NCBI GenBank assembly: GCA_951804945.1
Contig: OX638159.1
Location: 51,956,001 to 52,020,000, forward strand
Direction of reading: 5' to 3'
DNA length: 64,000 nucleotides
From: Podarcis cretensis
Taxonomy: Eukaryota
Part shown: piece by piece, positions 1 through 64,000 of the stretch
Layout: the number at the start of each line of letters is the position of its first letter
Position numbering within the stretch: the stretch's first letter is position 1
Notes under the pieces: model-generated
Database searches by the model: none
What the model was told of the DNA's origin: nothing
What the model saw: only the letters and a program-made list of their open reading frames with translations
Position numbers and translations under genes: made by a program

Positions 1-650
1 TATTCTTGATGAAGGTCACGGCTGGGATATGCAACCTGAGGTCAGAGGTCTAACAGAGAGTGATAACTCATCAGGAGGTAGATGAGCTTACGGCAGAGTT
101 TTACTTCCCTGGGAGATCTAGCATTGTCAGGACAGAAGCAATGCAATCAGAGGCTGGAATATCTGAGAACATCTCCCTAAACTTCAAGCCCCAAATATTC
201 TGACCACTGCATGGCTTGGACTGCCATGCACATGCGTCACTCAAGCATGCGTAAACAACAACAAGCATTTATTTAGCGCCCTTCAAGCATTCACGTATGT
301 CTTCTCCAAAATCCTTATATCAGCTTTGCAAAGTAGAAATACTATTATTATTTCTGTAATGCAGATGGGGTGGGGAGGGCCAATAAAATAGCAGCAAGCC
401 TAATATAGAGTCACTCAGTGAATTTCCATCTGGAGTAAGCAGTGAACCAGGGATTGCTGTGCTTGCAGATCACAGTCCTAGGCATTAATGGCCAGTGGCA
501 ATGTAGAATCACCACACCCATTCTCAAACCATAGGCCCCTTCTGAATTTGCATTTAGCATCAGTGCTGCATAGGGCGCTACAGAATAGAAATACAAGGCA
601 TCAGTTGGGAGGCAGAGAAGCCAGGGTCTGGCAAATGAGTTGTCGGGCAA

Positions 651-1172
651 AGGAAGCTGCCTTATACCAACTCAGACCATTGGTGCATCCTATCTCAGCA
701 TTGAGGGACACGGGTGGCGCTGTGGGTTAAACCAGAGAGCCTAGGACTTACTGATCAGAAGGTCGGCGGTTTGAATGCCCGCAATGGGGTGAGCTCCCAT
801 TGCTCGGTCCCAGCTCCTGCCAACCTAGCAGTTTGAAAGCATGTCAAAGTGCAAGTAGATAAATAGCTACCACTCCGGCGGGAAGGTAAATGGCGTTTCC
901 ATGTGCTGCTCTGGTTCACCAGAAGCAGCTTAGTCATGCTGGCCACATGACCCGGCAGCTGTATGCCGGCTCCCTCGGCCAATAAAGCGAGATGAGCGCC
1001 GCAACCCCAGAGTCGTTCATGACTGGACCTCATGGTCAGGGGTCCCTTTACCTTTTACCTTTATCTCAGCATTGTCTACCCTACACTGACAAGTTTCGGG
1101 CAAAGATCCGAAGCTGCCAGGGAATGAAGCTAGGACCTTTTGCATGTAAAGCAGATATGCTTTACCACTGAA
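651..1172 (-). mobile_element. Old tRNA-derived SINE (Squam3-like), split by a Sauria SINE
   Basis: aggaagctgccttatacc...tcagaccattgg tail on the left; gggaatgaagctaggacc...accactgaactac tRNA-like head on the right. Confidence 0.65.
705..1061 (+). mobile_element. Sauria SINE (Squam1/POM type)
   Basis: GGGACACGGGTGGCGCTGTGGGTTAAA head and ACCTTT-repeat tail; 13-bp TSD tatctcagcattg (691-703 and 1062-1074). Confidence 0.92.
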
Positions 1173-1454
1173 CTACGCCCCCTTCCCCACGAAGAATCAG
1201 TCCCAGTTATCTGTTGCTACCCCCAAGCTGGCCTGCTAAGGTTACCTTTTTTTTTTAGGTACACTCACCAATATTGCACAGGCTCTGGAAACAGGGACAT
1301 GCTTGTGTATTTGAAATGAGCCAATTTTCACACTGCGCCTGCTGCTTGAGGTCCTTGCCCGGCTGCACACAATGTTGTGCACTGCTGCTGTGTCGTACAT
1401 TGCAGAAGACTCATGTCAGTCCATTGTTCATTTGCCCTGAAATAGCTCGCCCTG

Positions 1455-1892
1455 CAAGAGTATTGCTAGCCCAGAAATGGAAGCAAGAAGAAATTCTGAT
1501 GAAAGACTAATGGCAGACAAAATTAATGGACTATGCAGAATTAGATAAAATGACAGGAAGGATTCGAAACCTGCGGGACCAGAGATTTACAGAAGATTGG
1601 AAGAAATATATGAACTATTTGAAGAGCAACTGTAATCAACAAATTACGCTAGTAGGACTACAAGAAGTTTTGTAAGGAGAAATGTATGAAGCATTGCAAA
1701 GTAGAGAACGAATAGAGATATTAGTTATGAGTTAAATGTAATTGTGGAAGTAAGAAATGTTTATTTAGTGAATAGATTGGAAATTTTTCAGATGTGATTG
1801 ATGGAAGTAAAAAAAAATGGTATAAGATATGAAAGTATGTTTAATTACTGTTGAAAATGATACGTTGAAAAACTAATGAAAAAAATATATAT
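1455..1892 (+). mobile_element. 5'-truncated L1-clade LINE 3' end
   Basis: Degenerate ORF2 C-terminus (RVLLAQKWKQEE..WQTKLMDYAELDKMTGRIRNLRDQRFTEDWKKYMNYL), A-rich tail, 15-bp TSD aaatagctc[g/a]ccctg (1440-1454 and 1893-1907). Confidence 0.82.
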
Positions 1893-2429
1893 AAATAGCT
1901 CACCCTGGCACGGGCTTTCTGGAGCAGGAAACAACAGAACCATAGAATTGTAGAATTGCAAGAGACCCCGTGGGACATGCAGTTCAACCGAGCAGCAATG
2001 CACGAATCACAGCAAAAATCAGTCGCTCTCCTAGCTCCAACAGGACAGAACTTACCCAGTGTTCCTAAGGAATCAGCACCCACCCTAAGGACAGAGACTC
2101 TTGAAATTGAAGGGGGTGGCATCCAAAATACAAAACACGATCAGAGTGTGAAGGAGATGCAGTTGGCGCACCAACCACAGCTGGAGAAAAGTGCTTGATG
2201 CCAAAGAGGCTACTAGAGCGCAGGAGTGGAACACAGAACAGTCCCAAGCTGGGAATCTGGTGCTTTAGGGTGGCTGATGTGTTCTCCGCCTTGCTTCCAG
2301 ATTAAAAAAACATGGCACTTCACCTAAGGACAGAATTTGCCGTCTGAAACAAGGTAGTATCACTTGCCCTGCAGTGATTCCAGTACAAGCAATTTTTTGC
2401 TTTTGTTTTTATTGTCCATGGAAGAAGTA

Positions 2430-2685
2430 CCGTATTTTTCGCTCTATAAGACGCACCAGACCATGAGACGCACCTAGTTTTTGGAAGAGGAAAACAAGAA
2501 AAAAAATATTCTGAATCTCAGAATCCAGAACAATAGGGATTGCTGTGAAGCGAAAGCAGCGATCCCTCTTGCTGTTCTGGCTTCTGGGATAGCTGTGCAG
2601 CCTGCATTCGCTACATAAGACGCACACACATTTCCTCTTACTTTTTAGGAGGGAAAAAGTGAGTCTTATAGAGCAAAAAATACGG
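2430..2685. mobile_element. Tc1/mariner-superfamily MITE (CCGTATTTT TIR family)
   Basis: TIRs CCGTATTTTTCGCTCTATAAGAC / GTCTTATAGAGCAAAAAATACGG, TA on both sides. Confidence 0.88.
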
Positions 2686-3478
2686 TAACTCCATCCCTAC
2701 AAAGGAGTACTTGCTTCGCTTCGTTTATGACAATAAATAAGGAAATAATTTGCAGCTAAGGAGTTCTCTATGTGTATTCTCTCTAGGCAGTTATAGAGGG
2801 AAAGGTGGGGAATCTGTGTCCACGCAAAAGCATCTACCTGTGTGCACAGGAAAGTCAAGATTTGGGAAGGATGGAAACCTTGACAACTCTAGTGTGTTGG
2901 CCACTGGCATGCAGACCCTGCAGGGGACCCCAGAGGGCAATGCAGTCTTCAGGATGAAAAGGCTTACCTAGCCATGCTTTCTATCAGACTTCCTCATTGG
3001 CCATGCTGGCTGGGGCTGGTGGGAATTGTCGTTCAAAACATCTGGAGGGGGAACCAGGTCAGCAAAAGCTACTGTAATGCATGATGGTCTTTGTAACATG
3101 GTTGTATTGATCACAGCTGTAGACCAGATCCCATGCACAATTCTCACTTCAAGGCTGGCTTGGTGGGGGACACACACCACACACTGACTTAAGCTTCTTT
3201 TAAAGTACAGAAATTATTGCAACGATGCAAATTACCTTGGGTGCAATTCCCCAGGAATATTTTTCTGCAGAAGCCACAGAGAAATTAATGGGAGCCACGC
3301 AAGGGCCTGGAATGAGGGATATCCCTCCTTCACTGTTGCCAAATGTGCTAAGGGCAAACACACACTAAAATAATTTCAGCTGTGGGAGCCCTTTTTCAGT
3401 CTGTTGCAATGATGCTGCTGTATATATATTTTGAAGTGGCCAATTAAAATTAGATTTTAAACATGGATTATAGAAATA

Positions 3479-3603
3479 CAGTGGTACCTCGGGTTAAGAA
3501 CTTAATTCATTCCAGAGGTCCGTTCTTAACCTGAAACTGGTCTTAACCTGAGGTACCACTTTAGCTAATGGTGCCTCCCACTGCCACTGCACCATCAGAG
3601 CAC
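3479..3603. mobile_element. Partial Tc1/mariner (Tigger-like) MITE, CAGTGGTACCTC family
   Basis: TA then CAGTGGTACCTCGGGTTAAGAAC; matches one half of the full copies at 13049, 17336 and elsewhere. Confidence 0.8.
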
Positions 3604-4760
3604 TTTTGCACATTTTGTTATTCTGAAACAACCTGTTTTCTTCTTCTTCTAACCTCCGGGTTGTGTTTTACTGAGCAGGAGATGTTGGAAATATTAGCAC
3701 ATGTAGAGGGAAAATAATTCAAAGCCTTTATGTTTGGGGACCAATTAATTATCAAAACCTCCAGTTTTGAGAAGAAAGATATTTAATCTCCTCTAATCCC
3801 TTGTGACTCTGACCTTTGACCTCTGCATCCTGACCTCTGGGTTCGGGGCTCCCATCCCGCAGGACACGACTAAATATAGACCCATTGTTTTACAAACAAT
3901 AGTTTCATAAATCTTTGCAAGTGTAACACTGGAGCCCTTCGCCATCAGCATCATCTCCATCTTCCCCTCTGGACGCTGAATATATTTCTGTGGGCATGAG
4001 CTACGAATTCTGCTTCTTTGTCTTCTAGCAATTCTGATCTGATCTAACGCATTGTTCCTGCTACCATATTAATTACTGGGAAAGTATACATAGGGTTCTG
4101 TGTGCGAGAGAAAGAAAGAGAGTGTTTGTGTGTTGTCCTGTTTTTTTGCCTTCACACTCGCTGGAGCCAGTTCCCGCTTCTGATCTGACAGCCGAAGAGC
4201 TTGGGAGGTAATTATACAGCTCTGCACGTGCCTTGCTTGCGGCATATGACACACCACATTATTGACACCAATTTTAATTACTTCTATTTATCTCTCCCTT
4301 CTACCTAATCCAAAGTTGACATTAGTTACTTCAGCACAGGAGTTGTTGAATGGAGTGCAGTTCCCCTCAACCTACCGAGTGCCCCTTTCCCTAAATAAAC
4401 CACTGGGTTTTTTTTGAAACAAGAGGAAATCCTGTCTTCTTTTTTTGTTTTCATGGAATGATGTGAAGAAGGTAGGGTGTGCATTTATGGTAGCCACCTA
4501 GTGGAATTTATTTTCTTCTGCATGACTTCCTGAGAATAGAGCACAGATACCTTGTGTGCATATGCTAGTCTGGGAATTTGTATGTCCCAGAGCTTTGTAC
4601 AGGCTCTGGTGCATGCCTGGAATTCATCCTCATCTTGAGGAAGATGGGGCAGCTCAGTGCTGAAATCCCTCTATGATGGAGAAGTGGGAGGGATTTGTGG
4701 CTCTGAACTCCAGCTCCCATAATTCATGACGCTGGCTTGGGCTGTTGAGGATCAGATCTT

Positions 4761-6188
4761 CCAGTCTCAAATCTTCCATTCTTGGGCAAGGTGATTGAGC
4801 GAGTGGTTGCTGAACAACTCCAGGCACGCCTGGAAGAAGCGGACCATTTGGATCCCTTCCAGTCGGGATTCAGGCCTCATCATGGGACTGAAACTGCCTT
4901 GGTCGCACTGGTTGATGATCTCCGGCGGGCTAGGGACAAAGGTGAGAGCTGTTTCCTAGTTCTGCTGGATCTCTCAGCGGCGTTTGATACCATCGACCAT
5001 AACATCCTTCTGGACCGTCTTGAGGGGCTGGGAGCTGGGGGCACTGTCCTACAGTGGTTCCGCTCCTTCCTCCTGGGCCGTGTTCAGAAAGTGGTGGTGG
5101 GGGATGAGTGTTCAGACCCCTGGGCTCTCACTTGTGGGGTGCCTCAGGGTTCTGTCCTCTCCCCCATGCTTTTCAACATTTACATGCAGCCGCTGGGAGA
5201 GATCATCAGGGGGTTTGGGCTGGGTGTTCATCAGTATGCGGATGATACCCAGCTCTACCTCTCTTTCAAATCAGAACCAGTGAAGGCGGTGAAGGTCCTG
5301 TGTGAGTGTCTGGAGGCGGTTGGAGGATGGATGGCGGCTAACAGATTGAGATTGAATCCTGACAAGACAGAAGTACTGTTTCTGGGGGACAGGAGGCGGG
5401 CAGGTGTGGAGGACTCCCTGGTCCTGAATGGGGTAACCGTGCCCCTGAAGGACCAGGTGCGCAGCCTGGGAGTCATTTTGGACTCACAGCTGTCCATGGA
5501 GGCACAGGTTAAATCCGTGTCCAGGGCAGCTGTGTACCAGCTCCATCTGGTACGCAGGCTGAGACCCTATCTGCCTGTGGACTGCCTCGCCAGAGTGGTG
5601 CATGCTCTGGTTATCTCCCGCTTGGATTACTGCAATGCACTCTACGTGGGGCTACCTTTGAAGGTGACCCGGAAACTACAACTAATCCAGAACGCAGCAG
5701 CCAGACTGGTGACAGGGAGCGGCCACCGAGACCATATAACACCGGTCTTGAAAAACCTACATTGGCTCCCAGTACGTTTCCGAGCACAATTCAAAGTGTT
5801 GGTGCTGACCTTTAAAGCCCTAAACGGCCTCGGTCCAGTATACCTGAAGGAGCGTCTCCACCCCCATCGTTCTACCCGGACACTGAGGTCCAGCACCAAG
5901 GGCCTTCTGGCGGTTCCCTCACTGCGAGAAGCCAAGTTACAGGGAACCAGGCAGAGGGCCTTTTCGGTAGTGGCGCCCTCCTTGTGGAATGCCCTCCCAC
6001 CAGATGTCAAAGAGAACAACAACTACCAGACTTTTAGAAGACATCTGAAGGCAGCCCTGTTCAGGGATGCTTTTAATGTTTGATGTATCATAGTATTTTA
6101 ATATTCTTTGGAAGCCGCCCAGAGTGGCTGGGGAGGCCCAGCCAGATGGGCGGGGTATAAATAATAAATTATTATTATTATTATTATT
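4761..6188 (+). mobile_element. 5'-truncated L2-clade LINE
   Basis: Starts mid-RT (PVSNLPFLGKVIERVVA) and has an uninterrupted ORF to 6083; 3' UTR gccgcccagagtggctgggg...gggtataaataataaa followed by a (TTA)n tail. Confidence 0.92.
4782..6083 (+). CDS. L2 LINE ORF2 reverse transcriptase, C-terminal part (not a host gene)
   Basis: RT motifs QSGFR, LLDLSAAFDTIDH, GVPQGSVLSPMLFNIYM, YADD and the L2-typical SRLDYCNALY and HITPVLKNLHWLP. The start codon is an artefact of truncation. Confidence 0.9.
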   Translation: MGKVIERVVAEQLQARLEEADHLDPFQSGFRPHHGTETALVALVDDLRRARDKGESCFLVLLDLSAAFDTIDHNILLDRLEGLGAGGTVLQWFRSFLLGRVQKVVVGDECSDPWALTCGVPQGSVLSPMLFNIYMQPLGEIIRGFGLGVHQYADDTQLYLSFKSEPVKAVKVLCECLEAVGGWMAANRLRLNPDKTEVLFLGDRRRAGVEDSLVLNGVTVPLKDQVRSLGVILDSQLSMEAQVKSVSRAAVYQLHLVRRLRPYLPVDCLARVVHALVISRLDYCNALYVGLPLKVTRKLQLIQNAAARLVTGSGHRDHITPVLKNLHWLPVRFRAQFKVLVLTFKALNGLGPVYLKERLHPHRSTRTLRSSTKGLLAVPSLREAKLQGTRQRAFSVVAPSLWNALPPDVKENNNYQTFRRHLKAALFRDAFNV

Positions 6189-6430
6189 AAACTTGCTTTT
6201 GGAGCATGGTGTTGCCTCCTTCCCCACTGAAAGGTAGTAGGGAAGGTTTTGTTTCCATGATGGAATCCTCACACCCACAAATGGCCTCCTGTATCTCACC
6301 CCGTGTATGTCCCCGTTCAAAATGTTGCAATTCCACACCGAAACAGAAAGCACCCTCTCTCTCCACTTCCTGTTCCCCTCCCAATTCTGAAGCGCTGTAG
6401 CCCCTCTACTGAATTTTGTGTCTTCTTTTA

Positions 6431-6768
6431 GGTAAGGTGAAGGGACCCCTGACCATCAGGTCTAGTCGTGGCCAACTCTGGGGTTGCGGCACTCATCTCA
6501 CTTTACTGGCTGAGGGAGCCGGCGTACAGCTTCCGGGTCTTGTGGCCAGCATGACTAAGCTGCTTCTGGCGAACCAGAGCAGCACACGGAAACGTCATTT
6601 ACCTTCCCACTGGAGCGGTACCTATTTATCTACTTGCACTTTGGCGTGCTTTCGAACTGCTAGGTTGGCAGGAGCAGGGACCGAGCAACGGCAGCTCACC
6701 CCGTCGCAGGGATTCGAATCAGCAAACCCTAGGCTCTGTGGTTTAAACCACAATGCCACCCGTGTCCC
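6431..6768 (-). mobile_element. Sauria SINE
   Basis: Reverse complement of the 705-1061 family; about 18-bp TSD ttgtg[t/g]cttcttttaggt (6416-6433 and 6769-6786). Confidence 0.92.
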
Positions 6769-7319
6769 TTGTGGCTTCTTTTAGGTGCTACAAAAACCAT
6801 TTTGAGCACGTCTCTGCCTAAGCTCTGAGGTGTGAATAGGTGAGCAGGCATTGAAAACCAGGCTCCTTCCCTATCCACACAAAGGTATCACTTGCAGGGG
6901 AAAAGCAAGGTGAGACGTTTCCCCACTTTACCCCTTTCCACAGATTAAGACTCCTATTAGTAGAGGCTACCTGGTGCCGAACCCAAGGAGAAGTGATCCA
7001 GGAGCAAGGATCATCCTCGCCCAGCACATGCAAGTGTAAAAATGAATTACCGCAATGCAAGGAGCAAGGAGGAGAATATCAAGCTTTGCTTTAATTTAAT
7101 ATAGCACTGGATATTTCTATGCACTCCTTATTAACCACTGGATGAAACATTCTCTGTGGCTGAGACTGCACTGACATTAATAATTCATCTTCAGTTTGTT
7201 CCGGACTGCAGAGTTCCTTCTTTGCCACTCCAGAAGCAACTGGATATTTTAAGTAAATGCAGGGGGAGATTGTATATATGTACACACAGACACATAGAGA
7301 CACACACAGAAACAGAAAC

Positions 7320-7320
7320 A

Positions 7321-7380
<60 letters not shown>
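7320..7380. repeat. (AC)n(AG)n compound microsatellite
   Basis: Seen directly. Confidence 0.95.
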
Positions 7381-7385
<5 letters not shown>

Positions 7386-10300
7386 ACCTACAAAATAAAT
7401 AATCATAATAGCAGTATTCCAAAGCTCTCTTTTGCTTTTAGTTTTCCATAGCAAGCAAGGATTCCCTCGAGAACATATATGCCTGACCCTAAACTTTCCC
7501 CATTTTCCAAGTCAGTGCACTTGATGGGAACCTATCAGGCTTCCTCTCTTTGATTACATACCCTTTAGATCTTTAGTTGTGGAACCGTTGCCAATTTAGG
7601 GTTGCATGAATTCATTTCATTGATGGAGCTTTTAAGATATTTGGTCCCTCATTCTCTCCGCCTGCCCCATGCATCTTAAGTGGCTTGCAAAAGAATCGAG
7701 ACCACGCACGCAAGGTGTTGGGTCTAGGGGGCAGTCCACCATTCATCTTTCTAAATATGCAAACACATTAGATTTCCTTCTGACCAAGTTGTGGCGGGGG
7801 AGTGGAATTGTCCCTTTGGAAACAAAGCTCGAGTTCCAAGCTCTTCAAGTTCCCTCCCCCACCTTCAATTTTTAGCAAGCTAGTAAAAATCAATAGCCTT
7901 GTGTTCCCATCTGTAAGCCACCTGACATTCTATGAATGATCAATGGAGCTTACACAGGGACTCTCAAGAAAGCAGGCCAGAACACCACAACATTACAGTT
8001 TTTATCTTCTGTTGCTTCAGAATCATCCCTTCCATGATTGCATGGTTTCTTCTTCATTTAGAGAGCATTAATGAATTCCAGGATGTAGCAGAGTGATTAT
8101 CGTCAGAAAGTAGCTTTCGTAGCATTCAGGGAATTTGTGGGAAAGTATTTATTTTTTAATGCAATGAAACTTTATGCTGTGGAATCCATTCTCTTAAGCA
8201 GAAAACAGTGCAGCTTGCTCCATATTGCATTGCTAAATATCAGCTTGAAAATATCAGTTTACATTGCTAAAGATCAAGTCCTGTGGAGGCTGGACAATAC
8301 CTGAAATTTACCAGTCTGGTATGGAATTGGAGTGGATTGTAGAGAATTCAGGTCATAACAATGTAACAAAATGCTTGTGTGTGTTTTACCAATGGACATC
8401 CAGGGCACTCAGTGATTTCCATTTGCCACAACTTTACCAACTCAACTTTATGCATGCAAACAAAGCAGTTCTTGGCTATGGGAAAGTCATTTTTGTAGCT
8501 CATTGCAACAAAGCAATCAGCGGTGCAAAGGTTTCAACAGAGTAATTGAGCAAGGAAATAGCAAAAAGCTGGCCTCTTTAAGAGAAGGCTGAAGGAAATG
8601 GAACCTTTTCAAAGCCCCCAAAGCGAACCTTTATTATTGTCACTTCCTCAAGCCATGTTAAACTCTGAAAGGGGTCTTTTCAAGATGCGCAAAAGCACCA
8701 GAGATCACTCCTCTTCTTCTTTTTAGCTATAAGCACACTGCCATCTGCCACCACAATCCTCAACCCATAATCTCTGAGCCAGACCAAGCTTTCTTTCACA
8801 TTGACTCAAGCTGAGCTCGCTGCAGAATGAGCGTGAGGGGAAGGAACACAAAGCCTGACGTGTCACAGAGGGGCACAACTTAACTTGTCTGCCTCGTCCT
8901 TTGCCAAAATCATTTCCTTCCACTGTGCATGCCTGGTATGGTTCAGTGTAGAAACAGTACATAAATACTTGTGTATGCACGGGTGGGTGGAGGGGACGGC
9001 GCACATGCATCACATGACAGACAGACAGACAGATCGTGCAATAAAAAGGTAAAATTAGTATTACGATTATATTTATTTCTCGCTTTTACCCCAGGCTGGG
9101 ACTCAAGGTGACTTAAACCAATTGAAACAATAGAGATAAAATACAAAAAAATAATAATTTAAAAGATAATTGCTGAAAAGTAAGTAATAGAATTAAAAAC
9201 AATATAAACAACAAATCTATTAAAATACAGATAAGAAAAATAGCACAGCACTATAAACAAACCCTTTCCTTGTCAACAAAAAACAAAAGCAAAAGTCAGT
9301 TCCCCAACGTTGGTTGGAATAAAACAGTCTTCACCTAGAAAATGACATGGAATTATCAGGATGTGGCCAATGGCCATGATGACTATGTGTGGATACAGAA
9401 ATGTTTCTGAATACTAGCTGCTGAAAACTACAGGAGGAGAGAGGGCTCTTGTGCTTGGATCCTGTTTGCAGGTTTCCCACAAGCATCTGAATGGCCACTG
9501 AATGGGCCATTGGCCTCATCCAGCAGGCTTTTCTTATGTCCTTATGTCCTTATCTGTTTTCACATTGGTTCAAGGACTCAAGGAGAAAGGAAGAAAAATA
9601 TACAGTGGCACTTTGGGGCACCCATTGACCGCACATTTGACACATGGCCAGCCCATAGAATTTGTCTCTTCCCTTAATCCTCCTCTCACCCTATAAATGG
9701 GAATTGCTGTATTCACCACCCGTGCCAAGAACAGCTGCTAAACTCTGTGCCTTTGATGAACGCTGTGCATTTGCTGCTCCCTCCTTGGGCTCAGGGAACA
9801 TGGGAAGTATGCAAAAAGAGAATTTACTTTGAGCTATTTCTTGGGAGCCATCCCCACTCCTCTCCCCCACCCCCAATTAAAGAAACATGTTTAGAACACA
9901 TTACTTGTTGGGTGTTTGCTACTTCCTTTTATTTTTCAATGAGAAGGAAATCGTCATCCCCATATCCTTTGGAGGGAGCCAAGTGCATAAACCAGTGTTT
10001 GGGGGGGATTTGCACCTGCTCAGAAAGGGAAAAAAGGGCACACAGTGGAGCAAATCTGGTTTCATGCCATGAACCTTTAATTTGCTGCATCCCTAGAAGG
10101 ATGGCAGAATGCCAAGGAGCAGCGTTCTGAAAATAAGCCTTACCCTGAGATCAGAGGAAAACCTTCAGATCTTCACCGCAGACTCCCAAAATGGCATTTC
10201 TCATGCTTTTAAGATGCGAGGACGTCCCGGACATCCAATTTCACCTCGCCAATATGGTGCTCCCGTGAAAAACAGAAAACACACAAAAGCTATTGACTTC

Positions 10301-10957
10301 TGTGGAACGGAGCCAATTTAAGCTAGCTGAGGAGTTGACTCGGAGCCTCATCTTAGAGGTGGATCCAAAAATAGGAGCGGGGAGGAGGGGGTAAGATATA
10401 GGGGGTAAGAGGGCAGGGGATGTCACACACATCCCCCAAAAAAGTGAGGAGCGGCTGATTATTCCTATTTTATGACACAGCTGAAGGAAGGCATGTTGAG
10501 GGGGACAAACAGACGGAGCCTAGTGCTTCTGAAATGAACGCTGCGTATTTTCAGCACCTATTGAATACGTTCCCTTTTCTGTCTGTATTCAAATTCAATC
10601 CGAACATTGTTTTTATATGTGAAAAACATTTTGCATGTGTTTTTATTGTTGATGCTTTCGTCGCTGAATCACTTCGAGGCACTTCATGGGAAACAACATC
10701 AACAAAATCAATCAATAGAAATGGATAGAGACAATGAGATGCCCACAGAATGTTCCCTGGTACCCACAGGATCTCCTCCCACATGAAATCGGGCTTTATG
10801 GTACCCAATAAAGTAGGTTGATGGGTGGATGGGTGGGGGAGTCCCTGATTTGCAGATGGGCCCAAAGAGGTTAGCAATCATGGGCGCAGAGGCATGGGCA
10901 TTGGCCCACACCCCAACATGTCTGGCTGTGCCAAGTCAGCCTTAGGAGGTGGTAGAC

Positions 10958-11210
10958 CACGGGTAGGCAACCTAAGGCCCGTGGGCCGGATGCGGCCCAA
11001 TTGCCTTGTCAATCCAGCCCACGGATGGTCTAGGAATCAGTGTGTTTTTACATGGGTAGAATGTGTGCCTTTATTTAAAATGCATCTCTGGGTTATTTGT
11101 GGGGCATAGGAATTCTTTCATTTTCCCCCCTCCCCAAATATAGTCTGGCCCACCACATGGTCTGAGGGATGGTAGACTGGCCCACGACTGAAAAAGGTTG
11201 CTGATCCCTG
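10958..11210. mobile_element. Non-autonomous hAT element inside a CR1 remnant
   Basis: Ends CACGGGTAGGCAACC and GGTTGCTGATCCCTG; ggtagac repeated on both flanks. Same family as 42396-43603, opposite orientation. Confidence 0.75.
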
Positions 11211-11437
11211 TCAGGTAGACTCTCCTTCCTTGGAGGTTTCTACAATTCTATGATTCACATGTTTAGTGTGAAGGTCGGCTAAAAAGTTCCAAGCATGTTT
11301 CCTTGAATGTTCTCATATGCCTCCTTGCAGCTGGGAATCTGCTAACCAACGTTTACTCAAAAGATTGTGCTACCAGCTTCAGTGGGACTTACTTCAAAGT
11401 AAGGTACGTAGGATTGTAGCCTAAAAGCCTAAGAAGC

Positions 11438-11438
<1 letters not shown>

Positions 11439-11487
<49 letters not shown>
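11439..11487. repeat. (AC)n microsatellite
   Basis: Seen directly. Confidence 0.95.
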
Positions 11488-11491
<4 letters not shown>

Positions 11492-13048
11492 ATAGTCATC
11501 CGTAAAAGGAAAATTTGCTAAGGGCAGCTCCCACAAATACAGAATACTTCTAAAATACCAAACATTAATAAACCCATCAATAATAAATGCACCCATCTCA
11601 AATAAGTTATGACCAAAACATAACAGAACCAAACAGAAAAATGGCCCAAGCCATCTGCGGCATTGTAAATGTTTGTGCAAACCTGTGCTAGAATTCCTCA
11701 CTTGCTCGTGGTCACAAATTTCCTCATCCCCTGCCAGGGGTGCCAACTTACCCCTTACGTTGAGGGGGCACAGTCACATGACGCATCACAAGATGTTGCC
11801 TGGCATGTGCCAGGCGGGAGAAGACACACGGAGGGCGATCTCCATGCTTGTTCATCCCAGCCGCAGCCCAAGGGGCCAGGTTACGACTGGGACAAGTGAA
11901 GCAAAGATGGCCTGCGCTTGTCCCAGTTGCATGGAGTCTGGGACGAGAGCAGGCAATCTTTGTTTTACTGGGGCTGGGGCGCACGGTGGGTGGCAGCCTT
12001 CTCAATATTGGGGGGTGCTGCCCCCTGCCAAAAATATTCGGGGAGCTGAAGCCCCCCTGCCCCTGTCCCCTGCCCCATAAAGTCTATATGGATTTTGCAT
12101 TCCAGTGGAACATTCTTTTTCTCATGGATTCATTCATTAGCAATACTTAGCAATGTCCATCAAAGAACTGGCCGAAAGGCAAGGATGGATCAGAGATATG
12201 TCTGATGTACATGGGTTCTCCCAGAACATCTATTCTCTGCCTGTATTGGCTGCTTTGTTCCATGTACCCTGTTTTGGGTATTTACAGAAAGCTCAGCAGA
12301 GCTTTCCCAATCTCATAGGCACGTTTTATGATGGGGGAAGCTTGCAATCACCCAGAAGGCATAAATCCACATTCACACAGACGGGTCATTTGAAGCCATC
12401 AAGCACACCAAGGAAAAGAGAGAAACCATTTAAGAGACAAAAGGGGACTTTCAGAGTCTTGATGGCTCGGCCATCTGCACACAAAAGGCAGAAGCTGCCT
12501 GAAACTGCGATCTACTATTCACAGTCGAAGCTCAATCTTACAAGATGACAAAGCGAAGGGACTGTTTTTGCCACGTGGTATATTTGTAGCTCCAGCAAGC
12601 AAAGGTCTCATATAGACTGACAGATATTACCTTGGTGGCTTGTATTTGGCTTTCTGGTGGTGCAAAGCTCTCTGCATCTCCTTGCCCTGATCTCAGCAAC
12701 ACCGGTGGAAGTGTCAGGGTTTGTTGTTGTTGGCATACGTCTGTCTCGAGAAACATCACCTCCAGAGGTGAAGGCAAACTGCTGGGGAAACACAGCACCT
12801 GCTGTGGTTGCAGGGGCTGGGTACTCGTATCTGCTGCCTCCTCTGCTGTTTTTGCTTCATCAGCTGCACTGCAGTGACCTCTCCAGGGTGCAAGCATGGG
12901 CAGTGTGCCTGGACGTCCTGGGCTGCCCAGACAACAAGACCCCCTCTTGGCCTGACTGATGTGGTCCAAAGGAAAGTAGAGCAATACACTTAGCACCAGC
13001 TTGGCTGCAGGAGTTGCCGGAATAACAGTGATGATGATGATGATGATA

Positions 13049-13274
13049 CAGTGATACCTCGGGTTACATACGCTTCAGGTTACAGACTCCGCTAACCCAG
13101 AAATATTACTTCAGGTTAAGAACTTTGCTTCAGGATGGAAACAGAAATCGTGCCCCGGCGGTGCAGCGGCATCAGGAGGCCCCAATAGCTAAAGTGGTGC
13201 TTCAGGTTAAGAACAGTTTCAGGTTAAAAACGGACCTCCAGAATGAATTAAGTTCTTAACCCGATGTACCACTG
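13049..13274. mobile_element. Tc1/mariner (Tigger-like) MITE
   Basis: TA-CAGTGATACCTCGGGTT...AACCCGATGTACCACTG-TA. Confidence 0.9.
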
Positions 13275-13767
13275 TAATGTTATTTATTTATATGCCACCC
13301 ATCTGACTGGACTGGACAAATTCCAACAAATCAAAACCCAACTATCTTAGGAACTCCACTCCAGATTTGTGTAGGGTCTACTCCTTAGCATTTTCCTCTC
13401 CTGAATATGTTCTGCAAGGCAGAGGGGATGGACTTTTTCTTGGGACTTATTCCTGAAGCTGGGTTTACTCTCGCAAAGCATCAGAAGTTTAGGACCTTCT
13501 CCTAGATGACTACCTTCCAGGTTGACCTAACTCCATCTGTCCCTCATTTCCCTTTAAGGCATAAGCAGAAACTGCGTTCTTGGCTATTGGACCCATTATT
13601 TGTCTCATCCACTCATGGGAAGAGCCAGCTCCTGGGGTTCAAGGTCCCTTCAGCCCCCAGTCAAATATCTGAGGGGGCTGCCTTCCTGAAGTTGATGGGC
13701 ATTGCCATTCAAATAGTGTGTGTACACTGTGTCTTGTGGTCTATTATGTGGGATGGGGCTTACCTGC

Positions 13768-14280
13768 TGTGATGTTAACATATGAGAGTGCTGGAGGTGA
13801 AATAGTTAAACAGGTTACCCAATCAGAACCCAGGGGGTGGAGTCAGTGGGACTATAAAACCAGCTCTGGGAGGGGGTGAAGGAAGAAGTTTGTTGGGAGT
13901 TGGGTGGGTGGGTGGAGTGGGAGTGAATTGGGATAGAGTCTGTGGGTAGGTTGAGTTAGTGTAGCAAAATAAGCTGAGTCAGGAACAGTTAGGGGCTAGG
14001 AAGACAAGTAAATATCTGAGAGGTGGTTGAGTGAGTGAGAGCAGGTAGCGGAAGTTATAGGTCTGGATAGGCACCCCATGATTGTAATTGACCGATACCG
14101 TTTATGAAACCACACGCTTGTTAAACCGCAAGAAACAAACAGAAGTTTTTGTTCCAATTTAACCCTGACTGGACTCAGTATTGTACCAGGTAGGGCCTGG
14201 GTGGTGGCAGTGAGAAATAAAGTGGTGGCACAGGGACCAATAGACGGTGAAACGTCCGGGGACCCTGTGTGATCGCCACA
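13768..14280 (+). mobile_element. Solo LTR (513 bp, Gypsy-like)
   Basis: TGT...ACA termini, perfect 5-bp TSD CCTGC (13763-13767 and 14281-14285), CCAAT at 13819, TATAAAA at 13853, AATAAA at 14216. Confidence 0.85.
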
Positions 14281-15258
14281 CCTGCCTCCCAAAGGTTTTA
14301 TTCAAGTTGGCACCCCTGAAACAAAGGATCGCCTGCTTTCACCCTCTGCTCTGATACCATACTCTTGCGCTTGCTTTCTGTGGGAAGGGAGATTTCAGAC
14401 AAATGGCTGCCCCACCAGCAACTCTTCCAGGTACTGTCCTGGAAGAGTCTGGCCACTCGACACCAAGGGCAAGGCCTAAGCTGAGGTGTGAGAGAGAGCA
14501 ACCTGTAACCTGAGAGCAAGCATGTTTTCTAAAATGCCAACCTTGTTTTATCATGTGTTCGCTTTCCATTCGTCCTCTCTCTCTCTCTCTTTCGCTCTCT
14601 CAATACGCTCAAGAGCTTTTTGCTTACTGACATTTTTAAAAGTGATGACACACAGGAGGGAGACCAAGACAACCCTTTCAAAAGAGCATCAGCTGTGAGC
14701 TTTACCTGTCCAGCAGAAACACATTGCCCCTTGGAGACGATCGTCTCTCTCTCTCTCTCTCTCTGACTGCTGGAGAGAGGAAGTCGGGCAATGACACATC
14801 CTTGTATAAATACCTTCCAGATTCAGTAAGAAGAAAACAATGTGGCCTGTCGTACATATGGGTATAAGACAGGCTAGCAAAATGGCTGTTGCAACAGGAA
14901 AGTCTCTCCATTTTAGCAGTTCCCTTGTGTTTCTCATTCCCCACTTCCCCCAAATCAGGTCACATCTAACACACATATAAAGCACATGGCTCCCCGTAAA
15001 TAATCCCAGGAACTGTATTTTGTTAAGGATACTGGGAATTGTAGCTTTTTGATACATAAGCTGAAGTTTCCAGGATTGTCTGGAGGAAGCCAGATGCTCT
15101 GCATATATAGTATGGATGCAATCTTGGTTCTCCACCTTTGCACATCAGTTCAACTTCATTTTGATGTGAACTGCTCCTAGTGAAACTATTTTTAGATGAG
15201 ATTTTGCCTGACATAATCATTTCTGCAAAGCAATTTCCCCCACGTAATGTATTTTTAT

Positions 15259-15613
15259 GGGGATGCGGATGGCGCTGTGGGTTAAACCACAGAGCCTAGG
15301 ACTTGCCAATTGGAAGGTCGGCAGTTCGAATCCCTGCGACAGGGTGAGCTCCCGTTGCTCGGTCCCTGCTCCTGCCAACCTAGCAGTTTGAAAGCACATA
15401 GAAGTGCAAGTAGATAAATAGGTACGGCTCTGGCAGGAAGGTAAATGGCGTTTCCATGCACTGCTCTGGTTTGCCAGAAGCGGCTTAGTCATGCTGGCCA
15501 CATGATCCGGAAGCTGTACGCCGGCTCCCTCGGCCAATAAAGTGAGATGAGCGCCACAACCCCAGAGTCAGCCACAACTGGACCTAACGGTCAGGGGTCC
15601 CTTTACCTTTACC
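15259..15613 (+). mobile_element. Sauria SINE
   Basis: Full length with ACCTTT tail; duplicated flank taatgtattttt (15245-15256 and 15614-15625). Confidence 0.92.
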
Positions 15614-15888
15614 TAATGTATTTTTGCATGTTATTTTCTACGAACTTATGCACACTTTACCCTAATGTATACATTTTGCGTACGTCACTTGACTGAAGAA
15701 CTGAATTCAGAGAGGTGTAAACCTTTCACACTGCAGACCTTTCACGTTTCAAATCCTTTTCCTTTGTTTGTTTTTAAAGGTGAGAGAAATGCCAAATACA
15801 TTGTAAGGCAATCTCTGACTATCTGTTTTACTAGTTTATTTTCCAAGACTATAGTGGTTCTGGTGCGATATCCTAACTGGGAATGAAG

Positions 15889-15890
<2 letters not shown>

Positions 15891-15954
<64 letters not shown>

Positions 15955-15955
15955 T
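15891..15955. repeat. (TC)n(TG)n microsatellite
   Basis: Seen directly. Confidence 0.95.
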
Positions 15956-16227
15956 ACATAGACTTATACTTGAGGCCACTTCCTTCTCACAGTGGGTGAC
16001 AGTGATTGCTTACTAAGAAGCAATCCTGTGCACACCTATCTTGAAAGTAAGCCTCATTGAACACAGTGAGAATGGCTTCTGGAGTAAACAGACACAGGTT
16101 TGCTGGTTTGTCTGTTTGTTTAGGACACAACTTACACACACTTGCCTAGAAGTAAGTCCCGCTGAACTCATTCTGCCTTATTTCTCAGTAAACATTTACA
16201 GGACTGCATTGCGTTCTCTGTTTCATA

Positions 16228-16295
16228 CATATCTGTGCAGTGTAGCATAGTGGTTAGGGAACACCCTAACCACTATGCTACACTGCACAGATATG
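16228..16295. repeat. Perfect inverted repeat, 32-bp arms with 4-nt spacer
   Basis: CATATCTGTGCAGTGTAGCATAGTGGTTAGGG-AACA-CCCTAACCACTATGCTACACTGCACAGATATG. Confidence 0.95.
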
Positions 16296-16343
16296 GGACT
16301 AGGGCCTAGAAGGCCGGAGTTTAAATCACCACTCAGCTTTGGA

Positions 16344-16591
16344 TAGGGTTGCCAAACATCCGGAATTTCCCGGACATAGCCAGAGTATGCTAGTCGAAAG
16401 CACTGTCTGCTGAAATGTCCAGGAAAATTAGGACAACCCATATCGAAAGTCTAGATTTTAGTGAATTTCCTTAAAAATAGCTCAAAAACTTTGCATCCCA
16501 CTCCAAAAAAGCAGCTCAACAACTTTGCCCAAAAAACCTCAACAACAACCATTGGGTACAGCTTTTCACTTTTTGAAATATGGCAACCCTA
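16344..16591. mobile_element. hAT MITE (TAGGGTTGCCA TIR)
   Basis: TIRs TAGGGTTGCCA / TGGCAACCCTA; perfect 8-bp TSD GCTTTGGA; inserted in a decayed tRNA-derived SINE. Confidence 0.9.
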
Positions 16592-17335
16592 GCTTTGGAA
16601 CTCATTAGGTGTAATTTACAAAAAGAATGTACTAAAATTCATGGTGCTTGGTCCTCAGTAGTTCAGAAGAACATCTGCTCTGAGGTGTTGACTCAGTCAG
16701 GGGAAAAGGCAGGGTATAAATATATTATTATTATTATTATTAGGTGCACGTTTATGTCAGTTTGGACAATTAATCAACTGGTGTAGTTCTTACTCAGAAA
16801 ATTATTACTAATAATTGAGTAAGTTGACAGTCCTAAGAATATTTTTAAAATCAGAGGACTCCCGCACACCTTTCTCCTGCCTTCTCTCACATTCCCTGTT
16901 CCTTTTTCGAGATGTGAAATAACTAGGCAGGAAATGGGAGAAATAGTAAAAAAAAGTTCTAGGCAATGGGTGTGGAGGGAATAGTTGCCTTCACTTCGGG
17001 AAAGATGCAGATTTCAATCAATGAAATCAATCAATAGCATTTGCTGGCTGCAAAGATGGCTCAGAGCTTCCTGGTGAGTGGCTGTATGATGAACGACCAG
17101 TTGTGCGGGACTTGAGGGAAGGCCAAAGGTCACTATCACCTTGAAATCTAATCTGCTGCCGTGCCGGCCACTTGCTGGAGGCCGGAAGCCATTTGAGTCA
17201 ACTACATTACAATGGAGCTGCACACAGATCCCCATTGAAATCCATGTAATCAAAAGGTGGCTGGAAGAAGTGCGACTAACCTAGTCTGGATCTGGCCCAA
17301 TCTTTCTTTGCTTGATCAGCTCATTGGCCAAAGTA

Positions 17336-17553
17336 CAGTGGTACCTCGGGTTAAGAACTTAATTTGTTCCGGAGGTCCGTTCTTAACCTGAAACTGTTCT
17401 TAACCTGAAGCACCAATTTAGCTAATGGGGCCTCCCACTGCCGCCACCACGCAATTTCTGTTCTCATTCTGAAGCAAAGTTCTTAACCTGAAGCACCATT
17501 TCTGGGTTAGCGGAGTCTGTAACCTGAAGTGTATGTAACCTGAGGTACCACTG
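17336..17553. mobile_element. Tc1/mariner (Tigger-like) MITE
   Basis: CAGTGGTACCTC TIRs with TA TSD. Confidence 0.9.
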
Positions 17554-18687
17554 TATTCAGAATCCTCCAAAATGTCCCACTTACACACCACTGTCCTCTT
17601 ACACACTTACACACATCTGGCCTTACCTCCTTCATCCAAGAGAAATAGGTGCTGTATTTTCTTGTGTCGCCACGATTCTTTTTAACAGCCGTGCAACGCA
17701 GAAACATCTCCCTTCCAGGCTGGATCAGTTCTCCTCTGAGTGGAGGCAAATCTTTGGTCTCAACACTCCAACCCATCCTCACCCACTATCTCTGGGGCCT
17801 AACCTGAACATGTTAAGCACTTGTTCTGTCATTTCAGAAGTGCCATAAAAGCAATCATTCACAAATGATAAAAAGAGGTATTTATAGGAGCCAACATTCT
17901 AATGAGAACTGAGTTAATGTAATTTAGGCACTCATTGGGATCACATGGGCTGCCGGTGAACCTTTGATCCTTGAATGAAAACTACATCTGAAATGAATCA
18001 TTCACATTATTCCTCCATTCGAATTTATCAATCATCTCCTCCCTTTCCATGTAATTACAGCAGCTGAGGCTTTGGCCCTGGATGCCAAATGATTTTAAAG
18101 TGCCATTGTTTAATTAGAGATGTAATATTTCAGCATGCACAGTGCAGGAGTGAAGAAAATTCCCTCCTGGTCTCCTTTGATCCCTCTTAGCCTCCGTATT
18201 AATGTCAGGCGCGAGCAAAGCAAGTTGGACAAAATAAAAGTTATGTCTTCATTTAGAGACAGGTATAAATTAGCAGTGGGTGAGATCATTAATTTCATTG
18301 ATTTGGGATTCAGTGCTTAAAGATTCATGCGGTAGATTTGGAGAGGGAGATTATATCTGAGGCTATACTGGGTCCCAGCGGGATCAAACTCCTCCAGCCT
18401 GTTGAGGTAGCTTCATTTGCTGAACACAAATGCAGTGAAAGACTTAAGCTGCTCTCGGTAGAAGTTCAGCCAGTGATTTGCATTGACCTTGGCAACCACG
18501 CTGGAGAATGAGGTGGAGGAAAGGCAGAAATGGCTGAATTAAAGGAAATGGAAGCTGTGCAGCTATTTGGATGGTGGGGGTGAATGGCATCAAGGATACT
18601 GTTTGGTGCCTAAAGCTGTATACCGTTTATAAGGGGAAATATTCATATCAGTGTCAAATACTTCCACTTCCTGTTTTCAAGCAGAAA

Positions 18688-18689
<2 letters not shown>

Positions 18690-18729
<40 letters not shown>
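18690..18729. repeat. (AC)n microsatellite
   Basis: Seen directly. Confidence 0.95.
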
Positions 18730-18731
<2 letters not shown>

Positions 18732-18933
18732 TTGTTCTGGAGACAGCAGTGCTTTTGAACACCAGGGTGCTGAAAACAACAGGAAGAGAAGGTGCGCTTG
18801 TGTGTGCTTGGACGTTTCCCACAGGGATCTGGTTAGCCACTGTGAGAACAGAATGCTGGTCTAGATGGGCAACTGGTTTGATCCAGCAGGCTCTTCTTAC
18901 ATTCTTTAAAAAAACCAAACCTTTCTAAACATA

Positions 18934-19165
18934 CAGTGGTACCTCTGGTTGCGAACGGGATCCGTTCCGGAGCCCCTTTCGCAACATGAGCAAAACGCAA
19001 CCCGCGTCTGCGCGGGTCACGATTCGCCGCTTCTGCGCATTTTGTGCATCTGCACATGCGCGAGCGGTGAAACCTGGAAGTAACCCTTTCCGGTACTTCC
19101 GGGTCGTTGCGGGACACAACCTGAAAACGCGCAACATGAAGCAAACGTAACAAGAGGTATGACTG
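18934..19165. mobile_element. Tc1/mariner MITE, related CpG-rich subfamily
   Basis: TA-CAGTGGTACCTCTGGTTGCG...CGTAACAAGAGGTATGACTG-TA. Confidence 0.85.
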
Positions 19166-19167
19166 TA

Positions 19168-19533
19168 ATTCAAAGTGCTGGTGCTGACCTTTAAAGCCCT
19201 AAATGGCCTTGGCCCTGTTATACCTGAAGGGGCGTCTCCACCCCCGTCGCTCCGAGGGCCTTCTGGCAGTTCTGTCACTGCAAGAAGTGAAGTTACAGGG
19301 AACCAGGCAGAGGGCCTTCTCTGGTAGTGGCGCCCGCCCTGTGGAACGCCCTCCCACCAGATGTCAAGGAAATAAACAACTATATGCCTTTTTAGAAGAC
19401 ATCTGAAGGCAGCCCTGTTAAGGGAAGTTTTTAATACTTTTACTGAGTTTTTAATTCTTTGTTGGGAGCCGCCCAGAGCGGCTGAGGGAATCCTGTCAGG
19501 TAGGTGGCATATAAATAATAAAATTGTTGTTGT
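19168..19533 (+). mobile_element. L2 LINE 3' fragment
   Basis: Aligns to about 5789-6170 (ttcaaagtg..ggtgctgacctttaaagccctaaa...gccgcccagag) with indels. Confidence 0.88.
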
Positions 19534-19589
19534 TAAACTTGCCCACAGTCTTAAATTGTGCAAATATTTGCTTTTCTGTCAGTCCTGCT

Positions 19590-20087
19590 CATAGCTGTCA
19601 ACCGTCCCTTATTTGGCGGGAAAGTCCCTTATCCCAGCGCCATGTCCCGCTGCTGTCCTTTATTGATGATGTCCCTTAAATTTCCCGGGTTTCAAAGGAA
19701 GCAGCCAGGGAGGAAGGAGGCTCCAACTGTGTTGCTTGGCTGCGTTGCTCACCCAATAAGGAGTCTAAGAAAGACTGGGGGGTGGAGCTTGCATGCCTTG
19801 TGCCGATCAAATCAGCTGCGTTGCCTGAGGACTCCCCTTTGCTCAGCGCTTCCCAGCGGAGAGGTGACGGTGGTTTTCTTTGCTGCATCCCCTTTGCCGG
19901 GTTGCTGCACTGTGGGAACCACCGCTTGAGGCTTCGTTTGGCTGCTGGCTGGGCTTTCTGCCTATGGCTTGGAGGGGCTCAGAAGTTGAACATACATGTG
20001 CTTTGAAAATCCCTTATTTTGGCTGCTGATCCCTTATTTTCGAGGCTGCAGGTCCCTTATTTTCAAATCTGTAAGTTGACAGCTATG
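19590..20087. mobile_element. Non-autonomous hAT element (CATAGCTGTCAAC TIR)
   Basis: 13-bp perfect TIRs, 8-bp TSD [g/a]tcctgct, repeated subterminal TCCCTTATT motifs. Confidence 0.88.
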
Positions 20088-20346
20088 ATCCTGCTTGTTG
20101 CCAGCAGAGCTTCCTTAAGTTCAAATACCAGATGCATACTTACCAATACCAGATGAATAAAGATGGGAAATGCACTCCATCTGAAAAGGATCAAAGCAAC
20201 CTACTGTCCTCAAGCTATTAACAGAAGAAGATCTTGGCCCTTCTAGTCCAGCACTCTGTTCTCACAGCAGCCAAGCCATGGAAGGCCCACAAGCAGAGCC
20301 TGAGTGCAGGGCAGAGTTGTTCCCAGCAGCAAATGGTATTCAGAGG

Positions 20347-20387
<41 letters not shown>

Positions 20388-20399
20388 ACACACACACAA

Positions 20400-20915
20400 T
20401 TAGTTTTCACATTTTTGTATATCTTTACATTAACCATTTCACACATCCAAAAAATAAATAAAAGGTTCCTTAGAACCATCAGACTTTCCTCCCTCCCTCC
20501 CTGGGTCCTTTCTATAATACAAAGTTATCTGCATCCTTTTAAATTATACAATTACTAATTTTTCCATTAAAAAAAAATGACAAGAATTTCACATTACAAG
20601 CATCTTCACATTCCTGCCAGTGATTTTAGATCAGGCTTCCTCAACCTTGGCCCTCCAGATGTTTTTGGGACTACAATTCCCAGCATCCCTGACCACTGGT
20701 CCTGCTAGCTAGGGATCATGGGAGTTGTAGGCCAGAAACATCTGGAGGGCTGATGTTGAAGAAGTCTGTTTTAGATGTTCACAATGGTCTTTAAGTAATA
20801 TAAAATTTTATTCCAGTCTTTTTTCAAATACTTGATCTTCCTGGTTTCAGATCTTCCCTGTCAATTTTGCCATCTCCACATAGTCCATCAGTTTCGTCTG
20901 CCATTCTTCTTTTGA
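20400..20915 (-). mobile_element. L1-clade LINE 3' fragment interrupted by a MITE
   Basis: Minus strand encodes KEEWQTKLMDYVEMAKLTGKI*NQEDQVFEK, homologous to the element at 1455. Confidence 0.78.
20632..20768. mobile_element. Palindromic hAT MITE
   Basis: CAGGCTTCCTCAAC...GTTGAAGAAGTCTG long inverted arms; perfect 8-bp TSD TTTTAGAT. Confidence 0.9.
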
Positions 20916-20939
20916 TGGTGCTGGTATCCAGAGGCCTAC

Positions 20940-21300
20940 TGCCTCTCCCAGTGGTCATGGAACATAGCCATCATGGCCAGCTGATCATCTCATCATCCAC
21001 GACTTCATCTCATCCTGTTTTAGACTCAAAGCTGGTGGCCATTGCTGCCTTTTGTGGGAATGAATTCTATAATTTACTACACTCTGTGCAAATAAGTCCT
21101 TTTTTTTGGTCTTCCACCATTCAACTTCCTTGGATAGCCCCAGACTTTTGTACAATGGGGAAAAAACAAACTTTTCTCTGTCTGCTTTTTTCCACACCAT
21201 GCAGAATCTTACACACCTCTATCATGTCTCCCCTTACTTGCCTGCCCTCTAAACTAAGGAACCCCAAACCTTTTTTCATAGGGGGGAGTTGCTCCAACAC
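20940..21300 (-). mobile_element. Degenerate CR1 LINE 3' fragment
   Basis: Minus-strand remnant peptide (MVWKKADREKFVFS...FAQSVVN..) resembles the CR1 ORF2 C-terminus; boundaries are approximate. Confidence 0.55.
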
Positions 21301-21829
21301 CCCTGGATTATTTTTGTGGCTCTATAAGCACACTATCCCTGTCCATTGGCTATTCTGTTTTGGACTGAGAGACGTTGTGCTCCAGTCTGGGGAAGGCGGG
21401 TTTAGAACATGCAAATAAACACCACCCATGTTCCTGCATGAATCACTAATTTCTGCCTCTTTCCCATGTTTGCTCTGTGGCATCTCCAGCTAAAAGGGTC
21501 AGGCAGCAGGTGGCAGGAAGAATCTCTGCCTGAGTCACTGGAGAGTCCCTTCCAGTTAGTAGGCTAATACTAGGCTAATTGGGCAAACTATCTGACCGGG
21601 TACAAAGCAGCCTCCTTTTGCTGTCTCACCTGGGAATAATTAAGGCAGCCATCATCTACACACTGACATGGGATTCAGTCCAATTGAACTCACAGCACAT
21701 TAGTTTGCCGCTGCACAGTTTGGGATGTACAGACTTAAGACAGTTATACCCTTGCTTCTTTTAAAATTTTATTTTGGAGTGTGTGTGTGTGTGGAGGGGG
21801 TGCTTTTAGGTGGTCAGCCCTGCCTGGTT

Positions 21830-21919
21830 CATAGCTGTCAACGTTTTCCTTTTGTAAAGGGAAATTCCCTTATTCCGAATAGGATTCCTCGCAAGAAAAG
21901 GGAAAAGTTGACAGCTATG
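21830..21919. mobile_element. 90-bp hAT MITE, same TIR as 19590-20087
   Basis: CATAGCTGTCAAC...GTTGACAGCTATG; TSD gcc[t/c]ggtt. Confidence 0.88.
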
Positions 21920-22619
21920 GCCCGGTTATCTCTTAAGGCCTTCCAGTAAGTCAAAACCAGCCATTTCTATAATGTCACCACCACCACTGCTCTTGCATTG
22001 CAGAGCAGAATCGGCTTACTGTATTTCATGCACGTTTTCCTGGACTAATTTGTCCTGCCGTTGTGTAATTATGAGTATAAGCATTTCTAAAGATAGCTGT
22101 TTTGCTGCATTAGCCAGGACACTGAGGGGCCAGGATACCAACTTTATCAATATATTGTTTTAATGTCATCCCATCACTCAGATTTTACTGATTTGCCATC
22201 CGTATTGAGAGACCTCCTCCGAGATCACGTCCCTCATTCCTAACTGAGCAGAAGTACCTTGAGATTTATTTATTTTTAATGGATTAAAACAAGGCACACA
22301 AGTTTAGGACAGGGAGCGTTAACACTACAGACAATGCATTTGCCCTCTTCATCAGCTCCCGGGCAAGAAATGTGCCTAAGAAGAGTCTCTTGGATCAGGC
22401 CAACGTCCCATCAAGTCCAGCATCCTCTTCTGAAAGTGGCCAACTGGATGCCTGTCGGAAACCCATAAGCAGGAACCAAATGCAAGAGCACTCTCCCCTC
22501 CCCCATGGCTAGGGTAAGGCCACTGCTTCAGGGGGCAGAAGCTGCCTGGAATTCCCTGCCCAGCTCTGCCAGCAATGGAGACACACAGCAGCCATCAGTG
22601 CCAATTTGGGGCAAGATGG

Positions 22620-23697
22620 CATCCATTTGGGAAACAGCCCTACTAGAAAAATTAACCAATAAACTAAAACTGACACCGGGACAAATAGAAGAAGACACCT
22701 TCACCCCCCATATGGCTCCCCTTTATCACATACACAGCCCAACAAGACAATGACAAAAATCCACCAACAGCATACAAATCAGTATGGCCAACCTGATCCA
22801 AAACACCCACCCACCCCACTCACACATGAAAACAAAGACCACCACAGCCAACCACAAATGAATAACCACACCCTAGGCCAACCCTAGACAAACCTAGACA
22901 ACATCTTAAAAAAAGCAGAGACATCACCTTGCCAACAAAAGCCCGTATAGTTAAAGCTATGGTTTTCCCAGTAGTGATATATGGAAGTGAGAGCTGGACC
23001 ATAAAGAAGGCTGATCGCCAAAGAATTGATGCTTTTGAATTATGGTGCTGGAGGAGACTCTTGAGAGTCCCATGGACTGCAAGAAGATCAAACCTATCCA
23101 TTCTGAAGGAAATCAGCCCTGAGTGCTCACTGGAAGGACAGATCCTGAAGCTGAGGCTCTAATACTTTGGCCACCTCATGAGAAGAGAAGACTCCCTGGA
23201 AAAGACCCTGATGTTGGGAAAGATGGAGGGCACAAGGAGAAGGGGACGACAGAGGACGAGATGGTTGGACAGTGTTCTCGAAGCTACCAGCATGAGTTTG
23301 ACCAAACTGCAGGAGGCAGTAGTGGAACACAGGAGTGCCTGGCGTGCTCTGCTCCATGGGATCATGAAGAGTCGGACACGACTAAACGACTAAACAACAA
23401 CAAGGCCAACCCCAACCTCTCTCACCACCAAAGGAACACAAGCGAACAGCAAAGAACCTGCACAAGCAACACTGACACCAAACCCTACATATAGTAAGTA
23501 AAATAGAAACATCGCCATCCGACCCCACCCCCACCCATCTTCCCCCCCTCCACCTCTTTCCCACTTTTCTTCCTAATGTCTCAACAAATGAAACTGATTT
23601 GTAAAAATGTTACATGGGGGGGGGGATACAAGAGAGAGAGAGACATTGCAAACACTTTTGTAAATCAAGAAAATCTTTAATAAAAAATAATAATAAT
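22620..23697 (+). mobile_element. L1-clade LINE 3' end hosting a BovB insertion
   Basis: WETALLEKLTNKLKL..IEEDTF.. ORF2 tail, AC-rich UTR, then AATAAA and (AAT)n end. Confidence 0.65.
22885..23402 (+). mobile_element. BovB (RTE clade) LINE 3' fragment
   Basis: Peptides KAMVFPVVIYGSESWTIKKADRQRIDAFELWCWRRLLRVPWTARRSN and DSLEKTLMLGK; (CAA)n tail; 10-bp TSD aggccaaccc. Confidence 0.92.
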
Positions 23698-24535
23698 GGG
23701 GGGGGGGGAAATTGCATCCATTTGGGGCAAGATTTCACCCAAAATCAGCACTGGTGAGAGTGTCGCTTCTCCTCTAGGCAGTGGATGTGACAGAGCAGGT
23801 GGCGGCGACAGGAACAGGTAGGTTGTGGCAGCAGCAGTGGTGGTGGCGGCAGGGCTAAGCGGCCCTTCCTGTTTAAACCTCTAGTGGCAAAACGGGACAC
23901 GCCTCCCCAGCAGTGCCGCTACATTAAGCTCTTAAAAATATAAACTTCATCCTTCCAATGGAGAAGGCAGAGGGGAATGCCTCCAATTATATCAATTCTC
24001 ATTTGACATTAAGAAAAATCAATCCAGATTTTTACACAAATCTGTATTTTCATTTAGAATGATCAGTTCTTTCCTTCAGTCTTCACATTAATATACAATC
24101 AACTGCCGGCAAGAGAGAGAGAGAGCCGAGCTGCCGAGCCACTCCAGAGGAAAGTTTCACCTTTTAATTTTTCATAGCAGATTAATTTTTAATCCGCCGA
24201 CATCAGGGATCAGGGAAGGTGTCCTATGAAGCTGCATCTTCAAAGGCCTTTTCCTTGGGTGGAGGCATCGCTCCTGTTCAATGAGTTACCCTTGAAGCCT
24301 CTGACTGTTCGTCAAACTCCCCTTCTTTCCCTTTGCCCTAGCCAGAAACGTGGGGCCTATTTTACAAAGGGGGGAACCCTGGAAATCAGGACGGACAAGA
24401 GTACTGGTTGCACTACAACATCCCAGTGCATTTGGCAGCTGCACTGCTCGGCTTTCAGAAAAAGAAATGGGCTTATAATACGCACACAGAGAAATAAAGA
24501 CATTTGACATCACTTCTCAGCCAGGGATGATACAT

Positions 24536-24538
<3 letters not shown>

Positions 24539-24578
<40 letters not shown>

Positions 24579-24581
24579 CGC
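24539..24581. repeat. (TG)n(CG)n alternating purine-pyrimidine tract
   Basis: Seen directly. Confidence 0.95.
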
Positions 24582-25083
24582 ATAAGGAGGATGCAGGACT
24601 AGCGGCACTTAATTTAGTTTACAAACTAAGCTCAAAATTTTTATATAGCTGCAGTGCAAACACCAGCTGTGCTTGCTGGCCAGACAGGCTTTCGGAACCT
24701 TTGAAGTGAAACTCCAATGAAATTAATCGCAATATATCTTTGGAAGAACCATTTTACACCCCACCCCACCCCCCCAAAAAACTTTTTTTCAATTTATTTG
24801 GGTTTGCTTTACCTTTACCTTTTTACATTTCCTATGGCCTGTCTCTTTCCTTTATACATAGACACACACAAACATTCAAACCCAGCTATTTAAAGGTCAA
24901 AACAGGTATGGTATTTGCCATTCACTTTACCCTTGCATAGTTGATTTTTAAAAATTACATAACAACAACAAGGGCCAAGGGTTAAAGCAAGGACTGAGAA
25001 TCTGGGGGCTGTTTTGATGTTGTTGGAGTCCAATTCCCTCAGTTCCCACCTTCATGGCCAATGAAGAAGGAGGACGGAAGCTA

Positions 25084-25346
25084 CCGTATTTTTGGCTCTA
25101 TAAGACTCACTTTTTCCCTCTTAAAAAGTAAGGGGGGACTGTGTGTGCGTCTTATGGAGCGAATGCAGGCTGCACAGCTATCCCAGAAGCCAGAATAGCA
25201 AGAGGGATTGCTGCTTTCACTGTGCAACGATCCCTCTTGCTGTTCTGGCTTCTGAGATTCAGATTTTTTTTTTTCTTCTTGTTTTCCTCCTCCAAAAACT
25301 AGGTGCGTCTTGTGGTCTGGTGCGTCTTATAGAGTGAACAATACGG
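25084..25346. mobile_element. Tc1/mariner MITE (CCGTATTTT family) nested in an older palindromic MITE
   Basis: TA-CCGTATTTTTGGCTCTATAAGAC...GTCTTATAGAGTGAACAATACGG-TA. Confidence 0.88.
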
Positions 25347-25482
25347 TATATTCCAACAGCAGCTGGAGAACCACAGTTTCCCATCCCTGGCCTAAAGCCT
25401 CACTGCCTGACACTGCTACCCCAATCTGCCCCAATTCTTGAGCTGACTATGCTACATGTAGTTCAGTCCTAAAAGGCTGAAT

Positions 25483-25620
25483 TCGAAGCTACAAACATGA
25501 AGCTACAAACATGAGTCTGACCAAACTGCGGGAGGCAGTGGAAGACAGGAGGGCCTGGCGTGCTCTGGTCCATGGGGTCACGAAGAGTCGGACACGACTA
25601 CACGACTAAACAACAACAAC
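25483..25620 (+). mobile_element. Short BovB 3' end
   Basis: Matches the 3' ends at about 23280-23402 and 54835-54952; 12-bp TSD aaaaggctgaat (25471-25482 and 25621-25632). Confidence 0.9.
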
Positions 25621-25994
25621 AAAAGGCTGAATGGACAAGTTTCGATAGGTCCACATTGCAGGTAGATTAGATTTCGACCACTTTGCCATACCTTCTTCTA
25701 AAGAATCGTGGGAACTGTAGATTGACAGGCAGATGCTGAGAGAAAACATCTGCTCATCATCCCCCACCCCAAGGACTGCGATTCCCAGTGCCAAGGGAAT
25801 AGTCTATTAAGCGCAAACAGACCATTATTTATCCCAGCTTGTTAACAAATGCAAAGTACCAATTACAGAAGGACTTAAGAATCCATATTTTATGAGCACA
25901 AAAACCAAAACCAACATGCAGTATCCACAATTATTGGTGGTCTTCTGAGCAAATCAACATTTCCTTCATCAAACACATAGTCACGTATAAGAAA

Positions 25995-26610
25995 TTCCAT
26001 CAGCTTCGGCCAGTGCCCCAGCTGTGCCCTATCTAGCCTAACTAGTGTTGCCTATGCTCTGATAACCTCTGGGTTAGATTATTGCAACACGTTATATATT
26101 ATACATAGGGCTGCCTCTGAAGACGGTTTGGAAACTTCAGCTGGTGCAAAATTTGGCAGCCAGGTTGCTCACCGGCGCAGGACGGTTTGAGCATATTATA
26201 CGGATCCTGGCCCAACTTCACAGGCTGCCAATTAGTTTCTGGGCCCAATTCCAAGTGCTGGACCACCTCTCTCCGTGTGAATAAACCTGGACCCTGAGAT
26301 CATTTTCTGACACCCTTTTTCATGTGCCTCTTCCGCCAGAGGTTCAGAGGATGGCAACACGAGTTGCAGCGGCTTCCTATTTGTGGAATGCTCTCCCCAG
26401 GGATGTTTGGCTGGTGCCTTCATTTAGGCACCAAGTGAAAGCTTTCCTCTTCAATCAAGCCTTTGGCTGATTAACATCTGATGCCCTTTTAAATGTGTTT
26501 GTGGGATCGGGAGGGTATGATGATGATGATGATGATGTATTGCGTGTTTTTATCTTTTTATTTTGTGAACTGTCCTGAGATCTACAGCTGAAGGGTGGTA
26601 TGCCAATGTT
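25995..26610 (+). mobile_element. Old degenerate L2 3' fragment
   Basis: Remnants of LDYCN (ttagattattgcaac), KLQLVQN.AARLL (aaacttcagctggtgcaaaat) and LWNALP (ttgtggaatgctctcccc). Confidence 0.75.
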
Positions 26611-27392
26611 GATGGTGGTGGTGGTGGTGATGATATCAATCAACTGTTCTGGTTTTCTTCAGTGGTGTAATCAGACACCACTGTAATCAGACCGTGTTGG
26701 ATCAGACCAAAGGCTCATCTAATCCTGCTTCCTGTCTTCACAGTGGCTAAAAAGATGCCGACGGGAATCCTGAAAGCAAGATCTGAGTGTAACAGCATTC
26801 AGGAATGAAACTATCAAGGGAAACTTCCTCCATTGGTGGAGATAGTACAGACCCATCATGGCCAGTAGCCACAGATAGTCTTATCCTCTATACATTTGCC
26901 TAACACTCTTTCAAAGCCATCAGAATTGATGACCATCAGTACATCTTGCAGAAGCAAATTCCACAGTTTAAGCCATTTCCACTAACCTGTATTTTTTGTA
27001 CACCACTTTCACTAATATATACATTTTTAGGCACATGCTGTATCCTAGCACACAATATTTTTTTTTTTTTTGTGCACGTTCCTTGGAGAACTGCATTGCA
27101 AATTTCAGAGAAGCGAGAATTTTTCGGAGTCTGGCTAGCTGTGTGTTTCGGGTGAGATATTGTTTCGGAAAGTGCGAGAGGAAGGAAGGATGGGAGAGAC
27201 CTGAAGGTGCCAGGGGCCCTCTCTTGAGGGTCAACAAAGAAATGGGTGGAGAGTGGTTGGCTGATGTTTCTGCCGCCAAAATGAGCAGGGCTTCTTGAGT
27301 CTGAAGGAAAGCCCAAGGGTGGTCTACTAGTGAAGGGAGCAAGGAACAGCTGCCCCAAGCTCTGATGGACTGTGGCAACCCCATGGGAGGAG

Positions 27393-27641
27393 GGAAGAAG
27401 AAGAGTTTGGATTTAATATCCCACTTTATCACTACCCGAAGGAGTCTCAAAGTGGCTAACATTCTCCTTTCCCTTCCTCCCCCACAACAAACACTCTGTG
27501 AGGTGAGTGGGGCTGAGAGACTTCAGAGAAGTGTGACTAGCCCAAGGTCAGCCAGCAGCTGCAGGTGGAGGAGTGGAGACGCGAACCCGGTTCACCAGAT
27601 TACGAGTCTACCGCTCTTAACCACTACACCACACTGGCTCC
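27393..27641 (-). mobile_element. tRNA-derived SINE (Squam2-like, CORE/L2-tail type)
   Basis: Minus strand GGAGCCAGTGTGGTGTAGTGGTTAAGAGCGG (A box)...GGTTCGCGTCTCC (B box), CORE-like body and (TTC)n tail. Confidence 0.82.
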
Positions 27642-27913
27642 CATCATGCTTTTTCTTGGGCTTTCCTTGAGGTGTGAGAAGCTGGAAAAGTCAGGTTACC
27701 GAGCCCCTGACATCAGCACATTTGCTAATTTTGCTTTTCTATGAGAACTTCTTCCCACTGAAATTCTTTCTGCGCCGATTTCTCTAAAAGTAAACAAAAA
27801 CAAAAAGCACAGCACAGCAGTGGTGTGTATAATTCTAAAGAACAAACACAGCATGTGCGTATAATTTTAAAGAACACCCACTGTTCTTCTTGGCTGCTGG
27901 AAACCCCACCCAG

Positions 27914-27930
27914 AGCGCCCTCTAGTGTCA
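27914..27930 (-). promoter_or_regulatory. Candidate CTCF site
   Basis: Minus strand TGACACTAGAGGGCGCT is close to the CCACYAGRKGGCR core; motif match only. Confidence 0.45.
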
Positions 27931-29639
27931 CAGCCTTTAGAGGAGTTTGCTTTATACCTCATGAAGGTTTTGTTCTCAACCATGAGGGCTAGAAGCAGGA
28001 GTGATGCCCAGTGAGTTTCAGTGAAGTTACCCGGCGATAGGGTTAATGCAAAGGATGCTCCTCTAACAGTGAGGATTTAAACCATCCCCGCACCCCCTTG
28101 AAAGGATAAGAATGAATCTGTTCTCTTGAACTGGCTTTTCAGTAAACCACCAGGAGCGGCCGCATCTCCTAAGAAATATGCAGCGTATAAAACACTAACA
28201 ATAATAAGAGCACCATTATTAGAGGCTCGGCAAAAATATTCGATCAATACTTGCTGTTTTGCTTATACTCGCAGCTAAACCTCTGCATTTCGAAACAGAA
28301 CTCGCTTCCACTTATGAGTGGTGTACCTTGAAAATGACACTCAATTAAAACATACAGGGAATGTATAATTTGCAAGGCCTTGAGACAAGGAGCAGGTACT
28401 ATGCTTTGGGGGAAAAACACTCTCAGAAAAACACCATTGTGCTGACGGTTAGAAACCCTGTAATGCTCAAAAGCCCTGTTTCCTGCAACAAAAGAGCAGA
28501 CAGTTGTAATTTCCTGTAATAATATTTTCCCTATAGATCTCAAGTGCCTCCCTCTCATCGCAGGTATCTTTTTCCGAGTGGAGGTTGCAGAGCTTACAAG
28601 TGAAGGATCATCTGTGATATTGAAGTAATTAGCCAGTAGGTGGCCATAGCCATTAAGCAATTTGCACCAGTTCAGATTCATTGCTGTGCTACAGTTTGGA
28701 GAGACGCCTCTCCTGTTGCTAAGAATGCGTCACTCCTATTCTCAACCTCTTATTTGTCTTTTTTTTTTGCCGTTATTTCAGCCTTTTCTCTGGGTGTGCA
28801 CAGAAAATCCCCTGCAACTACTTCTGATAAATGGGTGGTGGAGGTGGGAGGGAGGAGAGGAAATGGCAGGAAGAAAAATATCCAGCTGTCTCCTTTGTTG
28901 TGCTATCCCAAAATTCTGATCTCAGTGCTACTGGGCTGGCCTTTAATATTTTGAGTTTTTATTTTTTTAAAGGTCTTCAAAGCAGTCCACAAGCTTAACA
29001 TGGAAAATGTCAAAACAGCAACAAATTTTAAATAAACGATCAATCAGCAGCCATCATCTCCCTTGCCTATATATCCTTACCTTCCATTTGTTGAATTCTC
29101 TGCTGTGTTGAATTTCAGGACTGTAAGCCTTATGGGGCAGGGATCTGTCTTCTTGTATTTTCAAAGGCACCTTTATGGCAATAATAACATTCTCCCATTT
29201 ATTTAGAAATATTTTAGGTCACCTTTAAAACCCCTCTTGAGGTAGCTTCTAACACACAAAAGAAAACAAATGCAGGAACAAAATAATCATTATAAGCCTT
29301 CAAATAATAACGTCGTCATCAAGCCTAAACACACTCAGGATAATAACAAATGAAAACATGGGGTTCTTTTAGAACTTTTTCGAACACCAGAAATCATGGA
29401 GCCTGTCACAGTGCAGGTGGCAATGTGTTCTAGAGATGTGGGGTCATGGCTGAAAAGATTCTTTCCTTTGGACATGTCAACTGATTGCAGATGATCAGTG
29501 GGTACATGCTTACTTTTCACAATATTGGCTGGCTTCCAGAGACTGTGGTTATGCTAATGGAGGGGGCATTTATCTGTTTTACTGGATTTGAATGGGCTAC
29601 TCTCATGTAATTTTGAGAAACAGCCATAAGGGTATTAAT

Positions 29640-29778
29640 GGTACAGAACATGGATGCAGAAAGTTCAAGGGTCAATCCCTGGCATCTCTGAGTTGACTCA
29701 GCAAAGACTCTGGAGAGCCACTGCTGGTGTAGACAATGCCGTGTGAGATGGACCAATGAGTATAAGGCAGCTTCCTAG
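29640..29778 (+). mobile_element. Decayed Squam3-like SINE
   Basis: atccctggcatctc...ctggagagccactgc...gtataaggcagcttccta tail. Confidence 0.6.
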
Positions 29779-30399
29779 ATTACCTTGCAGCAGGTAAAAG
29801 TGAACAATTGCATGTGAAATGAAAAGCAATGGAAGCGTTGCTCTACTACAGTAGCTGCTGTCATAGTGAGCATGACAGAACAATGGCCTTCCATCAAGAC
29901 TATATAAACTGCTGGACTTGGTGAGGATTGCATGGAGACACCCCTAACACGAATTGCTGCCTCTGTACCAGTTATGTACACACGGCCGATGCTCTTTATG
30001 TGATTGCAGCTGTCATACAGATGTTGATGGTTCCAACATGAACTCTACTGGGCTGGTGATATCAAGGAGACTGCCTAGGGTGTGAACCAGGCCATGGTTG
30101 GAAACCCCAAGTTGTAACTTCATGGTAAGACCTCAAAGCTGCAATCCCAGGTACGCTCACTTGGGGGGCATTCCACTGAATCCAGAATTCAGAGTAGACG
30201 TACGTAGGGGCTGAGCTGCCCAGGTGAAGCTTATCTTTCTGCAAGACCAGCATGACTGTAATTTTTTCTGAATTTGACTGTTTTATCTTTTGTAACCTGC
30301 TTTGAGGGTGTTGTTGTTTTGTTTTTTTACCATCAAGCACTGTATAAATTTTATGAAATAAATAGCTAGGTAAGTAAACCAGCCAACTTACTGACTTGG

Positions 30400-30406
30400 G
30401 ATAATA

Positions 30407-30441
<35 letters not shown>
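30400..30441. repeat. (AAT)n microsatellite
   Basis: Seen directly. Confidence 0.9.
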
Positions 30442-30442
<1 letters not shown>

Positions 30443-30869
30443 CCGATCTCTGGACGCAGAATCTGAGAGAGCTAATCTAAGGTCTGTCTCACACGTGAAT
30501 ATTCATCACTTGATGACTGCAAAGCTAGGTGATGACTTTATGTGCGGGAGTCAGATACAGGCACACAGAATTCTCACATGGTGTGTGTCAGTGTTGGGTC
30601 TGTTCACATTTCCAGTTCTGGCAGTGGTCAGCATGCATGCAGAATGGGCTCCAACAGTTCCCATCTGCTTTGGTACGTATATGTGACAGTAGCTCCCATT
30701 TCACAAAGAAGATGCTCAACAACTCACTAGATAATATTATAAGCAATTACTGCAAGGAAGTGCCAGGATAGAGCGGAGAGCGGAGGCAGACGTGCTACAC
30801 AATGGAATTGCTGCAGGCAGAACACCGATGCCTTTAATCCCCCACTCGTGCCACTCCCCACAAATGGGG

Positions 30870-33800
30870 AGAATTCATGGAATCACATAATTCTTTAATG
30901 TCCGTGTACATGTATCTGGTAATCAAAGCTTGGCTGCAATCTTGTTATTTGGTAAAGCCATAGAAAGAAAGACAATGCATGTAATTTCTGAAATTCTCCC
31001 CTGCTTTTCTTTTTTGACCTTTGGTATTTGTACGTTATCGATGCTTTCTCTAAACCATTGTACAAAAACACCTTGAAGTGTCAAGCTTTAAAAATGAGTC
31101 TTCTTTTCTCTTTCTCCTCTGCAGCTTGGATTATCTTGGCCTTGTCAAAATACATTCTCTAGTTAGAGGTTGGAAATATTTCCCTCCTGGCTCCTAAGTA
31201 TTGATTTTTTTCAACACTCGGCTCTGTCTGTCAGCTGAAGAGGTGAAAGGTGAAAGTTCATCCAGCACTGCCTGGCTTTACCTTCCTATTAATGTCGTGC
31301 CCTTTCTGCGTTTGATCAGTTTATGTGATCAGCAACAGAACAGTTACTGAGCAGATTCTACCTATAGGAAAAAAAAATATTTAAGCCATCAATTATTGTA
31401 ACAGAGGAACACACCTTGAGAATCAAGAGGTTCTTGAAGTGTTGCAATTATGAAGGCTTGTGGTTATCTGATGTCCCCCACCCTCTCCTCTGTTACATAA
31501 TGACCACCTCAATCCATACTCTTCTGCTTTTCCAAAGGAACCCCCCCCCACCAACCCAAAGGACCGAATTAATTATTGGTTATGATCCTCTCTGAAGAAT
31601 AATTAGCCTAGTGATACCACAGGTATGTAGATCCAAGTGAAAAACTGCTGGATGAAGGAGACACAGCACATTCTGAAGCATTCCCAGTGGGAAGCTGCCC
31701 TTGTCTTAATGTCTCGGCAAATAACTTCGTTCAATTTCTCGGGAGAGGGGGAGAAGAAAAAAAGACCTCCTATTTTCCTGTACTATGGAGGGTACTAATT
31801 AAATTCCTGCCTTCCTTTCTGGATGTAATCACATCATCCCTAAAATTAAAATAACAAGCCTGAGTATTTCCCCCATTGATTACTTTCCCTAATTCCTTTT
31901 GCCTTACGAATAAATCGGATCTTTCTGAAGCTGAGTCTCTACCTACCAAAATGAAATGTCCCTGACACCAAAAGGAAACACAGACTGTCTCTCTCTACAC
32001 ACATACACAAAACTAAGGGCCAAACTAGGTAATATGGTAAGCACAGCGTCTGATGCTAAACATGGCTGTCCTGTGAAATACGTCACATGTACTCCCTGCC
32101 TAACATCTTAAGTATCATGACATTACAACATTTTGCATTTCCCTATCCTCGTTTCACATCGCTAACTGAGGGTCACAGTGCCCACAGAATGTTATAACAT
32201 TACTACTGCTAGTTTCTCGGTGTTATAGAGCGTGGGTAGCTGAAACTACAATTGTGGTATATATTTCCAAACGCAGCTATAACATGACTGTCGCGTCCAG
32301 CCAGGCTTAGTGCAACCGCCTGGCGTTGTTGAGTGTGGCAATCAACGCGATGATTGTAATATAGGGAAAGCACTCTCTGGTCCAATTTAGCATTTATTTC
32401 ACAGACATTATCTACACAGGGCCATTGGGTACATGCAGCAGCCAATAAGTGGAATCGCCCAGTTGTTTCTTGAGGCAGACATTTTAATCAGTTACCGTAC
32501 ACCGCGACTTTAGTCATGACAACATTTTCATACAGGTGTCTCATCATGTCATCTTTTGCTTGTAAACTGCCAATGAAGCCACGTACGTCTCTACATTTAC
32601 AAAGACAAATCCAAATACAGTACTAAACAAATCAATAAAACACTAAAAGCTTACACTGGAATGACAATACAAATTTTACTGCAGTGCTGAAAGGTCTAAG
32701 CCATGATGAAGTTTGCAGTGAGGCCTGAGAAAGTCACTCAAGCGCTGATTTGCATGTGAGGGAAATTAAGACTTCTAGGCCAAAAATCCACTGAACGCTG
32801 CCTGCTGTAGCACAGTCTCCATTTATTTCAGTGAGAGGGTTATGTGGGTTCCCATTCAAAGCCTAGCGGATTGTTGTAGCTGCTAGCACATAAATATTGA
32901 TTCTCATGTTTAAATTACTCTCTTTTTTTGCAGGCTAGCTTCCCCTATTGGTTTAAAAGTACCCTTTTTAAAATTTAAATAGACATAATGCACCACGTGT
33001 TAGATATCTGCAGAATACATAATTTTAAGAAGGTACAGCATTTAAACTTCTTAGATCTTTCACAACACTGAACTACTTCCTAGTGATAAAAGCATGTAGC
33101 GTGCTTTTCCATGGTTTTATTTAAAGCGGCTGGAATTTAGGAAATACATGTTAAGCATTTAAAATAAAAATAAAAATGGGGCAGTGCAGTTGCTCCACAT
33201 TCTGCACTTGAAATAAATAAGTGGGGGCTTCACACAGGTCCCACTGAAATGAACATAAATTGTGTAGCACCACTTGGCAGATTTGCTCTCATTCAGCATA
33301 ATGTAACAGGTCTGGTAGACACCCAGAGTGAAACTCCATGTTGCAACACACACAGAAGCTGCAGGCATGTGAAATCAGCAGCCACTTTTTGGGTTCTGAA
33401 TGCCCCCCTTGTAGTTTGAAGTAAATCTTATGTGCATTTGTATTTCCTTGGCTGGCTATGTCAATGTCGGGACATGGATGTTGTTGCAACATATTAAGAA
33501 GGGGAGAGGAGAGGAACTCTGTACAGAGGTGCCATTTTGGGTATCAGCCCTCTGCTTATAGTAATATAAAGTTCTGATCACAGTGGGTCTGTGGAGCTTT
33601 CTGCAAGCAGAGGCTCCTTCCATTTTCTGCAGCGATGGGGAACAATCTTTGCACCAAGTCCCACTGCCTGCAAGAAGCATTTAGCCACTGCTGACGAGAC
33701 AAGGCAGCTTCCATGCAGAGCTCCATGTGAGCAAGGGAGCCTTGTGGAGTTTTGAAGGATGGATGAACAACAAAGAAGTCTGTCTAAGAGAAGTAAATAT

Positions 33801-35857
33801 GACTCTGGAATGCCCCAGGGGAAATGCACAAATGGTCCATTTCTGTTTATGTCATACTAACGTTCTGATTCGGTAGAAAAGAGTGTACATATTTTGTGTA
33901 CACTTTCTTGCCTTTTCCAAATCCTGGTACCTATTGCATGAGTTCACTTCAAAAACACGGAAGATCCACAACAGAATTTCACCACCATTAGATAAACTCC
34001 ATTTAAGCTTTGCCATAGTTAAAAAGGATATAAACTCACAACAACTATGCGATAAACATTCCTAATGGTCTTTAATTTCTTTCTCTGCTTTTAAAATCTC
34101 ATGTAGATAGATATGTTGATTGCAGCCTGTGTAATCCTACTTACATGTACAGTGTATTGAACAGACCACCGAGATGTTTAACAAAAAAATAATCAATGTA
34201 TGCAAACTACTAGGAACTGCTTCAGCACAGGCCCCGCTGAAACGTATGAGATGAGAGCAAGACTACTGGATTACTCTTGTGCAATTCTCATTCATATCCA
34301 TGGGGACTGCATGCAAGCAGTGCTTAAAAGAAAGTACTCAGTAGTTTTTCAACTCAGAAGTCATCATTTTTTTTATCTATTCATTCAAAATCTACTTTTG
34401 GATCTGACAGGCTCAATTTCTGTTGAATGTGTTAGCAGACACTAAGAGCATTCTCTCTGCATATTCCCCAGATTTAAGGCAAAGAGAATGGAAGCTAGAA
34501 AAGCACATGTCTATATGCACCACCATTTAAACAAAACATTCTCCAGAATGTTTTCCCTGCCGTACTAGGAACAAAACTCCAGGTGCATTCGCACAGTAAT
34601 AAATACAGGCGATATGTGAACATCTTACACTGCTCACTTATTGAAAATGTTTAAAAATATAGTAGCAATTTCCTGCACCAATGACCAGTGATGCATTCCA
34701 CCAAATACTTCCACCTCTTAAAACCCCTGTCCTTTAATGAAATCTAAATGTTGAAAATGTGTTGCATCATGATTAAGCTGACATCAGAACAAAATTCACT
34801 GGGGTCATATTTTTGTTGGGTCCAGTTCAAGAGAAATCTGGGAAAGAGAACCCTCGTGGACACAAATATCCATATTATCAGCAAAGGAAATGCTAACAGC
34901 CACCCTCTTTCTCCAGTAGCCTTGCAAATTTTCATTTTTTTTCAAATAAAAAAAATTAACATCACAGTCAATATTATTCTCTCTTCCCTGACATATGAAA
35001 CATAAAATTGCCTCTTTGCTCATTAAAGCACGCCATCATTTCCAAATCAATCAAGAATGTATATAAGGAAGCGTCGCCGGTTTGAAGGAAGTGGAAAATT
35101 CTCTTTCCCATATATTTTGCCGTGAAATCCTGAGCCTGACAGGTACAATAAACCTTTAATGCTGTGAACCAGCATCTCTAGTGGACGCAGGGGAGTTCCT
35201 ATGCACATGGGAGCCATATGACCCTGTCCTGTAAGTTAAGAAGTGCCATGAGAATGCATGTGAAGACCTGTGTGTGGATGCTACAAGCCCACCTCTCTGC
35301 CACCACCCATTTTAGGCTAGGAGCACAGCTGGAGGAGCATCCATGTAAACAAACATACTTTCAGTAAACATCAGGATTCTAAATACTTCAAAAGGAAGAA
35401 GAAGCAAAGTTTTAACTTAAAACCCTGTGAATCATTTCAGCCACTCTCAAAGCGATTAGATTAAGCCCGGTTTAAATGCTGTGATTTGATTCCCTCCCCC
35501 CCCCCTTTTAACTTAATAAAATCAAGATCTTCCAGAGAGTCTTACTGAAGCAGTTGCAACCCGAAGAAGCACAGCTGCGTTCTCATGGTTCTTATTCTCC
35601 CTACGGATAAAGGGGGAAACCCTACAACGCTGGCATAACTGCTGCAGGCTGCTGAGTTTGGTACATGTGCCTCTAAGTCAACAGCAAGGCTTCTGCTGTA
35701 GGGAAGCAATTTCCCCTGGCCAATCTCGCTGCGTTACTGGTGCGGACCCTGGCGTGGACCACCTGGTGTCAAGATCGCAATGAGGGAGATGAGATTTACA
35801 GGGGGTTTCCAAACAAAACTGTATTGAGAGCAAGAAACAAAAGCAGAACGCCTGACT
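30870..35857 (-). other. WDR7: Probable long 3' UTR of WDR7
   Basis: About 5 kb with no recognisable transposons directly after the stop codon. Candidate minus-strand poly(A) signals: ATTAAA 32483-32488, AATAAA 32393-32398, and ATTAAA 30894-30899 with TGTA just upstream. The end point is inferred. Confidence 0.5.
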
Positions 35858-36067
<210 letters not shown>

Positions 36068-36386
36068 TTAGGGGATAAAAAAAGAGGACCAGTCAATCAG
36101 TATCGAAATCCAAAAATTTGTTTATGGAGAGCACAGCAGTGTAAAATGTGCAGAGCACCCTGTAAGAGCTTAGAGAAGTTGTTTGATTATACTTCCTGGT
36201 GATAGCAATATGGCTTTAATTGGAGTTTCTTTCCATTCATTCTGAACCAATAGCCACTGAGAATCCATAAAAACGTTGTGAGCATCCCTGATGAAGTTGC
36301 ATTATGAGTACCATGAGGAACATGGCCGATCCTTCATTTTTGCTTTTTTAAAGAGAGGTTCATAAAGGCTATTTAATTAGAGCTCC

Positions 36387-36731
36387 CGGGTGGCGCTGTG
36401 GGTTAAACCACAGAGCCTAGGACTTGCCGATTGGAAGGTCGGCGGTTCGAATCCCCGCAACGGGGTGAGCTCCCATTGCTCGGTCCCAGCTCTTGCCAAC
36501 CTAGCAGTTTGAAAGCACATCAAAGTGCAAGTAGATAAATAGGTACCGCTTCAGCGGGAAGGTAAACGGCGTTTCCGTATGCTGCTCTGGTTCACCAGAA
36601 GCGGCTTAGTCATGCTGGCCACATGACCCAGAAGCTGTACGCCGGCTCCCTCGGCCAATAAAGCGAGATGAGCGCTGCAACCCCAGAGTCGGCCATGACT
36701 AGACCTAATGGTCAGGGGTCCCTTTACCTTT
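36387..36731 (+). mobile_element. Sauria SINE in the last WDR7 intron (antisense to the gene)
   Basis: Same family as 705-1061, with ACCTTT tail. Confidence 0.92.
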
Positions 36732-39703
36732 AATACATCATTTTAAGGGCAATTTTAAAGATATATCTAGAATTTTACACTTGAAAATGTTGGAGGCAAC
36801 TTGAAAGAAACACTTCTATATGGAAGAGAACAAACCCAAAGCCTGTCTGTGTTCTATGCCAATTTTCTTTTTTGCAAAGTTCAGCAGTCAAAATGGAACG
36901 GTGGCAATTCACAACTTGCCCTGCATCCTAATTCTGAATTCAGTGCAAAGCTACCTCCCTCCAATGATGCAAAGAGGGAAGTTTTTTGTAGACAGGGAAG
37001 TTGCATATACTTACTGGAACCTCCATGCCTAACAACGGACAGGGTCAATAGTATTTTGCTGGAAAAATCCACCCCCCCCCCCCATTTCCAGAGAGAACTG
37101 CTGACTCAAACTTTGTTTTAAAATGCTAGTTTTTGAAGATGAGCAATTGCAATATTAACTGAGCTCAGACCATCTTCTGTGACTGTGTGCATTTTAAACT
37201 GTTGCAGCTGCACAGCCTAGTGATGGGAACAATCCTCTCTGCCGAATGCAGCTTCTTGAATTAAAAAAAGTTGCATTTTTGACCCTATATATTTTGATTA
37301 GGGGTGGGGGGGAAAGCAATAACAGGCAACAGCTTCTTTGTAGCTCCATCCATTCCATGGGCAAAATATAAAGGGAACAAACCTTTAAACATTGGAGCTT
37401 CTAATTCACATGAAAACTGGTCAATTTGCATTGCTTTGTTTCACCTGTGATGTGCTTTAAAAACAAGGAAATAAAGCAAAAGCCCTGTATCGGTGAAATC
37501 TGCTAAACCCATTAGAAACTTTGAATCTGCATAGAACAGGTGAGATGGCGGCCTCAGCTGCGTGTCTGAGACTTTGACATATGAAAACCTTGGCACATCC
37601 TAGGACGTTTTTAAGATGTGCTATTGCCGATACCATGTTCTGAATTCTGATCAGCGCAACATAGAAGCCATTACTTTTTCCCTGGACCTTCTCAGCAGCA
37701 GAATGGTGTCAGAGAGTGTAAATCATGGCATCTGTAGCAGGGAGCATGCAAGCCCCACTGACATTTTCACAATTTAAATCATCTTGAGTAATAACCCTTT
37801 TAAGATGACTAATGTTACTGATTTTCCTGCATTAATAGTAGTACTGAATAGACCACTGGGGGTGGGGGAGGAATCACTAGTGGACGAGGTCACATTTTAA
37901 AATGCAACGTGTTGGCTCATCTTAACTCTTTATGTTAAAGCTGTCTTTTTGTAAAAAAGAAAGAAAGGAAGAAACAAGGGGTGGGGTGGGAATTAAACAG
38001 AGCAGTTTATATGTCGAAGCACGTGCCTGTATAGGAATATTGTCCCTGCCACCCCCTGCAATCTCAAATGATCATGTAAAACATCTCAATCAATACGTCT
38101 GATTGCTTTCTAGATCTTCCCATGCAACTCAACTAAATATATGCAAGTGATGGAAGAGCGTTTTTACGGTTCTCATTCACTGCTTCAGAAATCGCACACT
38201 GTATGATGATGGAGAATAATTCAATACTCTTTAATGACACATACAGTTATCATTGAATGACATGCAGAAAGCCATGGTAGATTAAAAATATATACTAATA
38301 GCTGATAGTTACAGGAATTTTACAAGGCAAGGAAGCAATCATTCTGCTGTCAGAGCTTTGTGCAGCTCTCTTTTTCCCCTGCACAGATATCTGCATACGT
38401 AGGCGGCAGTTCTAAACAAAAGGCACTATCTACCAGAAAGATGTCACTCTTGAACACCACTCAAATGAACAGGACCTGCTCAACTGTGCAGCTCCTATTC
38501 ATTTCAAAGGGGGGGGGGTGTGTGCAGGAGAACTTTCCGGCAGGCTGTGCCCAAACCTACTTGCAGGAAAGTAGACTCATTCAACATTCACAATACTTTT
38601 TGACCATGGGTGCATTGGAAACATAAGGGAATGTGGTGTCATGGCTCCTCTCTGCTGAGACAGATGGAGGCTGCAGGTCAATGGCTGCTTCCTAGGCTGA
38701 ATCTACAGCTCTAGTGGACCCCAAAGTCTGCCTCATCTGTTGAAGTGAATGGGGAACCCCCACACCCTTTGCACTTTCTGTTTACACAGCGGCTCTGGAT
38801 CAGAAGGATGGATTGAAAGACTGCACCAGGCAATTTTGCAAACAGCGTGTTTGAATTGGTTTTCTTCTTTAATAAGGAAGAGCATATATATCTTTAAATA
38901 AATATTGTTAACTTGGAAACTACACATTCCCATGGAATTGCCTCTGTTCCTGCATTTTCCGGATTAAAATGGGGGAGTTGGTTTTATCCAATTCTGAGTG
39001 TCACAACCAAAAGTTGAGGAGGCAAAAGAAGATACGTTCGTTGGCTGTCAAGCTGTTACAGAATATTCTCCATGTGGAAGCTAAGCAAAAGTTTTGAGTT
39101 ATCTTTTTTTAAAAAAACCTCAAGTGTCTGAAGCTCAGCTGATTCTTGGAGGCACATGAGACTATCAGAAGAGGCTTTCCTGGTATTTACTCTTGGAATT
39201 TGATGGTTGTGGTGTTCTTTGGATGTTTCATTACAGAGGTCTAAGAAGCTCTCTTTACTGACTTGTCTGCTGAGGAACCTCTTGCTTGTGTGCTATTGAA
39301 CCCGTGTGCATTGAAGAAGGTTCTCAGACATATTATAGGGTGTACTAAGTTCACACAGAGCTCTTGAAAGGCCTTTTGAACCTCCCCCCTGCACTGTATG
39401 AACTGAGAGTGTACTCTTGAAAATATCCAACGTCCCCTTGTGGCTATAACACTGGAAGGGAATATTGGTCCTTGCAGACTGCCTGTCTGATAAGAAGCCT
39501 CATCTGCCATTACTAATGTTCTCACTGGGGAACACCTGATAGGCTTCCAAGCAACACTAGGTTTTCCCAGACTGCAAGCTTTAAAACCCCTGGGGTTTTG
39601 TTTTTTTTTAATAGCAAACAATGGGGAACTTCAGACTATGTCTGCAGTACCCACTTATGAGACTGGCAGACTCAGAATATAACAGTTTTGAAAAACAGCC
39701 CTA

Positions 39704-39850
<147 letters not shown>

Positions 39851-39957
39851 CTATAAAGAACAAAAAGAACCATGATATACAAAATTAGTAAGCCGGCACC
39901 AACTATAGTAACATTTGGATTAAAAGAGGATTTCAAATATACACCAAACATATAGAT

Positions 39958-40093
39958 CAGACACAGGCAAACTTGGCCCTCCAAATGTTTTGAGACTACA
40001 ACTCCCATCATCCCTAGTTAACAGGACCAGTGGTCAGGGATGATGGGAGTTGTAGCCCCAAAACATCTGGAGGGCCGAGTTTGCCTATGCCTG
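39958..40093. mobile_element. Palindromic hAT MITE
   Basis: About 60-bp inverted arms; 8-bp TSD at[a/g]tagat. Confidence 0.9.
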
Positions 40094-41846
40094 ATGTAGA
40101 TTGAAGGCCATTATAACTTCGGATTTCCAAGGGAGGTTGCTCTTATGAAGACCAAACTAATAGTTGTGATGTGCAACGATAGCACTTTCCCATGGAAAGA
40201 ATCTGTTAGCATTTCACTCCTCTGTTGCTGGATGTGTGGTTGTTACATCACATGTCAGTGTTTACTTTCTAGGTTGGTGTGCACTGGGACTGATTTGTGA
40301 ACGTTTCATCAGTGCTTCATCAGGAAGACGCCTGGAGAGGTCTGTCTCATTCCGGGGGCTACGTATGCCCCCCAGGCGTGTTTTGACAGAATCAGACCCA
40401 TTTCCTTTTCTGAAATAAAATTAAGCTGGAAGAGCTAGCTAGGCAAAGTGTTCCTGTATAACTAGGCCTCTGGCTGGTTAAAGAATCCACGGCCTTCTGT
40501 GTTCAACTCTTACCCTAAGAGAGAGCATAGCTGCCCATCATTATCTCTTTGAGAGCACTCCACACTTCCCACCTCACTGCTGCAAAGCAAAACCACCATC
40601 AGCAGCATTCCACAACAGAACAGGGTGAATTATCCAATGTTGTCACTGGGGGTGGTGATGTCTGGCTCCAAGTAAGACAGGGCAAGATATTCTGAGCTCT
40701 GTGCAGCACTACATGCTCCTCTTCCAAGCTCATTAGAGCTCTGAATGCACCACACATCCCTCTCTCATGCACGTACCCGCTATACTCTCCTCCTTAAAAA
40801 ACGAAATTAAAGATTGGCTCTGCTCATGCACTGCTGAGGGGAAGTCCCCTTGCTTCTTTTGCAGCACACATTAAGCAGGGCACAGGGATGATTCGGGCTA
40901 ACATGTCGGGAAGCAATATATGCATGATGGTGTCTTCCCTCGACGCACAGAGGGTTCTTTTGACCTATTCTGCAGGCTGACCTTTCTGCCGAGTGGGTCA
41001 ACTGGCTGTGGAGAGAATATCCGTGTAGGGCTCTTAGCAGACGGCGTGATTCAAAGAGCTAGTTATATTCCTACGGCGATCCCGCTCTTAACCCACAATG
41101 AATACCTAGAGTTTCCTAGGCTACTTAAACAAGTGCGACGCCAGGAAGAAAATTTATGCAAACGCTAAAAACGAAACGGAACAGAGCCGAAAGGGACTGT
41201 ACTTCATGAAAGTTGCACCCTCAGGTGTGGGCCTGTGCAACTGACGTTCGGTTTAATCTATGCCGATGCATGTGGGGAATGAGTGGCAAGGAATAAAGAA
41301 ACAGAGCAATTCTCCCCAATGTTCAAAGCACTTGCACATATTTCCCCTCAATAATTCTTACAGCAAGGCTGTAAGGTAGGTCAGCATTTTGATCTCTTTA
41401 TCCCATATAAAGAGCCGAGGAAGAAAGAGAGAAAGAGAGAGAGGACTCTTTGCCTTAGGATATTCAATGAGCGTGTGGCTGAAGGGAGAGCCAAACACAT
41501 TCCAGCTCATTATCTTATCTATCACACAATACTGGAAATTAGTTTGTATCCAACTTATTATCTTTCAAGGAGCTTCTGGTGGTAAACGTTAACTCTCATC
41601 TCCTCTTGTTTTATTTTCAACAACAACCCTGTGGAGTAGTTTAGCCTGAGAAACGGAATGGAGACTTGAACCAGGATCTCCCTACTTTGCCGGTACTACT
41701 ACTACTACTACTACTACTACCACTTCTTCCTCTTCTGCTGCTTAAAATTTGTATACCATCCTATACCCACGGGCCTGAGGGTGGTTACAACATAAAATCT
41801 CAATATAAAAACACAAACACATAACAAAAACAAAAACAACCCAATA

Positions 41847-42072
41847 CAGTGGTACCTCGGGTTACATATGCTTCAGGTTACAGACTCTGCTAACCCAGAA
41901 ATATTACCTCGGGTTAAGAACTTTGCTTCAGGATGAGAACAGAAATCGTGCAGCGGTGGCGCAGCGGCAGCAGGAGGTCCCATTGGCTAAAGTGGTGCTT
42001 CAGGTTAAGAACAGTTTCAGGTTAAGAACAGACCTCCAGAACGTATTAAGTTCTTAACCCGAGGTACCACTG
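41847..42072. mobile_element. Tc1/mariner (Tigger-like) MITE in an L2 3' tail
   Basis: CAGTGGTACCTCGGGTT TIRs with TA TSD. Confidence 0.9.
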
Positions 42073-42395
42073 TAACTCCCTGCTCCCCAACACATTTTTG
42101 AAGGCCGCTGGATGTCCATCTGCCAAAGGCCTGGTGAAAGAGGAACATTTCTGCCAGGTGCCTAAAGGTGCATAATGAAAGACAGCAGGGAATGTGGATA
42201 TGGCCAGACGCAAGCCACATGTGCACAAACATTGGAGACACATTGGGGAGGCTTCACAACATGGGCATCTCAACGGACCACTTGTGTGTCTCCTTGCATG
42301 CATTTTGAAAAATGCAGCAACGGGTTCTGGTGTGCAGGGTGCACCTATGTGGAAGTGTATCCCCACATTTCATCAAGGAAACAGAGGTGCTACAC

Positions 42396-43603
42396 CAGGG
42401 GCCAGCAAACTTTTTCAGCAGGGGGCCGGTCCACTGTCCCTCAGACCTTGTGGGGGGCCGGACTATATGTTGCCATGATTATGATCCACATTTTTGGTAA
42501 AAACCCTTATTGGGACTAACCCCAACATTGCCCAAATGTGATTTTTTTTGGGGGGGGGTGTTCCCCCATACACCCACGCTGCTTCCTTTGCGTTTTACGC
42601 ATTGACAGTTATTATTTTTCTTGTAAGGTGGGGTGGGGGGCTGAGGTAAATGTGCCATTCCTGTCAGCACTGGAAAGCGTGTGCGCATGCGTGGGTGAAG
42701 GGAAAAGCCGTTGGCCATGCTAAGTCAGGCTGGCGCCGCTCAAGCAAAAACGTTCTTTTCCGCGTGTGAGGGAAGACGAGGCAGCAGCGGCTATTTACCT
42801 TTCCATGGCTTACACCGTGTAGCTAACAAGTGGCCTCCCCAGAGAGTGCATAACTGCTTTGGAGTGCAGCTGCCCAGGCGTTCCCCGCTTCCTCTGGTGG
42901 GGAGCACCACCAACACAGACAACGGCGGGTGTCGCTCCTGAGGCACCTTTGAGCCCCTGCCGCAGCAAGGGGTGATATGATAGCCATGTTCAAATATATA
43001 AAAGGATGTCACATAGAGGAGGGAGAAAGGTTGTTTTCTGCTGCTCCAGAGAAGCGGACACAGAGCAATGGTTCCAAACTACAAGAAAGAAGATTCCACC
43101 TAAACATTAGGAAGAACTTCCTGACAGTAAGAGCTGTTCGACAGTGGAATTTGCTGCCAAGGAGTGTGGTGGAGTCTCCTTCTTTGGAGGTCTTTAAGCA
43201 GAGGCTTGACAACCATATGTCAGGAGTGCTCTGATGGTGTTTCCTGCTTGGCAGGGGGTTGGACTCGATGGCCCTTGTGGTCTCTTCCAACTCTATGATT
43301 CTATGATTCTATGAACTCCCCTTCCTGAGATCAGTTGCCTGCAGCTCCATGGTGGAAATCCGAACTCTGGCTCCTTTCCCCTACTCCCCACCCCGGAAGA
43401 AAAGATTGCTGCATACGCACGATGGATGGAGAAGGGGCTTGTCTTGAGCAGCCACCCGCCTCACTTTTGACCCCCAAACCTGGCTGAGTCGCATCGTGCG
43501 TGTGCGCTATGCTGGCTGCCTGGATTCCCAGACCGTCCGTGGGCTGGATCTAGAAGGCAACTGGACCTGATCCGGCCCGTGGGCCTTAGTTTGCTGACCC
43601 ATG
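42396..43603. mobile_element. Non-autonomous hAT element carrying a CR1 fragment
   Basis: TIRs CAGGGGCCAGCAAACT / AGTTTGCTGACCCATG; perfect 8-bp TSD TGCTACAC (42388-42395 and 43604-43611). Confidence 0.9.
42969..43314 (+). mobile_element. CR1 LINE 3' fragment
   Basis: MIAMFKYIKG...FHLNIRKNFLTVRAVRQWNLLPRSVVESPSLEVFKQRLD peptide and (ATTCTATG)n tail. Confidence 0.92.
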
Positions 43604-43758
43604 TGCTACACAGACATAAGAATCTGCCTTATTCGAAGCCGAACCATTGGCTCATCTACTGTAGATTGTCCCCCAGCAGTTCCTCGAGTTGCCAGGATCC
43701 AGCCCATACACAGGCAACTCCTGTGCTGGAGTACTGAGAGACAGCCTTCCCTCTAAAG

Positions 43759-43896
43759 CAGCTTTTCTCAACCTGTTGGTCCCCAGAATTTGTTGAACTA
43801 CAACTCCCATCACCCCTAGCTAGCAAGACCAGAGCTAAGGGATGATGGGAGTTGTAGTCCAACCACATCTGGGGACCCACAGGTTGAGAACCGCTG
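43759..43896. mobile_element. Palindromic hAT-type MITE
   Basis: CAGCTTTTCTCAACCTG...CAGGTTGAGAACCGCTG inverted arms. Confidence 0.8.
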
Positions 43897-44612
43897 CAAA
43901 GCTACATTAGCACTGCTGCAACTTAGTTATCATTGTTTTGACAGACACCACCATCCTATGGCTTGTTTCAGGAATTTGTGCCTAACAGCCAGACCGCAGA
44001 ATTGATTAGGGCTGTCACATTCACAAGCCTTGTGCTGTTACGTTTTATTAGAACTTTAGGTAAAGGGGAGATTTCTGCTGCTTATGACTGATTTAGGAAG
44101 AAGCCTTCATATACTTTGAGACTTCCCCTTCCCCACCCCGTTATGCAAATTTGTTGCAAACCACTTTGAAGATTGGCATAAGAGAGAATATGTAACTAAT
44201 CTCTTTCCTGCTGCCTAGAAAACTGTCCTGCCCATCTATATTTTTGTCTGTAGAGTTTGTTTTGCAAGCTTTTATCCTTACTTGCCCCTTTGACAGCAGA
44301 AAAGCTCTTGGAACGAATGCTGCCAGTTCACAACATTCTACGTAGATTTTTAATTCCAGGGCTGTGGGTTCGAGCCTCACGTTGGGTGAAAGATTCCTTC
44401 ACTCCTTCCAACTCTACAATTCTATGATTTCAAGTTCACTCAATATAAGCTGCAGCACTTTTACCCAACCCTGGTGCCCTTCAGATGTTTTGGATGACAA
44501 TTGCTGGCATCCCTGGTCACTGGTCTTTCTGGCTAAGGCTGATCTGATCAGAGCTGTGCCAGCTTGGGAGAGGCTAACCTGTGGCACATAATTAGAACCA
44601 CTGCCATACATA

Positions 44613-45193
44613 CCATATTTTCCGCTCCATAAGACACACTTTTTTCCTCCTAAAAAGTAAGGGGAAATGTGAGTGCGTCTTATGGAGTGAATGGCGCTGC
44701 GCAGAGAGGGAGAGCTGCGCAGCGCCCCTTCGGCGACATGCCTGTACTGAGAAGCCGGAGGAGGAACACAAGGGACTCCTTCTGCTCCTTCTCTAGCTTT
44801 GCTGAAGGAGCGCTGCACAGTTCTCCCTCTTTGCGCAGCGCCCCTTCAGCGATGCGCCTGTCCTGGAAGCCGGAGGAGGAACAGAAGGGTCTCCTTCTGT
44901 TCCTTCTCCAACTTCACTTGAAGGGGCGCTGTGCAGAGAGGGAGAACTGCACAGTGTCCCTTCAGCGACATGCCTGTCCTGGCTTCTGCCTTAGCTGCAC
45001 GCAGCCTCTTCGGGCAGGGGGAGCCTTCATCCCGCTGCCCGCCCTGAAGTGGCTTGGCGCGGTTATCCCAGAAGCCAGATCCCTCTTGCTGTTCTGGCTT
45101 CTGGGATTCAAAAATATTTTTTTTCTTGTTTTCCTCCCCCCAAAACTAGGTGCGTCTTATCATCTGGTGCGTCCTATAGAGCGAAAAATACGG
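44613..45193. mobile_element. Long member of the CCGTATTTT Tc1/mariner MITE family
   Basis: Same ends as the copies at 2430 and 25084, TA TSD, extra GC-rich internal repeats. Confidence 0.85.
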
Positions 45194-47369
45194 TAATGAT
45201 AATAAATAACGATAATGCAACCGACTCATGTTGCCTAATGCCGGCGCGTGCATAGTTTTGGAACAGCAAACTTAACTGCACAGTATGTCCCTGACAAAAA
45301 AAAAAAGGTTTATAAAATAATAAAATGCAGTTCCCATTGTGTTATCGAAGATCTAGGGAGGAGACATGGAAGCGCAGAAGCCCTCTGAGCTGTCTCTGAG
45401 CACAGACTCTATCAGTGCAGCCATATTATGTGTCCTGAGCTCACGGAGCTTTGACAACAAAACTCCCATGATTTGAGATAGCTGGAAAATAAGCCTGCAA
45501 GGCGGCAGCTGGGACCCAGATCCATAAGTCCCTGCCTCACACAGAATGGTTGTTTAAAAAAGCCCAAGGAAGCATCATGAGAATTGGCCTCTACTTGCAA
45601 ACACCAGGGGAGCCTCAGCATTATGTTTGTAGCGAAGACTTGAACTTGATTAAGTCTGACATCAATTCACTTCTCCAGAAACCCCACCACTATGTGCTAT
45701 CCAAATAGGTGCAGGAGGATACAGTGGAAAAACAGTTTTTCTTGGATGGCTTGTCTACAACCTACGATTTTGAGAATTGTGGGTTTACGCATATCTCATA
45801 TCATAGGAAAACAATGCTCCCTGCAAAAGATTTCAGAAACATGGTCCTGCCAGACTCTCAGATCTTTCAGGGCCAGGTTTAATACCCTGAAATCCCTTAA
45901 ACCAAAAGGGTAAATCTTCAGTTTAAAGTACTCCCCAAGGCTGACTGCCAGAGAGCAAAGCTGCACTAAAATAGGAAAAAGGAGACAATGATAACCAATT
46001 GCAGTATCTGCCCACAGTACTTCACAAGTGCCTTATGTAATCTCCACTATGTAATGATAAGGAAAACTAAAAGGCCGATTAGTTATGGGGTTCAATATTT
46101 TGGCCATCATATTCCTCAGCACTTAACAAGCAATTAATATTTGCCAATGAAAAATGTTTGGGTAATTCAAAGGTGAAAATCAATACTGCTAGCAAACTTG
46201 TTGCACTCTTGGCCACTGACAATTTCTCCAAATAACTACAATCCTTAAGGGAGCCAAATCGCTTTGATGTTTTAATTTATGTGCTTTCCTTGCAGATGCT
46301 AATCCTTTAAAAACAGATTTCCCTCTCCTCGGTGTAATTCAGGGTGCACTTTGCAGGGCTCACTCTTATTTATTCATCAAATAAACAAGTATGTGCATGC
46401 ATCCACGCAAAGCCTTGCATTTGAATCAAAAGCATTTCTATATACTGGGTTTTGGTGGGCAAAGGGCAGCGCATTTCTGAAATAAAACCTGTCCGGGAGG
46501 ATGTATTTAGCAGCAGCTTACAAGACGTATGATTGGCACTTAGCATCTGTGAAAGGTTTGTGTTTATTAATGCAGAAAATAAAAAAAAATCAGTAGCAGC
46601 AGAGAAGAAAATATAGGGAAAACAAACATTTTGCTCTGCCAATTGCTCTACAGTGGGGGGACGGGACCCAAAGTTCCTTATTGTTATTTAGTTATGTTTA
46701 ATCTGAAAGCCTCCCTAACAAAAGGTTCTCTGAGCAACTCTCGGAATAAAAAATAAGTAATAAAAAATATAACAATATGATAAAAACACCGTAAGGTGAG
46801 GGGGGGAAATCGCCTTGAAAGATGACAGAATTAAAAAACCAACAGAGCTAGAATAAAGTTTAAAAGCTACAACATGATTGTAAAAGGCTTGAGACGATAA
46901 AAACGGAATTTGCTTGGCACTGAAAAGATACTAAGGAGAGCACTAGGCGGGCCTTTCTGGAGACGGCATGCTACAACTGGGGTGCCAACACTGAAGAGGC
47001 CATTTGATACCTCATTTGGCAGCTGTACTCTAAGGAGGGCTTAAGAAAAAAAGATGTCAGAGTCTAGGTGGGAAGAGGTGATCCTTCAAGTTGTGACTTC
47101 TATACTGGGAGTCCAAGGTAGGCTAGTGCATTGAGGCAGATAGGGCTCTGCCCCACCAATCTCAGTCTGCCCAGGATGTGTTACTGCCTGTCAGTTTCCT
47201 TCTCCTTTGCCCCTGCAATTTGGCAGGGAGGATGGCGACGAGAATTAGTTGACTCTGCCTGTTGCTAGTGTCAATTTCACCTGCCACCTGTCTCCTGCCT
47301 TCTTAACAGGCACCAGACAGCACCGTCATCAGGTATGGATAATCCATTGCCAAGGCAAATCTTTACTTG

Positions 47370-47437
47370 CATTCTTAGTATTTTGTTGGAAGCTGCCCAG
47401 AGTGACTGGTGAAACCCAGGCAGATGGGTGGGGTATA

Positions 47438-47476
<39 letters not shown>

Positions 47477-47477
47477 T
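47370..47477 (+). mobile_element. L2 extreme 3' tail with (AAT)n
   Basis: ggaagctgcccagagtgactgg...gggtataaat(aat)n matches about 6110-6188. Confidence 0.8.
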
Positions 47478-48313
47478 GCATACCAAGCGCTATGCTGAGT
47501 CAAACCATTGAACTGTCTCACAATGATTTTAAAATAGAGATGTATCATGATATCACATGGGACCCCAGGGCATTTGTGCCACTGAGACAACATATGTAAG
47601 ATGAGATCTGGAATAAATGGCAAAATGTTATGTACAATGAACAATTAGATATAATAATAAGGCTGGGGTGTGAGATTAGGGCACCCTTGGAGCAAAGAAA
47701 TCAGGACTTGACTCCTACAACAGAAATAATTTATGGAATTCGTTGCCGTGAGATGTAATGGTGGCCACTAGCTTAAGAAGGGATTAGACAAATTCTTGGA
47801 GGATAAATCTATCAATGGCTATTGGTCACAATAGCTGTATGGAAGATCCATGTTCGCAGGCAATTTGCCACTGGATACCAGTGGGAGAGGGTTGTCAGAC
47901 ATGTTAGTTGTGCTTTTTGAAAAGCACAGTTAACAAGGGCACTTTTATTTTTAAGGAAAGGCGTGGACTGATCCTGTACTGCGCTCCTGATTATTTGTTT
48001 ATTAACTGGATTTATATGGCACCCAGTAACCCGGTTCTCTGCTGCATTGACAACCCCATAACATGATACACAAGTCTTTAAGGTGCTACAGACTTTCTTT
48101 TGTGGGGTTCATCAAGGCTGCATTTCATCAAGTAGCTCCAATTAACATCTAATAAGATCCAAGTATATGGCAACTGACAAGCAATCTCCACCGCACCAAT
48201 TCCATCAAGCCATTACAGACCTTTCAAAATGAACTGGAAAACCACGCTAACCATTTGCGGACATCAAGGAGATCTGCACAGCTAATGTAATTCCGTGTAT
48301 ACACAGAGCTGTC

Positions 48314-48512
48314 CTGATTTTCCTCTATGGCTACATCCCCATGTGTTGTGTCAGAGAGGCCTCAATATTCATGCATGCATTTGTAGAGCATGTAAAAAAA
48401 CAACAGCGATGAAAGACAACTAAGGAAGGACACAGTAGAGTTTTAGAAAATGCCCAGTAGCCAAAGTGGCACCCCCCATCCCAAAGCTTTGGACTGCAAC
48501 TCCCATAATCCT
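48314..48512 (+). repeat. About 200-bp direct repeat, copy 1
   Basis: ctgattttcctctatggctac...caactcccataatcct; roughly 90% identical to 49182-49391 by eye. Confidence 0.92.
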
Positions 48513-49181
48513 TGTCAGGAGCTTGTCCTACTCTCGAGTAGGACCCTGGCAGAGACACATGCCCGACTGGCATGTTCTCTCCCTCCTGGTCGATCGTTCA
48601 GGAGCTTCAAAAGCTCTCTTCAGCCCGAACATCACAGCGACCGATGCCAACAGACACTGGCACACTCAGGGATCCGCAGAGTCTTCACAGCTTGCGTAAC
48701 AGACCTCAGCAACTCAGCATTTTGACTAATCTACTTTATTTACATATACAGTGGTACTTCGGGTTACACATGCTTCAGGTTACAGACTCCACTAACCCAG
48801 AAATAGTACCTCGGGTTAAGAGCTTTGCTTCAGGATGAGAACAGAAATCATGCTCTGGTGGCGCGGCAGCAGCGGGAGGCCCCATTAGCTAAAGCAGTGC
48901 TTCAGGTTAAGAACAGTTTCAGGTTAAGAACGGACCTCTGGAACGAATTAAGTTCTTAACACGAGGTACCACTGTAACCACACACAGAACACTGCAACAT
49001 GGCTCCCTCTCTCTCTAGCATCAGACAGCAAAGAGAAAAAGAACAAAGGACAATAGTCCCACTTCACGGAACACAGTAACACAAACATCCTGTCTCCGTC
49101 ACTTCCCACTCTGTGGAGTCAAAACATACACCGTCATGTGATAGACAACAATCCCATGACTGCAATCATGCAGCAGGAATT
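48513..49181 (-). mobile_element. LTR-like element containing a MITE
   Basis: Begins TGTCAGG; minus-strand AATAAA at 48735-48740; the other end lacks a terminal CA. Confidence 0.55.
48749..48974. mobile_element. Tc1/mariner (Tigger-like) MITE
   Basis: CAGTGGTAC...GTACCACTG TIRs with TA TSD. Confidence 0.9.
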
Positions 49182-49391
49182 CTGATTTTCCTCTATGGCT
49201 ACAACTCCATGTGTTGTGTCAGAGAGGCCCCAATAGTCATGCATGCATTTGTAGAGCATGTAAAAAAACACACAATGAAAGACAACTAAGAAGGGATACA
49301 GTAGAGTTTTAGAAAATGCACAGTGCAGAGCCCAGCAGCCAAAGTGGAACCCCCCCACCCCGAAGCTTCGGATTGCAACTCCCATAATCCT
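49182..49391 (+). repeat. About 200-bp direct repeat, copy 2
   Basis: Copy of 48314-48512; continues into the rest of a palindromic MITE. Confidence 0.92.
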
Positions 49392-50158
49392 GACCACTGG
49401 CCAAGCTAGCTGAGAATGATGGGAGAGGTGGCCCAACAACATTTGAAAGGCACCATGTTGGCTAAACCTGATGTAGAGAGTGGACCCTGTTTTCAGCGTC
49501 CTTTAAATTTACCAGAACCAGATCCAGGATAAGACAAAACGAAGTACTTCTTCAGGTAACACATAACTTAAGGAACTGACTGCCGCAATATGTGGCAATT
49601 GGTCACTATCTCAAGAGGATAGGTCCAGCAACAGTGGTTAGCTATTCCATGTTCAGAGGTAATAACACTTCTGAGTACAAGATGAGGAGGTCTAACAATA
49701 GGGCAATACTGTCATTTTCATATCCTGCTTCTGTGTTTCACAGAACCATCTGGCGACTGCGGGAAGCAGAATGCTGAACCAGAGAGGCCTCTTAAGTATG
49801 ACCCAGCAAGCCTTTCTTAATAGTCTTATGCTAAGAGTGGTGTCCAAAAGGTAAGGAATATCTCAGGGGAGCCAAGAAGGAAAGACTGAATCAAAGTAAT
49901 TAAGTTATATATGGTTTCATTCTGACCTGAAGGCAAAATTCGTTCCTGATCACTAGTAGGAGGAATTGTTTGGAGCACAGCTTGAATCATCAACATCAAT
50001 GGCTCAATCCTGCCTTTGAATGGTTTGTTTTCTTCAAAATATTTTCAGCACTTCACCCCCAAATCCCTTCCTGAGTTGTGAGAGTCCATCAGTTTCTTTA
50101 ATGTAAACAAGACATTCCCACCTGTAATTCCTGGTTAAAAGTTATCCTGAAGTAATGT

Positions 50159-50986
50159 TGTCAGAGCTGCTCCTAGGTCCCAGCTCACAGAGGACCAACG
50201 CTAGGCTGTCGTTATGTACAAAAGTCTTTATTGAGGTTCAGTTTCCATTTCAAAGCCACAGCGCGCAGCTCTACGTCTTAAACCCTAGACCGGCGAAGTC
50301 CCGTCTGAGTCTCCTCCCCTATGACACCAGTTTAAGATCCTAGCCCTGCTCCACCTTTTACGCTGCTCTCTCCTCCTCTGGGTCCTCCTGCCCGCTGGGG
50401 CATTGCCCTTTCTGGACTCTTCCGATGCTGAGTCGCTTAGCTCCTCCCCCTCCCTCCGGCGGGCTTTAGGACCCGGTTCCCAATCCTCATTCTCTGCTGT
50501 CCCGCGCTCCTGTACATTTGAACTTGCCTCTCGTGCCAACCCAGTGACCTTCCTCCTGACCGTTACACTACTTCTGTCACTGCTTCCCTCTTCCGGGATA
50601 CTGGCCGGATCTGACCTCCCCTCCGTTGTCTGACTCTCCGATGGAGGTGTGGTCAGCCCTGCCTTATCTTCTCTCCCTGGTGGGGAATGCACTGGCCCCG
50701 ATCCTTGGGACTCTTCCCCCCCCCACTCTGCTCTGGTGGGGAAGCTGGTCCTGATTTCCAACTACTGCTCTGGGAGTCCCTGCTGCCCCCTTGCTCCTGG
50801 GGCGTTCCCCTTGGGAACCCCCTACCCCTGGCCACTGGCGCCCCCTTCTGTGAATCTTCCGATTCGCTGGAGAGGCTCATGGAATCCCTCGGTCCACTGT
50901 CCTCTTCTCCTACGCTCCCCTCGGATTCTTCCCCTTCGCTCTCCATCTCCTCTCTTCCCTGTGCCTCTGCTCCTGAGCCCCTGACA
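50159..50986 (-). mobile_element. Solo LTR (828 bp, Gypsy-like) with long U3 reading frame
   Basis: TGTCAG...CTGACA inverted termini, perfect 5-bp TSD AATGT (50154-50158 and 50987-50991), minus-strand AATAAA at 50227-50232. Confidence 0.87.
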
Positions 50987-53900
50987 AATGTTATTAGCAA
51001 TTTGTTCATGCAAGGACCACTTTCTCAAACCTTCTCTCCATGGAATCTAAAAACACGACCTCCAGAACTAGGGTTCTTTTACTTTAGGGTTAACAGAAGA
51101 ATTGAACTGGAACTCAGTCTTTGATCTTTGATCTAAATAAGATTATACTGACGACCATTGGCAGAGACAGGATACTGAGCAATATGGACCACTGATCTGA
51201 CACCATTAGGTCGTCATGCAGCTTTCACGTCAAAACATGTTTACATGCATCTTTAAAACACATTCCATGCTGCAGGACACAATTGCTTTTGTTCAGCGTG
51301 TGCCTGGCCATCTCCATACTTCGCATGATCACTAAGGCATTCCACAGATTATGTGGTTTGGGAGAAGTACGCAGAAGACAGGAAACTGCAGCCAATCATG
51401 TATTTGCTATATGTGTAGTTAATAATTTTAGAGGTACGTAAAAAACAAACAAACCCTTATGTATGAGCCAGTAACTCTGAGACTTTTTCATGTACTCAGG
51501 CATATGTCCTTCAATTCAAATTGCATGCTTATGTGAGGTATTCACATTAGAAGCCAGCATCTACCTATCCTCTAAGATAATTTTACATTTAAGATAGAAT
51601 CACAATGGCTTTACACTTTTCACAAAGATCTGCTGCAAGAGGCTTCTCCCAGTGTAAGTGAATATTATGAAAATTCAAAGTACACACCACTCCCCAAAGT
51701 GCCATTTTGCTCCTGAAGGGGAAAAAATACACATTGCTCCTACATGCATTTACTACAAGTAAATCTCTTTTATTTCAGCTGAACTTCCTTTCCCATTGTG
51801 TTTCACATTGCTGCCTCAGTATTAAGCTTTGAAAGGGTGGTAATGGTGGAAATCACATGCTTATGTTTTGAAATTAGTTTTCAACCTTCCCCACCCCCCT
51901 CAAAATGTCTCTCCATAAAAGCTAGATTCACACTAGATACATTTTTTAATGCGGACATACATCTTAATTTTATAATTTCCTAATGCTGTTATTTTGCATC
52001 AGCCACCACAAATTACTTTGTATTAAAACATAAAACTGCATGATTTGACAGCCAGCATACAAACAGAGCAGAAAGTGACCTTGAACAGCAGTGTATAAAA
52101 ATACATTTATCACTGAAATGGCATGCTGGCTGTCAGTCAATATATGCCTCTCATTTGTTCAGAGGTTCTCCTGCTGTGAGTCCCTCATTACAATTTGCTT
52201 TTACTTCCTGGGCAAATGACAAGCTGAAAATGAGGCAGCGTCTTTCTTGACCAAACTTAATCCAGAAAAAATTAGACAACAGCTGCAGCCATCCAAGTGT
52301 TACCGTGTGTTCCACAAAACGTTATCTAAAACATACTGTTTTATATACATCCTCGGTGTTACGCGATGCTAAACAGGAGAACCACCAAATGTGTCCCATA
52401 TCCTCTAAACCCATCACATTTTATTAAGTTATTTACGCTGATCTCTTAAAAAAAAAAAAAATCAATGCAGCCTATTTTTCAAGCACGCCAGACATTTACA
52501 AAGATTTGATTTACATTCGCAGTTTAAGAGGCTCACGCTTCTTTTCTGTTTCAGATATTTCAAGATGACACTGCCAAAAATTAATATGGCAGTAAAGTCA
52601 ACAGCACATTTTGAACAGTTATTCCTAATTAGGAGCACTCACCTCTAAGTGGATGTAGTTAAGGCCTGCCTCACAGATTACAGTAAGGGGCATAAAATAC
52701 TTCATTGGAACAAGGGCAGCTGATATCCCTCTATGTGTAAACATGCAGGAGTGTATGGCTGGTGCTTATAAACTGATGCAGCATCCTTTTCTGTAACATC
52801 TCTTTGCTCCCCTAAAAGGCTAGCAATGCGTAAATAAGTAGGGGGGGTGAATCTGTCAGTTTCCCTTTCTCATTTCCCCAATCATTATTTCCGTTCTCCC
52901 CATTTCTGTCTAAATTTGAGATTTCTTCTTTTTATGATGGGGGGGGGGGAACCTTCATGAAAATTCACACACACATTCATGTGTATTTCTAATATTAACC
53001 TTTCTGCATGTGATTTTTACACAGTGCGTGCATTTTTAAAAATAGTGGCCCCCCAACAAATAATATATTTCTGCAAATTATTTTTGTGAATATATACAGT
53101 TTTCTACGCACCTCTCACTAATATACACATTTTTTTGGTACATATTCTCTAGTTGGAGAACTAAACGGCAAAATTCGGAAATGTTTACATTTCAGAGAAG
53201 AGCTGTGTGTTGCCGTTCCTGTGCACATTTTGGGAGAAGCAAATCTGGAACGTTCACACAAAAATGTGAGATATATCCCCCCTCTATGCCTAATAAGTAA
53301 CCTTAATACAGAGAAAAGTAAAAAGAGATCAGTCTGCTTAAAGTAGCAGACATGGTGAGGCATAACACACAACTATTTCGTTACCAAAGAAGTAAGACTG
53401 CAGTACTAGTTCATTCCACACATTTTAAAATGAAGAAATATAATTATTATTTGCAAGCATGAGATATGAATCTACCAAGGAGTATAATTATTATTTGTAA
53501 GCATGAAACATTAATCTATCCAGGGGAAATTTTAAACTATTTATAATTGTTATATTATTGCTTAATATTAAATTTTATGAAGAATTAACAACCGGCTAAT
53601 GTGATGTTTTCCAAACTTTTTTTTTTTTTAAACAAAAAACTGTTTTGAAATATTACTCAGCAGGCACTTAAAACAGAAGCAAACAGAGAACCATGAAAAC
53701 ATGTGCACATCTTTAACTTTTTAGGAAGCGTTCTGTGCACTGCAAAATATAATACTGAGAATTGGCAAAACACCACCATCACCATTATGAATGCCCACAC
53801 AATTTACTAGCAAAATGCATCCTATTCACCTAATCAGACAGATAATGATCTTGAATTTACATGCCCTAGCTGTTGTAAATCACCAAAGACTCCTTTTTCT

Positions 53901-54568
53901 TGAACCACCAATCCCACAAAATTGATGTTCAGTGGAATGAATAGCTCAAGAGCATTTTATTCTTTTCTTTTTTTAAAATAAATAAATAAACATGGAACAG
54001 AAACATGGTAATATACATGCTTATATGAGGCTTCATAATTCAAGCACATTATTCTTTATTGGAAACAGATGCCAGATAGGAAAAAATAATGTTAACCCAC
54101 TTAAGCAACCAAGTGTATTGCACATAAAATCGTATTTCAGAAGCAGTAAGATTTTTAGTTTTGTGTCTGCACACTAGTCCATAAGCCTAGTTTATTATTG
54201 TCCATTTCTTATATAAGAGTCAAAAAGAATATAAACCAATGTGATTTACAGGACTGGAGAATGCTCTATATAAATTTGAACCACGGTTTAACTTACTTGA
54301 AGAGCATATCTGGATAATTTGTTGCTATCTTTACCTTGATCTTTTGATGGAGTTCAAGAAGGCTATAGGCATTTTATATTGTGAATTATACTGTATATTT
54401 TGAGTATTCTGTGGAAGTAATGGTATGTAAGAAATAACAGTAAACAGAAAAAGCATGTCAGTAAGTTGAAAATACAACTATTTCCTGAAATCAAGATCTT
54501 CTGCATTATAAGGACTTCAACAGCCTCACTATGGCCTTTGAGGACTGCGAAATATTTTTTTTTATTAG

Positions 54569-54952
54569 GATCGCCGAAGAATTGATCCTTTTGAATTATG
54601 GTGCTGGAGGAGACTCCTGAGAGTCCCATGGACAGCAAGAAGATCAAACGTATCCACTCTTAAGGAAATCAGCCCTGAGTGCTCACTGGAAGGACAGATC
54701 GTGAAGCTGAGGCTCCAATACTTTGGCCACCTCATGAGAAGAGAAGACTCCCTGGAAAAGACCCTGATGCTGGGAAAGATGGAGGGCGCAAGGAGAAGGG
54801 AACGATGGAGGACGAGATGGTTGGACAGTGTTCTCGAAGCTACCAACATGAGTTTGACTAAACTGTTGGAGGCAGTGGAAGACAGGAGTGCCTGGCGTGC
54901 TCTGGTCCATGGGGTCACGAAGAGTCGGACACGACTAAACGACTAAACAACA
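54569..54952 (+). mobile_element. BovB LINE 3' fragment
   Basis: KLRLQYFGHLMRREDSLEKTLMLGKMEG...GVTKSRTRLND* followed by a CAA tail. Confidence 0.92.
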
Positions 54953-57234
54953 TATATATTTGATATGCATTGTTACAATAAAATAATTTCATGGTTTATT
55001 TTTAAAGCCACATTTCCAACACAAAAGCCAGACGTTAGTTTCTGCTTAATTAGAATAGGCTTTGGGACTGCAAGGACCTTAAGAGTAGAAACCTCCAAAA
55101 AAGTAAAACAGAAGCTGTAGAGAATTGTTTAACGAAGAACTAAAACAAAATAAAAATGTTTCGGATGCAAAGAACAATCCAGCTACTATCACACGCTCAA
55201 GGCTTTGGGCAGTTAACTCCAGCTTGCATGGTAAACTGCTTTTGAAACTGATGAGACTTTCAAAAGCAACTTGTGATGAGGCATGGGAATCTGTCATTAA
55301 AAAAATCAAAGCATTCTGGTGGACACATGGGAAACTCTTGTGTGCCCTGAAACTGCTCTTTCATCCTTATCCACAATTGTGCATGTTCAAAGAAGCCTGC
55401 TGTCCAGTGCAGGTAATTCTAAAGCCAGTTATTTAGAAATTCTGCAAGTTTATAAAGCTCTCCATTTCAATTTGCCAATCTTTAATGGGAGGGGTTGAGG
55501 GGCCGGCACTGTGTTGAAGTGAGGAACATTGCTGCACAAGCAATTTATGCAGTTAATCTTTATATTAATGATGCGGCCAAAGATTAAAGTTATGATCTCC
55601 CAAGAAGTAAGAAGAGATAAGGTAAATGACCAGTCCTCAGCATCTAAGTGCCAAATGTCTCTCCAAACGTCCGCTTGTGGACATTATTCTGGAAACAAAC
55701 AAACAAACGAAAAGGAAATCACTTGTGCATCTGCTTGTACCATCCAAGCATTTCTGGGAACTTCTTTTGCAAGGATCAAGTTTGCAGATTGTCATGTTTC
55801 ATGAAGACACTGCTCACGGCATAAGAGAAAGAGGTATTTGGCTGTAAATGTTCAGCACCACTTAACCCATAAGCTCTGGTCAAGTGTTTTCCCATAAAGC
55901 AGAATGCCATTTTATTTAGACAGCAATTCCAACAGTTTGCAATTAATCTCTTAGAGCAAATCAGTTTTCAAAGAGATATTCCAATAAATTTCGCCCTTAA
56001 AAAAAATCAATCTTATTTGTTTCCAACTCATCTTGGGGGAAGGAAGCATTTTAATTGAGGTCTCTTCTGAGCTCTAGAGGCAAGGATCAAACTAGGGCAC
56101 TAGGATGTATCACTTGAATAAGCCAAGGCAAAGAGGCTGTTCTCGCTAAATTATTTTTGGCTGAACTAAGGTTTTCTCTACTTTACATTGCAGGGTGTGT
56201 GTTTTTTAATGAATTATATGAACTGACCATGGGCTAAAATGGTTGGATATTTAAAATGGGAACTCTTAACCTTTGATGTCACGGACTCCAGGGTACCAAA
56301 TGTGCAGAAATCTATTAATTCCAAAATAAGAAGAAATTTGCAATAATATTGAATTTACCGAACAATATGGAACTGCCAGAAAACCAGTGCCCACTTACTA
56401 CCCACCCTCTTTAACATCCTTTGCCTGGTGCAAATGTGCCTCTATACCAGGGGTCACCAGGAGAACATATGGACCAGACTCTGGTGCTTACAGGGTCTCC
56501 TTCAGCACTGAAAATAAATTGCTAAGTTTGCTTGTTGTGTGTGTGTTTGTGTATATGTGGTGCCTACAGCAGTTTCTCCATCTTGCATATGTGTCCATGA
56601 GCCCCGAAAGGCTAGTGATCCCTACATTGGGAGATCTCTGTTTAATTACTATCATTCAAATAGAAATACATCTTGTCATATTGAAAACTGTGAAAAGGTT
56701 ACTTTTGTTTGCTCTTGCAGGTGCTGGTAATGGTCAGTTTCAAGGACCTTTCTGGTTTCCTCTTCCTTATAGTTCTTAATCTTTGAGAGTCACTCTTGGA
56801 CTGGAAAGCAGTTCCCCTCAAACAGATAACTGTCCTCTGCAAAGTAGGGCATATGACCACCCTACTTCTAATAACAACTATTAGGGCTTTTCTAACTCTA
56901 TAGGAAGCTCTGAGTTTTGCCCTAGGGGCAGGGGCAGGGGGAGAAACCAGATGTTTAGCGGCTTGTTATGGGTCGATCAATTTAGTCTGAAAGTTGAGAC
57001 ACAGAATCTTTGAATGTCAGTGGAGAGTATGGGAAAGGACTGAAGAGAGTTAGAATTGGTCCGCTCAAGCCCAGATCAGCTAAGGGAATGCATGCCATGA
57101 TGAAAAAGACCACTTTGAAGGAGGAAGAAAAGAAAAAATGGACACTATCCTCCTTCACTGCTCTCCAGTCACCCACTCCCTGGCATTATAGCAATAAAAT
57201 GTTAAGGTTTTGGACTGAGCCCTCTAATGCTATA

Positions 57235-57452
57235 CAGTGGTACCTCTGGTTACGAACTTAATTCGTTCCAGAGGTCCGTTCTTAACCTGAAACCGTTCTT
57301 AACCTGAGGTACCACTTTAGCTAATGGGGCCTCCTGTTTCCACCACCGCGCAATTTCTGTTCTCATCCTGAGGTAAAGTTCTTAACCAGAGGTACTACTT
57401 CCGGGTTAGCGGAGTCTGTAACCCGAGGTGTTTGTAACCCGAGGTACCACTG
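57235..57452. mobile_element. Tc1/mariner (Tigger-like) MITE
   Basis: CAGTGGTACCTC TIRs with TA TSD; opposite orientation to 41847 and 48749. Confidence 0.9.
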
Positions 57453-57916
57453 TATACTAGCACAGCTGGGGAAGGCCTTGGGGGTGCAGATTTTTTTTTT
57501 AAAAAAGAGGTGTCCTTCCTCCCGGAACGTAAGGCTATAAAAATCAGTAATAGCAGCCAGACCAATCGCCACAATTCACTGAAAAGCAACAGCAAATGAC
57601 TGGGTGTTTTTCGTTTGTTTGTTTGCTTTTAAACCTTTTAAAATTGACCTCATGCAAACACATCGGTGAAGGGAGTTTCATCACTGTGGTAACATCACAG
57701 AAAAGGCCCCATCCCTGTTCATTGCCAGCTTTTTTCTCTTATGCCTGGAAAAAGACCTCTGAAGAAGATCTTAATGACCAGGCAGAATCGTATGGAGACA
57801 GACAGCCCAGTACCTCCTGTCACTCGCACCCCAACTGGAAACCACATTCATAACAGTCCCTTTGCTATTGCAGCCACCAGCTTGTGGATCTTCCTCTCTG
57901 GAAAAGCTTGCTTGGT

Positions 57917-57918
<2 letters not shown>

Positions 57919-57968
<50 letters not shown>

Positions 57969-58030
57969 CACCTTGCCCATCAGACTGAGCTGCCCCAGTG
58001 ACTCTGGGTGGCTCCCAACATAATAAAACC
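57919..58030 (-). mobile_element. L2 3' tail with (AAT)n microsatellite
   Basis: (aat)n then gcccatcagactgagctgccccagtgactctgggtggct, the reverse of the L2 3' end. Confidence 0.7.
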
Positions 58031-61000
58031 ACACCAAAACATAAGCTTCAGGTGATCTGCCAAGAAATTCTTATTTTGCTGGGGTCAGTGTTTGCACAGG
58101 TCAATATCCTGTCTCCCCATTTTGGTGCCGGATTGTTTTCTCCTGCTCTTGGCTTTATTGCACACATGGGATTTTGGAAATTTTGACTTTCCACCCTGTG
58201 TTTTAATATTATGTTATGTTTTTGGTCACTTTGAGCTTATTTTAGAAAGAAACAGAGTTATCCAAATAATTATAATTTATGGGTGACAATCCCGCATGGA
58301 TTAGGATAGCAGCTACAAGTACAGCTTTTGTGAAACTTTTGTTCATTTATTTTAAATGTAAGTTACATTGTAGTGCTATGCCAACATCTTTAAAAATCGC
58401 ACATAGTAGAGGAGATGGTAGCTATTCTTTTATCATTACATATGACACAAGTGGCAAGCTTCCTAGTTTGGGGGGGAAAGATCAGGATATTTCATTTCAT
58501 TTCTTTTAATGATCTTTTAATGCATCCAATACAAATAAGTCATGATAAAAATGACTTAAAACAAACAACTGATATCAAATAAAGTAATAATTCAGTAGAA
58601 CATAATAATACAAAATTAAAATTAACTCTCAAAATATCAACAAATAATAATTAAACGTAAATTCGCTCTCAACCATTACAATAAATCATTATCAAATTAT
58701 AAATAAAAATAACAACAGAGTCACAATATATAAAAGACCACAATACATTTAAAAACCCCCATGGAAAATGAGAACCACGTTGGCTGGGGGGGATGAGAGT
58801 TGGGATCCAACAATTTCAGGAAGGTCACAGGTTCCTCATCTCTATTTTAGTGGAGATCCTTAAAGACACCCAGTCCTTAAAACCACTAATATTACCATGC
58901 TGTTTTCTCTGCTTCAGGGTTTTTTTCTTCAAGCATACGGGGATGAACTGCACTCTTTCAATGTTGCCCTGGTACTTTCTGGATTGAAGATGGAAGCAAT
59001 GGTGGTACCCATGACGGCAGCCCAACTGACTGCCCCAGAGAACAACAGCAGTGCAGGTTTCTCACCTATCATATTGTTGTACCTGGCTTTTTTTAGAGGC
59101 TTCTTTTGGTGCAGCACTTGTACATTCTAGAGATGCACCCTTAAACGCTACCCCACCCCCCAAGAAGCTATTCGCATAATGGCTGTTTCTTTCCCTAAAG
59201 CCATCAATTAAGAGATTGCCACCCAATTACCACTAAAAGCTGCTTCAAAAATATTCGCTCAGGAATCTGCTCCTGGAAATAAATAAGGTAGTCCGCTCCC
59301 CCCCCCCCATGCATAGCTGCCCATTGGACTGATAAGATTGAAATTGGCACCTCCTAGCTTGCTATGCTGCTTGTGTAGCTCAGTTCCAACCCAGACACAC
59401 TCTGCAAACAGCAGCTACATGAATAAGGAATTAGAAGTGTCAAACCAGAGTTAACTATTTAATTGAATCTTGCTACCTCGAAACGAAAACAATATGGAAG
59501 AGCCTGCCCCGAGTCGGTCTCCCACCGACCACATACATGGAAGACAAGGCTCTCTCCAACATGGAGTCCATTGGCAGGAAGAGGAGACGCAAAGCTGGCT
59601 TTGTTTCAGAAGTCACAAGGCCGTTTACACTCCCCATTTCAAAATGTGGAAATGTTAACGTAGGGCCTCCCTTGTGGTAGTAAGCAAATGCTAGTGGCTC
59701 CTTACAGAATCGGGCCCCAGGCTGCTTAGAGCACATGGAGAGCCAGGCATGACAGAAAGAGAAGCCAATAAGGTTTTTGGGGTCTAAGATAAAGGTGCTC
59801 TCCAACATCTAATGATCTCCATTGGGACAGCGCGCCACTGTGTTGCTGGAAGAGGAGCACAGTAAATACTGACATCAAGTTTTAAGCCTGGAATGATGAT
59901 ATTTGCAGCTTGTTGCTTTCTTTCTTTCTCTCCCTCTTTAAAAAAAAAACTTCCTTTGTCTGAAGCTTGTCTTTCGAATTTCTCACAGTTTAACCACTGC
60001 AGCACCTTTGAGGACAGCTGTGCATCTTCTGGTTATTTAAAGTACTGCACACACTGACGACAATAGACTACTTTTTAAAAGTATGCTTAAAAATCAATTA
60101 TGGATAATTAATGCTAGCCTTCTTTTTCGGTGCTTGCTCTCTTGAAATGCTACATATGCCTTTACTGGGGGCGGGGAGAAGAGCTGGAAGCAAACTTTGC
60201 TCTACCAAGCTGAATTTTTGGCAGGGTGGGAATTAGGGTGCTATGCTTTAACAATCTATGCTCTCTCTAATCATCCCCCGAATTGATGTGATCACACGCC
60301 GCCAACCTCAGCTTGTCTGCACTGCTAGCCCCTCCAACAGCTGTGTCATAAGGCACATCCACATTCCCGCATTGCCGGTCAATACCATGCAATCTGCTCT
60401 TGCGTTGCGCAGTTCACGTACAGTAACGTGTCCCAAGGCATTTTGACAATCCATACAAGATAGCCCCAAAAGGCAAAACCTCAAATGAACTGGATAAAGC
60501 AAAGGAGAGAGGAAGGCGGGAGGGGGAAACAACAACTGTTTCAACCCCTCACATTAAAAGAGGAACTAAAGCATTGAGCGGGGGGAGAAACAGAGTCAGA
60601 CCAACACCACCCTGCTCTCTCCTGGCAGGAATGCTGTGCATTTTGAAAGGAAATGCCATTAAAAACAGTTAATACATGAAGATGACGCTTAGCATTAGTT
60701 ATTTGTTCAAGCAGCAAAAGGCATCCACACATTTCTACTTTCATGCTACCAAAATGTTTCAAATGGGATTTTTCTTGCATGCTGTAAATTACTTGGATTA
60801 ATGTTTATCGTTTGATATGGGGATTAAAAAGGTTTAGTTCCATTGCAGCCTTCAAATGACCCTATATCCTCTCTTGAAAGGCCATTTTGTAAGACCCCCA
60901 CAGCAAGACCCTAAGGGAATTCACGAACATATACCTAAGGGTCTTGGTGTGTTTATGAGTGTGTAAGGTAGTTCTTCACCCAACACTTCCTTGCATTGTT

Positions 61001-61309
61001 AGAAATAATCAATTCCCAGAAGCGTACAAGTTTATTCATAGCAGTTTCTCTTGAGGTCTGTGCACATCTGCTCCCCAACTCCCCATGTTCACACACACAT
61101 ACTGTGGCGTTATAATTAATTTAACCCACATCACATGCCACTCTAATATACATTCAGAGGAGCTTACAGAGAGAGAAATGTAAATTAAAAAAAAAGATAA
61201 AACCAATTTTATAAAATTACACAATGTAATGATGTGTTTGATCTAGATTTAATGGACGGAAAACTTCCTTCTCTCTACAGAAGGCTTTTGATTAAACAGT
61301 GTGATCCAG

Positions 61310-61590
61310 CCTTTGGGGGTGGGGAGGTATCTTTTGACCCGAACGGAGGGCTTCAAGTTACAAGACAGAAGATTACAACTAAACATCAGAAAGAACTTCC
61401 TTATGGTAGGAGCTGTTCAACAGTGGAACGGACTCCTTCGGATGGTGGTGGACTGTCCTTCACTGGAGGTTTTTAAGCAGAGGTTGGATGGCCATCGGTC
61501 AGGGATGCTTCAGTTCAGATTCCTGCACTGCAGGGGGTTGGACCAGATGACACTTCCAATTAGGTCCCAACTTTACCATTCTATGATTCT
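61310..61590 (+). mobile_element. CR1 LINE 3' fragment
   Basis: LNIRKNFLMVGAVQQWNGLLRMVVDCPSLEVFKQRLDGH peptide; ATTCTATGATTCT end. Confidence 0.85.
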
Positions 61591-61731
61591 CCCTCCTCCC
61601 ATTGTTCATTCTGTTTGCAACACTCCAAATCAATCAAAACCACAACCAGCGCCTTTGAAATCTTTGCGCTAGCAGAAGCTCTGGAACATCTGGTCCATTT
61701 CAAAACAACTGGGCAAGTGCAACCTAAAATG

Positions 61732-61903
61732 GGGAAGCACCAAAGCTCAGTGGTAGATCATCTGCTCTGAATGCAGGTGATTCCAGGTACAATTGCCAGC
61801 ATCTCCAGGTAGGGATGGGAAAGACCTGTTTCTGGAAATTCTGGAGGCAATACTGAGCTGGACAGACCAACAATCTAGCTCATTCTATAAAGCATCTTCC
61901 TAT
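61732..61903 (+). mobile_element. Decayed Squam3-like SINE
   Basis: agctcagtggtaga A box, gcatctccaggtaggg body, tataaagcatcttcctat tail. Confidence 0.65.
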
Positions 61904-62214
61904 GGTCCAGGTAGAAGGCAAAACTTTTTTTAAAAAAATCCATGCAGTTGCTTTGCCTTAAGAGAAGACAAGCCCCTTGGAAACAATGTTGTAACTTGCA
62001 AAGGTCACGTCTAGACTAGGAATATAGGTCATCCTTGGAAAGATTAAGGAATATGTTTATCTGACGCTGTTTTTAAAGCACAAGAAATTTGAGGAAAATC
62101 AAATGGAGAAAATAATGCTTAAAACAACCGGCCATAAGGGAGAAACCCATGTTAATCGAGACATTTCTTTTTGAAAATGTGAACCCCACATTGGCTGCAA
62201 GGATACACTTTAGG

Positions 62215-62380
62215 AACATAGGAAATGGCCTTATACCAAGTTCATCCATCTCACTTGGCGTTTCTGACCCTCATTGGTAGTGGCTCACTGGGGTTTTGCA
62301 TAGAGGTCTTTTCCCTTGGGAGTTGCTGCGGATTGGACCTGGGATCTTCTACATGCAATCTTGCAGTTGAGCTATAGTCC
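62215..62380 (-). mobile_element. Decayed Squam3-like SINE
   Basis: taggaaatggccttatacc tail to ggattggacctgggatcttctacatgcaa head. Confidence 0.55.
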
Positions 62381-63229
62381 TAATCTTGTAGGAATACCAG
62401 TGAACTTCTGCTAATGTGTTTCTGCTGTACAGTTTTTCCACACCAGACTAGACTTTGGTTATAAAAAGATTAGGTGCTGCCCAGGCCTGAGTGTGTTGAA
62501 AGACATCATCTGCATTTGTTCCCTTTCTCTCGCTGATACTAGTCCACAAGGTTACATGGACCTCTACTCAACCCAGTTTACTTTTCAACAGAAAAGTAAG
62601 CATTAATTGCCCACTATAAACAGAAACTACTATAAAGACGTATCTTTATGCCTAGGCTTATACTGACCCCCATTAGTATCCGATTCCTGTTTTTCCAATA
62701 TTGTTTTACTGGGTTTTATAATGTTATTTCTGCTTTTATTATACTGCTTTATTGTTCTTATGTTGCTGTTTTCATGCAATCTTTAGAGATCTGTAAATAT
62801 TAAGCACTTTAGAAATGGTGCGCCAACACTTTTCATGTGTTGTGTGATTGACTGCTGTAATGATGACTAAGTATGTCGGCTGTTTCTGTACGCCATCTGG
62901 TTTTATAGAACAGTGAAATAACAATAGTTTGTTTTTACCTGTTAAGATCTATGATCTTGACAATAAACCCTAAACTCTCAACTTGTTGCTTCTGGTCACA
63001 CTGTTGCTGGTATTGCAAAAGGTTTCACCGATTCTAACTATCAACTATTCTAAACCACTTCCAAATTCCTGACTCCTTAGAATTTGGTTCACCATCTTTG
63101 CTCTTTCTCCCTCATGCACACCCTCTTCCTAGTTATGGTTTTCACCACAAAAGGAATAAGCAGGAGCAGGAGCCACTATTATTCATCTCTGGCTGCCACT
63201 GGTGAATCCTCCCTTAATATACTCCACAT

Positions 63230-63365
63230 CAGGCATAGGCAAACTCAGCCCTCCAGATGTTTTGGGACTACAACTCCCATCATCCCTAGCTAACAGGACC
63301 AGTGGTCAGGGATGATGGGAGCTGTAGTCCCAAAACATCTGGAGGGCCGAGTTTGCCTATGCCTG
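63230..63365. mobile_element. Palindromic hAT MITE
   Basis: CAGGCATAGGCAAACTC...GAGTTTGCCTATGCCTG near-perfect arms; imperfect 8-bp TSD ctccacat/ctccatac. Confidence 0.9.
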
Positions 63366-63431
63366 CTCCATACACTACAAACAAACACATTTTTACAGAC
63401 ATTCCCTCTTCTGAGGGATTCTGGGAACTGC

Positions 63432-63434
<3 letters not shown>

Positions 63435-63486
<52 letters not shown>

Positions 63487-63487
63487 C
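63435..63487. repeat. (TC)n(TG)n microsatellite
   Basis: Seen directly. Confidence 0.95.
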
Positions 63488-64000
63488 GTGCGCATGTGTG
63501 TGTCTATATGGTGTGTGCGTAGACAGTGCAATTTTTCTAGAAAAAGAGGCTCACCCTGAACACATCCCTTGTTCTCTTAGAATGGCAATGGTGCCCACCT
63601 GAGGAGTGCAGGAACTGAAAAAAAGCCCTGGGTATGGACCTCTTTCACATGAGTTCTCAGCATACTTCCCAAGCTACAATTCTCAGCATTCTTTAGGGGA
63701 AGCCATATCAATTGAAGTGGTAAGTGCTCTTAAGTTGCCTCAAAGTTAGCGATATGGCAAAAGTGTTGCAAAATGGGAACACCTCAAAAATGAAATTTGG
63801 TTTGCATGAAACAATGGTGAATTTTTTAAATTAAAACATTAGCATGTATTTTGCCTGAGAAGTTCCTATTTGTTTCAATGCAACCCAATGGAATTTCTGA
63901 TCCCACCCAGAACTCAGTGGGACTTACTACCTGGTAAATATGTTTTGACTTGAAAAGTTAGTGACTATGAAATGTAGAACATCTATTTTGCTGCAAGGAC

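Follow-up and report, generated by a model that had tools for sequence, protein, structure and literature searches.

The U3 reading frame of a Podarcis cretensis solo LTR is the end of a Ty3/Gypsy Pol frame and probably encodes most of a predicted-disordered integrase tail

The DNA analysed here (the window) is a stretch of 64,000 nucleotides from the lizard Podarcis cretensis. On its minus strand lies a solo long terminal repeat (LTR) of a Ty3/Gypsy chromovirus-like retrotransposon, the features of which are collected in Table 1. The first-pass annotation had described this as a clean solo LTR with the target-site duplication (TSD) AATGT, and the positions it gave for the termini, the G-run, an ATG, the stop codon and the AATAAA were all confirmed in the sequence. 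The solo LTR is a young, polymorphic insertion: 833 nt, comprising the LTR and one TSD copy, are exactly missing in contigs of two of four DNA runs from one study, while one of the remaining runs contains both insertion junctions and the other contains the left junction. A first-look search of the genome with the LTR gave 3130 candidates, and the 40 that were scored were all 98–100% identical. Of the 30 best-matching copies, 21 are solo LTRs with an exact 5-bp TSD, and 24 of the 30 LTR matches in a second-subfamily set likewise have one. Elsewhere in the window a 444-codon open frame (4749–6083, plus strand) resembles a LINE reverse transcriptase and carries a YADD motif, and truncated 3′ ends of the same LINE-like element are found at ~19400 and 47360.

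Table 1. Coordinates of the solo LTR, its flanks and its internal features within the window
Feature	Position	Strand	Basis
Solo LTR, Ty3/Gypsy chromovirus-like retrotransposon, TGTCAG...CTGACA	50159..50986	-	Sequence and parent elements
LTR termini	TGTCAG 50986-50981; CTGACA 50164-50159	-	Read from sequence
TSD AATGT, one copy	50154..50158	+	Sequence; empty site in two of four DNA runs
TSD AATGT, other copy	50987..50991	+	Sequence; DNA runs
Coding region for the last ~232 Pol residues (integrase tail), broken here	50285..50985	-	Open reading frames, family comparison
Internal Met codon (ATG of the first-pass annotation)	50944..50946	-	Sequence, LTR tally
G-run (nine G) breaking the frame of the window copy	50716..50724	-	Sequence; family length variants
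Arg-rich block and conserved RWSxARILxWC motif; only predicted helix (low confidence)	50324..50392	-	Alignment, AlphaFold2
TATA-like ATCTTAAA, -32 to -25 of the putative start; overlaps Ile-Leu-Asn codons	50331..50338	-	Promoter role putative
11-nt self-primer site complementary to the PBS; U3/R border, putative transcription start 50306	50296..50306	-	Pairing
TAG stop of the U3 frame	50287-50285	-	Sequence
TTTAAGA	50282-50276	-	Sequence
AATAAA polyadenylation signal	50227..50232	-	Sequence; role putative

The window copy carries two overlapping stop-free frames on the minus strand (50653–51024 and 50285–50761), and these are indeed broken at the G-run, as had been proposed. Of the 30 best-matching natural copies, ranked by their likeness to the broken window copy, 20 have a single frame of 232 codons that opens at the LTR edge; the equivalent frame is found in 28 of 30 copies of the second subfamily, ranked by their likeness to an open copy that is itself one of the 30. 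Family copies with one open frame thus exist. Run lengths that break the frame recur, in 16 of 114 LTRs when each is compared with one open copy. The G-run variant of the window is common to five other insertions, and the six copies show 8.9 differences among themselves against 8.3 to open copies. A monophyletic lineage carrying this break is unsupported, since its carriers resemble open copies at least as closely as they resemble one another, a pattern that fits repeated slippage and not a successful truncated lineage. A Pfam search with the four frames of the window copy returned no families.

A polypurine tract (PPT) was found upstream of four LTR matches, and the neighbouring DNA gave an element of ~6.7 kb. 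The Pfam domains of this element occur in the order Retrotrans_gag/Ty3_capsid, zf-CCHC, RVP_2, RVT_1, RT_RNaseH, Integrase_H2C2 and rve, with a Tf2-type SH3 (GPY/F) domain after the integrase, and in element-linked copies a PPT precedes the 3′ LTR. No env was found among the Pfam domains or in the element DNA, where Pol reaches the 3′ LTR and leaves no room for one. The best solved-structure match of the Podarcis relative P0008 is Ty3 Gag-Pol (E=1e-132). The parent is a Ty3/Gypsy retrotransposon with a Tf1/sushi-type self-primer and not a retrovirus, and the retrovirus-like host implied by the initial comparison with nef, sag and bel2 was not found. In 28 TSD-matched elements the 5′ and 3′ LTRs are 0–2.5% apart (median 1.1%), which indicates that the family was recently active, in several subfamilies simultaneously. 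LTRs of different subfamilies (83% alike) were also seen lying head to tail, as were tandems of three LTRs (L035:2335–3987; L008/L009, L019, L059, L074 and L099); such arrangements suggest insertion beside existing copies, or recombination.

The SH3 domain is followed by a chromodomain-like segment (P0001 residues 53–99), which scores 18.8 bits against Pfam Chromo (cut-off 25.1) and aligns with Chromo-bearing Pol proteins. The chromodomain cage is made up of Y/W/Y (excerpt of PMC3605345), and by eye these three aromatics are missing from the segment, so that the methyl-lysine cage has apparently been lost. The segment is nevertheless constrained like the reverse transcriptase (dN/dS 0.07) and may have taken on a new binding role. 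A conserved block, HALFPHRPMP..F..LFTPTLS, comes after it.

One natural copy can be read with zero stops from the integrase through the chromodomain-like segment, an acidic linker (~150 aa) and the PPT (GGMD) into the U3 frame. The chromodomain frame continues in phase into the LTR in 75 of 91 element-linked 3′ LTRs (the top 30 matches, 60 taken at even steps from 98 of the remainder, and one more), a figure favoured by a protein query that spanned the linker and the LTR start in one frame and so prefers in-phase copies up to the G-run. The region beyond the G-run lies outside that query and is unaffected by this preference. The frame is open to a common stop, 125–128 nt before the LTR end, in 45 of the 91 copies and not in the other 46, and the 45 open copies span nine of ten LTR clusters, which are up to 19% divergent. 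In three copies a single open stretch of 1563 codons leads from the protease region to the common stop. Moreover, four Podarcis muralis UniRef Pol models of 1498–1506 aa have the complete tail at their end, A0A670KNJ5 and its cluster (‘Gypsy retrotransposon integrase-like protein 1’, Podarcis muralis) match with 59% identity over the last 364 aa, and a 415-aa relative protein has an identical chromodomain–linker–tail order.

The U3 frame is best read as an in-frame integrase tail that ends Pol, and not as a separate gene. The first-pass annotation had proposed an unannotated, LTR-encoded accessory protein; its coding nature stands, whereas its status as a stand-alone gene is not supported, since one uninterrupted reading frame leads from Pol across the PPT into the LTR. 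Its further thought, that in full-length elements the frame might begin upstream of the 3′ LTR, proved correct: such elements were found, and the frame starts within Pol. The Pol–tail fusion is already present in generically named, automated UniRef models, and the record shown is silent on the LTR-encoded end.

Selection was assessed from net divergence between six subfamily clusters comprising 44 copies, the two largest clusters being cut at random to 14. The dN/dS of the tail is 0.42 (0.32–0.55), with values of 0.27 for codons 1–60, 0.68 (0.39–1.11) for codons 151–200 and 0.25 for the last 34 codons; elsewhere in Pol it is 0.41 in the linker, 0.07 in RT-RH and 0.10 in IN. Four other frames give 1.17–1.55, and the codon-mirrored antisense frame gives 0.46. 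The value for the tail without CpG codons is 0.49 (range 0.34–0.71), and by mutation class it is 0.38 for non-CpG transitions and 0.37 for transversions (p=3e-9 and 5e-6, respectively, against site opportunity). The neutral baseline taken from 5′/3′ LTR pairs is itself below 1, at 0.60 crude, 0.85 for transitions and 0.60 for transversions. Between subfamilies the synonymous to nonsynonymous counts are 37:11 (CpG), 84:68 (other transitions) and 38:60 (transversions), as against 28:37, 15:27 and 11:28 in 22 TSD-matched LTR pairs. This comparison, drawn from four subfamily pairs with shared branches, gives an excess over the baseline for CpG changes (p=0.0005) and transitions (p=0.036), and none of significance for transversions (p=0.32).

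The indels are consistent with these data. Subfamily-fixed indels inside the frame have net lengths of 3 and 63 nt, whereas behind the stop three shared indels each involve one base; the nucleotide alignment splits the 63-nt deletion (29+34, 42+21) and contains offsetting 3- and 4-base gaps, and the protein alignment agrees with the net lengths. Deletions of both 63 nt and 39 nt are present in the tail. Both signs of coding that the first-pass annotation had looked to, a dN/dS below 1 and indels in multiples of three, were thus observed, and the coding constraint on the U3 frame is real but moderate.

AlphaFold2 gave no fold for the tail save one weak helix (pLDDT 51) at residues 196–216, over the Arg-rich end, and the tail is predicted to be disordered. 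Seven tails, down to 54% identity, have 37 invariant columns, which include RKV, PGPKARR, SASEESR and RWS outside the cis-signals. By analogy, the Arg-rich block with its RWSxARILxWC motif is a candidate nuclear localization signal (NLS) or targeting module. The earlier picture of a disordered product with an Arg-rich C-terminus finds support in AlphaFold2, the alignment and the dN/dS data, which place it under selection. A Pfam search with the open tail returned no families, and a search of the ESM Atlas with the C-terminal 93 aa gave no usable match and is uninformative. A profile search of 1.84 billion representatives identified only four tail relatives, two of them labelled Podarcis lilfordi; all are lizard-labelled or unlabelled records and none is plant-labelled. 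The tail looks lineage-restricted among the representatives searched.

It is unlikely that the tail is translated with Pol but functionless, as a tolerated soluble extension for which selection does no more than preserve an open frame, the few conserved residues being dictated by promoter, primer and att signals. Such an extension would be in keeping with a constraint five times weaker than that of the Pol core, with the relaxed codons 151–200 and the two deletions, with the five other insertions that have the break of the window copy, and with the overlap of the conserved ILNW and DGTS with the TATA-like box and the primer; the conservation of this most conserved end of the tail may be partly cis-regulatory. 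However, codons 1–60 and the last block show an excess of synonymous change, whereas cis-constraint would instead reduce it. Moreover, some of the invariant columns lie outside the cis-signals, and copies with the break are not mutually closer.

No tRNA primer site was found behind the 5′ LTR; the primer-binding site (PBS) there begins GTAAG and pairs with the LTR. The 11-nt stretch begins two bases past the terminal CA, its partner site lies ~148 nt from the LTR end, and in 33 of 44 elements all 11 bases pair with the element's own LTR. Compensatory changes between subfamilies are seen at position 7 (G-C/T-A/A-T), position 8 (A-T/G-C) and position 4 (C-G/T-A). In Tf1 the PBS anneals to the opening 11 bases of the RNA (excerpt of PMC7175516), and self-priming is used across the Tf1/sushi group (excerpt of PMC6317226); from the equivalent 11-nt pairing we infer an RNA start at window position 50306. 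A TTAAA core or a one-base variant of it is present in all ten LTR clusters, and a conserved TCTTAAA lies 25–31 nt upstream of the putative start. The TTTAAGA previously taken for a TATA-like box was rejected for its position, in R and 24 nt downstream of the putative start, and for its variability, as it is altered in 20 of 22 cluster 5 copies and three of three cluster 6 copies. With the U3/R border at this putative position, the frame spans U3 entirely and reaches 20 nt into R. The solo LTR in the window has this frame as a passenger, broken and upstream of the putative promoter, and Pol translation cannot reach it.

The ATG at 50946, suggested as a start codon, is not a family-wide feature. 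It is present in 81 of 89 3′ LTRs, and it is lacking from two clusters (6 and 8) and from eight relatives (P0005, P0008, P0009, P0013, P0015, P0019, P0022 and P0027); some subfamilies and Podarcis-labelled relatives have Thr, Ala, Val or Ile codons at this position. It also lies ~640 nt upstream of the putative transcription start, so that the LTR promoter should be unable to transcribe it.

HIV nef, MMTV sag and foamy virus bel2 are separate U3 genes that are expressed from spliced RNAs of env-bearing viruses. The lizard element resembles these in that coding overlaps U3, and differs in that the frame is fused to Pol and env is absent. It is very unlikely that the tail is (also) a separate accessory protein like Nef or Sag, made from a spliced or internally started RNA and beginning at the PPT Met or at the ATG discussed above. 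Immediately after the 5′ LTR, the 44 elements tallied carry a splice-donor-like GTAAG(T/C), every relative seen retains the PPT Met, and the ATG is common; but the AAG of the first motif is already accounted for by the self-primer pairing and the PPT Met by the PPT, the ATG is missing from two clusters and eight relatives, and the linker and the tail have matching dN/dS values, as expected for one polypeptide. Contigs of four runs that were guessed to be RNA cover one element piecemeal, with no joint between the 5′ LTR and the tail, which proves nothing.

That the frame arose by chance from the composition of a T-poor strand (T makes up 13% of the LTR sense strand) is hardly credible and largely refuted, for although the longest frame in 3000 dinucleotide shuffles averages 111 codons and the 158-codon piece of the window copy is reached in 7–8% of them, so that this copy alone would lack significance, 232 codons are reached in only 0.3–0.4%, the phase is the same as that of Pol, dN/dS is frame-specific, and the common stop is kept in nine of ten clusters whereas a branch of 7% evolving neutrally avoids stops in 20% of 60 simulations. 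The shuffle comparison put forward by the first-pass annotation therefore speaks for the intact frame.

Among known systems, the Tf1/sushi group (V-clade: Sushi-ichi, Amn-san) shares with the lizard element the Ty3/Gypsy order, the Tf2-type SH3 domain, a post-integrase chromodomain-like segment and the 11-nt self-primer, and the Amn-san chromovirus has been found in reptiles (excerpt of PMC4131045). However, the four relatives P0032–P0035 end 0–60 residues past the chromodomain, whereas here ~380 residues follow, 232 of them in the LTR, and the lizard chromodomain falls below the Pfam cut-off. In plant CRM group A elements the Pol frame enters the 3′ LTR, and the LTR encodes the CR targeting motif (excerpts of PMC3059260 and PMC3605345). 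The lizard element resembles these, and beet Beetle7 and Bingo1, in its Pol frame entering the 3′ LTR; unlike CRM, which has a tRNA-Met primer site and a centromeric bias, it is self-primed, keeps a chromodomain remnant upstream of the PPT and is biased towards contig ends, centromeres being unmapped here. In Ty1 integrase, disorder extends over the last 260 residues, with the NLS and the targeting domain at their end (excerpt of PMC8487063); this end serves nuclear import and targeting (PMC8487063 and PMC10050235). A long disordered C-terminal region with a basic block at its extreme end is common to both proteins; Ty1 is a Copia-type element in which the tail lies between IN and RT and is not LTR-encoded, so that the likeness is one of layout and sequence similarity is not expected. 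Our verdict is that the lizard tail probably works like an integrase tail of the CRM/Ty1 type, and that the element is neither a CRM member nor the bearer of a retroviral U3 accessory gene. In the open-access papers searched, no account was found of Pol being read on into the 3′ LTR in lizard or other vertebrate Gypsy elements, and the excerpts of PMC3601003 and PMC4131045 make no mention of Pol running into the LTR.

The genomic distribution of the family is uneven. Among the best-scoring element-linked matches listed, 61 of 127 lie within 1 Mb of a contig end, where 2.6% would be expected, as compared with four of 137 matches listed for a young Copia family that served as control; contig C5 (three element matches, four solo LTRs and 13 Copia matches) was left out of every end count. 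Copies of the element crowd at both ends of several contigs, although contig ends are not equated here with telomeres or centromeres. Segmental duplication was rejected as the cause, as the 3′ flanks of 89 LTRs are distinct bar three that run into element sequence. The end bias of element-linked copies hints at targeting. However, solo LTRs are also enriched near ends (six of 41 among the best-scoring; p=6e-4) and far less so than full elements (p=1e-4), a difference that differential retention fits as well as targeting does, and much of the bias could arise if full-length copies are retained better at ends. The Copia family is itself very young (L032:6853–9999, plus strand), with 150 RT matches listed at 97–100% identity and many frames of at least 1300 codons, and one of its copies lies beside or inside Gypsy copies on C8. 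A tandem array with a period of ~46 nt is found near the end of C9 (L038:1–7541, ~81.654–81.661 Mb), close to an element cluster, and is possibly a subtelomeric or centromeric satellite.

Taken together, we consider it probable that the window holds the solo LTR of a Ty3/Gypsy element whose U3 encodes the last ~232 residues of an integrase tail of ~380 residues, predicted to be disordered, likely with an NLS and possibly with a chromatin-targeting motif. Transcription of the genomic RNA would begin at the primer site of the 5′ LTR, leaving the 3′ copy of U3 as the only one in the RNA, and the tail would be translated as part of Gag-Pol and would stay on the integrase after processing. By analogy with the systems described above, the basic C-terminal block would import the pre-integration complex and, the chromodomain cage being apparently lost, may bias insertion to chromosome ends; of these two roles the NLS is likely and the targeting possible. 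A bolder proposal is tentative and on balance doubtful, namely that a chromovirus with a decayed chromodomain cage evolved an LTR-encoded integrase tail that targets chromosome ends, as an independent animal counterpart of the CRM targeting domain. Protein code, promoter and self-primer would, on that proposal, share the same bases.

That the U3 frame belongs to Pol means that a seemingly non-coding repeat, with its 3130 first-look candidates in the genome, holds 232 codons of protein sequence that are under selection and share bases with promoter and primer signals, a clean case for the study of overlapping constraint. It also accounts for spurious ‘hypothetical proteins’ annotated on Podarcis solo LTRs (P0007, P0014). 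Should the tail indeed steer insertion to chromosome ends, it would rank among the few targeting determinants identified in vertebrate LTR retrotransposons, convergent with those of the plant centromeric retrotransposons.
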